From Octopus vulgaris (taxonomy: Eukaryota), in assembly GCA_951406725.2 (NCBI GenBank), contig OX597817.1:104346001-104410000 (forward strand): a stretch of 64,000 bases of DNA, written 5' to 3'. A program made the translations under genes and the position numbers. The stretch's first letter is position 1. Every line of letters begins with the position of its first letter. The notes beneath the pieces are model-generated. The model ran no database searches. It was not told the origin of the DNA and saw only the letters and a program-made list of their open reading frames with translations. Positions 1 through 64,000 of the stretch are shown piece after piece.

Positions 1-49
<49 letters not shown>
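1..49. repeat. (ATAG)n microsatellite
   Basis: Perfect tetranucleotide run at the window start. Confidence 0.97.
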
Positions 50-633
50 CATCATCGCTCCGATGAATGGGCATAAACTTCCAGCTCTATGAAACATTAA
101 CATGACTCGCTGTATTATATTTTCCAATAAATCTTATTGTTCTCAAAAAAAAATTACACTGAATTTTCCCATGCGTTTACATCTTTCGACCGTTCTCACT
201 TCACCTAGGTTGCTAATACCATTTGCCAACAAGAAATTCCCTATGCGATCGCTTGGTGCCCAAGAAATCATACATCTCCATTGCGTTAAACATTCCTTTC
301 GGCCCTCCGCCCTAACAACCCGCACCTCACTCTCAAAATACGTATAATATGGTGTAAAATCAATACATTAAAAAATTCGCATCCAGGATTTCATTTCTAA
401 AAACTACACTTTAAATCAATCTTTCTTATTCCAAAATGCTAAATTATTCAAAGAACATGAGTAGCCTATTGCATTTGAGGTACTCATGAGTTGATTTTAG
501 TGCATTTATAATGAACTTGATTAATTCTTCGTCGGAGAGGTCTTGATTTTAAAATATTTTTTACTATATTTTTATAAATAGAAATATTAATATTTCTAAG
601 TCTCTTTAAAGGAGACTACGGCAGCGGTACTGG

Positions 634-950
634 ATATTAATAGTTATCGCCAAGCTAACATGGCATTCCAGAAAAATAGGACGAATGCTGCCGTTGATTA
701 GCTCCAAGATGCCATCGCCTCTAGTTAGCTATGTGACACACGAACCTGTGTCCATTATAACCTTCGAACATCTGTAGATGCCAGACCAGCAAGGGGAAAC
801 GGCTGACCTCCCCCGTTGGAAAGTTATAATGGACACAGGTTCGTGTGTCACATAGCTAGCTAGAGACTATGGCCTCTTGGAGCTAATCGACGGCAGTATT
901 CGTCCTATCTTTCTGGACTGCCATGTTAGCTTGGCGATAACTATTAATAT
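634..950. mobile_element. Foldback/MITE-like element with ~136-bp inverted arms
   Basis: 634-769 (ATATTAATAGTTATCGCCAAGCTAACATGGCA...) is the near reverse complement of 815-950; ~45-bp spacer; no ORF. Confidence 0.85.
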
Positions 951-2050
951 ATTTTTATAATTTTACCAGAAGTACAACACTATGGTATTTTTGTCGGTCC
1001 TTCAAGATTGAAGGAGAAACAATGAAAGCCCCGGAAACCTAACCTAAATAACTGCAACAATTTAAACTTTGCTGAGGGCTTCCAAGAAATAGATTGTGGT
1101 GTTAAACCATGTGACTGATTAGGTTTATCCACCAAAGAATATGCATTTATGGTCAAATGCAGCGCCACCCAACTTTTGTTGTACCGAGAACCGGTTTCAA
1201 CCAAGGTAATTTTCTCAAAGACCGAGAGATCACATGCATAGCAAAGCACAGTAAAGTGCATAATATATAATTTAATTATTACATATATAATACGTATATA
1301 CAACGCATATAACACATATATGATGCAAAAACACCCTGCAGATTGTAATAGTCAATCAAACAGAAAGATTAAAATTTTAAAATTTATTCTTTCTGTGCGG
1401 CCCGGTACTGGCCCACAGCTTGGTGGTTGGGGGCTGAAAGTCTACTGGCCCACCATTTTTCTTTTCTTTCTTTTTTCTATTTTTGCTTATAGTTACGATC
1501 TCAGACTAAACACCAGTGGAAACAGAGAATGTAAAATATTAAATTCACAACTTCAGGGGCAGCCAGGGAATGTAGGTTGAAACCCCCATCTGATATTTAT
1601 TATTGCTTTTTATTTTTCCTTTGGGATTTATGATTTTAGTGTTTATGTTTGTTGTGTTTAAGCATATTTACACTCAAAGGTTTACAAGAGACAAAGGAAA
1701 CAAAACAAATTCTAAAAAGCTAAAATCAGGTCAAATCGATAACATCGATAAGGATACACTTGTGAAGACTAAAAAATAATAATTCTACCATGTGCTTGTT
1801 GTCATTGACTAATTGTCCACAATACCAAGAATTCTAACTATGCTACACCACATGTAACTTTTTTAACAACACAAAAAAAACACCACTCAAGGGCCCACAC
1901 TCAAACTTGGAATATTTATTTTTGTCTTAATTAGAATTATACCCACAGAAATGAGGAAAAACATCATAATTCAGGCACGAGTGACTACCCTGGAATTAAA
2001 GTTAATAAAATACAGAATAGTGTGGACAGTAAGTCTGATCTTTAGCAGTA

Positions 2051-2432
2051 TACTCTCTTTACTCTTTTACTTGTTTCAGTCATTTGACTGCGGCCATGCT
2101 GGAGCACCACCTTTAGTCGAGCAAATCGACCGCATGACTTATTCTTTGTAAGCCTAGTACTTATTCTATCGGCCTCTTTTGCCGAACCGCTAAGTTACGG
2201 GGACGTAAACACACCAGCATCGGTTGTCAAGCGATGTTAGTGGGGCAAACACAGACACACACATATATACATATATACGACAGGCTTCTTTCAGTTTCCG
2301 TCTACCAAATCCACTCACAAGGCTTTGGTCGGCCCGAGGCTACAGTAGAAGACACTTGCCCAAGGTGCTACGCAGTGGGATTGAACCCGGAACCATGTGG
2401 TTGGTAAGCAAGCTACTTACAACACAGCCATC
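2051..2432 (-). mobile_element. tRNA-derived SINE, family A
   Basis: Minus strand has A-box-like TGGCTGTGTTGTAAG, B-box GGTTCAATCCC, then CCTTGGGCAAGT core; related copies at 4460, 39470, 46075, 52010, 61297. Confidence 0.85.
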
Positions 2433-4138
2433 CTCGGAACTTTCCAGGAATTCCCTACCCTGAAATTTTCCAGGAAGTCCATATGGCGACAATTCCGCAC
2501 ATATTTCGGTTTTATTGATCTCATCAGCACATATAATTGGTTGTTGCTGTTGTTGTTTAGCTCCAGATCAACTCTGACTATGATCAATATTATTCCAGCG
2601 GTGATCATCCTGTTACTGTGTATATCTAAAAAAAATAGTGGGCAACATTCTTAAGACGGTAGAGTGTAGTTTGAAGAAGATTTAACTGTTATCTCTAGAA
2701 AATAGAACGACCTTATACAGGCTTTCATTGACGCGTACATGATTAGCACGAAAAGTTGAAAGATGTCTGCTTCAATGGGATTTGAATTCACTTAATCTAC
2801 CACCTCACTGCATTCCCTGTGATTATATCAATATAAGATTGTGAGACACAGTGCAACGGTCTGTTCAACAAGATGTGTCCTACATGTGAAATCAAGAAAG
2901 AACTCGTAAGTACATCATTACACTTTAATTTATCCTGAGTCAGATTTTCATGTCACACAACCGTTCGTTTTCAGAAGTTTAGCCATTTATGACATAACCA
3001 AGCTGAATCTTAACGAGCAGGTGAGTAAGGTACAGCTGTTTCTCAGTGACAACTTCAGATGTTGTGTTAAACTGTCAAGTGTATATGTGTACGCCATGCC
3101 CTCCAGGCGTGACTCTTTCCAGTCCGTACACAACCACAGCTTTTAATTGGATAAACAGCAAATGATTTAACAACAACTATGCTGAAGCTGCTCCAGCTGA
3201 AGAATATGGGTTAAACGACTAGGAGAAAACCATCCGTCATGTTTTTATGCAGAGAAAATCTTGAACCGTAGTCAAGAACTGCCAGTATTTCCCTTCAGCT
3301 GCTAACTTAGGAATTGAAATTAAACATTAACGGTGATAATCTCATTCAAGAAATAATCTTGTACTTTACTCTCTTTAGCTAAAAACAATACACAGTTAAA
3401 ATCTCAAAATCACTGAAAAAGCTTGCTCTCACACTCTCTGCTGATCTCATAGCCAAAACGGTGTCCGAAAGACCAGCCTTCTTCTTCAAAGCTAAAAAAA
3501 TATGCCATGGCAACCTAACATATTTAACATTTCAAAAACTGCATCACAATAACAAGCGCTTCTTTTTTAGGTCATAAAGATCTTCAACCCTGATCGGTTA
3601 CTCACCCTCAGCAAAGTTCAAGTAAAATTGCTCACTGTGTATTGCTCACACGATGCTGCTGCTCTATATGCGAACATATGAAAAAATGTCCCTATCCTAA
3701 AAACTACCGAATATTCACACAAAATACTCTTTTTGCCCCATTTATTGCTACAACAATGGCTTCTAAATTTACTTGTATAATCACTCGTCCCAAGCCCCCT
3801 AAACCTACCTATCTTTCCTTCGGTCATATTTATTGTGCCATACCTAGATCAAACATTAGTCTATCTTCCCAAAACAACCTTTGAGATTTTTGCCCAACAA
3901 ACATCGGAGCTACAGATATGAGTGCTGAACATCAACCTCATCGATCTCCCCAGTGTAGAAAACACTTCAAAGTTCATGGTTTCTGACGTTACCTTCTGGT
4001 TAACTTCGAAAAAAGAGCAAATGATACTTTTAAAAAAAGTTAATAGTTGGCTATTGGTTTTCTCCAAATACAGTCACATATTTTGGCCCATTGCTAAAAA
4101 AAATGTACTTCAACTAAGTTCCTTGATTTTGAACAGAT

Positions 4139-4459
<321 letters not shown>

Positions 4460-4558
4460 CGAATGACTTCTTTCAGTTCTTGTCAACCAAATCCACTCAC
4501 AAGGCTGTAATCGGCCCGAGGCTATTGTAAAAGACACTTACCCAAGGTGCTACGTAGT
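4460..4558 (-). mobile_element. SINE family A internal fragment lacking its tRNA head
   Basis: Matches ~2278-2376 (CTTCTTTCAGTT...AAATCCACTCACAAGGCT...CCCAAGGTGCTACG). Confidence 0.85.
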
Positions 4559-4561
4559 AAT

Positions 4562-4603
4562 AAAAATATGGAACGCTTCACGAATTTGCGTGTCATCCTT
4601 GCG
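4562..4603 (-). pseudogene. U6: U6 snRNA 3' fragment (42 nt), retroposed
   Basis: Minus strand reads CGCAAGGATGACACGCAAATTCGTGAAGCGTTCCATATTTTT, the conserved metazoan U6 3' end; the 5' part including the ACAGAGA box is absent. Confidence 0.92.
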
Positions 4604-4684
4604 AATAAATACACACACACTTATATGAGTGTATGAATGTACGTTTGTATGTGTGCACGCATGCATGTATGTATGTATAGTTGA

Positions 4685-6066
4685 TGTATGTACAGATGGT
4701 TTTCTGTATTGCATTCAGAAACTGCAGATATGGTATTTACATCCATTATCGAACCTCTGGCAGCATATTTAATATCAAGCCCTTTGCTGCAAAAACAAAG
4801 GTATTTACCTCTATCATAAGAGACCTTTTGTGTGCAGATGATTGTGATCTAGTAGCGCACACAGAGATTGATATGCAATACATTTTGAATGCATTCTCTG
4901 ATGCTTGCACTGCCTTAGGATTGACAGTCAATCTCAAGAAAACTCTTGTCATGTACCAACCTGCCCTTGGTAAGCAGTATAGTGTACCAAATATATATGT
5001 ATATGGTAAACGACTTGATGTAGTTGATCAGTTTGTCTACCTGGGAAGCACTGTTAATAGATATGGCAATTTGGCTGATGAAATTCCATACAGAATTGGG
5101 AAAGCAAGTGATGCTTTCGGAAGGCTAGAAAGGCGCCTCTGGAGTCGGCGAGACATATGCAGAAAGATAAAGATAAAGGTGCACAAGGCATGTGTGCTCC
5201 CTTCTCTTCTCTATGCCTGCGAGACGTGGTTCACTTATCGATACCACCTTAAACAACTGGAACGTTTCCATCAGATGTGTCTCAGACGGATCTATGGCAT
5301 TAAGAGGGACTGCATCAGTGATCTTTAAATGTTGGAAGGCTCTCGGTGCGAAAGTATAGAAGCTCTTGTGTTAAAGGAAAGGCTCAGATGGAGTGGTCAT
5401 CTGATCAGGATGAAGGATTCCAGGATGCCAAAACAACTCTTTTATGGAGAGTTAGCTGAAGGAGAACGACCCCCACATAAACCAAAAAAGATATATAAGG
5501 ACTTGCTGAAGGCTTCCTTAAGAGATGCTTGCATTTCTCCTGACACATGGGAGGGCATAGCTATTGATTGTAGCAGGTGGAGAAGGATTGTGCATGAGGA
5601 GACAGCTACTTTTGAGAAATCTCGAGTTGCGCATGAGAAAGTAAGGAGGGATGTCAGGAAGAGCATTGCTGTTACACTTCCAGATGGGAAGGGTATTCCT
5701 ATGATGCTGACATGCAGTGTCTGTGCAAGACCTTGCCTCAGTAAAGCTGGACTCAAGAGTCATCTTTGTTGTCATAAAGCAAAACAGATGAGTGACAACC
5801 TGGCCACTGGTGATGGTGTTAGACACCATACTAATCATATCTGTCAGGCATGTGGAAGAGAGTGTAATTCGGCAGGAGGACTTAAACGACATGCAAAGGT
5901 ACATGAAGCCCAGTTACAACTACAGCCGGCTATTACCGGTAAAGGTTTTAGTTGCCAATTCTGCACAAGGCATTGTAGATCTTTAGCTGGGCTAAAAAGT
6001 CATTCGATCACAGCACCAATAACAGTTAAGCTTCGTGCAATGGCCATACTCGAGGGGGCAGCCATC
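4685..6066 (+). mobile_element. 5'-truncated RTE-clade LINE (C-terminal RT plus three C2H2 fingers)
   Basis: ORFs 4681-5328 and 5329-6078 are in one frame split by a stop; LLCADDCDL (YADD-like), FVYLGS, RLRWSGHLIRM, PKQLFYGEL; 12-bp TSD ATGTATAGTTGA at 4673-4684 and 6067-6078. Confidence 0.9.
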
Positions 6067-6294
6067 ATGTATAGTTGACACCATAAGGTTTTATAATCTT
6101 TTGAGAGACCGTGGGATAATTCGTTTTTTTTTTATTTGGATCTCGAAGCACATATAATGCAATAAATAATAAAAAATGTCGAAGGCTGCCTTCGGCTTTT
6201 TTTATGTAAATGAGTTTTTCAACGCAACATTTACATGCTGCTGTTTATAGCTTTACAAGTATGTGTAGTTCGAGATCCGGTTCTCAAAATGAAT

Positions 6295-6600
6295 TACACA
6301 CACACATACACATGCAAAGACAAATAAGGACACAGACATGCCCTCACACCCACACGGACACACACATATACGCATATGCACACACACGGAAACATGCATA
6401 CAGAAGTACACACACACACAAACACAGAGGAACTCATACACCTATGCAAACACATACACACAGACACACACACATAAAGACACACTGAAACACAGACACG
6501 TTCACGCAAACACAGACACACACGCTCGTGCACATATTCCCTCCCATATACACATGGAAACGCGCACGCATACGCAAGCACATGCTCACACGTATATAGA
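6295..6600. repeat. Degenerate (AC)n-rich low-complexity tract
   Basis: Directly visible; source of spurious His/Thr and Val/Cys ORFs. Confidence 0.9.
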
Positions 6601-7219
6601 TATCAATTTATTCAACAGTTCTCAAACAAAGAAGACGGTTTAAATGTCTTTGAGAAGAACGTTATATGGATGAACGTGTGCGTTTGCGAAGAAGACAAAG
6701 AGAAAACCAAAACCGCTATCTTATGTATATGAAAAATGACATAGTCAGTATTTAAAACACACACACACACACATACGGATGCACACACTTACGTATAAGC
6801 ACACACACATGCAGACATGCACACACTTACATACTCATCTTAGACAGATCTCGGACGAATCCCAACGCTGGGACATAAGTTCAAAAGAAATGGAAGTAGA
6901 GAGACGTGTCACTGAAGAGATTGCAACAATGCGATGAAATAATTGACAAAAAAAGAAATGATAACACTAACAATGCTCAACATTTGAACAAATAACTGTT
7001 TGACCAAGGTGTTGAACATATGAGTTTGAAAAACTAACAAAAACGGCTGATCGATAAATTGGTTGACGGAGTAACTAACCCATTAACTAACAATAACAAT
7101 AAAAGAGCGAACCAGTGCGTGTGTTTATTATTACCGGCATAATGCACCTCCCAAGGTTCAATAGTATTTCTTTCGACACACGAATTGACATCAAGAATAT
7201 ATATATTTATGTATGCATG

Positions 7220-7263
7220 CATGTATATACATGTATGTATGTAGGTGACGTCTTGTACCTACG

Positions 7264-7325
<62 letters not shown>

Positions 7326-7470
7326 CGTTAAACTAATGCACCTGTTTGTTGTCTACACCACCTGTCTTCGTCTTTTATGGGGTTTTTTTTGTGAATTCTT
7401 CACATATAAATATAATATATATAATAGAGACGCGTGCGTATTCACTTTTCATGCGAAAACGGCTTCACCA
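7220..7470 (+). repeat. Local ~250-bp direct duplication, copy 1 (copy 2 = 7471-7660 plus 10781-10830)
   Basis: GTAGGTGACGTCTTGTACC-(TA)n-CGTTAAACTAATGCACC...GTGAATTCT...AGAGACGC..GTATTCACTTTTCATG.GAAAACGGCTTCACCA occurs twice; copy 2 is split by an insertion. Confidence 0.85.
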
Positions 7471-7515
7471 TACATGTATATACATGTATGTATGTAGGTG
7501 ACGTCTTGTACCCAC

Positions 7516-7563
<48 letters not shown>

Positions 7564-7721
7564 TTAAACTAATGCACCTGTTTGTTGTCTACACCACCTG
7601 TCTTCGTCTTTTGTGTTTTGTTTTCTTTTTTGTGAATTCTCTCCATACATATATAATATACTAGCTTAAGGTGACCTGCTCTACGCGCGGGTAAGAGTGT
7701 GGTATATATATAAATATATAC

Positions 7722-7779
<58 letters not shown>

Positions 7780-7802
7780 CAGATATATACACTTTGTATA
7801 TA

Positions 7803-9043
7803 TCTCTTATTATAAAAGGCAGATTTTATCTGCCTCCCTTTGTAACTTATAGAAATCTACAATATAGGATTTCTTCAATTACAATTTACCTACCATTTTT
7901 GAGAGTAGAATGCATCGGGTCATGCCAGGTCCAGTTTTTAAAATTTAAACTCCAATTAAGCAAAATTTACAGAAAACTCACATTCTGGTGTGTATGTCAA
8001 ATGCTTTTCTTAATGTGGTTTACACCACACGCACACGCACACACACAGTGTGCAACGAATAAAATGAAAGTAAATAGCGACAGAGTGATTTGAGGAAGAC
8101 TAAACTGAAAGTATTTAAACCACTACTCAAAAAATAAAAAAACACAGCAAACAGAAACAAATAAATACATAACGATTTACTCCTCACACAATTTCTTCAA
8201 TTAGAGTGTACCCATGATTTTTCAGAGTACTTCAGTGGGTGATGCCATAAAAAATTTCTTTCAATTTTACCACCAATTAAGACAAAATTCGAGAAAACTC
8301 AATATTTTAACATATCACTCCGAAAGCATTGATGTACATGTGTGCGTGCGTGAGTGTGTGTGTGTGTCATTCCTCACACACACGCATACACATACATATA
8401 TGAGAGTGGCAAACACAAACGTTTCAAACAACTACATACAAACACGTGTGTGTTTGTTATTAATAAAAAAGGCGCCAAAACACAACTCACTTATCATTCC
8501 AACACATTTGCAAAGACACACGGACGGTGGAATTGCTATAACAATACAGAAAAGGTAAATTGGTTTTTATTTTACTCTGTATATATTTTATTATATAATA
8601 TTATATATAGATATATGTATATATAATTGCAGTATGAAACAGTGTTTATGTATAAACAGACGACACTTATATATAGTTATTATAATAAGAGATTAATAAA
8701 TGTATGCATCCGTTTAACCCTTTCGTTACCAAACCGCCCGAATTTACCTATTCATATTTAAATGAGAATATCAGAGCAAATCTCTTTAGTACATTCGTGA
8801 AAACACGTATTATACTTCGTAAACACTTCAACTACAGTTTTGTACAAAAATCGAAGTGTAATTTTAATTCCATGAATTATGGGAGATTTTTTTCCGAAAT
8901 TTGTTCCTATTGTGTTTTCAAAATTTGTAATTCTAACAAAAAATGGATTCGAATTTCATGATATCAAGCAGCGAGTCAGAATTCGAAGGATTTTCTACTG
9001 AAGACCTTCATAAATCTAACTCTATGACTGAAAAAAAGAAGCA
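7803..9043 (+). mobile_element. Non-autonomous Helitron 5' portion (own 3' end not seen; may share the 9438 end)
   Basis: A|TCTCTTATTATAAAAGGC 5' terminus at 7803, within an AT microsatellite. Confidence 0.5.
8718..8920. mobile_element. One end of the piggyBac-type non-autonomous element
   Basis: TTAA|CCCTTTCGTTACC; the next ~190 bp match the reverse complement of ~38030-38211. Confidence 0.75.
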
Positions 9044-9438
9044 TCTTTATATAAGAGTGAAGTTGTGTGTCTGTCTCCTACGATTTAGATTCCTAACTAC
9101 TCCCACATTTTGCGGTGCAGTTTAACCAAAAGCGGGTATCTTATAGTCGTGATTCATATCGAGCCCTTCTGGGTATTAGCGCGCGTCTACGATGAGTCTA
9201 CGATTTAAAAAAAATTTACCATCATATTTTTCCATTTTAATGCATTTTTTCGCTTTTATATAAGGGAAGTAACTCTCTAAAAATATCTACGATGTGTCAA
9301 CGATTTAAAAAAAAATTTACCTTAATTTTTTTTTAAATTTTTAATGCATTTTTTTGCTATTTTTTGGCTATAACTCTCTAAAAATGCTTATATAGTTATT
9401 TCCCTTACAACCCGAGCAACGCCGGGCGATACTGCTAG
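9044..9438 (+). mobile_element. Non-autonomous Helitron
   Basis: A|TCTTTATATAAGAGTGAAGTTGTGTGTCTG 5' end; 3' hairpin CCCGAGC-AAC-GCCGGG then CTAG|T. Confidence 0.8.
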
Positions 9439-9453
9439 TACATTATATATACA

Positions 9454-10252
9454 TCTATATATATAAAACTCAACTTGTGTGTCTGTGTGTTTAACTTCCC
9501 GGCACATCTCCTCCTAGCCAACAAATCGTAGAACCACCAAAAATGGGTCACTTAAAGTTTAGGCGAATGAAAATTGAACTGCGCTATTTCTGTTCCGAAA
9601 TTCATCTCGCAAGTGCAAAAATCGATAATGTGTTTGTTTAGGCCTCATCCCATGCATTGAATAGTGAACTTTACTCAGTCAGCTATTTGACGTGAACTGT
9701 GTTCAACACGCGTGCAAGCATGAAAAATAAAAAATAAAAATATAAAAACGAATCGCCGTAAACATTGTAGAAATTCGACAAAGAAATGAATTTTCGGGAT
9801 GTAGCCTGGAGGGCTTTTTCGAATTAATCGTTTGGACTTTGTGAACACATACCAATTGTTTTCATAACATTTTTAACGCTTTGAATTAAATGTGACCATT
9901 TTGCGTTGAGTCTGCAGTTTGAATCACTTTAACCAAATTTTAGCAGGCCGGATTTTTGATCATCACGATACATCGCCAGCGACTCCCTGAAACTCTCCCT
10001 TGAAATCCCCGTTGAGAAATACTGATATAAAAGAATAATTCAACAATGCAATTATTTGATCAACAAAAATTTATGAAACGCTTCTACGTACTTCCTATTG
10101 AGGAAATGGAACACATAAGCGCAAAAATAGAGGGCATTAAATCTTTGATTTTAAAACCAAAATAATTGAATTTTGATTGAACTTCATCCAAGTTTAGCTT
10201 AATTCGCGCTTGCATTGAACGCACGAGCGCACGAGCCGAGCAATACTGCTAG
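9454..10252 (+). mobile_element. Non-autonomous Helitron
   Basis: A|TCTATATATATAAAACTCAACTTGTGTGTCTG 5' end; 3' end ...CAATACTGCTAG|T resembles the 9438 terminus, with a decayed hairpin. Confidence 0.75.
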
Positions 10253-11699
10253 TATTTATATATAGAACACACACACACACATAAATTAACCAAATAAATA
10301 TCTGATTCATAATATTTGTTCTCATGGTTGTGTGGTGGTGGTGGCGATGATAATTCTCTCTATGAATGCAGACAGACGTAAAGAGAGAGAGAGAGTACGT
10401 GTGATAGCGCTGGCGAAGGCGGAGGAGGAAAGATAGTAGACGCTATCGAACGACGTTATAGAGAGAAATTGAAAGGAAGGGAGGTAGACGCTGTGAAACG
10501 ACGTTATAGAGAGAAATTGAAGGGAAGGGAGGAAAAAGAGTGAGAGATGGAGAAAGACAGACACATAAAAGAATGAGAGGAGACTCAAAGTGTACGTTTT
10601 TGGCCCTAGCAACCACACCTTTTAAGATGGGGATTTCTAGCCCACTCGCATCCTCGCCTCATTTTACATGTCCCTGTAAATTTTGGAGTCAATCCGACGG
10701 GATCTAGTGGCCTTTAACCCGTTCTCAATGCCAAAACCAGACAAACAAACTTTTCGCATTTCAGAATTATAATATAGAGATATACTAGAGACGCTTGAGT
10801 ATTCACTTTTCATGGGAAAACGGCTTCACCAATTGCTATCATACTTGTGATGCATGAATAATTTGACCTCGGACAAATTATAGGCTATTCATTTGATTTT
10901 TTTTTTTTTATTAAAAATTATTAAAAATAAAAAATATTTACATGCTGCTATTGCTTTTTATATTACATTCACGACTTTGAAAGATTTGAAAATATTTGCT
11001 TCCGATTTTCTAGCATCAAAGACGTAACATATCTCTTTATGTATCCATCTCTCTCTTTATGCATCAATCTCTCGCTATCTACCTCTATCTATATCTCTTG
11101 TTTTCACTTTCATTTTTCAGACGCTATTCTTTTCACTTTCAGTTTTCATACGCCATTGTTTAATTTCCATGTTATTGTTTTCACTGTAAGTCTAAATTTT
11201 GAATCACTATTTATAAATAAACAACGACTAATTACTGATAGAAAGAAATTCGCAATTACTGATGTAAGCAATTTCATAATTTACTGACAGAAGTATCTTC
11301 ATTAATTTCACTTCAATCCGTACGGTTTCAATTTTCCCACGCCATTGTTTTTTCACTTTAACTACAATCGTTATTATTTTGACTGTAAGTTTAAGTTTTA
11401 AATTGCTATTTATGACAACTTCACTATTACTGATGTAATTTCATAATTTACTGAGAGAAGTACGGTTTTGTGTTTTTCAGTTGCTGATGGGGTTTTTTCT
11501 GGTTCCTTCGATACTGACTCTTTGGTTAACTGAGTGACAAATTTCGCTTCAACCCGTACAATACTTTATTTTCAGTTAAAATTTCTTATTTGCTTTCTGC
11601 CCGTCGTGTTAAGAAACATAATTTCCGTTACCTTGTTTACTATCTTCTGCACCCGTGTATTTCTGTATACGTATATAACCATACCTAGAAGGAAAGTAT

Positions 11700-14600
11700 T
11701 AAATTTGTCTACAATGTCATAGTCAGCCAAAAGAATGTCTCTGTCCAGGGAAAGGGAGACAGCTGCAGAAAGGGAAGCACACCAAGAAACGAACAGGCTG
11801 TGTACTACAAAAATCAGAACATCTCAAAGTAATGAACAGAAGTATGCACGACTGACAAGGAATAGGATCTCCACTGCAGAACGAAGAGCAGTTGCAACAG
11901 CTCAGAGAAGCAACTTCTATGAAGCAGCTTTCGATTATGATCCAGCAATTCATTATGCAGATGACATTGGAGTTTCTATTGGTGCAATGACAACGGAGTG
12001 CATATATTGTAAAGCAAGGAAGTGTCTTGGAGAAACACCTGCACTGTGCTGCGGTGGTGGAAAGGTTAAATTTCCTGCAATCCCCCTACCTCCAGAGCCA
12101 TTGAAGAAACTGTTGTCATCAACTGACCAAGATTCCAAGCACTTCCAAAACAAAGTTAGACAGTACAATGCTGCACTACAGATGACATCATTTGGAGCCA
12201 CAAGAGATATAATTGAACCAGGATTCATGCCAACTTTCAATGTCCAAGGTCAGATTTATCATCGGATTGGCTCTCTACTACCTCTGTCGAATGAATCACC
12301 AAAATTCCTTCAAATATATTTTATGGATGATTCTCAATAGAAATGCAAGAACATTTCCGGCATCAGGATGAACATTGTAGTGTCTCTGCAAAAGATGCTG
12401 CATTGCAGTAACAACCTGATCAGAAGCTTCAAAACAGCGCTTGAAACAATTCCACCTGACTCCATGGATTATAAAGTAGTTATCTGATCAGACAAGAAAC
12501 CATCTGGTCAACATGGAGAGAGGGTTAATGCGCCAACGGTAAATGAAATAGCTGTGCTTCTGGTTGAGCAAGAACATGACAAACGTGATATTGTCTTCCA
12601 TCTCAGAGGCAGCACATTGATGAGGATTTCAGAAACGCACAGATCCTATGATGCACTACAATATCCATTGCTGTTCTGTTATGGACAAAATATTTACCAC
12701 ATTGACATTAGTCAGACAAACTTCTCAAAGCGAGTTTCAGCCAATGACTTCTATGCATTCCGCATCAGGAGTTAAGATTCAAACCACATCCTACATTGTA
12801 GAGGTCTGTTCAGTCAGTTCATTGTTGACACGTATGCATAAACTGAAAGTGAACGATTACTCTACTTGAGACTGAACCAGAAGAAATTGAGTGTGGAATC
12901 ATATGCACACCTACAAGATGCAATGCTGAATGATCATGATGTCAGCAACATGGGCCAACTGATCATCCTTCCATCATCATTCACAGCAAGCCCAAGATAC
13001 ATGCATGAGCACACACAAGATGCCATGACATATGTTAGACACTACTTCAGAACAGACCTCTTCATAACCTTCACATACAATCCTAAAGGGAAAGAGATTC
13101 AAAATGAACTCTTCTCAAACCAACAGCCTAACGATAGGCAAAGGTCTTCAGACAGAAGGTTATCAAGCTCATGCAGTTACTGACCAAAGATAAAGTGTTC
13201 GGTGCCACTAGATTCCACATATATACAATACATTGGCAGAAACGTGGACTTCCTCATGTACACATCCTGCTCTGGCTTACAGACTAAATCTATGCCTGGA
13301 TAATAGATAAGTTCATCAGTGCAGAGATTCCAGATCCTCAGAAGATCCAGAACTCTTCAATGTGGTCAAGACCCAAATGGTTCATGGTCCATGTGGCAAC
13401 ATCAACTTACATGCTCCATGCATGCAGGATAGAAAGTGTAGAAAAGGCTTTCAAAAGAAGTTCCTTCAAGAGACACAGACTGGACATGATGGCTATCCAC
13501 TCTACAGAAGAAGAAGGCCAAGTGATGATGGGTTTGAAACCAACAACAAGAGGTTATCTGAAACTGAAATTCCCGTTGACAATATCTCTTCAAGATATTC
13601 AACGCACACATCAATGTTGAGTTCTGTAACTCAGTGAAATCCATTAAGTATGTGTACAAATATGTCAACAAAGGATCTGACATGGCAGTCTGTGCAGTCC
13701 AGGATTCAGGGAGCAATGCTAAAATCAAGACCTTCCAAATGTGAAGGTGTATCAACAGTGGTGAAGCATGTTGGAGAATCTTCAGGTTCCCCATTCATGA
13801 GAGATATCCCCACGTGCAACATCTTGCAGTTCACTTGGAGAATGGCGAAATGGTTTACTACATCCTAGACACAGTCCAACTACAAATGGAAGCTCACACT
13901 CACAGTATTCTTCAAGCTCTGTCAAGATGATGAATTTGTTACAACACTACTATACAATGAAGTTCCACCATTCCATACCTGTTGCCAAAACAAATGGAAA
14001 AGACGTGCACCTGGAGCACCCACAAATCATCCGTGAATCAAAAAATCAGACACACTTGGCAGTGTCTATGTTGTCCATCCAAACTACTCAGAGTGCTACT
14101 ATCTAAGACTTCTATTACACCATGTCAAGGGACCCACATCATTTACAGCTTTATGTACGGTTGATAACACAGTATGTCAAACATATCGCCAGGCTTGCCA
14201 TCTCAGAGGTTTTCTGGAAGATGATGCATACTGGGATGTCACTCTGACAGAGGCACAAATGTGCAAGTCTCCTATGCAACTGAGAAACCTCTTCTCCATC
14301 ATGCTGGTGAACTGTGGATTGTCAAATCCAGATCAACTTTGGTACAAATACAAGGAGGGGCTTTCTGGAGACATTCTTCAAAGAATTAAATATTAGTGTG
14401 ACTGTGATGTCACGTTCAATGATGACATTTTCAATGAAGCATTAAGATTAATAGACAACAAGGTTCAATCACTGGATGGAAACAAACTTGAAATCTATGG
14501 TCTTCCAGCTCCTGTCAGAGATGCTAAATATATATTAGCACAAGAGCTAATCAGGGAAACATCATACAACTTGAAAAGTGTGCAAGCAGTTGTCAATGAA

Positions 14601-16149
14601 AAGGAACCAATTCTGCTACAGGATCAAAAGGGGGTATACTGGCAAGTTCTTACATCTGTGGACAATAACACTGGGGGGGGGGGTTTCTTCTTAGATGCTC
14701 CTGGAGGCACATGAAAGACATTATTGATCAATCAGTTCCTTGCCAAGGTGAGACAGAAGATTGCTCTGGCTGTTGTATCCTCTGGAATTGCATCTTCACT
14801 TCTGACAAGTGGAAGAACAGCCCATTCAACATTCAAGCTGCCTCTGAACCTCATCCAAAATGAATCTCCTTTATGCAACATATCCAAGAATACAGCATTA
14901 GCAAAGCTCCTTACAGATGCCAAACTCATCGTCTGGGATGAGGCAACAATGTCCCAAAAGGCAGCCTTTGTGGCGCTTGATACAACATTACAAGACTTCA
15001 GAAGCAATTAGATCATGGGTGGTGTCACCCTCCTCATGGCAAGTGACTTCAGGCAAACGCTGCTTGTCATTCCCAGAGGAACAAGGGCAGATGAGCTGAG
15101 AGCTTGCATCAAGTCTTCATATATCTGGCAACATGTCAAGCAGCTTACTCTGACAAGCAACATGAGGATCCACATTCATGGTGATCCGTTAGCCACACAG
15201 TTCTCCAATAAGTTACTTGACATTGGAAGTGGAAAGCTTCCACAAGATCCAGAAGATAGTCTGCACCATCTCCCATGTGGTAATATGACTGCCTCCGTTG
15301 AAGAACTAAAGAGCAAGGTGTTTCCAAACATTGCCACAAACTATAAAAGTCACAAGTGGCTATGTGGGAGAACAATTCTGGCACCAAGGAATGATGCTGT
15401 AGACAAGCTGAATTCAAATTTGTTGCCTCAGCTTCCAGGACCTAATCAATTGCGTACAGATCAATTGACTCTGTTCCTGATCAAGAACAGGCAACGCATT
15501 ACCCAGTGGAGTTCCTCAATTCACTTCAGCCACCAGAATTTCCACCACACATTCTGATCGTGAAAACAGATGCTCCCATAAAGCTATTAAGAAACCTTGA
15601 TGCACCCAGACTCTGCAATGGAAGAATATTGGTTGTTAAAATAGCTATGCTTCATGTGTTGGAAGCAACAATAATTACAGGCAACATGATGGGGAGAATG
15701 TCTTCATTCCAAGGATACCTCTCATCTCAAATGATCTCCCCTTTCAGTTCAAGAGACTGCAATTTCCTGTCAAACTTAGCTTTGCAATGTCTATCAAAAA
15801 AGCACAAGGTCAGTCTCTAAAGGTGGTGGATCTTAAACTCCTTCAATCCTGTTTCTCACATGGTCAGCTGTATGTTGGATGTTCTAGAGTTTGAGATAAA
15901 AAAAGAACCTCTACATTCTCAGGGATAAACATGGCAAGACAAAAAACACAGTATATGAAGAAGCACTTACATAGTAGGTCCATGTCATATACAGAAGTGT
16001 AAAACCATTGAGTGTTAAAGTATTACTATTACATTACTATTACACTGTCACTTTTAGACTGACATGCGTGAATGTATATCTGCAATGGGATGAGGCAACA
16101 ATGTTCCATAACCTTGGAGCCCCAGTAATCCGTTACAGCACTTATCTAG
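11700..16149 (+). mobile_element. Decayed autonomous Helitron (RepHel pseudogene)
   Basis: N-terminal CxxC..CC; Rep motif 1 DLFITFTYNP, HUH motif WQKRGLPHVHILLW (~13235), motif 3 KYVYKYVNKG (~13645); PIF1-type helicase LDAPGGT*KT, IVWDE, AQGQSL, HGQLYVGCSRV; many stops and frameshifts; weak hairpin plus CTAG at 16146-16149; 5' end not located. Confidence 0.93.
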
Positions 16150-16169
16150 CGTACATTATTTACATTTGT

Positions 16170-16600
16170 CGGATACGTTTCAGCTGATACACCCTTCAGC
16201 CTTCATCAGGTGTCTTGGAGAAATTTCGAACTTGGGTTCTCATTCCTGAGGTATTTTTCGATGTTACTATTATTGTTATTATTATTATTATTATTATTAC
16301 TATTCTGGTCACTGCCTGGAATCAAACTCGGAATCATGGGGTTAGTAGCCCGCGCTCTTAACCATATTCCCATGGGCAATTATGGAGTGAATTTTAGGGC
16401 TTATAAATCTAATATTTTCCTATCCTTCCTTAATACCGGTCCCCATATGCTACACATATCTGCACTCGGTCTACTTAGCAGGTTGTTGTGTCCTAGCATA
16501 TGTGTTGCTTCTTTTAGTTTTCGAATTTTCCAGTGGTGCTCTCTATCTATTATTTTAACTCCATCCCACAGGAGGAGGTGGTCTCCATTTTTCATACATG
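16170..16600 (-). mobile_element. Penelope-like remnant (GIY-YIG C-terminus, tRNA-like segment, hammerhead core)
   Basis: Minus-strand peptide IIDREHHWKIRKLKEATHM resembles PLE endonuclease C-termini; tRNA-like A/B boxes at 16305-16370; (AAT)n; CTGATGA-stem-GAAAC at 16209-16177. Confidence 0.6.
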
Positions 16601-16604
16601 TGTA

Positions 16605-16605
16605 T

Positions 16606-16686
<81 letters not shown>

Positions 16687-16860
16687 GGGATGGATAGCCA
16701 AACGGGGCCATCTGGTAATATATGTAAAAAAAATATTACAATAACATATATCATTCAATTGATATGTATATTAGCCATCTCTCTCTCTCTCCATCTCTCT
16801 CTCTCTGCCTCTCTCTCTCTCTCTCTGTGCCTCTCTCTCTCTCTCTCTCCCTTTCTCTTT
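16605..16860. repeat. (TA)n, (TG)n and (CT)n microsatellites
   Basis: Directly visible. Confidence 0.95.
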
Positions 16861-17257
16861 CACTCTACTACTACTACTTCTGCACCTACAACTTCTGATG
16901 TAGAATTGTGTTTTCTGTAATTTGGTATTTTATAAAATAGCGATGGATCCTCGGTAAATACCACGGTTGACACTGTTTTTAATAGGCAGTGCTTCATGTT
17001 ATTGTATCCACCCTGATGTATGTCATGTTACTTTACTGTTTTTGGTTAACATTTTGAACCAAGAAATTAGTCTGTTTTATTATGCTGAGTGGCTTGAAGT
17101 AACAAGCAAATTCTAAATTAGTCGTTAAATAAATTACTTTATAACAAAATTAAGGGGTAGATATTTTAACTAAATAAACATTACTAAACTTGTACTAGCA
17201 TTTTAAAGTATTTAATAATTTAAGCATTGTTTTAGTTTTCACTTAATGTATATTTAG

Positions 17258-17308
<51 letters not shown>

Positions 17309-17387
17309 TATATTAATATATATATATATATGTATGTATATTAAAGTATATTTATTAATTAATTATTTTATTATTCTAGTTTATTTT

Positions 17388-17491
17388 TAACCTGATGAGT
17401 GGCTACATTTATATCGAAGTGATTTTACTACTACTATTAGTTTTTTTACTATAATCATTTCTTAAATATAGCCACGAAACACGTGTCGTTA
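17388..17491 (+). ncRNA. Type I hammerhead ribozyme motif with minimal palindromic stem III
   Basis: Stem I TAAC/GTTA; core CTGATGA 17392-17398; stem II GTGGCTA/TAGCCAC; GAAAC; ACACGTGT palindrome; GTC triplet 17485-17487. Confidence 0.8.
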
Positions 17492-17650
17492 TTCTACCAA
17501 TTATATACGTTTTTCTTTTTTTTTTTGCAATTTACTTAATTATTGGTATTTTATTGTTATTTTAATTTTAATATTTCTATTATATGTAATTTTCTAGATG
17601 GTGTAATTTAATTGTTCATTTTGAATTGATAAAAGATGCTTTTTTCTAAT

Positions 17651-17712
<62 letters not shown>

Positions 17713-18135
17713 AGATGGTGCGTGACGTAGTGTTTGTATGTAATATCGGACTTCATAAGGAGCATTGCCAAAAAAAAAAGACGTCGGAGATTCCCTTTAA
17801 AATAGGCTTCTGATCTTCTTTCTGATATACTGAAAACACTACTTTAGACGAAGTTAATTGGTTTGGGGGATAAACATAATTATTATTTCGAAATTTCGAG
17901 TGACATTTGCGCCGTTTGTTCGCAGTTGACATTTTGAGATTTTTGTTAGGATTGCCGTCTAATTGTCTCCAAGTCTTAGTCCTACACATTTTATGGGGCG
18001 GGATATACTTGTTTCCTTCTTCCTTCCTTCCTTCCTTCCTTCGTGTTAAGCAATGTTAAAGTATATATTTCTCTGGTAATATCGATAATTAAATATACCT
18101 AATTAATTATTACAATCAATATATAAGAAACACAT

Positions 18136-18580
18136 GGGGCGGCGGCCTAGCAGAATCGTTACGGCGCTGGGCAAAATGCTTAGCGGCATTTCGTCCATCT
18201 TCAAGTTTTGCGTTCAAATTCCGCCGAAGTCGACTTTACCTTTCATCCTTTCGGGATAAATAAATGAGTACCAATTGGAGACGGGGGTCGATGTAATCGA
18301 CTTACCCCAACCCCAAAATTGCTGGCTTTGTACCAAAATTTGAAATCAATATATAAGAAGCACAAAGGGCGGCGAGCTGGAAGAACCGTTTCCACAATGC
18401 GAAAAGTGCTTAGCGGCATTTCTCCTGACATTACGTTCTGAGTTCAAAAGCTGTTCGAGTCGACTTTACGTTTCATCCTTTCAAGATCGATAAAATAAGT
18501 ACTAGTTGAACACTGGGGCCAATATAATCGACTTACCCCGATCCCAAAATTGCTTACCTTGTACCAAAATTTGAAACCAG
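18136..18580 (+). mobile_element. Two tandem copies of tRNA-derived SINE family B
   Basis: Two ~230-bp units with GGCGGCGAGCTGG-like head, GAGTTCAAATTCC B-box, central CTTTCATCCTTTCGGGGTCGAT..AAGTACCAG domain and CCAAAATTTGAAACC tail. Confidence 0.85.
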
Positions 18581-19251
18581 TATGTTAGAAACACATTCAT
18601 GCGTATTGATGCGATGAAAATGTTACAAAGAAACTAGATTTTGTTTACTTACTTTTTAAACGAAATCTGGTTCTATTTATCAATATCACGTTTGATAGAG
18701 TTCATTTTTACTAAGGGAGAGTTTGTGTGTGTGTCGGTGATGTAATACAGAGTAGACACAAAAATACGATTCATGTTGCAACAGTGTATTCTTGCTGCCG
18801 GTCTTATTTACCTGTCATCAGCGCGTCACGTAACTATATTGTATTTTGTCCATTATATGTTGGTACAAATTCAGACCCGTCGCAAGACTATGGTACCTGG
18901 TGGTGCTTCAGAATATTCTGGGTAAGCACTAATCTGTAATAATGCTAAAGTGGAGTTTCGAAATAGGCGTGTCACTGTAAATCTGAGGGCGCATCATTGA
19001 ATAGTGAGAGGGCAGTGCCGTCCAGTGCACTCCTTTAGCGACGGGCATGCAAAAAAGGGCGGTCAGATAATTCGACCTCAGTATGCCACTGGTACTTCAT
19101 TTTTCTTTTCGACTCCGAAAGAAGAGAATGTATTGTTGACCACGGAACCGTTTAAACTTGGGGAAATAAATAGCCAGGTCAAATACTGCAAGATATTTTA
19201 TCCAACTTCCCACGGTCAATCCATCCCACACCTTTTTATCTCAGTTAATGG

Positions 19252-19253
<2 letters not shown>

Positions 19254-19342
<89 letters not shown>
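19254..19342. repeat. (GT)n microsatellite
   Basis: Directly visible. Confidence 0.97.
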
Positions 19343-19343
<1 letters not shown>

Positions 19344-19579
19344 GTGTATTCAATATATAGTAGTTACGATACGTTCCAGTTTATTATCATTGCTTCGGTT
19401 AGTTTGAAATTATGTTCCGTTTTTTCGGAAATTTAGAATATTTTTTATTTATGACTTTTATATTGATCTGTCAGAAATGTCGTAATATATTGATACATTA
19501 TGAAACACTTTTAGCAATAGCTCAACCAGGATTTGAAACCAAAACCCTTTACTTTACTCTCACGAATAAACCTCAATAT

Positions 19580-19968
19580 TCTTTTCTACTCTAGGCACAA
19601 GGCCCGGAATTTGGGGGAGGGGCCAGTCGATTAAGTCGGCCTCAGTACGCAACTGGTACTTAATTTATTGACCCTGAAAGGACGAAAGGCAAAGTCGACC
19701 TCGGCGGAATTTGAACTCAGAACGTAAAGACAGACGAAATACCTATTTCTTTACTACCCACAAGGGGTTACACAGAGAGGACAAACAAGGACAGACAAAC
19801 GGATTAAGTCGATTATATCGACCCCAGTGTGTAACTTATTTAATCGACCCCGAAAGGATGAAAGGCAAAGTCGACCTCGGCGGAATTTGAACTCAGAACG
19901 TAGCGGCAGATGAGATACCACTAAGCATTTCGCCCGGCGTGCTAACGTTCCTGCCAGCTCACTGCCTT
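19580..19968 (-). mobile_element. Nested family B SINEs (LINE-tailed copy joined to another SINE at GTATTTCGTCTG)
   Basis: Minus-strand junction ...CCCCTTGTGGGTAGTAAAGAAATAG|GTATTTCGTCTG at 19743/19742. Confidence 0.85.
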
Positions 19969-20129
19969 CAATAAACCATAATATTCAGAATTGTTCCCTC
20001 GATTAAAAATCCAGATGGCCATTAAAAAACCAATTGACGACAGGAAGTTTTCGTGGATTGAGAGAAACAATAGAATTATCTGAACTCAACTCGTTCACAC
20101 ATTGATAAATGATATTATCAGGTCTTATT

Positions 20130-20345
20130 AAGGCGATGAACTATCAGAATAGTTAGCATGCCGGGCGAAATGCTTAGCGGAATTTCGTCCGTCGGTACGT
20201 TCTGAGTTCAAATTCCGCCTACGTCGACTTAGCCTTTCATCCATTCGGGATCGATAAAATAAGTAACAGTTGAACACTGGAGTCGATATAATAGATTAGC
20301 TCCCTCCCCTGAACTTGCTGACCTTGTGCCCAAATTTGAAACCAA
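20130..20345 (+). mobile_element. SINE family B
   Basis: Same head, B-box, central domain and tail as 18136. Confidence 0.85.
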
Positions 20346-20859
20346 TATTATGACTTATGTAAGATGTTTTGCATGAGAAATAAAGACAGACTTCAGAGCT
20401 TGGATTATTCAACTCATACCACTGCCAGTTAACCAAAATTGCTAGAGATGTCTGTAGAACTCACCCCCGACAAGTGAAACATCTGCCTTACTCAGTTTTG
20501 TGCCTTTAATCTTTTACTTTGTCTTAACCAAACCACAGAGAGTAGCTGCATAATTGCTCTTTTTTTTTATTGTCAACCATACTTTCCTTCTCACACACAT
20601 ATATGGAAACATACACCTCTCTTGTGAGTATTCACGTTTTGCAGTAGCTGTTGCTGTGCGCGCGCACACACTCATAAGCCTTTAGATTAAGTAACAAAGA
20701 ATTTTTATTCATTTTTGCATGAGTAAGCAATTTGATGTGCATATTTCATCGCTGCCATTTTTTGTTTCTTGTATTTTATTGTGGGAGTGATGTTATTGAT
20801 TTATTCTGGGACGCGTAGTGTTGGTGCGTCCTAGAATAAATCAATTGTGATATATATTT

Positions 20860-22620
20860 CATATTTCACTTTACTTTGATATTAAAGACCATTTGAAATC
20901 TCAAAAGCACAAAGTGAGTTTTGCTGCTACTTCGTCACGATTAGATACTTTAAAAAAAAATAGAAAAATCAAATTGGAACATCTCGTAGCCGTTAAAGTA
21001 ACCACCTTTGCTTTTTATTCCATTTCTCGTAAACTGAGTTTCCAGACACCTGACTGTTTGTGAACGTTGGTCTCGAAACTTTTAAAGGTTTTGCCTAGCG
21101 CAGACAAAATTGCAAAGCTATAATTTTAAATGTAACAACGGTTAAATCTGAGTTCAGTAAAGACTTAGAGGGGGGAAATTTTGTGACAATTTCTATGGAT
21201 GCTTTGAATCGAAAAGTTGTTAAAATGATACTTTTCATCACTTAATATTACATTCCAGGTCAGGGATGCAGCTTAAATTTTTGGATACAGTTGGATCAGC
21301 TGAGATCTTAAATGATGTCTGCCTCAGTTACCGCCAATCACATATTGATGAAAAAATTTTGGGGATATTATGGAGACCACTACAACACAAATGTTGGTGA
21401 CGTACAACGAAAAGCCAATCACAACATATTTAACCGATTAAAAACGAAACCTGAGAGTGCCTTGTTAGCTGTACTGCACACATTGAGCACTACTGTCTCC
21501 AAATAGTTGTTGATCTATTGCCAGTTTATATACAAGTACTTAATGTGAAAATATTTCAATTATTCACACATATAGACAATTCGTGTAACATAGCTAAAAT
21601 AATTTTATGGCTACCGGAGTGGAATACAAAAAGGTATCACAACATGATAATACTAGATTTTTGTCAAAGCCACCAGCGTTTAAACGAATTCTTAACACTT
21701 TTGCTGACTTGAAATTGTACTTTTGTTCCTAAGATCAACTACCTGGGACTGATAAAACAATTCTTTGAAATGATTTTGGAGAAATGTATTTATGGTTTGT
21801 AGAAAGACAAGTTAGCTTTCTCAACAAATTGATTCTGGCTATGAAGAAGGACAATTCCAATGCAGCAAGTATCAAACGAGAAAAGTAAAATCTGGACGCA
21901 AAATACAGAGGATGCGCTGTGAAAACTTAAAGAAAACAGTGACGCATTGAAAAGGTAAAAAATTTAAGGAGGTCTTTTTTTTTTGTGAAATATGTTTCTC
22001 ATACCTAGATCTATGGAAAGAGAACTTTGAACAGATGGAAATGGCCCAATGTAGAACAGTCTGCAGTAAAGATTATAAAAGAGGTAACAAATAGTGATTT
22101 CAAATTTTGGCACAAAACCAGCGATTTCAGGGTAGCGGGGAAGTCGATTTCATTGACCCCGGTGGTCAGCTAGTACTTATTTATCGACCCCGAAAGGATG
22201 AAAGGAAAAGTCAGCTTCGGCGAAATTTGAACTCAGAACGTAAAGCCTTTCGCCAGGTGTGCTAACGATTCAGCCAGCTCGCCGTCTTAAGGGAAAACAG
22301 AAGGAAAAGCGAAAAATATTAATAAATTATTTGAAGTTGTTATCGCAAACAGCTTTTAGGCTTCTTAGGTAGGAGGCTGAACAACACAAAAGTTGAAGTA
22401 TGAAGAAAAGTGGCAATTTTTTCTATTGCAAAGAGTAACGCATTTTAGTAAAGAAAATCTTAGTGCTGTAGAAGAATATTATTTATCTTCTTGATACTTT
22501 TGCACCAGTTGAATGAGTGTATTCTATAATAATGTGTAGTCAAATAGAAGGGGCAATATAGGGGAAGCTACAATCAAGGGCCTTCTGATGATTAAAATGA
22601 GCATTTCCCTAAGCTGCTCA
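20860..22620 (+). mobile_element. Highly decayed hAT-like transposase relic
   Basis: Fragmentary peptides DIKDHLKSQKHK, NTNVG...NIFNRLK, CTAH (CxxH motif) and C-terminal APVE..TIKGLLMIK dimerisation-like motif; interrupted by a SINE. Confidence 0.55.
22097..22290 (-). mobile_element. SINE family B
   Basis: Reverse complement of the family B body. Confidence 0.8.
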
Positions 22621-22624
22621 TGAT

Positions 22625-22902
22625 TTCTGAGTTCAAATTCCGCCGAGGTCGACTTTGCCTTTCATCCTTTCGGGGTCGATTAAATAAGTACCAGTTACGC
22701 ACCGGGGTCAAAATTGACAATGAATCTCTTAGAAGAGTAGTTATTTAAGTGAAAAATATGAAATTACTGATAATTGTATGAAATATTCTTTTCTACTCTA
22801 GGCACAAGGCCCGAAAGTTTTGGGAAGGGGCCAGTCTATTAGATCGATCCCAGTACGCAACTTTGTCGACCTCGAAAGGATGAAAGGCAAAGTCGACCTC
22901 GA
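22625..22902. mobile_element. Two SINE family B fragments (22625-22710 plus strand, 22788-22902 minus strand)
   Basis: Central domain matches other copies. Confidence 0.75.
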
Positions 22903-22995
22903 TGGTAATTGTATGAAATATTACCTGATAAAAACACGTGTTTGATATATTTTTAAACGCTACAATTCTACTTGATAATATGTTACGTGCATGTA

Positions 22996-23060
22996 AGACG
23001 GCGAAGCTGGTAGAATCGTTAGCACGCCGGGCGAAATGCGTAGCCGTATTTCGTCTGTCG
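22996..23060 (+). mobile_element. 5' head of a family B SINE interrupted by the Tx1-like LINE
   Basis: GGCGAAGCTGGTAGAATCGTTAGCACGCCGGGCGAAATGCGTAGCCGTATTTCGTCTG; the SINE resumes at 28400. Confidence 0.85.
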
Positions 23061-23507
23061 CACATGTGTTCGTGAAGTAAGAATTGCTGTTTCGTGGTGT
23101 TAATATTGTTAACAACTGTTGTTTCTTGTTAAACTGTTGAATAACTTAACTGTTGGAGTTTTCAATTGAAAACACTTAGTGCTTGTGGTAGCACGCGTTG
23201 TTCATTCCCCCTTTGGGGGGAAGAATGTCGTCTAGCATGGAGCCTACCGTTGGAGCAGAAATACTTGTTTCTCCTGTTGAGAGGAGGAAATACATGTCCG
23301 GCGAGGAGCCAACTACAGACAAGGAAATAGGGGTTTCCCCCGCTACAAGAAGGAATAGCAGAGAGGATAATATATTTGATATTTTTGGAGATGTGTCTGA
23401 GAGCTCGTCAGAACTTTCACCAGAAGAGTTTCCGACTTTGCCAGAGAACAAAGGCATTGTGTCGAAGAGAATAATTGATGTGCCTAGCATCCAGATAGAA
23501 CCAAAAA

Positions 23508-24749
23508 ATGGAAAAAAAAGTTTTGTCGTTGGCTGCTGGGGGTGGAACCCAGATACTGTCGACGAATAAAAGCGAAATTATGAAATACAGCAAAATGATG
23601 GAAATAACTGACAACGGTGTGAAAATTGAACCTCCGCAAAAGTTATTACAGGAAGAAAAGCAAAAAACAATAATTTTCAAAACATATTGTCTACAAAAAA
23701 GAAAAATTGAAAGAATGTCAGAAGAGAAAATAGAAAAGTGCTTAAAGCCAATATTGGGCGACGTAGTATTTCTGAGAAGAGGAAAAAAATTCGGAACGGT
23801 GGAAGTAAGGTTCACCAATAAAGAAATAGCACACAAGAACTCAGTTGAAACGTTGAAAACGAACGACGTGGAGTTAATCCCCTATTATAGGGGGATGAGG
23901 ACGTCGCGAATAAAAATTACAAGGGTCCCGCCAGAGGTCGAACCTATGTGGTTGTTGGCGGCAGTCCTAATCAAAGAGGTAAAAAAAATTACTCTCCTCC
24001 AGGCTACCGCTACGGAAAACCCACGCTGGGATGGTCAAACAATTAATCTTCTCATTCAAGCGGACCCTAAAATAATTCAAACAATTCCTGAGACAATTGA
24101 GGTAGGGGAGGAGAACCTCGTGGTGTTTGTTGAGGGCCGAAAACCTCGATGTTTTTTATGTGGTCAATTAGGCCACATTCGAAGGAACTGCAAGGAAAAT
24201 GAAGAAGAGGAGGAAGAGGAGAAAAAAGACAAAGAGGAAGAAGATAAAGAAGAAACAGATGAGAAAAAAACAACAAACAAAAGAAAAATACAACCAGCAA
24301 CCCAGCCGAGAGCGGCGACTACTACAGAACAACGACCAAAAAAGACTGCCAGAAGAGAAAAAGCAGAAAAAGGCATAATAGCCGTATACACTAAAGATAC
24401 TGAGCTCATGAGAGACATTCAACTCATAAAGACTAAAAAAATTGATAACCTTTCAGAGGAATTTATCAATTACGACATATATGAAGTCTCAAATAAGACT
24501 TATAGAATTCTACAAAATAAGTACAGAAAGACTGTATCTTCATTGAGATTAGATTTTAACAAGTCGATATTTCATGGATTACCAGCTCCGATCCCGCGAG
24601 AAAAGGAAAAGGTGGAGATTCCCCCTCCACCTGATAATTCTGTGTCGGTGGTGAGACGGGATTTTGACAAATCTATTTCCCAAGACCATCCACCGACCCT
24701 GGATCAAAAAAAGGTGGAGGGTCCCCCTCCACCGGACAATCCTAATTAA
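23508..24749 (+). CDS. LINE ORF1, gag-like zinc-knuckle protein (may extend upstream to ~23225 across a frameshift near the A-run at ~23515)
   Basis: 413-aa ORF with CCHC knuckle CFLCGQLGHIRRNC followed by an E/K-rich tract; lies just upstream of ORF2. Confidence 0.85.
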   Translation: MEKKVLSLAAGGGTQILSTNKSEIMKYSKMMEITDNGVKIEPPQKLLQEEKQKTIIFKTYCLQKRKIERMSEEKIEKCLKPILGDVVFLRRGKKFGTVEVRFTNKEIAHKNSVETLKTNDVELIPYYRGMRTSRIKITRVPPEVEPMWLLAAVLIKEVKKITLLQATATENPRWDGQTINLLIQADPKIIQTIPETIEVGEENLVVFVEGRKPRCFLCGQLGHIRRNCKENEEEEEEEKKDKEEEDKEETDEKKTTNKRKIQPATQPRAATTTEQRPKKTARREKAEKGIIAVYTKDTELMRDIQLIKTKKIDNLSEEFINYDIYEVSNKTYRILQNKYRKTVSSLRLDFNKSIFHGLPAPIPREKEKVEIPPPPDNSVSVVRRDFDKSISQDHPPTLDQKKVEGPPPPDNPN

Positions 24750-24757
24750 ACAGGTAA

Positions 24758-27700
24758 GTGATGGCTATTCACATTGGTTGTTTAAATGTTCATGGCCTGT
24801 TGTCAAGCTGGAAGCAAGGACGCTTTCTGAATGACATCAGGTCGAGAAATTTGGATGTAATTGTTGCAACGGAAACCCGGGTGAAGGGGCCAAGAGATCT
24901 GCTCCCCCTCCTGAACGGCTACGAGAAATACGTTTCTCCGAGTCGGGCGGGAGGTGGGGGTGGGGTGTTGGTCCTACTAAAAAGAAACCGGGTAGCCGAG
25001 AAAAAGTTGGTTTTTTCTGACCCAGAAGGCAGGCTGGTCGTTCTCGATTTGACATTCAGTTGTGGCAAGACAATCAGGCTGGTCGCTATTTACGCACCAA
25101 ACATTATTGGCCCGCAAACTGAATATTTTCGTGGCCTAGGAAAGTTCCTAGCCACGTCGCATTCACTAGTAGTGTTAGGAGACTCTAATACAATATGTGC
25201 AGCACACACAGATTGTGTTGGCTCAAACTCGAACATGAACAGAAAATGTAACCCAGGCTTTCGGGATCTGCTAAGTGAATTTCAGCTAGCAGATCCATAT
25301 AGGTTGGAGCACCCGAACACTCCACAGTGGACGTGGTCAAATAGTGACGGGTCTACCAGAACATATCTAGATAGGATTTTAATTAGAGAAAAAGATAAGT
25401 CCATAGTTGAGTGTCCACAGTTTTTTCTAGTCAGCTACAGTGACCACAAGATGGTTACCTGTAAACTGACGGTAGATAAGTTGCATAGACAGGGATCTGG
25501 CTACTGGAAACTCAATACGTCCCTTTTGGCGATTGAGGAGTACAGAAAGCGGATCAAGATGTTAATACAGAGGGCATTAACAGGTACCATCATTAATAAC
25601 AAATGGTGGTACGCCCTAAAAAGAGCCATCAAATATGAGTCTATTAGGTTTAGCATAAGTTTAGCTAAGAAGGGACGTAAAATAGGAGATGGTCTAGTTA
25701 AGGAACTAGAAGAAGCCTGGAGGACTTGTAATACAGACCAAGCGAGGGTGAAAAGACTGGAGTTAAACCAACATCTTGAAGCCCACCACATGGGAAGTAT
25801 TACCAGAGCTAAGTTACGTGCAATGGGAAGTGAAGGAATCAAAGCCGCTGGATGGGCCCGAGTGGTGGAAGCTCGGCAAGGAAATAGTTCCTCTATTCGG
25901 TCTTTGACGAATCAAAATGGTGTCTTGATAAACGAACCCGAGAAAATGTGTGAGGTCTTTCGGGAGTACTTCGCCCAGCTGTTCGGGGGTGACGGCGGTC
26001 CTGGTGGTGGGAGAGCCCTCGAGGACTTTCTTACCGGGCTGCCGTGCCTCTCGGGGTCGGATGCGGAGTCTTGCGAAGGGCCAATCACACCTGAGGAGGT
26101 GATGGAGGCTTTGGCCGATTGTAAAGCGGGTAAGTCACCGGGACTTGATGGTCTTCCGTACGAGCTGTATAAATGTATGCCAGACTTGTTCGGGCAACTA
26201 CTGACTGACGTGTACGCGAACTGGAAACAGAATGGGTTTATCCCCAGATCTGTGCGCCGGGGAGTAGTGACGTTGGTCAGAAAGGACCCGGACAAGGGGG
26301 ACGTTCTAGATAATTTCAGGCCCATCACTCTGTTAAACGCAGAAGTGAAGATTTTGGCCAAGGTTCTAGCAAAAAGGTTGGCGCGTGTCGCGATTGGTAT
26401 AGTCGGGGAGGCACAGACATGTGCCATCCCAGGCAGAACCATTCAAGATACCCTCCATCTTATTCGCTATACCATAGAGAGGTTTGGTAATAAATCTGGC
26501 AAAGGTGGGGCATTGGTGCATTTGGACCAGTCTAAAGCTTTTGATAGGGTTGACCATCGATACCTAGCGACTGTACTTGCGCGGTTTGGCCTGGGCCTTG
26601 GCTTCCTCGGGTGGTTTATCGCTTTGTACCACAACATTGACTCGATAGTTCGGGTGAACGGTTTCCTTTCGAAGCCGTTCTGCATCAGACGCTCGGTTCG
26701 TCAAGGATGTCCGCTTTCACCACTTTTGTATGTGATGGCTCTCGAGCCATTACTGCAAAGGTTGAGTGGCATCCCGAGAGAACCAGGACTAGAGGAGTTT
26801 GTTACGGCTTTCGCGGATGATATCACTATCAGTGTAACCACAGTGGCACGCCTACGTGAAGTAGGTAAGACTATTGAGGCTTACGAGGAGGTAGCAGGAG
26901 CAAAGATTAACCGGGAAAAGTCGGTCGGCTTGCAGCTCGGCACCTGGGTTGGCAAGTCGATGCCTTCAGACAGTGTTGTTAGGCGCTGGACGGAGGGACC
27001 GGTTAAGTTGCTGGGAGTCTGGTTTGGACCAGGCCTCCAGATAGAGAAGAACTGGACGGAGGTATTGAGCAGGGTGGCTGCAGTAGTCAAGACCTGGTCT
27101 TGGCGATGGCTATCCCTGAAAGGGAGGGCGGAAGTGGCCAATGTGTTTATCGTATCGGTCATTACCTACCGCCTGACCGTCGTGCCGTCCGGATTCGTGG
27201 TTGATCAGGTTGGAGAGACAGCTCTTTCGCTTTTTGTGGAAGGGCAGGTCGCCACTTGTGAAACGCTCTGTCTGCTGTCAAAAGCCTTTAAATGGAGGTT
27301 TAGGGATGCCTTGGTTAATGATGCGCAGACATGCGTTGAGGTTGAGGCACCTCTGGATTCTCCTGGATAGTGAACGGGTGTGGTCTCCGCTGGCCAGACA
27401 AATGTTCCCTGAGTTCAAGAGTTTTTGCGAACAGGAAGCCTGGTGTTCTCGTAGACCGAGGTCGAGTGAGTGGCATAAAGAGTGCCGTAAGGCCCTCTTG
27501 CTGTTCCGGCGCTCGGGCAACGCCAGCGGTGGGGGTTCCACACGGATTTTATATAGTGGGTTGGTAGAGTCTGAATGCGACGATGGCCTGGGGTCGACTC
27601 TAGGTCTCGGATTTATTCAACTGGACAGCTTGTTTCATCGTACATTCGGGTTGAGAACGTTGGACAACTTCCAAAAGTCCTTAACCTGGCAATGCTACAG

Positions 27701-28163
27701 AGGTGCCTTGCCCCTTTGGGATAAGCTCGCAAGACATGGTAAACGTCAGTCGCCGACCTGTCCAAGATGCGGTGGGGACAGGGAAACCGTCCCTCACGCT
27801 ATTGTTCAGTGTCCGGAGATAACTGAAATGTGGGCTTATGCTGAACATCTGTTGTCCGGCGAAGGAAGAGTACGGCTGTCGACTGAGTCAATTATAAAAA
27901 TTGACCCACCGGGAGTTCTAACGAACGAGGGTAAGAATTATTTTCTCACGGTTGTAGCAATAGCAAAAGAGGCTGTATGGAAGACTAGGATAAAAGGAAT
28001 TAAGACAGGCAACTTTATCTCTGGTGACAATTTGCGATCCTTTTTTTTTTCTTTTCATTTGAAAAGGAAACTGTGGCTGGAGAAGAGGTGTCTGTCAGAG
28101 TGTACGTTCCAAAAGAGATGGAAGTATGTTGCACGAGTGTTGTGCGTGCAAGGAACCGTGTGA
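24758..28163 (+). CDS. LINE ORF2, APE endonuclease plus reverse transcriptase plus C-terminal zinc finger (one frameshift near 27190)
   Basis: GCLNVHG, IYAPN, YLDRI, SDH endonuclease motifs; GYWKLN, KSPGLDG, FRPITLLN, KAFDRV, RQGCPLSP, AFADD; continues in ORF 27201-28163 with GGLG and CPRC..ET..H...C. Confidence 0.93.
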
Positions 28164-28399
28164 ATAGACGAGAAAAAAAAAAAAAAAAGGTATCAGCGGT
28201 AGATCGGGGCTTGTGGGATCGGAGCGTAACTTGATCATCGCTTCATTTGTATTGTTTTTGTACTGTGTATTCCATTCGATTTTTATGTATTGTATTTTAT
28301 TTTTGATGTCACATTTATGTAAAATCATATCGATTCACTGATCTCATCAGTTGTACTGTCCATATCTATGTTTGGCCCCCGGTGAGCAATAAAGAAATT

Positions 28400-28932
28400 C
28401 GTATTTCGTCTGCTGTTACGCTCTGATCTCAAATTTCGCCAAGGTCGACTTTGCCTTTCATCCTTTCGGGGTCGATAAATTAAGTACCAGTTACGCACTG
28501 GGGTCGATGTAATCGACTTAATCCGTTTGTCTGTCCTCGCTGTGTTTAGCCCCTTGTGGGTAGTAAAGAAATAGGTATTTCGTCTGTTGTTACGTTCTGA
28601 GTTCAAATTCCGCTGAGGTCGACTTTGCCTTTCGTCCTTTCGGGTTCGATTAAATAAGTACCAGTTGCGCACTGGGGTCGATATAATCGACTTAATCTGT
28701 TTGTCTGTCCTTGTTTGCCCCCTATGTGTGTAGCCCCTTGTGGGCAGTAAAGAAATAAGAAACGTTAGCTGAGCAGCATTTCGTCTGTCTCTACATACTG
28801 AGTTCAAATTCGTCGAGCTCGACTTTGCCTTTCGTGATCGATAAAATGAGTACCAGTTGGGCACTGGGAGTTAATGTAATCGACTTACTCCTCTCACGAA
28901 ACTGCTGGCCTGGTGCCAAAACTTGAAACCAA
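28400..28932 (+). mobile_element. Three tandem family B SINE bodies, the first two ending in a LINE-like tail
   Basis: Units start near 28400, 28575 and 28760; tails CTGTCC..GCCCCTTGTGGG.AGTAAAGAAAT. Confidence 0.85.
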
Positions 28933-29582
28933 TATTTTAAGTGCATGTGCTGCCATGTAAATAATAGCTGCTTCGTACATGTTTCTGTTCACCTTTTTCT
29001 ATCCCTCGGCCAGATTCTCAATCTTTTAAGTGATAAAGATAAATCGTACATCTTACTGTCTCACATATCCTTTCAACACTTGCTAGGAACTGCCTTCATA
29101 TTCAGAAAAAAACATGCAAATATGTAAATATATTTGCAGTAAAAAGAAATCCCTAGATCCTCTGACTTGTGAGAAGAGGAGACTAATTCACCCTTAATAC
29201 TCAATTCACACGTTGCGACTCTTAAAAACATGTGTGATATTTCCATTGGTCCCAATTTCAATTTCCTTTGCACCTGGAATCAACTCCCATGGTCCTGGCT
29301 TCAACTCCAATTGTTCCACGTTTCACTTCTGGAAATTATGGTAATCCTACCTATAGACGAAATAAAAATAGTTTGGAATCAGAATTAAGGAGTGAAGTTT
29401 TCTAAGTGAACTCCTATGATGATGGTAGCCTCTCGCAGTCCAAGAAAGATGACTCTACAATTTCTTGATGGATAACCTGCACAAATGATTTGTTTATAGT
29501 GATCAAACGTTTCTACTGTACATTAAACTCTTAATTGGTTAATATAGCATTTGAGTGATGGTAACTTACATATTTACACATA

Positions 29583-30375
29583 TAAGAGGTGAATACCAGC
29601 AGTCTTCAGACATTTTTTGAAGTTATAACTGTCCTAGATCATTGTAATTTTAGTTTATCTTTATTATACATCTAATAAGCTGGCCTGTCGAATTTTGGTA
29701 TTTCAGACTGAAAGAGGCGACTGTAACAGCACTTCGAACACACCCTACTAAACACTGCTTGTCGAGCTGACTAGTTTGTAGAATGCAGTTGAAACGTGAA
29801 GACAATTTGGAAACTTGCTATGCAATAAACTTTTTAGTTAAACTAGGCAAAAAACGCTATAGAAACATATGAAACACTTCATACTGCTTATGGATTAACC
29901 TGTATGAGCCGAGCATTTGTCTTTCGCAGGCACAAGAGTCTAGACAAAGCAAGCCCACCGGGAAGTTCATATGATCCCCTTTTTCGACAGCAAGGGCATC
30001 ATCTACATCCACTTGGTTGCCTCTGGCCAGTCAGTCAACAAAGAGAACTTTGTGGGGATTTTAAAGGAGTTCAGGAAAAGATTTCATCGCAAAAAACCAG
30101 AGTGCCTGCACCAGGATGATGCACCAGACATTAAAACTGTACCTACAATCCACGGTTTGATACCTGTGACTTGGTTGAAGCTGAAGATGGGAGAGGCTGT
30201 GACAATGGACCAGAACACGTTCACTTTAGAGGACTTTTGTGGAGCCTTCACGAAGTGGCCTGATCACTACAATTGAGATCAGAGGATCTACTTTGAAGGA
30301 AATTAGTTTTGTACTTCTTTGAAATTAATAAATGTCTTCTGAAAAAGTTTCAAAACCTCTGGAATGCACCTGATA
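29583..30375 (+). mobile_element. Deleted mariner transposon relic
   Basis: ORF 29971-30276 FFDSKGII...GQSVN...KKP..LHQDDAP resembles the mariner catalytic region; degenerate TIRs at both ends. Confidence 0.75.
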
Positions 30376-30699
30376 CTTTGCAAAGAAAGACAACATTTCC
30401 ACCCAAGCAAACTTCTGCACACACCCATTACAGACAAATTAGAGGGAACACTGATGACAAGAGATGAATGTAGTAATGAACTTGGTATGCAGCAAGTTAA
30501 CTTGGGCCCAAGTGTCGTTATAGTAGAGGTAGAAAAGACAATATGGAGAAATTTCACATCAGTGGGATAGAATGGAAGCGTGTGGAGCAGTCAAACGGGT
30601 GGACTAATCTGCCAAACGGGCGGATTGATTTCTTTCGTATACTCTCTAGGGTGTGTGTGTGTTGCAATAATATCACGGTTGTGAGCACTAGTTGTGTTT

Positions 30700-31480
30700 T
30701 ATAAAGTATAAACACGTGTTCAAAGATGAAATATTATCTAGGTCAGAAGAAGAAACCCAATCTTTGGGAAGCAGTTTTTGCTATGTTGTAAATGTGAGTG
30801 AGTTCTAGCAAATGTTGAGTGTTATAATTGAACGTTGCCCAAGAGTGAAGAATATTGAGTACAAAAATATTTCCTTTGATATGTGCTGTGTTGTTGAAAG
30901 ATATAAAATTGGCAGGTCCCCTGTGGTGAGAGGTTTCTAGGACTTTGGTCATGGAGGAAATGCAGGTTTATGTGAGGTATATAACTGCATGTGGATGACG
31001 TCCGTGTGCGAAAGAAAAGGGAGAAACTGATTTCATCTGCAAAGGAGGAACGAGCCTTGTTTGGTGATAGCAAGTAGGTTGTAAATGTGCAGAAAGAGTG
31101 GCTGAGATATAACCGAACCTTGCAGCACACCAAGGTTGATTCGATCAAAGAGAGCACTGTATCACTGCGTACAACCTCCAATATAAAACTAGAGAAACGA
31201 GTGGTGCCCATAAGTACACCGTTAAACCAAGAAATTATCATGCTTGACCCAACATGGCTTGCTGTTGTTAAGAGCAATGGCATCAATAAATTTTTCAAGA
31301 AAAAGACTACTGGTGAGTGACATATGAGAGTAGATCTCTAGTACATATGGCCTGAGAAGGTAACTGTTAGCAATTGTTTCAATGACCTTTGAAATGCTGG
31401 AAGTAAGAGCGATAGGTCGATAACTAGCAAATTCAGAGATATTGTCCAGAGTAAAGAAAATAAAAACAAGCTTAATGTTT
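30700..31480 (-). mobile_element. Decayed non-LTR RT fragment (CR1/L2/Jockey-like)
   Basis: Minus-strand GVLQGSVI..PLFL, SFADE, SWF..., ASQRLGF remnants. Confidence 0.6.
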
Positions 31481-31739
31481 TATGATATAATCTTCGTTGG
31501 TGTTTCGTATTTCTGAATTATTCAAATCCTACTTGAGTTCAATTAATCAATAAAAAACACAGCAGCGACATGCTAGGATCAAGTCAATTAGATTCTCCTC
31601 CACTAATAAAAAATATATAATCATTTTATATTTACCCAGATACAATGCTATTTAGAGATACACGCAGACACAAATATTAATGATTGCAGCAGTCTACACA
31701 ATAAGCCATGTCTTACTATACGATATCTCGACAGAGGGT

Positions 31740-32480
31740 CCCGAGATCAACCCTGTGGTTACAATGCAGATGCTATAATTGCCCTTTCAGAAGATTTGGC
31801 GCAAGAAGGAATTCTCCACCAACTAGACAGAAAGCTACTGTGTGAAGTTCCCAAAGATGTTAGCAAATACAAAACTACTGTAGGCTGGTTGTCAGTCCCA
31901 GGAATGATCTCCACTGGGTTATTCTGGAAAGACTCGAAAAAGTACTAAATGCCCGTCTACGGGAAGAGCAAGCAGAATTTCGTCAGAACGTGTCATGTGC
32001 GGATTAGATAGCTTCTTTGAGAACTATGGTCGATCAGTCTATAGTTTGATTATCTCTTCTGTATTTAAATTTCAGACTTATGAAAAGAAGTTTGATAGTG
32101 TCTACTGTGACTAATGGGTAGAGCACCAGAGTATCTCACAGAAATGTGTACAGAAACCACGAGAGGGAATATCCTGTGGGATTCTATGATGGAAGATTAA
32201 CAAGAAATTTCAGTGAAAACCAGCCTTTGTTGTTTTTTTGGCAATCAATTGGATAATGAGAATTATTGTAGTAGACAGGAAGATATGAATTCAGTGGACC
32301 ATGCTTGAAGATCTTGATTACGTGGATGGCCTTGTACTGCTTGCATCAGATGCAGAAAATTCCTCTCATCGCAATGTCAGCACAAGTTAGCCTGAACATT
32401 CAGAGGCAAAAAACAAGATTATGAGACTCAATGCTAACACAGAATTACCATTACAATAATAAGGACAAGCCATTTGAGGA
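31740..32480 (+). mobile_element. Decayed RTE-like RT fragment
   Basis: LREEQAEFR..SC.D and LEDLDY.D remnants. Confidence 0.55.
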
Positions 32481-35400
32481 ACTCAAATTCCCTCACCCAA
32501 AATTCAAGCCTTGTACCTATAGTAGAAAGAAGCAATTTATTTCAAAGCATTTTCAAATACACATTACCAGTAATGACATCCCCAGAATAAGTGGTAGTGA
32601 CCTAAAATTGTCATTAATATTTTGTTGTATCCAAACGCAAATTGTCACAGTTCAAAGACTTTTGGCAACTATTAATCAGTCAGTCAGAATCTTACAATAA
32701 GAATTTCATAATACAATTGAGGATTCCTTTTTTTAATTATTAATGACTTCAGCTCTATTTCTCATTCCATTTCAGTTCTTCATTATATTTTTAGTGAAGG
32801 TCAGTCTATGAACTCTCTCTCTATCTCTCTCTTAAGTTCTAATTTTGCAAGAGCAACAGAAAATAGAATACAGAATCTTCAACCAGTGAATTATAAGTGA
32901 TATGTTACTCAACTTATACAATGCCAGAGATTGTTCTTGGAAAAAATCATCATGCAAGCAAAAGTACAACTTGTGTTTTTATCTTTTTCATAGTTACTTA
33001 TTTCAAGCAATTTTATGCCACCATTTATGGATTACTGACTTTCAAATTTCACAGCATATAATATTCAGATAATGTAAGTCTTCAACTGTTATGCTTAAAT
33101 TACAGTAGCACTTGCATCAGGATAAAATATGAGCCAACAAGGCAGTTTCCATGAAGTCACTCAGTCAACTAGAAGTAGCAAATAAATTCCTTTCATACTA
33201 CGCCACTCCAAAAAAAAAAAAAATTCAAAGGATACTGTGTCTGAGTTAGTCAAACTTTATCCCAGTATGCTTGATCAGAATTAACTTGCAGTTAAACAAA
33301 TGTAATCTGTAAAGAGTGGTTCTGTTCTCAACTTCTTCCCATTGCTGGTATTATTGCAAGAATTTAAGGCCTAGTTAAGTCATATAAGTTTCCTGTTTTC
33401 CAGTTAAGCTATCTTGTACATCAACCCTTTTGTTACTGTATTTTTGTTGAGATACACTGCTTTTGTTTCAATTTAATTTGAAAATTAAGCCAATGTTTGG
33501 TACATAAATTTTGATGGACGGTTTCAACTAAGAACACTTTTAAGCAGGAAATTTGTATTGCAGAACCAATGGCAATCTTGGACAGCTTAGTATCACAGGG
33601 GTATAAGGTAGAAACCTTATAAGAGTATTTGATATTTCATTAGATTCTAATGCACCAATTGTATTCCTTATTTATTCACTCCTCTTGCAACCAATGAAGT
33701 CACTTCCCCTTTACACAACAGAATCATTTACATCTCTTCTGTTAACTATCAGTTTAATTAGTTTTCTATATGTTCAATCAGTCTCAGCACCATATTTTAA
33801 ACTTTTCCAATAAACTCTGAATTTATTCTGCAAAGAGAACCAAATCACATGCTTAAACCTCCCTACACCTTATCACTTATGTACATAGCTTCTAGTACTG
33901 CAATTAAGACAAATGTGCTTATGAAACATAGCCAAACCTAAAACATTTACTCAAAACAAACTAATACCTAGTTTCTTCAAATTCTCACAGATAATTATCT
34001 ATACTGCTGTGTGTTTGGGCGTTGACTTAAAAAAAGAAACTGGCTTACGATTAGTTAAAAAGAGGCTTATCAGAGGTAAAAGTCAATATAAGAGTATACT
34101 GCAATCTCTAACCAAGAGCAAAATAAGGAAATGAAGAAGTTTTGCTGTGTGCAAAATCTATGGCAGAATGAAGACAACTGAAAAGTTGTAGCAATATAGA
34201 AAGATATAATCTAATAAGCCAAATGTGAGAAGCTTAAGTGCAGTGGTTGAACCTGCTAGAAATAGTGGCCAAATCTTGCTCAAATCATGCCCAACCACAT
34301 TCAAATGAGAACACATTGGATAATATATTCATGAATATACAAAAAGACAAGATGGTCAAAATAGGATTGGTTATAGGTCTGCTTAATTAGAACTGACCTG
34401 AGATTAAACGACAACAACATACACTATCAGTTACATGAAAATAACTATGGAACACACCAACCAAAATTCAGTTTTTAACACTAATAAAAATGCTCTATTT
34501 TTAATCTAATTTAGTAAAAAAAAGCATTAATAAATAAACAAAACATATTAGAAGAGACTTAAATATTTCCATTGTTTATTCATTTGGTACATGGATTCCC
34601 ATATTAAATGAGTAATAGAATACATAACTAGCCTTGGACTGTATAAATATCACAGGGTTTGTTTAACTGTTATTCCTTGGTTTCTGTTCATTATCTCCTA
34701 AGACACTAGAGTAAATCTTAAGAGATCAACATGAAAAATGAAACAAGCAACAAATATCCAATGTAATAATTCAATGTCAATAATATAAAGAATCCAATGT
34801 CATATATAAACCTTAACTTTCTGATGTTGGAGATTTATACACTAGCAATCATTTTTTTTTCAAAAAAGTCACACACATAAATACAAACATCAACACATTC
34901 ATATATTATGCATTTGTTGCATGGAAATTATGTTAGCAAGAGATTCTACAAAGAAAAAAACAAAACAAAGTTCAGAAATAAACCTGGCAGTTTCATTAAT
35001 GGAAGGATATAAGAAATATAAGCAAAATATTACAATAAATAAATAAATTTATTGAAAGCATTATTATATAAAAATAGGTACAAAGCCAGAGGCTGATTTT
35101 TTGTTATTTATCAGCAAACTAATTGAAATTATTTAAATTTTAAGTCAGCCAAAACTTCTTTCATGCTTCTATAATAACATAAAAGAAACAAATTTAAAAT
35201 TTTTTTAAAAATTACTTTTAGAAGGCAGAGACAGTTTGAAATAGACTCCTTAGGTCACAAATGAGGCATATTTTTAAACTAGAAAAAAATTTTTTAGCTT
35301 GGATGTTAAAACCATCCAATCTTTGAAGATATATTGCATGAAAACAAATTCCCATGCTCAAAATAAGACAACAAAGAAATTCTTTGTTATATTTCAAATA

Positions 35401-36334
35401 TAATAAAAACAAAAATCTTTATGCGAACATCTCTTATCAAAAGGGATAGGGAAGAAAAGTGTTGGAGCTAATTGTGAGGAATTAAAATAGTTTGATTATA
35501 TATAAAAGTAAGTGGTTCACGTATTGCTTCAGTCTTTAAAAGATAAACAGTTTTTAAAATAATCATAAGACTTAGTTAAAACCTTTCATAGCAATATTTC
35601 TGAAATACACAGTTGCAATTAAATTTTAAAACAATCAAGAATTTGGTTAGTAAAATGACTAACATTTTTCATTATTATGCTGGAAGGTTTTAATTAAATT
35701 TGGCAGTTTTGTAATAAAGAACCAGAGATGGTTTCAGGCAAGTTAGTATCAAAAGAGTAGGAACAATTAATATACTTTTATTCATCTGAAACATCATGAT
35801 GATCATAAAAATATACAAAACTTTAGAATGTATTCTATCTTTTCTTATTAAGTTAATGTTATTTCTATCTTAAAGAGAAAAGATTAAGTTCTTTCTTAAT
35901 TATACAGCAAACAGGTTTTCATATCTGCTATTTCGAAAATTAATTTTATTCAGTCCAGAAAGATGGTTATGGTTAAACAATATATAGAGCAGAAAGATTT
36001 TAAAACGAAAATTGAAGGCTTTCTTCTTTTTCTTCCTATACAGCTAAATTAGATTGTTCCATCAGATGAGGTAGGGCAAGTTCTGATTTTATATCTGGTA
36101 TAGCAATACTAATATTTTGAGAATGTTTGTTATTATAATTTAGTTCAAATAAAAGAGAATAAACCAACAGAAAAGGGGATTTAAAAGGCCAATCTAATGC
36201 AAACAAGAGACTGAGATTCTTAAAAAAAAATTAAGATTTTTTTTCTGAAATGAGATTTAAAATCAGTTAAAAAAAGATTGTGCTGTTCACTAAACGTGCT
36301 ACAAACATAGAAGTTTGCCAGTGATCTTTAATTA

Positions 36335-36681
36335 TTAAGATACCAATGCAGTTGTTTCAACCTGTCTGACTTCTTCTGCTACATTATTACAACCAGATGA
36401 AGTGCTTTCCACATTATTTGAATGTTCTGTTTCACTAAAGTTTTCTTTATCAGAAGTTTCAATGTGTTGAGAGGCTTCACATGCATTGCTAGATTCAGAA
36501 CAAGTGGCAACAGGCGTTTGAGCGGATAAGGATACCTCCTCAGAAGGGTGTGAAGAAATTTCAGCTTTGTTTTTCTGAGCAGTTGCTTTTTCAAGATCTG
36601 CAGCAGGACTTGTTTCTGATGAATCCGCATTTTTAGTCATAGCAGTTTCATCATTATTTGCTGCCTGGTTGGTCGATTCAC
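36335..36681 (-). CDS. TXLN: Taxilin-family gene, terminal coding exon (acidic Ser/Ala/Glu-rich tail, stop at 36335)
   Basis: Acceptor TAAAATAG|GT; phase 1 matches the upstream exons; open to TAA; low-complexity tail as seen in taxilins. Confidence 0.7.
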
Positions 36682-36758
36682 CTATTTTAAAAAAACATCA
36701 AGTAAAATTTATGAAGAAATAATTCTATGAAATCAAATGAACCATTATCATCATTTAA

Positions 36759-38211
36759 CCCTTTCGTTACTATATTTCTGACCAAAATACACCCCTCATG
36801 AGTTTCAATTAAATTCTAAAATAATCATGAATTTAGGCTTGTTTCATTAAGTAACTGTAACTTTTTTTATTTATCAACATATTAATGTGATATTTGGAAC
36901 ATAATTAAAGAAAGGGTTCTTAATCAATTCTATTGCATAACTTTTGTCTCAAAGTGACTTTAATTGCAGGTAAATCCAGGTAAATTGAGCAAAAGGTAAA
37001 AATATTAAAATTTTAAATTGAGCAAAAGGTAAAAATTTTAAAATTTTAAATTGAGCAAAAGGTAAAAATATTAAAATTTTGTTTAAATATCACCATAGAA
37101 AATGAATCATCAGCTAATATTCAAATGGGTATGCAACAAAATTTTGATAAAGAAGAATTGTGCACATCAGTTGAATTTAATGCACAACAGGTGTACCATA
37201 AAGGTGGAATAAAGTGAAATACTGGAATCCACCGCAAGTTTGACCAAACTAAAGAAATAGGTCAAAAAATAATATACGGCCCTGGTTATGGTATGGAAGT
37301 GATAAATTCCAGACCACATCGTTCCCTAGGCCATGCTGACTAACATTATTTTCCCTGTATAAAAACTAAATCCACACAGTACCCAGTATTTATTTCACAA
37401 ATTTTCCGAAATTTGATCCCCCATTTTGTGATTGTTTACAATCTGCGTAAATTTGTTTCCGCATTGATCGCTTCAAACAATAACTTCCAGACCCCATCAT
37501 ACCCTAAGCCATGCTGACTAACATTAGTTTCCCTGTATAAAAACTAAATCCACAACAGTGCCCAGTATTTACTTCACAAATTTTCCGAACTTTGATCCCT
37601 CATTTTGTGTTTGTTTACATTCTGCGAAACAGTTTGCTTCCACAGTGATCGCTCCAAACAAGCATACAGAAAAAACAAAGTCTAACGGTTTTGCTTCCTA
37701 AGAAAGAATATAGATAAACTATCTCCTCAGAAAAATTGCTAATAAAAACATTTTTAAAGTTTTTTACTTCATTCCGATGTAAAATCGTCTTTGCTGTCAC
37801 CATCGCGGATTTGTTTCTTCGAAATCGCTGCTTTTCGGTTTCAGATAAAAAAATATCCTATTCATTATTTTGTACACCACGTGCTTTTGAACCTCATTCA
37901 TTCTTTTTCTCGATATCTCTCTATTTTCCGTTGAAAAAGCTTTAAATTCGTAATCAATGCTTGATAACATGAAACTCCTATCCATTTCAAAGTTGAAGAA
38001 AAATCGATGTCGAAAAAAATGTGGAAAAAAATCTCCCAAAATTCAGGGAATTAAAATTACACGTCGATCGTTGTACAAAACTGTAGATGAACTGTTTACG
38101 AAGTATAATCACGTGTTTTCACGAATGTACTAACGAGATTTTTAATGATATTCTCATTTAAATATGAATAGGTAATTACGGACGGTTTTGGGCGGCTTGG
38201 TAATGAAAGGG
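36759..38211. mobile_element. piggyBac-type non-autonomous element (1.45 kb) with internal tandem repeats
   Basis: TTAA|CCCTTTCGTTAC ... GTAATGAAAGGG|TAA; 33-bp unit x3 near 36980-37080 and ~180-bp unit x2 near 37305-37660; splits the RTE-type tail at its TTAA. Confidence 0.8.
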
Positions 38212-38700
38212 TAACATCTGTTTTCCTTGCTGGCATGGGTTGGATGGTTTCACAGGAGCTGACCAGCTGAAGGGCTGTTGAGGCTACCTGTCTGTTTTGG
38301 TATGGGTTCTATGGCTGGATGCCCTTCCTAATGCCAACCAGTTTACAGAGTGTACTGGATGCTTTTACATAGCACCAGCACTGGTACTTTTTATATGGCA
38401 CCAGCTCCTGTGAGCCCGCAAGATTAGGGATGCTCAGCTGGAGAGAGTTGCAGGGGACAAGTTTGTATGCAAGGGCAACCACACTCTTATTTAGCTTAAC
38501 ATGTCTTTTCAAGCATAGCAAACCACCAGGGGTTTCAGTCCCCTGTCATCCCCTCTGTGAGTCCCAACATTTGTAGATCCTTTCTCACCACTTCATCCCA
38601 TGTCTTCCTGAGTCTACCCTTTCCACATGTTCCCTCTACAAGTAGAGATCAGCACCTTTTGATGCAACTGTCTTCATTCATATGAATTACATGACCAACT
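38212..38700 (-). mobile_element. 3' fragment of an RTE-type LINE ((GAT)n-tailed family)
   Basis: Reverse complement of the GGCATTAGGAAGGGCATCCAGC...AACCCATGCCAGC 3' end seen at 43770-43917. Confidence 0.75.
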
Positions 38701-39469
38701 GAAACAAAATTTATGCTATTTCAATGGATGTTTCCAAATGAAAATATTCTGTGTATGCAAGAGAAGCAAATGAAAATTCTATATTCCAATAGTCAATATT
38801 GTAATACTGCACAAAGTAATACTTTTATAAAAAATATAACAACATTGATTGTTGAAACATTATAAAAATGAATGCTACATTATTACAAGGCAACCATAAA
38901 GATATACACCAAAATTATTTATAGAAACATAATGGAATTTAATCATAAAATTTCTTTTTCATTTTTAAATTTCATAATTGCTTTGTTTTAGGTGTGTTAT
39001 TGAACACAGCTCAGTTTGCTGCTTTTGTAGCAGTTTAGTCCAGGATCAGCTCTAACAGAGCAAACCTATGAACTGAGGTATTCTGGTCCTGACCATCTTA
39101 TCCATCTCCCAGGCCTTGCTAATGCAATAGAATTCTTTGTTTTTCATAGCCATAGTGTAATCTGCTATTTTTGGTAAGTTGATACCCACTTAGAGACTCC
39201 CTTAACAGCTTGTGCTCCATCATTAGCTCAATGATGTGGAAATAATACATGGTCACAATGATGCAACTCACAGATACTGCTGTCTTCATTGCAAATAACC
39301 CATTTATTGGTGTATGGAACACCAATAATGGGATTATTTTGGTGATAAGGAGATTATTTTGAGGATAACTACTGGTGTATCACACACCAATAGTTGGAAG
39401 ATTATTGTAAAATGTAATGAAATTGCATACATCTTAAAGTATTGTGGTCATCAATGAATTATTGATGAC

Positions 39470-39800
39470 CCAAGTTCACTCACCGTGTGACACCTTGGGT
39501 AAGTATCTTCAACAAAGCCCTGAGCCAGCCAAAACCCTGTGAGTGGATTTAATAAACAGAAACTGAAAAACGCCTACTTTGTGTGTGTGTGTGTGTGTGT
39601 GTGTGTTTGTGCGTGCATGCATGTGTACATGTGTGTTAGCTCCTCTCAGCCTGCTTGACAACTGGTACTGGTTTGTTTACATCCTTGTAACTTAACAGTT
39701 TGGTAAAAAGAGCCTGATAGAATAAGTACTAGACTTAAGAAATAAGTACTGGGGTCGATTTGACTAAATCCCTTCAAAGTGATGCCACAGAATGGCCACA
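39470..39800 (+). mobile_element. SINE family A
   Basis: CACCTTGGGTAAGT core, internal (TG)n, GATAGAATAAGTACT body. Confidence 0.75.
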
Positions 39801-41149
39801 TTTCTTTTACTTCATATATAAAACATGTAATGTTGATTAATAAAACTTTCTCAAGTCAACATGCATAGCCACATGACCAGCTAAAATTCACAACCAAATT
39901 TCCCTCAAATAACACCTGCAATCATCTTAAAAGAAAAGACAGACCCATTGTAGTCCTGTACATATGAAATTACAAGACAGACACAAGTCAAACATCTATT
40001 AGTGTACTCAATCAGGACTAATTTTGTTGTTTAAAACAGCAACAAAACTTCAACAATTTAAAAACACATTGCATCCCATAATGATTACTTTGCAGATGCT
40101 TGATGTAACTTTATTGTCAATTTGTACAAAGGTTTTTTTTTCTTTTTTTTTCTCCAGAATCTAAAGGAAGAGGCAGAACCTAAAACCCTAGCAGGGAACT
40201 CCAGTTCCGTGAGATTGATGCCATTAATATTGTTTAAACAAATCAAAACCTGCAAGAAAGACATGTGAGGAGGAGATTCCAGCAGGAAGACGCTTTAGAG
40301 ATGAAGGATTGGGTATACTGGTTAGAGCAGACGAAGGGAGAGTTGAATGCACCAAGAGTGTTGAGGTGAGTTGGTCATGGGTACTCGAGTAGCAGAGGTA
40401 TAAACCAGCTCCAATGAGTAGAAACCATTATAATAGTGATACACAGCACATCAGTTATCCACAGACTGGAGTGTGTTTATTAGTGACTGAATACCAATTA
40501 GCTGAGTGACCCTATTCTGGATGCAATCCAAGATGCAACACCATCTCAGAGGTGGAAGCAACACTGCATTATGGGAGTTTGTAGAGTGTCAGCAGCTATT
40601 GAGGGTTGAAATATCTTCTGGTCCTAAAGAGAAGGGCTAGTCTTTTGAACTGCAGTCCTAATAATGCTAAGGATATACTTTCACCAGGTGGGATTTTTGG
40701 TGATAGTGAGACCCAGCATTTGGAGTAACTGTGAGGGCTCTGGCTGCATGCCACTCATGTTTAGAGGTTAAGTGGTGCAGTAGTTGTTTCTTGATATGAC
40801 TAGTTCTAAACCTTTAATCAAAATAATTCTATGTCCAAAAGTTGAAGAAACTAGTAAAGAAGATTTAATCTAATCTGAATGACTTTTAGACTGATATGTT
40901 CTCCTCCATCTATCATAGTTCTTGTTCCTACAGTCTATACCCTGCTCAGTTGAGAGGTCTTATCTTGCAAACACTTGGCAACTTCATTGGTGCTGGTGCC
41001 ATATAAAAAAGCACCCAGTATAAGTGGTTGGTATTAGGAAGGACATCCAGCTATCAAACTATCCAACCCATACCAGCATGAAAAATGGACATTAAACAAT
41101 GATGATGATGATATCATCATCAAAATCTTGAAGGCACAAGATAAGGCAC

Positions 41150-43917
41150 AATTAATTTAAAACGTATTACTCGAAGCTTTTGACAAAATAGAGAGGGATA
41201 TAGCATCACATGATGTGGAAGACAACTGGAGGTTTCTACAGATCTGTAAATGGTGCAAAGTCCCCTCTCGACCCAAGATAACATGGTGGTGGAACAATGT
41301 AGTTAACAGGGCCATGAAGGTAAAGAAACAGGCATGGAAGACTGGAAAAACGGTGGTAGCAGGGGATTGTATCTGATTGCCAGAAGGAAAGCTAGGAGAC
41401 AGGTTTACTTAGCCAGAGGGGAAGCAGATAAGAAAAAATTTGCTAATGCTCTGCATCATGAGGACCAAAGACTTGAAGTGCTTCATGTTGCAAGACAGTG
41501 TGTGAGAGAGAATCATGATGTCATAGGAGAGAAATGTGTCTGCATGGATGATGGTTCACTTGCATTTGATGAGGCTGCAAGGAGAGAGACCTGGAGACAC
41601 CACTATGAAAGATTGCTAAATGAAGGGAATGAATGGGAGAAAGAGAGTCTGCCAAATGTTTACCCAACAGAGTGACCAGCTATCCGAATTGACAGTACCT
41701 TGATAGATAAAGCAATTAAGGGTACGAAGATAGGGAAAGCCCCCAGCCCGTCAGGAATCACCACAGAGATGCTTAAAATATCTGGTGGTATCGGCTATAG
41801 TCTAGTAACCCGTATAGTCAATCAGGTGATACATGAAGGAGTCATACCCAATGTCTGGTGTAACAGCACTATAGTCAACTGCTACAAAGGTAAGGGTGAT
41901 GCATTAGATATGAATTATTACAGAGGTATCAAGTTGTTGGATCAGGTAATGAAAGTCACGGAGAGGGTCATAGTTGGGAGAGGGTCTCCCAACTAATTAG
42001 GGAGAGAGTCAGTCTAGACAAGATGCAGTCTGGGTTTGTGCCAGGAAAAAGTACCACTGATGCTATATTTCTGGTAAGACAGCTGCAGGAGAAATACCTA
42101 GCCAAAGATAAACCTCTGTATCTGGCTTTTGTTGACATGAAGAAAGGCTTTGACAGGGTCCCTTGATCCCTTATCTGGTGGTCAATGTGGAAATTAGAGA
42201 TAGATGAGTGGTTAGTGGGAGCTGTACAAGCCATGTACAGGGATGCTGTCAGTAAGGTGAGAGTTGGCAACAAGTACAGTGAAGAATTTCGGGTAGGAGT
42301 AGGGGTCCACCAAGGAGCAGTCCTCAGCCCCCTCTTATTCATCATAGTCTTCCAGGCAATAATAGAAGAATTCAAGACAGTATGGCCCTGGGAGCTTCTC
42401 TATGCTGATGACCTTGCTCAAAATAGCTGAGTCACTATCAGAACTAGAGGAGAAGTTTCAGGTGTGGAAGCAAGGTCTAGAAGTGAAGGGCCTTAGAATC
42501 AATCTAGCAAAAACCAAAGTCTTAATAAGTAGGAAGGCAGACAAACCACAAATCCCTTCAGGTAGATAGCCCTGCTCAATCTGTAAAAAAAGGCATAGGT
42601 AGAAACTCCATAAAATGTACCCGGTGTAAGCTATGAGAAGATAGTTTTTGTGCGTGGCAAATGCTCAGGGGTATTAATCACTGAAAATGGGCAGAAAACG
42701 GCTTCAGTCATATTCCAGGCGGAAAACTACAAGTAGTTGATAGCTTCCGCTACCTAGGTGACCAAATCAGTAGCGGGGGTGGCTGCTCTGAGAGTGTAGC
42801 TGCTAGAATAAGAATAGCTTGGGCAAAGTTCAGAGAGCTCCTACGTCTGCTAGTGACAAAGGGCCTCTCACTCAGAGTAAAAGGCAGACTGTATGAGGCA
42901 TGTGTGCGAACAGCCATGCTACATGGCAGTGAAACATGGGCCATGACTGCTGAGGACATGCATAACTTTGAAAGGAATGAAGCTAGTATGATCCACTGGA
43001 TGTGTAACGTCAGTGTGCATACACAACAGAGTGTAAGCACCCTGAGAGAAAAGTTGGACATAAGAAGCATCAGATGTGGTGTGCAAGAGAGATGACTGCA
43101 CTGGTACAGTTAGGTGTTGCGTATGGATGAGGACGGCTATGTGTAAAAGTGTCACACCCTAGCAGTAGAGTGATCCTGTGGAAGAAGTAACTCAGGCAGG
43201 CCTGGGATGAGGTGTTGAAGCACAACCTTCAAATGTTGGGCATCACCGAGGCGATGACAAGTGACCAAGACCTTTGGAGATATGCTGTGCTTGAGAAGAC
43301 CCAGCAAGTCAAGTGAGACCATAACCGTGGCCTATGCCAGTGCAGCATAACCAGCCCATTTAAGAGTACCGTTCAATCATTGGGCAATAAACTGTACTTG
43401 CGAAGACCTGTTGAGGCAAGTGAAGTTGTTGTCGTGGCCGATGACAGTACCACCTGATTGGCAACCATGCCAGTGGCACATAAAAAGCACCATTTGAGCG
43501 TGGTCAATGCCAATGCCACCTGACTGGTCCTGTGCTGGTGGCACGTAAAGAGCATCACGCGAGTGTGATCATTGCCAGTGCTGCCTGACTGGCTCCAGTG
43601 CCAGTGGCATGTAAAAGGCACCATTCAAGCATGGTCGTTCTCAGTGCTGCCTGACTGGCTCCTATGCCTGTGGCACATAAAAAGCACCATCCAAGTGTGG
43701 TCAATGCTAGTAGCATTTGACTGGCCCTCATGCTGGTGGCACGTAAAAAGCACCCACTACACTTTTGGAATGTTTGGCATTAGGAAGGGCATCCAGCTGT
43801 AGAAACATTGCCAGATTGGATAGGAGCCTGGTGCAGCCTTCTGGCTCACCAGCCCTCAAACCGTCCAACCCATGTCAGCATGGAAAGCAGACATTAAACA
43901 ACGATGATGATGATGAT
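41150..43917 (+). mobile_element. Decayed 5'-truncated RTE-clade LINE with (GAT)n tail, antisense in a taxilin intron
   Basis: YRGIKLL, FVDMKKGFDRV, GVHQGAVLSPLLF, LLYADDL, FRYLG, HGSETW; 3' UTR with ~60-bp degenerate tandem units; tail AACGATGATGATGATGAT. Confidence 0.9.
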
Positions 43918-43995
43918 AAAAAAAGAACTATTATATTTGAAGGAGTAATTGCTACAGGATTAAAGAATTAAGTTTTAACAGGATAATATACTTAC

Positions 43996-44043
43996 TATCT
44001 ACATTTTGTGAAGTTGGGATGGATTCATTTTTACACTTCTGAC
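43996..44043 (-). CDS. TXLN: Taxilin-family gene, 48-nt exon (phase 1-1)
   Basis: TTTTTTTTCCAG|GTCAG acceptor and ATA|GTAAGT donor; keeps the frame open (QKCKNESIPTSQNVD). Confidence 0.55.
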
Positions 44044-45173
44044 CTGGAAAAAAAAGCATGAGTGAAAATTATTTCTAAAATATTTGAAAAAATAAAATCA
44101 CACTTCAAACAACATTTAAAAGCAACAGAGAAAACCCTTTCATTTACTAAATAGAATAGCTAAAGTAAGAAATGTCGTAAGTGTCTGATGGAAAGGTGGC
44201 TGTTAGTTATATCAAGACCTTTCAACCAGGAATTCCAACCACGTTTCATGGTTCATTATCACAAGAGCTCCTTTATAGGATCAAGTAGCTAAAGACATCA
44301 TCGGGAGGAACCACGGCCAGTTTCGGCCCCTACTCCTCTACCATTTTCGATGTTGCAGTGTCCTGCTTTCAGAGGTGTCTTCAGCTCTGGTGTTGAGTGC
44401 ATTTTTTTCTTTCTGAACACCAGAGCTGAAGAAAAAGAAATGAAAAAAAAAATTGAATCAAGCAGTTTTTTTTTACTACATTTTCTAATTGTATTTCTTT
44501 TTGGGAGTGATCTGGGGAAGATTTGACTTATTTCTAATAGATCAAGTTAGTGATCAGAAAGACACCCTCAAGTAGGTTTGTTAACAAAGATCTCAGCATG
44601 TAAGAATTAAAGAGGAGTGCTGGAGATTATCAAAACAAGTTGAGTAACGTCTACACCTTTATAAGAATGCTTAGTCCAGCACAATAAAAATGTATAAAAT
44701 ATAATGGCAAACAAGAGTGCATTACTACGTTTTCACTTAGATCATTTAATTGTCATTTAGCTCTGGTTCAGCCTTTAGTCAGGCAAATCTTTGATCAAAG
44801 TGTTTTCAATTATGACCATCCCATTTTTTTTGTATATCAAAAACTACATTATCCAATGTGTCCAACTTTATTTTTACAATGGAGGGATATAATATGAGGG
44901 AGATTTGTTTGCTATTTCTGGCAGATTAACTGACTGACTGGACAATTGGCTTGTAAACCTTGAAGGATCAGCATCAATGGAGATAGCAGTGATATCACCA
45001 ATCACTTATATAAACATTTATCTCTCCTTGCCAGCTCTGCCACTGAGGTCTGACATCCTCAAATTTAACCTCACTCAGATACCACAGCTCACATGACTAT
45101 TTTGAGAATAGCAGCTGCTGCACATCCTAAAAGTTACACATTCTAAAACTTTTTTTTTTAATTGCTCACTTAC

Positions 45174-45300
45174 AAGTTGCTTCAGTTGAGGGAGGAGGAC
45201 TTTTCTGTGCTCTCAGACGTTCTTGCTGCGCTCTGCATAAGGATTCTAATTTTTGAATTTTTGTAAGCAATAATATACGTTCTTTATCACTTGAAGTTTT
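45174..45300 (-). CDS. TXLN: Taxilin-family gene exon
   Basis: KIQKLESLCRAQQER matches the taxilin C-terminal LE.LCRALQ.ER motif; AG/GT sites. Confidence 0.92.
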
Positions 45301-46559
45301 CTATAAAAAATAAACACAAAGTAAAATGAATAAAATAAAAAGTAAAATGAATAAAATATGAAATAAAATGAATAAAATATGAAATAAAATGAAGAAATTG
45401 TACTGTTTATTAAGTTTTGTTAATCTCGTAAACATGTTCAAGACATATATATTAACCCTGATACAAATATGATCGTCTGTTAAACATATTTCAAGCAGTT
45501 TAAAGCAAATAAAAACTAAAGACTAAGTGATAGCCTGCATTTGCCAAAAATCATTTAGTAAAGATCATAAATTTAAAGAAGTCCATAGAGCAGGGGTTCT
45601 TAAATCAGAGTACAAGTACCCCCTTAGGAGTACACATGAAAAATTGCAAAGGTATGCAAGCTTTGTAAAAACAGTGGAATGTTCAAGTAATCACAACCAA
45701 CTAAATGCAACTTGTACGCTGTGGAGAACCTTTTTCTACACGCATCTACTTATCATGTTCAAGGATTTTCAGCAATGTTTATTACTGAAAACAAATTTCA
45801 TACAAGACTATCAACTGAGAATGATATGCAGATGTGCTTCTCTGAAACTAAGGATGGAATTGAGTTACATATTAGAAATAACCAAGCTCATCCACTGCAT
45901 TTAAAATGTAACAGGAACCTTTTCCAAAGTCTTTAAGACTAGTGGGAGGAAGAGAATTTATTGTAAGGCTGGAGACCTAGTCTGAATCCTTCAACACAAT
46001 GGGTTCCAGTAGAGTTAAACTGTGTAATGGGTTAAAGGTACCTCCCAAAACAGAAATGGTCATTCCAATGGGCTTCCATACAATTTCTGCCTACCAAACT
46101 TCACTCTTACAGCTTTGATCACTCAGCAGCTACAGTAGAAGATGTGGAAGAGGCCGCCTAGTGAGACTGAACACCAAACCATATAGTCTCAAAGGAAACT
46201 TTAACAATATGGTCATACTAGTACCCACAGCAATTAAAAATTTGGACTACTAAATATTGATAAGACCTTTTATGTAAGAACTATGTAAAAACTAACCAGA
46301 TTCAACCTCTCACACCTAGCCTACAATGCCATTCTGAAAATAAACAATCACATCGTTGAAATCTTGAAGCTATGAGATAATGTACGATTAACTCGAAACA
46401 ATGTGAATAAACAAACATCATGTTTAATAGATTAATTTGAATGCTAAAGGGTTAAAATAGACTTAGCCATCGTTAAACTATTTCATAGAACACTTTTATA
46501 CCTTTTAAGCATTTAATTGTTTAAGCTCCATACAGCAATTTTATTGAAAAATATCTTAC

Positions 46560-46655
46560 TTGATCAATCATTCCTATCAAGGCTTTATTACAATTTTCCC
46601 ATTTGTTTTTCCATGCAGCGCTATCTTTCTCAAGTTTTCTAATTTTTCCACTCAT
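46560..46655 (-). CDS. TXLN: Taxilin-family gene exon
   Basis: MSGKIRKLEKDSAAWKNKWENCNKALIGM; 96 nt, phase 0-0, AG/GT sites. Confidence 0.93.
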
Positions 46656-46936
46656 CTGAAATAAACAATTGAAAGGTGAAACAGACACTTGAATATTTAA
46701 CAAATAAGTATTAAAATTCATAAAATGGTTAGTTTTAATATGAAATATACAAAATATTATTATACATAACTGAGAAAAACCACAAAATATAAGAAAACAG
46801 GAAAATCAAAAACAAAATCAAATTTTGAAATTGAAATCAGCAGAAACATGCTGCAGAATAATGAATAATAGGTAATAATGGTAATGTCACAAGTGTAAAT
46901 TCATGCTATAGGAAATCAACAACAATGGAAAAATAA

Positions 46937-47143
46937 CCCTTTCATTACCATATTTATTTTGAGATGCTCTGTGTTTCTTTCAATTATTTTAAATATAATA
47001 AAGAATTTAGTAAAATAACTCGGTTACCATTAAGCTAGTGTTAGGAACATGAACTGTGACTAAGGTTTGGTGGAAGATTTTAATTCAAAACTTAAGAAAA
47101 CAAGACATTTGTACTACATTTGGCCGGGTTGGTAATGAAAGGG
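46937..47143. mobile_element. piggyBac-type MITE (207 bp)
   Basis: Perfect 14-bp TIR CCCTTTCATTACCA / TGGTAATGAAAGGG flanked by ATAA and TTAA. Confidence 0.8.
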
Positions 47144-49407
47144 TTAAGTAAATAATATAGATGGAATGAAAACAGATTAACTCAACTCAACTAATCACAA
47201 AATATCTCCTAACAACTAAAATGTCATTGTTTTAATAACAAAATGACTTGTACATCGACAGCCAATCCCAATATATCTCAATTCTACCCTTCCTTGTATA
47301 TATTTAGTTGCTATAAAAATTTCTTATATTGACTTAAACCTTTTACAATTAATAGTAACTTTTAGAACACAATTTTAGTTATAATAGTTAATTTGAGTCT
47401 TCTTTTTCCTGCACATTTATTTCTAAAATGAAATACACTACATGACTGAGACCAACTAGTTTCTCAGTATAGTTTCTCTTTCCAGTATACTGAAAATACT
47501 GAGAAAAAAAGCTTCAGTTTTAGTAAAGATTAACACAGTATTTTTGGCATTAGTAGTAATGAAAATCAAATTAAAAAGCAAGAAATTTTAATAAAATTAT
47601 CTTGACAAAAATAATTTTAAATATACCTTCCATATTTATGCAAAATCTAATAGAGATAAATATAGGATGTAGGGAAAATGGTATAATACAACTGAAGAAA
47701 TGAAAGCCTTTCTGTGATGTGTAATTGTGATGGAAATACATCCAGCATATGATTGATTTGGGACAATAAATGTTTTCTCAGGAACATTTAAGGATATATT
47801 TTCATCATTATAACAGCAAAACCCAAGAAGAACAATCCTAGACATGATTAACTCACACACAAGTGTTTTCTTTTTTACATGGATATATTGCAAAACACTT
47901 TTGAATCTATGATTGCTTATAAGGACCAATTATCATTTACATATAATATATTCCATTAAGACCAAGAAAGAGGTATTAAAGTCAGGGTTATTGCTGATCT
48001 ACACAATGGCTACTTAAATTACTATGTTAAAATGACAAAAATGCCTCATAAGGCTGATTCATGATTGATTTATTAGAACCTATATTTTATTTAGGTCATC
48101 AGGTTTTTTGTGACAGATTTTTCTCATCAACAGATTTATCCACAGAAAATGTCAAGAAATATCGATAAAATGAAATTAGAAAAACAAAGTGATGATAAAC
48201 ACAATCAAAAAGGTAATAATATTATCACAATTTGAAGAGATAAGTAGAACTCAACGCTCTTATCTAAAAATACTAATAAGAACAAGCAGCCTGTCAACAG
48301 ACAACAGAAAATCAGCAACTTGAAAAAGATTTATCCCACTTCCATAAAACTTTCAATATATACATACATCTGGTAAATCTGCTGGTCAACAGAGACCAAG
48401 TTATTGTAAAAATAGAAAATCCATGAGATAGTGGGTGTAATCATTCCACTTTTTAATTTAATGTATTGTAGTTAATTAAATGGATGTACTGTTAATGTAT
48501 ATATGATGATGTGTGAGAACAAGGAACATTTGACTTCAGTAAAGGAAAACAGACAACAAGAATAAAGTCAACTAAACTTCTGGATGAAGCTGGCTTATTA
48601 GTTTCTCTGAAATTATACATCCAGACCAAAAAAAAATGTGTAAGTTGTATTCCCAGTGATGAAAATACAACACTGACCAAGAAACATGGAACAGAACCTA
48701 CAAAATATGGTTCAAAACAGGTTAAATGATGTGAGCCAATTACTGGTTGTAGCATTATCCAAGTAAACTTATGTACTGATTGATTTAAACTGTACCACAT
48801 AGCTAAAAATACATTTCTTCGAAACTTAAGAAAAATTGGTTAAGTTTTTGTCAAAGATTGATTCCATTTAATGGGAATCTTTATTTTTTTATTATTTTTT
48901 TTTTACTTCATTCACTGTTTAACTGTTATTTGCTGCAATTTTAAAAAAGTTTCAGATTGTGTATAAAAAAAAATTATCATATTCTCTAGAAAACAAGCAT
49001 ATGAACAGGATAGGTCAATTGCTTACTGATGAAACTCCTACAGAAATTTTGATAAAATTATTTATCCACAGAAAAATGCCTTAAAAATTAGAAGAAGAGG
49101 ATAGAAAGTTCATTCTTTTGTTCAGGCATATGGGATTACATGGTAAAAAATAAATGTTAGGGCTTAAAGAAACAGCAAAAAACAGTGTGAAAATTTCTGC
49201 ACTTTCACAACATAAGGATAGATTTAGTGACACATTAAGATAACAGAATTAATTTTAAGATAATAAAAAATAACATGAGAAGTGTGCCAGCCACAACAGA
49301 AGACAAAACAACTGTCAAGAAGGAATACAAAGGAAATAAATTGCTACAAGTGAAACAATAACTTTAGAATTTAAAATATAATGGTATGAGTCAAAATAGC
49401 ATAACAC

Positions 49408-49622
49408 TGGTTTCAAATTTTGGCACAAGACCAGCAATTTCAGGGGAGGGGCTAAGTCAGTTACATCAACCTCAATGTTCGACTGGCACTTATTTTATTG
49501 ACCCTGGAAGGATAAAAGGTAAAGTTGACCTAGGCAAAATTTGAACTCAGAATGTAAAGATGGACAAAACACCATTAAGCATTTTGCCTGGTGTACTAAT
49601 GATTCTGCCAGCTAGTTGCTTT
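49408..49622 (-). mobile_element. SINE family B
   Basis: Reverse complement of the family B body. Confidence 0.75.
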
Positions 49623-50078
49623 AAAAAAATTTGCATAATACTGAGATTTAATTTTTTTTTTGTTTCTATTTGTTGTATTTAGAAATTTAAAGATTACTTA
49701 TTTTTTATCAATGAAAATTTATCAAAAAAAAATATTGAATTAAGTTACTAGTTCTATCTTTTCCAGACAATGAAATTAACTACTTCATTTGTCCTCCTTT
49801 GTCCATCTTCATTTCAGAATGTGTGTACCATAACTTACTTTTCAAACTAAAGTTCACAATAGCAGAAATAAAACCTTCAGAATTTTAACCTCATGCAATT
49901 AACATAGTGGAAACATGCAAAATCAAAATAAACATTTTGCTGATAATACTAATGAATGTAAATATTCATGATTAATATGTAATATACCATTAACAATGTA
50001 ATGAATTACATATATGAATACTCTAATCATCATCATAATCATAAACAAAAAAAGACCACAATTAAAAATTAACCATAC

Positions 50079-50171
50079 CTTATCCATTTCACCTTTTAAT
50101 TTACTAAACATATCATTACTTTTTGTAATAGTTGACTGGAATTCACTGTAACGGTCTTTGTATGTCTTTAC
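50079..50171 (-). CDS. TXLN: Taxilin-family gene exon
   Basis: YKDRYSEFQSTITKSNDMFSKLKGEMDK (taxilin EFQ.TL.KSN.VF..FK.EM.K); 93 nt; AG/GT sites. Confidence 0.93.
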
Positions 50172-51109
50172 CTGCAGAAGAAATCATTCTTAATATTAAA
50201 AAATATCTTAATTTGTAAGTCTGATTATCAAGTATAATAATCTTACTATATTTCTTGTCAAAATAATCTTCCTAGATCCAATGTACATTTAACTGTTCAT
50301 TTTTGCATTTAACATCCACTTCCAATGTGTCTTCTTTGCACTCAATGTAATAAATCTTTTACCTTTAATCTGTAATCTATCTTTATAAAAACGACCCATC
50401 TTAAAAAGGAAGGTCACATTATATAATGTAGTTTTAGATATTCATAAAATGATAGGATGGTCATAGTTGGAATCCATTTAATCAAAGGTCTATTCAGTCA
50501 GCAATGACCTAGGGTTAAACAAAAACTGCAACAACTTACATATAACTTTATAAGTGTGATGGTATTAACATCAATAACATATTTTTGCTAGTTTAAAGCT
50601 TATTTTTGCATACTGTTGAACAGTATATTCTTTATTATTCATATTATCTAAGAGATGCAGTTTTTAACAAAAAGAAGCCAGTTAGTCATGTTCAAGGTTA
50701 TAACATTGCCATGAATGTGAAGGGAACATATATTCCAAAGATTAGATTTAGATCTACTTAATCATGGCTAAATAATGACGCCTCTAAAAGTTGGTTAATA
50801 TAACTAAATAACCACTACCTTTATCACATGGAGTTTCCTTATCAACAACCTTTAATACAGTTTCTGTGTAACAAGATCTACAAGAGATCTGTTTTCATAC
50901 ACCACATACTAATGATCTCTTGCCCTTGAAAAATTTAGCATAGTATGTTATCTTAATCCTTCTTAATTTTAATACCAAAACATAGAGAGAATATACAAAA
51001 TACCTTAAATCTTATAAACAATTACCAAAGACAGATATTAAAACTGTAACTAATAAATGAAAATTCTGGTTTGGCAACCAATAAGGAAAATATGAGCGTT
51101 TATACTAAC

Positions 51110-51163
51110 CTGTGTTTCAAGCATTACCATTTTTGATTCACTTTCTACTGTTTTCAGTGCCAT
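51110..51163 (-). CDS. TXLN: Taxilin-family gene exon
   Basis: 54 nt, phase 0-0, MALKTVESESKMVMLETQ; AATAG acceptor and GTTAGT donor. Confidence 0.75.
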
Positions 51164-51799
51164 CTATTTAAAGAATAAGAGTATAATACAAACCAATATG
51201 GTGAAGGTCATCAGATACTTTCTAATCAAATACTAAAATATGAGGATGTTCATGGAGACAAAATAATCAATGAAGACATATAGCATTGGCATTGACCGAA
51301 AATAGAGTAACTCAACTAAGGGCCTGCTACACAGCTGCTTAAACCTGTAGAAATAGCATCCAAATCTCATTCAGATCACACCTTACCATCTTCTTTAATG
51401 TAGTCCAAGATGCATTGCATCTGAATGAGGACCTGACTGTCATAGCTGGAATGTCTTTGATCATGGATCATCTTCGATAGGGGTGACTTCAAACTAACAC
51501 AACAACCACCACTACCAAGAGAAGAGAGAGAGGTGGGGGGATGTTTGTATGGGAGAATAAATGTATGCAGCATCAGTGTGGATGTATTTGGATGGATAGG
51601 TGAGCAGTTAATGGAGTTGGGTGACTCAAACCCACAGAATTAGTGCAACTATGTTTATCAGCATGTAATTATGGTTGTGGTGTGTAAAGAGATCCTTAAT
51701 ATTTGGATTGTTTATTGTTGTTTAGGCCCAGGTGACCCTTGATTAAGTAGATTTATGATTTTTATTTTTTGAAATCATAGTCATGGCAGATACTGGTGT

Positions 51800-52360
51800 C
51801 ACACAACTGGCACCCATGCCAGTGACATGTAAAGGCATTCATTACATTCTCAGAGTGGTTGGCATTAAGAAGGGCTTCCAGCCATAGAAACCATGCCAAA
51901 TGAGACCGGAGTTTGGTGCAGCCCCTTAGCTTATCAGTCCTGGTCAAACCATCTAACCCATGCCAGCATAGACAAAGGACACTAAATGATGATGATGATG
52001 ATGAAGTGCAATCATGGTTGTGTGGTAAAAAGTTTGCTTCCCAGCCACATGGTTTCAGGTTCAGTCTCCCACTGTATGGCACTTCAGGCAAGTCTCTTCT
52101 GCTATTAGGCCCAGACTGACCAAAGCCTTATGAGTAGATTTGGTAGAGGGAAACTGAAAGAAGCTTGTCATATGTGTGTGTATGTGCATGTGTTTGTTCT
52201 TTACCACTGCCTGATAATTGGTGTTGGTCGGTTTGCATCCCCATAATTTAGCAATTTGGTGAAAAGAGATCGATCGTATAAGTATCAGGCATAACAAAAA
52301 TGTACTGAGGTCGATTTGTTTGATTAAACCCTTCATGATGGCGCCCAGCAAGGCCACAAT
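51800..52360 (+). mobile_element. RTE-type 3' end with (GAT)n tail followed by SINE family A
   Basis: Matches 43770-43917, then the reverse complement of 2051-2432. Confidence 0.75.
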
Positions 52361-52505
52361 CTACATAGTATAATGATGTGTGTTCTTAATTACTTGAACA
52401 TATGAATAACTTTAGGAGATCAAAAAGTACATTTTTAATTTCAATCTAAAGAAATAATCTTTACACTGAAACTATAAATAGGAATCTGAAAAGAAATTTA
52501 CTCAC

Positions 52506-52625
52506 CAATTCCTTTTCTTTTTTACTTTTTTCTCTTTCTTCAACCAACTGCATTGCTGCTTGCTTCAGTTTCGTATCTACTAGCTGCTGTTCCAATTCTC
52601 GATGTTTAGCCACTTTCTCGAAATA
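52506..52625 (-). CDS. TXLN: Taxilin-family gene exon
   Basis: YFEKVAKHRELEQQLVDTKLKQA...EKEL; 120 nt; AG/GT sites. Confidence 0.92.
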
Positions 52626-55143
52626 CTGAATACAAAGTAACAAAAACAACTACTAAGTATAAAATTAACACAAGGGGGATAATTCTTACTTTCCCAATAT
52701 ATGTTAAAATATCCCATGATTCTATTTCAAAAATTAATTACAAAACCACAAGTATTTTCTCCAAATCCACAGAATACAAATATATATCATTAAAAGTCAT
52801 CCCTCTTTTTGTTTATTTTTGACACTGGGAGTCTCCTCCATTCTCTTAAAAGATTCCTATCAACTCTTGTTGGAATGCATATCATGACATATTCTATATC
52901 CTTATGTATTTATCTCTATCTACATTTTATATTGCTAACATTTTAAATCAATTTTACTATAACTAAATTCATCTCCAATTACTTGTCTTAGTTGCAACAT
53001 GCTCAATTAAACCCACTTCCAAATGCATCATTATCATCATTTAACATCCATTCTCCATGGTGAATGAAAATAAAACCTTTTGTAATTGTTATTAGTGACT
53101 TTTGGCACACTATTTCGGTCATAAAAAGCTAATGTGAATGGATATTTTAAGCAGCTCATTTTTGAAAACGAAATACTGCAAATGTTATACTAACATTCTG
53201 GAGACAAATTTTGAAGTTTATCTCTCTCAAAATGTTACTATATCTGATGACAACAGCAGTGAAATGAAAATACAGAGGAAGGAATTCATGTAAACAAATA
53301 GTGATCTACACTACACTCAATAAATATCACTGAGTATTTAGGAGCTACTCAAAAATTAGATAGAAATATGGCAGAAATAGATTTTTTCTTTAATATGCTT
53401 CTCCAAGCAAAATATAATTAAATGTAGGCTAACATTCTTAATGTGGTGAGCTGTATATAATGTTTGGTCAACTGAAATTGTAACCATAAAGAGGAGAAAA
53501 GTAATTTGTGCTAATGAAAACTATTATAAAAATGATAAGGGAGGAAACTCCTAAAATTCCAACTGCCTCAAAAGTAAATAGAGACTTGCAGCAGCCGAGT
53601 AATATCTAATAACTTCTTTGACAACTCTGGACATGTTTTCACTTTATTAGATCTCAGAAAAGCAGAACCAATGCATAGATTGTTTTTAAATATAACATAT
53701 GGTTAGTTTTTATCCCAATATTTATGGGAAGTAAATTTTTATTTAATTCCATGTCTGTTGTATATTTTCATATTTTCCCTGCACATTTTTATTTCACTAT
53801 TTTTTCAACTACATTTCGTATTACCAAATTAAAAAGTACATTCTGAAGCAAATAAAATTATTGAAATGGCACCATCAACACCACTGATGAAAAATGAACA
53901 TTAATTTTGATACAATTGAAACATAACAACTTTTTATTAGTATCATAAAAATTTCCTTGAGCACAAGGGGGATAAACCAGTGTTTCTCAAAGGGGCAGAG
54001 GGAAGTGATGATTTCTGTGTAATCTAACTTTTGTTGAAATTATGTGTATTTGTACTTTCAACTTTTGAAACTTATCCAACACCACATGATAAAGAGAGGC
54101 AAAACCATATGGATGCAAATTCTTTTGTCTTTGCATTAATACAGAGAATGGAGTCAAAAAATGTCTTGGTTTTGAGGTGGGGGAAGGCCTGCTTTTTATC
54201 AATTTGAGAACCATTGCAAAAGGCAGCTCATTCTGCAATGAGGGCTTATGGAAATGCAGGGCGGTACTGTATCATAGCCATTATATTTTACTCAAAAAAT
54301 AGGCATGAGAAACCACATGTCACTTATCTATTCAACCTCTCTCTGAGATTGATAATGACAATGTATTATATAGGCCAGTCTCATCCCTACTCAGTTATTA
54401 TGAATATCAGTATTGTAAACAAATATATGCTGATCACTGATGCCTCACACAAAAAAACTTCCATGTGATCAAAGCATATGAGCAATCCTCTATCAGCTGG
54501 CTGTCAGCTGTTATTTTGGTGCATGTTACATGAGCAATCCTCAGCTGGCTGCAATCTTAATGTCTATTTGCTGCAGCATATCTTATCAGTCAAACAGAAA
54601 TGGTAATATAAAAGCATAGGTTGATCCATTTCTTCTGGGCATAGATTATTATAAAAGCACATTGTTATGATATCTATGATCCTGAAACTTTGCTACATTA
54701 TATTAATAAATATTGAGATTATTTCAGCTAGAGATTTTTTTTTTCTTTTCATTCCTTTATTTACATAAAGTCAACTACAAGTGAAATTGCAGAAATAGTT
54801 ATGAAAAGCAACAAGTAACTAATGAACAAGTCAAAGACAAAATATTAGAAGCATAAAAAAAAAATGTCTTATCTACTGGTGCTGTGTATACAATAAATCA
54901 TAGAATATAAAAGACTTCAGAAACAACCTTTCAGATAAGTCAAATTCCCTCAAATCACACCCCAACATCTTAGAAAAGGAGATATTGGAGAATATCGTCC
55001 TTTTCTTTGTGCACAAAGGTAAAAGGAACAGGATAATCAAGGCAGGAATACCTTTTGTTGTAAGTCTCCTTGATCACAGTAAACCTAGGCATAAACAACA
55101 ATAGATATAACAATATTGATAGGAAAGCTGATTACCAATTTAC

Positions 55144-55272
55144 CTTTTCTCTTTGTTCATATTGCTCAAGAAAGTTCTTTAGCTTTGTTGCCAATTCTGT
55201 ATTCTCTTCCCTCAGTTTCATATTACGATTGTGGTTGTCTACCATCTGAGCTTGAATATCATTAATGGTTGT
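55144..55272 (-). CDS. TXLN: Taxilin-family gene exon
   Basis: TTINDIQAQM...KLREENTELATKLKNFLEQYEQREK; 129 nt; AG/GT sites. Confidence 0.93.
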
Positions 55273-56450
55273 CTGCAATCAGATGAATAAAATATTGTTT
55301 CATTATAGTAAATCAAATCATTCTGATGTAAAACTGTTTACCAGTAAACCTCTTTTTAACTAAAAAGCTAAAACTTTAAATCTAGTTAAAACAACATATC
55401 TGAATTTCATTTTAATAATTAACGTCCCAAATCATTATATAATTGACTGTTTTGGTTACTGAATTATTACTACCATTTTGTTTTCTAGACACAATGCAAG
55501 TTTTTAGGGCAATTAAAATGACTTTTACAAATCCTACTGATATTTATTTTAATTACCCTGATGAGTTACAAAACTAATTACATTGGGACTGAAAACAAAA
55601 ACAGTGCAGTATTAAACTAGCTAAAGTAAAGAATCCAGCAGAATGCTTTTATTACATTTTTTTTAAATGTTAATCATTAATGACATATGTCCTGGAAACA
55701 AATTATAAGAGAGTAAGGTCCATGGAAATAAGCTCATAAATCTCAAAATCAAAGACAGAAAAGTCACAACAAATTACCTAAATTAGCCATGAATTGAGAC
55801 ACTGAATTTTATCTTAATTTAAACCAAACTTGCCCAAAATACATATGAAAATTTTAAGTGTTCTTTCAACAAAATAGTCATTGCTGGTTTCAGTCTTTGG
55901 ACTATGACTATGCTGGCAAACCACCTTCAAAGATTTTTTAATAAATAACTGTTGAATAAAGTACTTTTGGTATTTACTTTGTATCAACCTTGTATCAATG
56001 AAAGGCAGCAGTCAACCAGGAGTGAGGGTAGATAACCAAGCTGGATCAAAATACTATAAGGAATCAAACTCAGAACCACGTGGTTGTGAGAACAGCTAGT
56101 TACCTACGACCATGTCTGTGCATATTGAAATTGTAAACAGAAATTAAGAAAAGTTCTTTAAAAATTAAAAACTCATAAAAGCATTTAAGTTATCTATTCT
56201 TACTTAAGACTTACAATTCAAATAGATTTTCAATATCAACTTAGAAAATGTTAACGTTTCAGTGAGAAAAGTGGACAAAGAGAATGGGTGCTGACTGAAA
56301 CTCTCATTTTGTATGTAATAGTTTATACATAATGACAACCCTTTCTTCATGACAAAACTGTGTGATAAAAATATAAACAGGTATACTTTGTATCAACCCT
56401 GCTACTCTCTAAATTAAGTAAGACATAACACCAAATTGAAATTGCATTAC

Positions 56451-56516
56451 CTGAAATTTCGAAGATATTTCTTTCCGTTTCTCATCTTCTTCTTTAGCAC
56501 GAGCTAAACTTTCTTC
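56451..56516 (-). CDS. TXLN: Taxilin-family gene exon
   Basis: EESLARAKEEDEKRKEISSKFQ; 66 nt; AG/GT sites. Confidence 0.92.
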
Positions 56517-57654
56517 CTTTAATGATATGAATTGTACAATTTTATTATTACATTCAATATAAAGAGTATTATTTTAATGAAAAAAATAATAATGGTGATT
56601 TCTAACAAAAACAGGTCACAAATGAAGAAGAGGACAGTCAAACTGATTGCAAATCTTAACAAGTACTTTTCAACCAAGAAAGAATGAACAGCAAAGTTCA
56701 CTCTGGTAGTATTTGGATGCAGAATATATAGGATCACAGTTGTAAGGTATCTCATCCAGCATTCTACTGATTCTGTCCTCCACTACCTAAATAATAACAC
56801 AATAATAAATTATTTTTAATAAAAGCACAAAGTCACAAACTGTGATTAGATTACCTCACACACACACACACACAACACAGATACTTATTTTATCAATCCT
56901 AGAAAGATGAAAGGCTAAGTCTATCCCAGTGTGACTGGAACTGAAAATGTAAAAATATATAAATAAATACTACCAAGCATTTTGAATAGTGCTCTACTGA
57001 TTCTGCTATGCATCATTTTAATGTTCATAATAATCTCTTCTACTTTTAACATAACTCTCCAAATTTTGAAAAGAAAGGTTATAATTGATTGAATTGAATT
57101 CAGTACCTGAAAAATATTTATTTTAGCAAATTCAGACATTAAAAAACAAAGCTAAATTCTTTTTGGTAAGACACTTAGAAGATAACATGAAAATAAATAA
57201 ATATCAAAGATATTTTGTTTGATACTAAAAGTATCAAATACTCTTAGCTGAACAGGAAAGTATTAAAAGAGAAATGCTAAAGAAAATTTATGATTAAAAA
57301 AATCTATCACTAGCACTGCCAAGTAACAACAAGGTAAAATGCCTAATGAAAGTAAATGTCTAATGCAAGCTATCAACTATAAAACTGACACAAATTGAAG
57401 ACAGATGGCAAACTAATATGGGATCATATCATATAGTAAGAAATGTAAGAGACTATCAGGCAAAATAATCACATAATAGAAATAATTATAAAGATATAGT
57501 TATAACAGGTACAAACTAATTAATGAGCATTACAAAATGTATAATAACAAAGTTGTAGCTATCAACATTTAATATATTAAGAGAGAATGCAACAAAAAGA
57601 ACCAGGCTCAAAGCAAAATATTCCATGTGAAATAAACAAAAGAGAAAATAATAT

Positions 57655-58310
57655 CATCATCATTATCGTCATTTAACGTCCACCTTCCATGCTAGCATGG
57701 GTTGGACAGTTTGATTGAGGACTGGCAAGCCAGAAGGCTGTACCAGGCACCAATCTGATCTGGCAAGATTTCTACAGCTGGATACCCTTCCTAAAGCCAA
57801 CCACTCCGAGAGTGTAGTAGATGCTTTTTACATGCCACCAGCACAAAGGCTAGTCAGGCGATACTGGTATTGACCATGCTTGAATGGTGCTTTTTATGTA
57901 AAAAGTACCATTCGATCATGGTCGTTGCCAGTGTCACTGGCACGGGAGCCAGTCAGGTGGCACTGGTGTCAACCATGCTCAAATGGTGCTTTTTACATGC
58001 CACCGGCACAGAACCAGTCAGGCAGCACTGGCATCAACCACACTCGAATGGTGCTTTTTTACATGCCACCGGCACAGGTGCCAGTCAAGCAGTACTGGCA
58101 TCGGCCACGACAATGACTTCACTTGACTCAACAGGTCTTTGCAAGCACAGTTTATTATCCAATGATTGAAAGGTACTTTTAAATGGGCCAGTTATGCCGC
58201 ACTGGCATAGGCCAGTTACTTGGCTTGCCAGGTTTTCTTGAGCACAGCATATCTCCAAAGGTCTCGGTCACTCATCATCACCTCCATGAGGCCCAACGTT
58301 CAAAGGTCAT
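57655..58310 (-). mobile_element. 3' fragment of the same RTE LINE family as 41150-43917
   Basis: Reverse complement of ~43225-43917 including the ~60-bp units. Confidence 0.85.
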
Positions 58311-59656
58311 ATTTCAGAAATATTATCTAATGCTATCCTTAAAATTATTGACAAACAGAAATTCAGTAAAATAACATTAATTCAATACAGAAAACCTAAA
58401 CTGTAGAGCAGGGATTCTCAAACAGTGTACTGCAAGTAGTATCTATGTATGATGCAGGTTTTTCGAAATACAATTTAAAGCATTAGAAAATCTATACTAA
58501 TGCTTGAATAGCTTGGAAAATGAGATTCACAATTTTGTTATACATATATATATATGATAAATAAAACAAGGTTTTTAATTTTTTTTTTTTTATTTCCCAC
58601 TTTAAAACATTTGTTCTTTTAACTTTCCATATAATGTGCAGTACCCAAAACTAGTGTCTTCTACTGTAGTCTTGGGCTGACCAAAGCCTAATAAGCAAAT
58701 TTAGTAAGAGGAAACTAAAAATCCATCATATGTATATGTGTGTGTAAAAGTGCTTGTGTATCCTAGTCAGAGAAAGAAAAAAAACAAAGTGTACCAATAA
58801 TTTTATATTTAATTTCCAGTGCACTACAATGTCAAAAAGACTGAGAACCACCAACATACAAGAATTAATCAACTCAAATAAAGTTTCCAAAAAGATAAAG
58901 TGAATATTTACAGAGAATTGAAATTATAGAGTCCCCTACAACAAAGAACAAAAAACCATGTTCTAATAGAGAATTGAACAGCTATTGATATAGAAGCTAA
59001 GGAGGGGAAAAGAAATTGGGAAATGCAACAGAATGAACATATTCAAAAGTTCTTGATAAACATCAACATGTCTTACACATGTACCAGAATGGCTGGCACA
59101 GGGAAAAACAATTCTTTAACAAAATTTGAAAGAAATGTTCATCTAGATTTGCTAGATTTTGTAAACCCTGTAATCCTTATGACAGACTTGTTTTCAAATG
59201 AACTTGAGAAAATGTAGGTTCTTTTTTTTTTCTGCCAGCAGTCTTCTAAGGTGGTGTACATACTAACTGATTTCTACAGCTATACAAGCCCCTTCTGAAA
59301 ATTATCTGTTCTATAGGGGATCTATATATTTTCTCATAGGAGAAGAGTGCTTGGTCACTCAACATTACAAATAAAAAAACTCACTATTTTAAGTAGTTAT
59401 ATGTCAAAACTGAAAGTACAACCATAACCAAAGAAGTAAAGGAAAAAGAAAAGCAAAACAATGAATGAATACATGGAAATTAAAACCTGTCAAAGGAAAA
59501 TCTATGTAACTGAGGTACACCCATTTCCAAGGCTCTCAACAGAAAAGGAAACAGAAAGCTTGATCTTTTCTGCCCAGTAACAGCCAGAATATATCAAAAA
59601 TATATACTAAAATTTCGTTTTTGTATTTGGTTTGCAAGATTCTTTATGTGAATTCG

Positions 59657-59978
59657 TGTGTTGAAGCATATTTTGTTGTGTCTGGGGAGAGTCATTCTGT
59701 TTTAATACCTTAATAACACACTCACTGGTTCAATTTTTACTCATTTACTTTTTTTTTTATTGAAAATTTTCATGGCTTCTTGCAAACTCTTCAATAGTTG
59801 TTGACTCTCAGAGAGTCAACTACTGAAGAGGTTTCAAGAAACAATGAAAATTTTACAAAAAAAAAGTAAATAAATAAATGGAAATTGAACTGGTCAGTGA
59901 GCTGATTAATAAGGCACTAAAACAGAATGACTCTCCCCAGACACAATATACTAAAATATCATATCAAACTTTAACACA
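59657..59978. repeat. Long imperfect palindrome (foldback element)
   Basis: Centre GTTGACTCTC-A-GAGAGTCAAC (59800-59820); arms TTGTGTCTGGGGAGAGTCATTCTGTTTTA (from 59676) and TAAAACAGAATGACTCTCCCCAGACACAA (to 59946). Confidence 0.88.
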
Positions 59979-60479
59979 GCATACATAGTTAGTTTAATAC
60001 GATATCAGTCACATTCTTAGTGGATACACTATACTGACCACCTCAGAAAACATCGGGAGACATGATAAGAAGACTACCTGCTTTCAGTAGAAAATGTAAC
60101 AAAATGAAGACCCCCAACTGCCAAAAAACAGTAAAAACTTACAACAGTTGCAGAAAGAAAGTGATGTGATGTGATCCTAAGGATATGCAAGTACACACAA
60201 ATAAGAAGACACAAGTGGCCCATTATATCATAATGAAAGGAAATGATGACAAACATTTCAGTAAAAGAGATTGAGATCAATTTTTTCTTTTTAAACAAAA
60301 ACAGATGATCTAAATACAGAACTATTAAAGAATATGAACACAAGAACAGTCCCTGGAATTACCACAGGAATAAAAGATACACCTTTCAAATTCAGAAGAT
60401 TATGTTAACAGGAAACATCAGTTATCTAGGTATGCCACAAGTCCTAGGACTCGTGAAGCTGGAGCTTAACCTAGTTCTA

Positions 60480-60702
60480 TGGCATATAAGTCTCTAAGAT
60501 TACAACACACCTGACTGAATGGGATGCACGTCCGTTAAAGGTTTAACTTCCTCACTATAATTGAACTCATTTGCAGCTGAGTGGACTGGAACAACATGAT
60601 ATGAAGTGCATTAGTCTATACAATGCACTGCCTGGTCTGGGAACTGAAACCCACAATCTTACTATCATAGGAGTAACACCCTAACTACTAGGCCACATGC
60701 CC
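60480..60702 (-). mobile_element. tRNA-derived SINE, third family, diverged
   Basis: Minus strand GGCATGTGGCCTAGTAGTTAGGG A-box and GGGTTTCAGTTCCC B-box-like. Confidence 0.55.
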
Positions 60703-60859
60703 TCACATTCAAAATATTTATCAATAAAATTTTGAAAATAACTTATAAATACAAATCTATTCAGCTTTAGAATGATTTTTGTGAAGTATATGTTTCAGAA
60801 ACAAATTAGGATGATAATCAGAACAAAATGCCACAACAGCATGCTAACATTCACACCAA

Positions 60860-61013
60860 CCCCAGTACTTGACTGGTACTTAATTTATCAACCCTGAAAG
60901 GATGAAAGGCAAAGTCGACCTTGGTGGAATTTGAACTCAGAATGTAAAGATGGACGAAATGCCACAAAGCATTTCGCTCAGCATGCTAACAATTCTGCCA
61001 GCTAACCACTTTA
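60860..61013 (-). mobile_element. SINE family B
   Basis: Reverse complement of the family B head and central domain. Confidence 0.8.
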
Positions 61014-61045
61014 ATAATAATAATAATAATGATGATGATAAATAC

Positions 61046-61156
61046 CTTAATGATTCGATTGTGTTTTTGAAGCTCACGACATAAACTTTCTAATCGACTT
61101 TTAGCCATCAAAGATTTGTTGTTCTCAAGTTGAAGCTGATCCTTTTGTCTGGATAA
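61046..61156 (-). CDS. TXLN: Taxilin-family gene exon
   Basis: KSRLESLCRELQKHNRIIK, the hallmark taxilin LESLCRELQ motif; 111 nt; AG/GT sites. Confidence 0.95.
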
Positions 61157-61296
61157 CTAAAATAACAATAAAAATAATTATATTTATTTACAATTTCATG
61201 AATTACAAATAAACTTTATGAAATATTCTACTGAAATAAAATCAATAATTGAGTTGTTGTTGCTTTTCCTTTTCATTTGATTTTTCATGATTAACA

Positions 61297-61463
61297 GGCA
61301 TAGATATGGTTGAGTGGTTAAGAAGTTTACTTCCCAACCACTTGGTTTTGAGTTCAATCCCACTGCATGGCACCTTGGGTATATGTCTTCTACTATAGCC
61401 TCAGGCTAACCAAAGCCAAGTAAGTGGATTTAGATGGAACTAAAATGAAATCCTTCATACATA
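61297..61463 (+). mobile_element. SINE family A 5' part, interrupted by the Tc1-like element
   Basis: TGGTTGAGTGGTTAAG A-box, GAGTTCAATCCC B-box, CACCTTGGGT core. Confidence 0.8.
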
Positions 61464-62640
61464 CAGTGGTTGGACATCCAAAATAATGGAAACACCTAGC
61501 ATCATAATTTTGAAATATCTTTAAAACCATCAAAAGCTGGTTTATTTTTATGCTTTTTTTTATTTATTATTAGTGTTGCTTAATATGTTTTGCTAAAATT
61601 GCTGTTTCTTTTCAGATATCATCAGAAAAAGGTAATTAAAATTCATTAAAATGACAGATCTCTGGACTTCCAAAGAGGTCAAATTTTTGGTGCTTGTATG
61701 GCAGGTGCTAGTGTAACAAAAACAGCCAAAATGTTTGGTGTATCAAGAAGTACTGTCTCGAAAGTAACCACAACTTTTGAGAAAGAAGGAAAAACCTCCT
61801 CGTCAAAACAAAACTCCTGAAGAAAACCAAAACTTTCAAATAGGGACTATCAGATTCTTGCTTGAATTGTTAGAAAGGATTACAAAAGTACAGCTCCCAA
61901 AATTACTGCAGAGCCGGATTTCATAGGAGGGCTGCAATCAGAAAACCACTACTTTCAAAAACAAACATTGTAAAGCATTTACAGAATTGGTCCCTAGAGC
62001 AGTAGAAGAATGTTATTTTCTTGGACGAGTTATCCTTTACCTTATTTCTGACCACCAGTCAAATATATGTGTGGAGACAGCCATGACCCAGACTGCCTTC
62101 TTCCAACTGTTAAACATGGAGGAGGAACTGTGATGATCTGGGTGGCTATATCTTGGAAATCTGCCAGCCCAATGGTTTCTGTTCATGGCAGAATTAATAG
62201 TCAAGACTATTTAAGCATTTTATCTAATCAAATTCATCCTATGGTTGCAGAACTTTTTCCAGAAGGAAACACAATCTGTCAGGATGATAATGCACCAATT
62301 CACACAGCTAAAGTTGTTACTGAATGGTATGAGGAACATTCTAGTGAAGTTGAACATCTTATCTGGCCACCACAGTCCCCAGATCTCAATATTATTGAAC
62401 ATTTATGGTACATTTTAGAAAAACGAGTAAGGAGTCGATATCCTCCACCATCATCACTACAAGAACTGGAGACTGTTTCAGCCGAAGAATGGAAAATTCC
62501 TTTGGAAACTATTCAGACTTTGTACAAGTCAATACCTCATAGAATTCAAGCTGTAATTACTGCCAAAGGCAGTCCTACACCATATTAAAGTAAATTTGTT
62601 TGAAATGTTAAGGTGTTTCCATTATTTTGTCCAACCCCTG
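61464..62640 (+). mobile_element. Tc1-like DNA transposon, DD36E type, inactive
   Basis: TA|CAGTGGTTGGACA..AAAATAATGGAAACACC and GGTGTTTCCATTATTTTGTCCAACCCCTG|TA TIRs; TVKHGGG, QDDNAPIH, WPPQSPDLNIIE; stops, frameshifts and deletions in the 5' half. Confidence 0.93.
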
Positions 62641-62719
62641 TATATATCTGTTTATACGTATGTATGTGCATGTGTAAATGTATGTATGCTTTAGTCTGCT
62701 CGGCTTGACATTGTGCTCA

Positions 62720-62860
62720 ACTGATTCTTAATTTATCAACCCCCAAAAGGCTGAAGGGCAAAGTTGGCCTCAACAGAATTTTAACTCAGAATGTAAGTAC
62801 AGATGAAATACCACTAAGCTTTTTGCCCAGCATGCTAACAACTCTGCTAACTCGCTGCCT
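62720..62860 (-). mobile_element. SINE family B, diverged
   Basis: Reverse complement of the family B head. Confidence 0.65.
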
Positions 62861-63039
62861 GGAAATAGTTAACTGCTTCTGTTAGCTAGGTTATCTAATA
62901 AACAGTGAAGGTAAGTGTTGCAAGGTATAGTAACCAAAGTAATGGAAAAAGATCAGGAAATATTTCTGATAATGATAAAAGGATTTTTTTCTCCAAGTGA
63001 ATGGCTGATTACATAAAGCTTGTAATAAGTGTGATATTG

Positions 63040-63390
63040 AATGGTAATAAAACTTGAGAATTAAAAGTGGAGGATGAGCAAAGGCTGGAAAGAAACAAGA
63101 TGAGCATGCTCTGTTTGACATGTAATGTTGGTGTACATGATTAAAATGAGTTGAGAGAAAAACTGGGAGTAAATGGAATCAACTGTTGTGTGCAAGAAAG
63201 AAGAATGTGCCAATATTGGCAAGTGATGTGTATGAAGGTTAACGGTTAGTTAAAGAAGTGTCAGGTGATCCAAGGAAAGAAACCTGCAGAAGAAAAATGC
63301 GAAGGAAGATATGAAATCTGATCTCAAAATGCTAAGAAATGATGATGAACCACAGCAGATGGCAATATGCTATGATGACGAAGACTTCTG
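63040..63390 (+). mobile_element. Decayed RTE C-terminal fragment
   Basis: Parallels ~42950-43300 (LREKLG..I.CCVQERR). Confidence 0.5.
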
Positions 63391-63460
63391 TCCAAACTAA
63401 AGCAAACATGAAAAAATAGAAATAAAATGACAATGAAATAGAAATCATGTAGAAACCTAC

Positions 63461-63600
63461 CACCAAGAGTTTTCTTTCTATCACTCTCTGATTAGTAGTT
63501 AGGGTTCGATTTTCTTCATTCATGGCAGTGTACTTCTTAGAAAGTGCTGATAATTTTCCTTCAGCTGTTGGTATATTGCTTAAGGACTTCAAGACATGAT
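63461..63600 (-). CDS. TXLN: Taxilin-family gene, most 5' exon within the window
   Basis: HVLKSLSNIPTAEGKLSALSKKYTAMNEE (taxilin EEKL.AL.KKY); TTTTAAG acceptor and GTAGGT donor. Confidence 0.88.
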
Positions 63601-63885
63601 CTTAAAAGAAAATTTTTTGCAATAAAATATATAAACACAAATATAGCATAAGAGAAGAACATGATTCTTGACTATTCAAGTCTAGTTGAATACATTAAGA
63701 AATGTTAATTGGATCAGTTAAGTTGGCGGGTGTACTGAATTACAAGAGATACCATACAAATTAGTTAATAAAAAAAGTTCTACTAAATATTCAACAAGTA
63801 GTAACAATATTGGCAACAGAACGAAAAATGAAGATCTAGCCATGAAAATTATAAAAAAATATATGTATGCACATATCTATCTATC

Positions 63886-64000
63886 TGGCCCTGCTCGATC
63901 TGTAGAAAAGGTGTAGGTAGAAACTCTATAAGATGTACCCAGTGTAAGCTATGGACACATAAGAGGTGCAGCAATGTCAAAGGTAGGCTAACTGGGAAGA
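63886..64000 (+). mobile_element. RTE ORF2 fragment (Cys/His finger segment), continues beyond the window
   Basis: WPCSICRKGVGRNSIRCTQCKLWTHKRC, homologous to ~42565-42635. Confidence 0.75.

Follow-up and report, generated by a model that had tools for sequence, protein, structure and literature searches.

Why do SINEs that end like a LINE run straight into the interior of another SINE? The arrangement was seen in a 64-kb stretch of the Octopus vulgaris genome, which we call the window; positions are those of the window unless a locus is named. A first-pass annotation had picked out three such copies. It proposed that the SINE inherited the target preference of a Tx1-like LINE along with its tail and carries the target itself, so that each insertion would create a new target and tandem arrays would grow.

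We call the LINE-tailed SINE Y, and we call the other SINE tails A (AAAATTTGAAACC) and B (TAGAGTAG or TATAGTAG). Site 1 is the position before GGTATTTCG and site 2 is the position before AGAAACGTTAG. Two of the three copies lie in a stack that extends from 22977 to 28948:

22977-22994, + strand: left copy of an 18-bp outer target-site duplication, which encloses the head, the LINE, two Y units and an older SINE (2 mismatches to 28931-28948)
22995-23057, + strand: the sole SINE head of the stack, tRNA-like, of the "GCGTAGCC" variant, read directly from the sequence
23045-23057, + strand: left copy of the LINE's 13-bp duplication, CGTATTTCGTCTG, which is the end of the SINE head
23058-28399, + strand: full-length Tx1-like LINE of family alpha, with Pfam domains and with relatives that are 95-100% identical
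23499-24749, + strand: ORF1 of LINE alpha, with a CCHC knuckle (Pfam)
24758-28163, + strand: ORF2 of LINE alpha, with AP endonuclease, RT and zf-RVT domains (Pfam) and one frameshift near 27190
28364-28399, + strand: 3' tail of LINE alpha, aligned with the Y tail
28400-28573, + strand: Y unit 1, the remainder of the SINE that was split by the LINE, with the Tx1-like tail at its end (sequence read)
28400-28412, + strand: right copy of the LINE's duplication, the start of Y unit 1, with the same 13 bases as 23045-23057
28574-28757, + strand: Y unit 2, headless, starting at site 1 (GGTATTTCG; sequence read)
28758-28930, + strand: older A-tailed SINE, entered at site 2 (AGAAACGTTAG; sequence read)
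28931-28948, + strand: right copy of the outer duplication, paired with 22977-22994

The third copy is part of a dimer at 19565-19985:

19744-19968, - strand: full-length Y SINE with head and Tx1-like tail, whose core has 0 substitutions from the Y majority
19581-19743, - strand: headless B-tailed SINE that starts at site 1 (sequence read)
19970-19985 and 19565-19580, - strand: 16-bp duplication around the dimer (2 mismatches)

As annotated, all three copies (28400-28573 and 28574-28757 on the + strand, 19744-19968 on the - strand) bear the LINE-like tail, and they are followed by GGTATTTCGTCTG twice (at 28574, and at 19743 on the - strand) and by AGAAACGTTAG once (at 28758). The end of the LINE, at 28364-28399, aligns with this tail, 32-33 of whose last 40 bases are identical to the young LINE. 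The copy at 28400 is not a free insertion but the 3' portion of a SINE that has its head at 22995-23057: the LINE at 23058-28399 sits in that head and is flanked by the 13-bp duplication. The three SINE bodies of the stack have one head among them. The two Y units have just one substitution in common, so Y unit 2 is not a duplication of Y unit 1. We infer that the A-tailed SINE was the founder. In the simplest history, a Y would have entered this old copy at site 2, a second Y would have entered the first at site 1, and the LINE would then have split the second Y.

Read against the promoter-box consensus, we take the run at 23008-23018 in the head to be A-box-like and the run at 28425-28435 in Y unit 1 to be B-box-like. 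With these runs, and being non-coding, dispersed and flanked by duplications, the element has the features of a tRNA-derived SINE (SINE2). It may resemble the MetaSINE superfamily or the octopus SINEs OK, OR1 and OR2. Across the 64-kb window, scans for tRNAs (ARAGORN) and for Rfam families gave 0 matches. Elsewhere in the window there is a decayed mobile-element frame at 4681-6078, with an RT-like tail and zinc fingers, and another decayed frame at 62052-62588 with a DDE_3 transposase (Pfam). The pieces at 11723-15557 are presumably Helitron-like, with no Pfam match for 11723-12340. The motif of the SINE was not found in the 2 supplements of PMC4824008 that we searched for published octopus SINEs.

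To see how general the arrangement is, we searched the genome (2.8 Gb in 227 contigs). An exact 24-mer from the Y tail occurs 99,045 times, and the reversed control 0 times. At least 25,289 of these exact tails have GTATTTCGYC within the next 0-4 bases, which is a lower bound. For an unbiased sample, we took 1 Mb as 100 segments of 10 kb at fixed coordinates. This yielded 168 SINE bodies, of which we set aside 17 that had no recognisable tail and 3 whose tail was incomplete. The 3' flank is a SINE interior for 31 of 70 Y copies, 0 of 33 A copies and 3 of 45 B copies (31/70 Y versus 3/78 for other tails; Fisher's p = 2e-9). Sorting copies by tail type, as the first-pass annotation had suggested, thus bears out the link between the LINE-like tail and a SINE flank, but the majority of Y copies (39/70) have unique 3' flanks, so what holds for all three copies in the window is not a rule. 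Similarly, the claim of an inherited target stands insofar as SINE and LINE use the same exact site, which the SINE carries in its own head, but not for the 39 copies at unique short-motif targets. As for the B-tailed SINEs, they are sometimes found at sites 1 or 2 (L102:6970-7300 and L153:5412-5700; 3/45, with one more borderline).

The unique-flank Y copies lie at GGTWT, TATAT, GATAT or AGAAA-type sites. In a larger set, 32 of 66 unique-flank Y copies with a head have duplications of 12-20 bp (null expectation 0.85%). At three loci (L012, L015 and L023), unique-flank Y copies lie at GGTACTGGC inside what appears to be one other repeat family; this is a possible third preferred site.

A preference for short motifs does not account for the insertions at site 1. 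Site 1 accounts for just 47 of 1,473 GGTAT sites (3.2%), but for 20 of the 23 Y copies flanked by GGTAT, or 11 of 14 if only non-Y neighbors are counted (p = 1e-14). Even with an 8-mer as the motif, the enrichment persists (10/10 versus 53% expected, p = 0.002). The enrichment of the tailed SINE at site 1 is far above the short-motif rate, which rules out chance use of the motif as its cause.

The LINE is more specific still. It has what is expected of the Tx1 clade: two ORFs, a CCHC knuckle in ORF1, and an AP endonuclease and an RT of the L1 group in ORF2. Among solved structures, the best relative of ORF2 is human L1 ORF2p (E = 2e-55, versus 1e-20 for R2), and the best named match is "Transposon TX1 149 kDa protein" (31%). 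In a quick RT tree that was built without a curated Tx1 set, LINE alpha groups with the TX1 149 kDa protein with a weak support of 81, and plant L1 falls outside.

In the best 30 of 245 candidate LINE 3' ends, a SINE interior comes next in 30/30 (two of these are one duplicated locus), and the flanking SINE is Y-tailed in 27/30. In the best 30 of 64 candidate full-length 5' ends, a SINE head lies upstream in 30/30. When we searched for the LINE tail without selecting on the flank, we found 78 exact 3' ends, and 75 of them run on into site-1-like sequence: TTCGTATTT in 51, TTGGTA in 19 and close variants in 5, with something else in 3. For comparison, Kojima's criterion for site specificity is that more than 20% of flanks are in one repeat, with duplications; the insertions of LINE alpha have duplications of 13-16 bp. 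Nearly all insertions of this LINE lineage hit a single position, which lies between the SINE's two promoter boxes. The LINE is itself a strict SINE-targeting element, which goes beyond what the first-pass annotation saw.

We also fetched 20 older 3' ends of the G-type and variants, from relatives that are about 81-95% identical. Seventeen lie within SINEs, of all three tail types (Y, B and A), two are behind the same site at another LINE's 5' end, and one is at a unique GGTATT. The site lies upstream of 12/12 older 5' ends, and it is preceded by a SINE head in 4, a Y tail in 3 and a LINE tail in 5. Since LINEs are found behind sites that follow Y or LINE tails, the site that is rebuilt behind a tail is re-used. 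This agrees with the idea that each insertion makes a new target. At five LINE-LINE junctions (L267 and L282-L285), a common site variant, GGTATTGCG, suggests that a tandem master was copied by read-through.

The youngest LINEs are choosier. All of their exact 5' junctions (34/34) have the C-variant head. A C-linked marker is present downstream in 28 of 29 young-LINE targets, versus 50 of 82 G-variant heads (p = 1e-4), which indicates that the young LINE picks C-variant targets rather than overwriting them. That the LINE RNA carries a whole SINE head and overwrites the target's is also disfavored by the divergence of the pre-LINE heads (0.077, versus 0.064 for C-variant Y), and the downstream marker matches.

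Which LINE mobilizes Y? The last 34 nt fold into one hairpin in all 15 tails that we compared, with 96.4% of cells paired. Covariation in the stem is weak: 2 of 11 pairs changed on both sides, and 29 of 500 shuffles scored as high. Over 40 bases, the Y tail is identical to the alpha lineage at 29-33, to family epsilon at 31-35, and to a family that targets (TATC)n at 31-36. The tail does not tie the SINE to this one LINE, because sibling Tx1 families with other targets match equally well (29-36/40). These families form one clade in a quick tree (support 99), with similar tails and different targets.

Among Y copies at site 1, the C-variant flank is found in 1 of 83, and the GCGTAGCC C-variant makes up 25 of 107 Y heads. 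Because C is present in 1/83 of these flanks versus 34/34 for the young LINE, the window's young LINE subfamily is probably not the mobilizer of most Y copies. Given that site 1 points to the alpha lineage, the partner of Y was probably its older members. Older alpha copies are few (tens were found) against more than 25,000 SINE events. Also, the flank class tracks Y subfamilies: flanks of the TA.. class follow 13/28 copies with the CC marker versus 4/88 with CG (p = 9e-7), and copies with the AC marker are at GG/site 1 in 20/20. This is consistent with several partners or with RNA guidance.

Sibling families with related tails were seen at other loci. Tx1-like families end in (TATC)n microsatellites at L112, L165, L189, L091 and L125, and one copy of another family ends in (TC)n (L114:4274-4340). 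Family epsilon (L293-L322; 30 of 419 candidates) is alpha's sister in the tree. In 4/30 epsilon copies, the tail is the closest to the SINE's over the last 25 bases; in the remaining 26, the sequence downstream is mostly unique and GGATG-like. At L181:4629-4950, a B-type SINE tail lies about 290 bases past the end of a Tx1-like ORF2; this may be B's partner LINE or else an insertion that was truncated.

If Y inserts into the head of an older SINE, then the downstream partner should be older than the Y, and it is. In 23 dimers of Y with A or B, the core divergence is 0.091 for the downstream partner versus 0.049 for Y, and the partner is older in 17/23 (p = 0.004). B cores are as diverged in dimers (0.097, n = 20) as when free (0.102, n = 10), and the B1 partners (n = 20) are star-like, with no clusters of common variants. 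With halves of unequal age, the partner about twice as diverged, and partners that do not cluster, one fixed dimeric SINE is ruled out.

What happens to the target's head? We found 184 exact junctions of nested insertions and examined 30, of which 2 lacked a Y tail. At 22 informative sites of the nested cases, the upstream duplication agrees with the target 17 times and with the insert 3 times. In single-head dimers, the duplication zone matches the Y majority at 34 of 42 informative sites and the target at 5. Fully nested insertions with both heads account for 3 of 63 first units; the other 60 have a single head. Heads of Y-B dimers are Y-like along their full length: their divergence (0.092, n = 16) is similar to that of free Y (0.080, n = 52, p = 0.30) and below that of free B1 (0.157, n = 10, p = 0.015). 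Since the single head is the newcomer's in most dimers, the target's promoter was likely replaced at insertion. A slow collapse of two heads after insertion is disfavored, as nested (n = 29) and single-head (n = 49) inserts are equally diverged (p = 0.40) and 6/49 single-head inserts have no core substitution.

We consider the following account probable. A Tx1-like LINE inserts between the two promoter boxes of the SINE head; about 40% of Y SINE insertions hit that position too, likely with the endonuclease and RT of that lineage. The full-length SINE cDNA would pair with the homologous head of the target, and the new head would replace the old one. The product would be the new head, the new body and its tail, followed by a headless old copy. 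In about 5% of cases the pairing would fail, giving a fully nested insertion that keeps both heads. The LINE, without homology to the head, would leave the target head in place with its promoter split. Other Y copies would reach short-motif sites, likely by sibling Tx1 enzymes or relaxed cutting. Finally, the resulting 184-bp direct repeats would seed DNA-level expansion into long arrays.

The main rival is that dimers move as units: RNA from a Y head reads through the headless old copy and is re-inserted from the older tail. The source would be a minority of the nested loci, and no head replacement would be needed. This would account for the pure Y head, the old-looking partner and the duplication around the whole dimer, all of which we see. 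Also, the runs of T in the SINEs that we read reach only three, which makes Pol III read-through plausible. But B partners in re-inserted dimers should fall into clusters of common variants, which they do not, and the source loci would still require targeted insertion. The detectability of the outer duplications also leans against re-insertion. They are detectable in 7/19 Y-B1 dimers, 3/15 free B1 (p = 0.45) and 36/52 free Y (p = 0.03), and so dimers are nearer to free B1 than to free Y; their mismatches (7/96 in dimers, 3/44 in free B1 and 29/462 in free Y) do not separate the models. Three dimers have a Y core with zero substitutions, while the youngest of 15 free B1 copies is at 0.027. Because no free B1 is that young, the machinery for B tails looks inactive at the time of the youngest dimers. 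We view co-mobilization as unlikely.

Another possibility is that arrays and dimers are mainly DNA-level duplications (by slippage or unequal crossing-over), which would make them SINE-derived satellites, with targeting playing a minor part. In the unbiased sample, stacks are mostly short (33 single, 7 double and 2 triple). Rare variants in common (two or more) are found in 9/45 adjacent Y-Y pairs, versus 2.2% of random pairs; the other 36 pairs look independent, as do the two units in the window. Nor can copying at the DNA level produce dimers of Y with B or A, nested copies flanked by target-specific duplications, or LINEs inserted at that very base. It does explain the long arrays. Ten arrays were chosen for having several exact matches, which biases them towards homogeneous ones. 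The four that we examined with five or more units (L323 with 10, L324 with 7, L325 with 6 and L328 with 5) are all homogenized, with locus-private variants and often a distinct last unit. SINE-derived satellites are known in reptiles, where, according to the accessible part of PMC10702118, parts of SINEs are amplified in tandem; the likeness applies to the long octopus arrays only. DNA-level duplication is refuted as the main cause and holds for arrays of five or more; as the overall explanation, it is very improbable. The idea that arrays grow by insertion survives for short stacks but not for the long arrays examined: targeting seeds the repeat, and DNA-level processes lengthen the array. 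A tandem array of the 64-bp SINE head alone, with 9 units (L333, at G000:C10:17995000-17997800, and L073), was apparently seeded by a nested insertion.

We give similarly little credence to RNA-guided targeting, in which a read-through 3' flank pairs with the nicked DNA and passes on the copy's flank as the target. The linkage of flank class to SINE markers and the five tandem LINE junctions with a common site variant would both fit. But a succession of partner enzymes over time would explain the marker linkage just as well, and a direct test was negative: in 32 unique-flank duplications, mismatches within the first five bases favor GGTAT in the downstream copy in 7 cases and in the upstream copy in 5 (p = 0.77). 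These counts show no signal of a 3' overwrite by read-through RNA.

Returning to targeted insertion with head replacement, its two sides might be read jointly as a closed loop of host and parasite, in an arms race over a single cut site. The LINE would land in its own parasite's promoter and disable that copy by parting the promoter boxes. The SINE would turn the same enzyme on older SINEs and overwrite their promoters. The younger head variant GCGTAGCC would have escaped the old enzyme (1/83 insertions, though it makes up 25/107 Y heads), and the youngest LINE subfamily would have re-tuned its endonuclease to this variant (34/34 junctions, with the marker in 28/29). We offer this joint reading tentatively, and it may well be wrong.

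Parts of this system have precedents. In crocodilians, SINEU share the target preference of a Tx1 group (Tx1-Mar), with 13-90% of copies at the target, according to the accessible part of Kojima 2015 (PMC4494074). As in octopus, the SINE takes the Tx1 target, tandem SINE copies flank the duplication, and sibling elements hit microsatellites. Thus, target inheritance by Tx1-mobilized SINEs, and tandem copies around the duplication, are already published. Unlike the octopus SINE, SINEU target a third element (Mariner-N4), and that part of the article reports no tail common to SINE and LINE. In octopus, the SINE is aimed at its own head and has a tail in common with the LINE, there are more than 25,000 junctions, and the target head is likely replaced in most cases. 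Other site-specific LINEs of the Tx1 clade are Tx1L (in Tx1D), Keno (in U2), and Kibi and Koshi (in microsatellites), as described there. These, too, use a repeat as a safe landing site, and the octopus siblings go to (TATC)n and (TC)n, but among the targets in the accessible part of PMC4494074 there is no SINE promoter and no element that is likely a parasite of the LINE itself.

For R2, the accessible part of Eickbush et al. 2013 (PMC3774820) proposes that 5' junctions form by a heteroduplex of cDNA and target, with occasional tandem duplications upon failure. Similarly, in octopus, upstream homology in the RNA would give seamless 5' junctions, and failure would give an upstream tandem duplication. 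In contrast, the endonuclease of R2 is restriction-like and its target is rRNA, while the homology in octopus is the SINE promoter, and the promoter swap is deduced from sequence comparisons. Zepp is an autonomous LINE that forms self-nested clusters, one per chromosome (accessible part of PMC3446292). It likewise stacks into its own copies, but the octopus stacks are dispersed and short, and are made of a non-autonomous SINE. The accessible parts of six articles on octopus or mollusc SINEs or Tx1 (PMC13282606, PMC8967140, PMC4824008, PMC4758252, PMC5786205 and PMC3747384) describe no such SINE/LINE system. Our literature search found no Tx1 family that targets a SINE head, no stacking of the Y SINE and no self-targeting SINE/LINE loop, although Repbase or Dfam entries, figures and subscription papers may hold such cases. 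The octopus system works like SINEU/Tx1-Mar but differs in its target, the promoter of the SINE itself, which a LINE insertion splits and a SINE insertion likely replaces.

More than 25,000 natural events provide data on how AP-type LINE endonucleases change their targets: close sibling families aim at the SINE head, at a one-base variant of it, at GGATG, at (TATC)n or at (TC)n. The same data bear on how 5' junctions are resolved in non-LTR insertion when cDNA and target are homologous. They also suggest how the seeds of SINE-derived satellites arise. With about 30-80 near-identical copies, the young LINE family is a candidate for a site-specific integrase, one whose target is 13-16 bp or longer. 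For the octopus, these results suggest why a SINE can reach a very high copy number cheaply, as a large share of its insertions land in, and silence, older SINEs. Each of the two, parasite and host element, likely serves the other as a landing pad.
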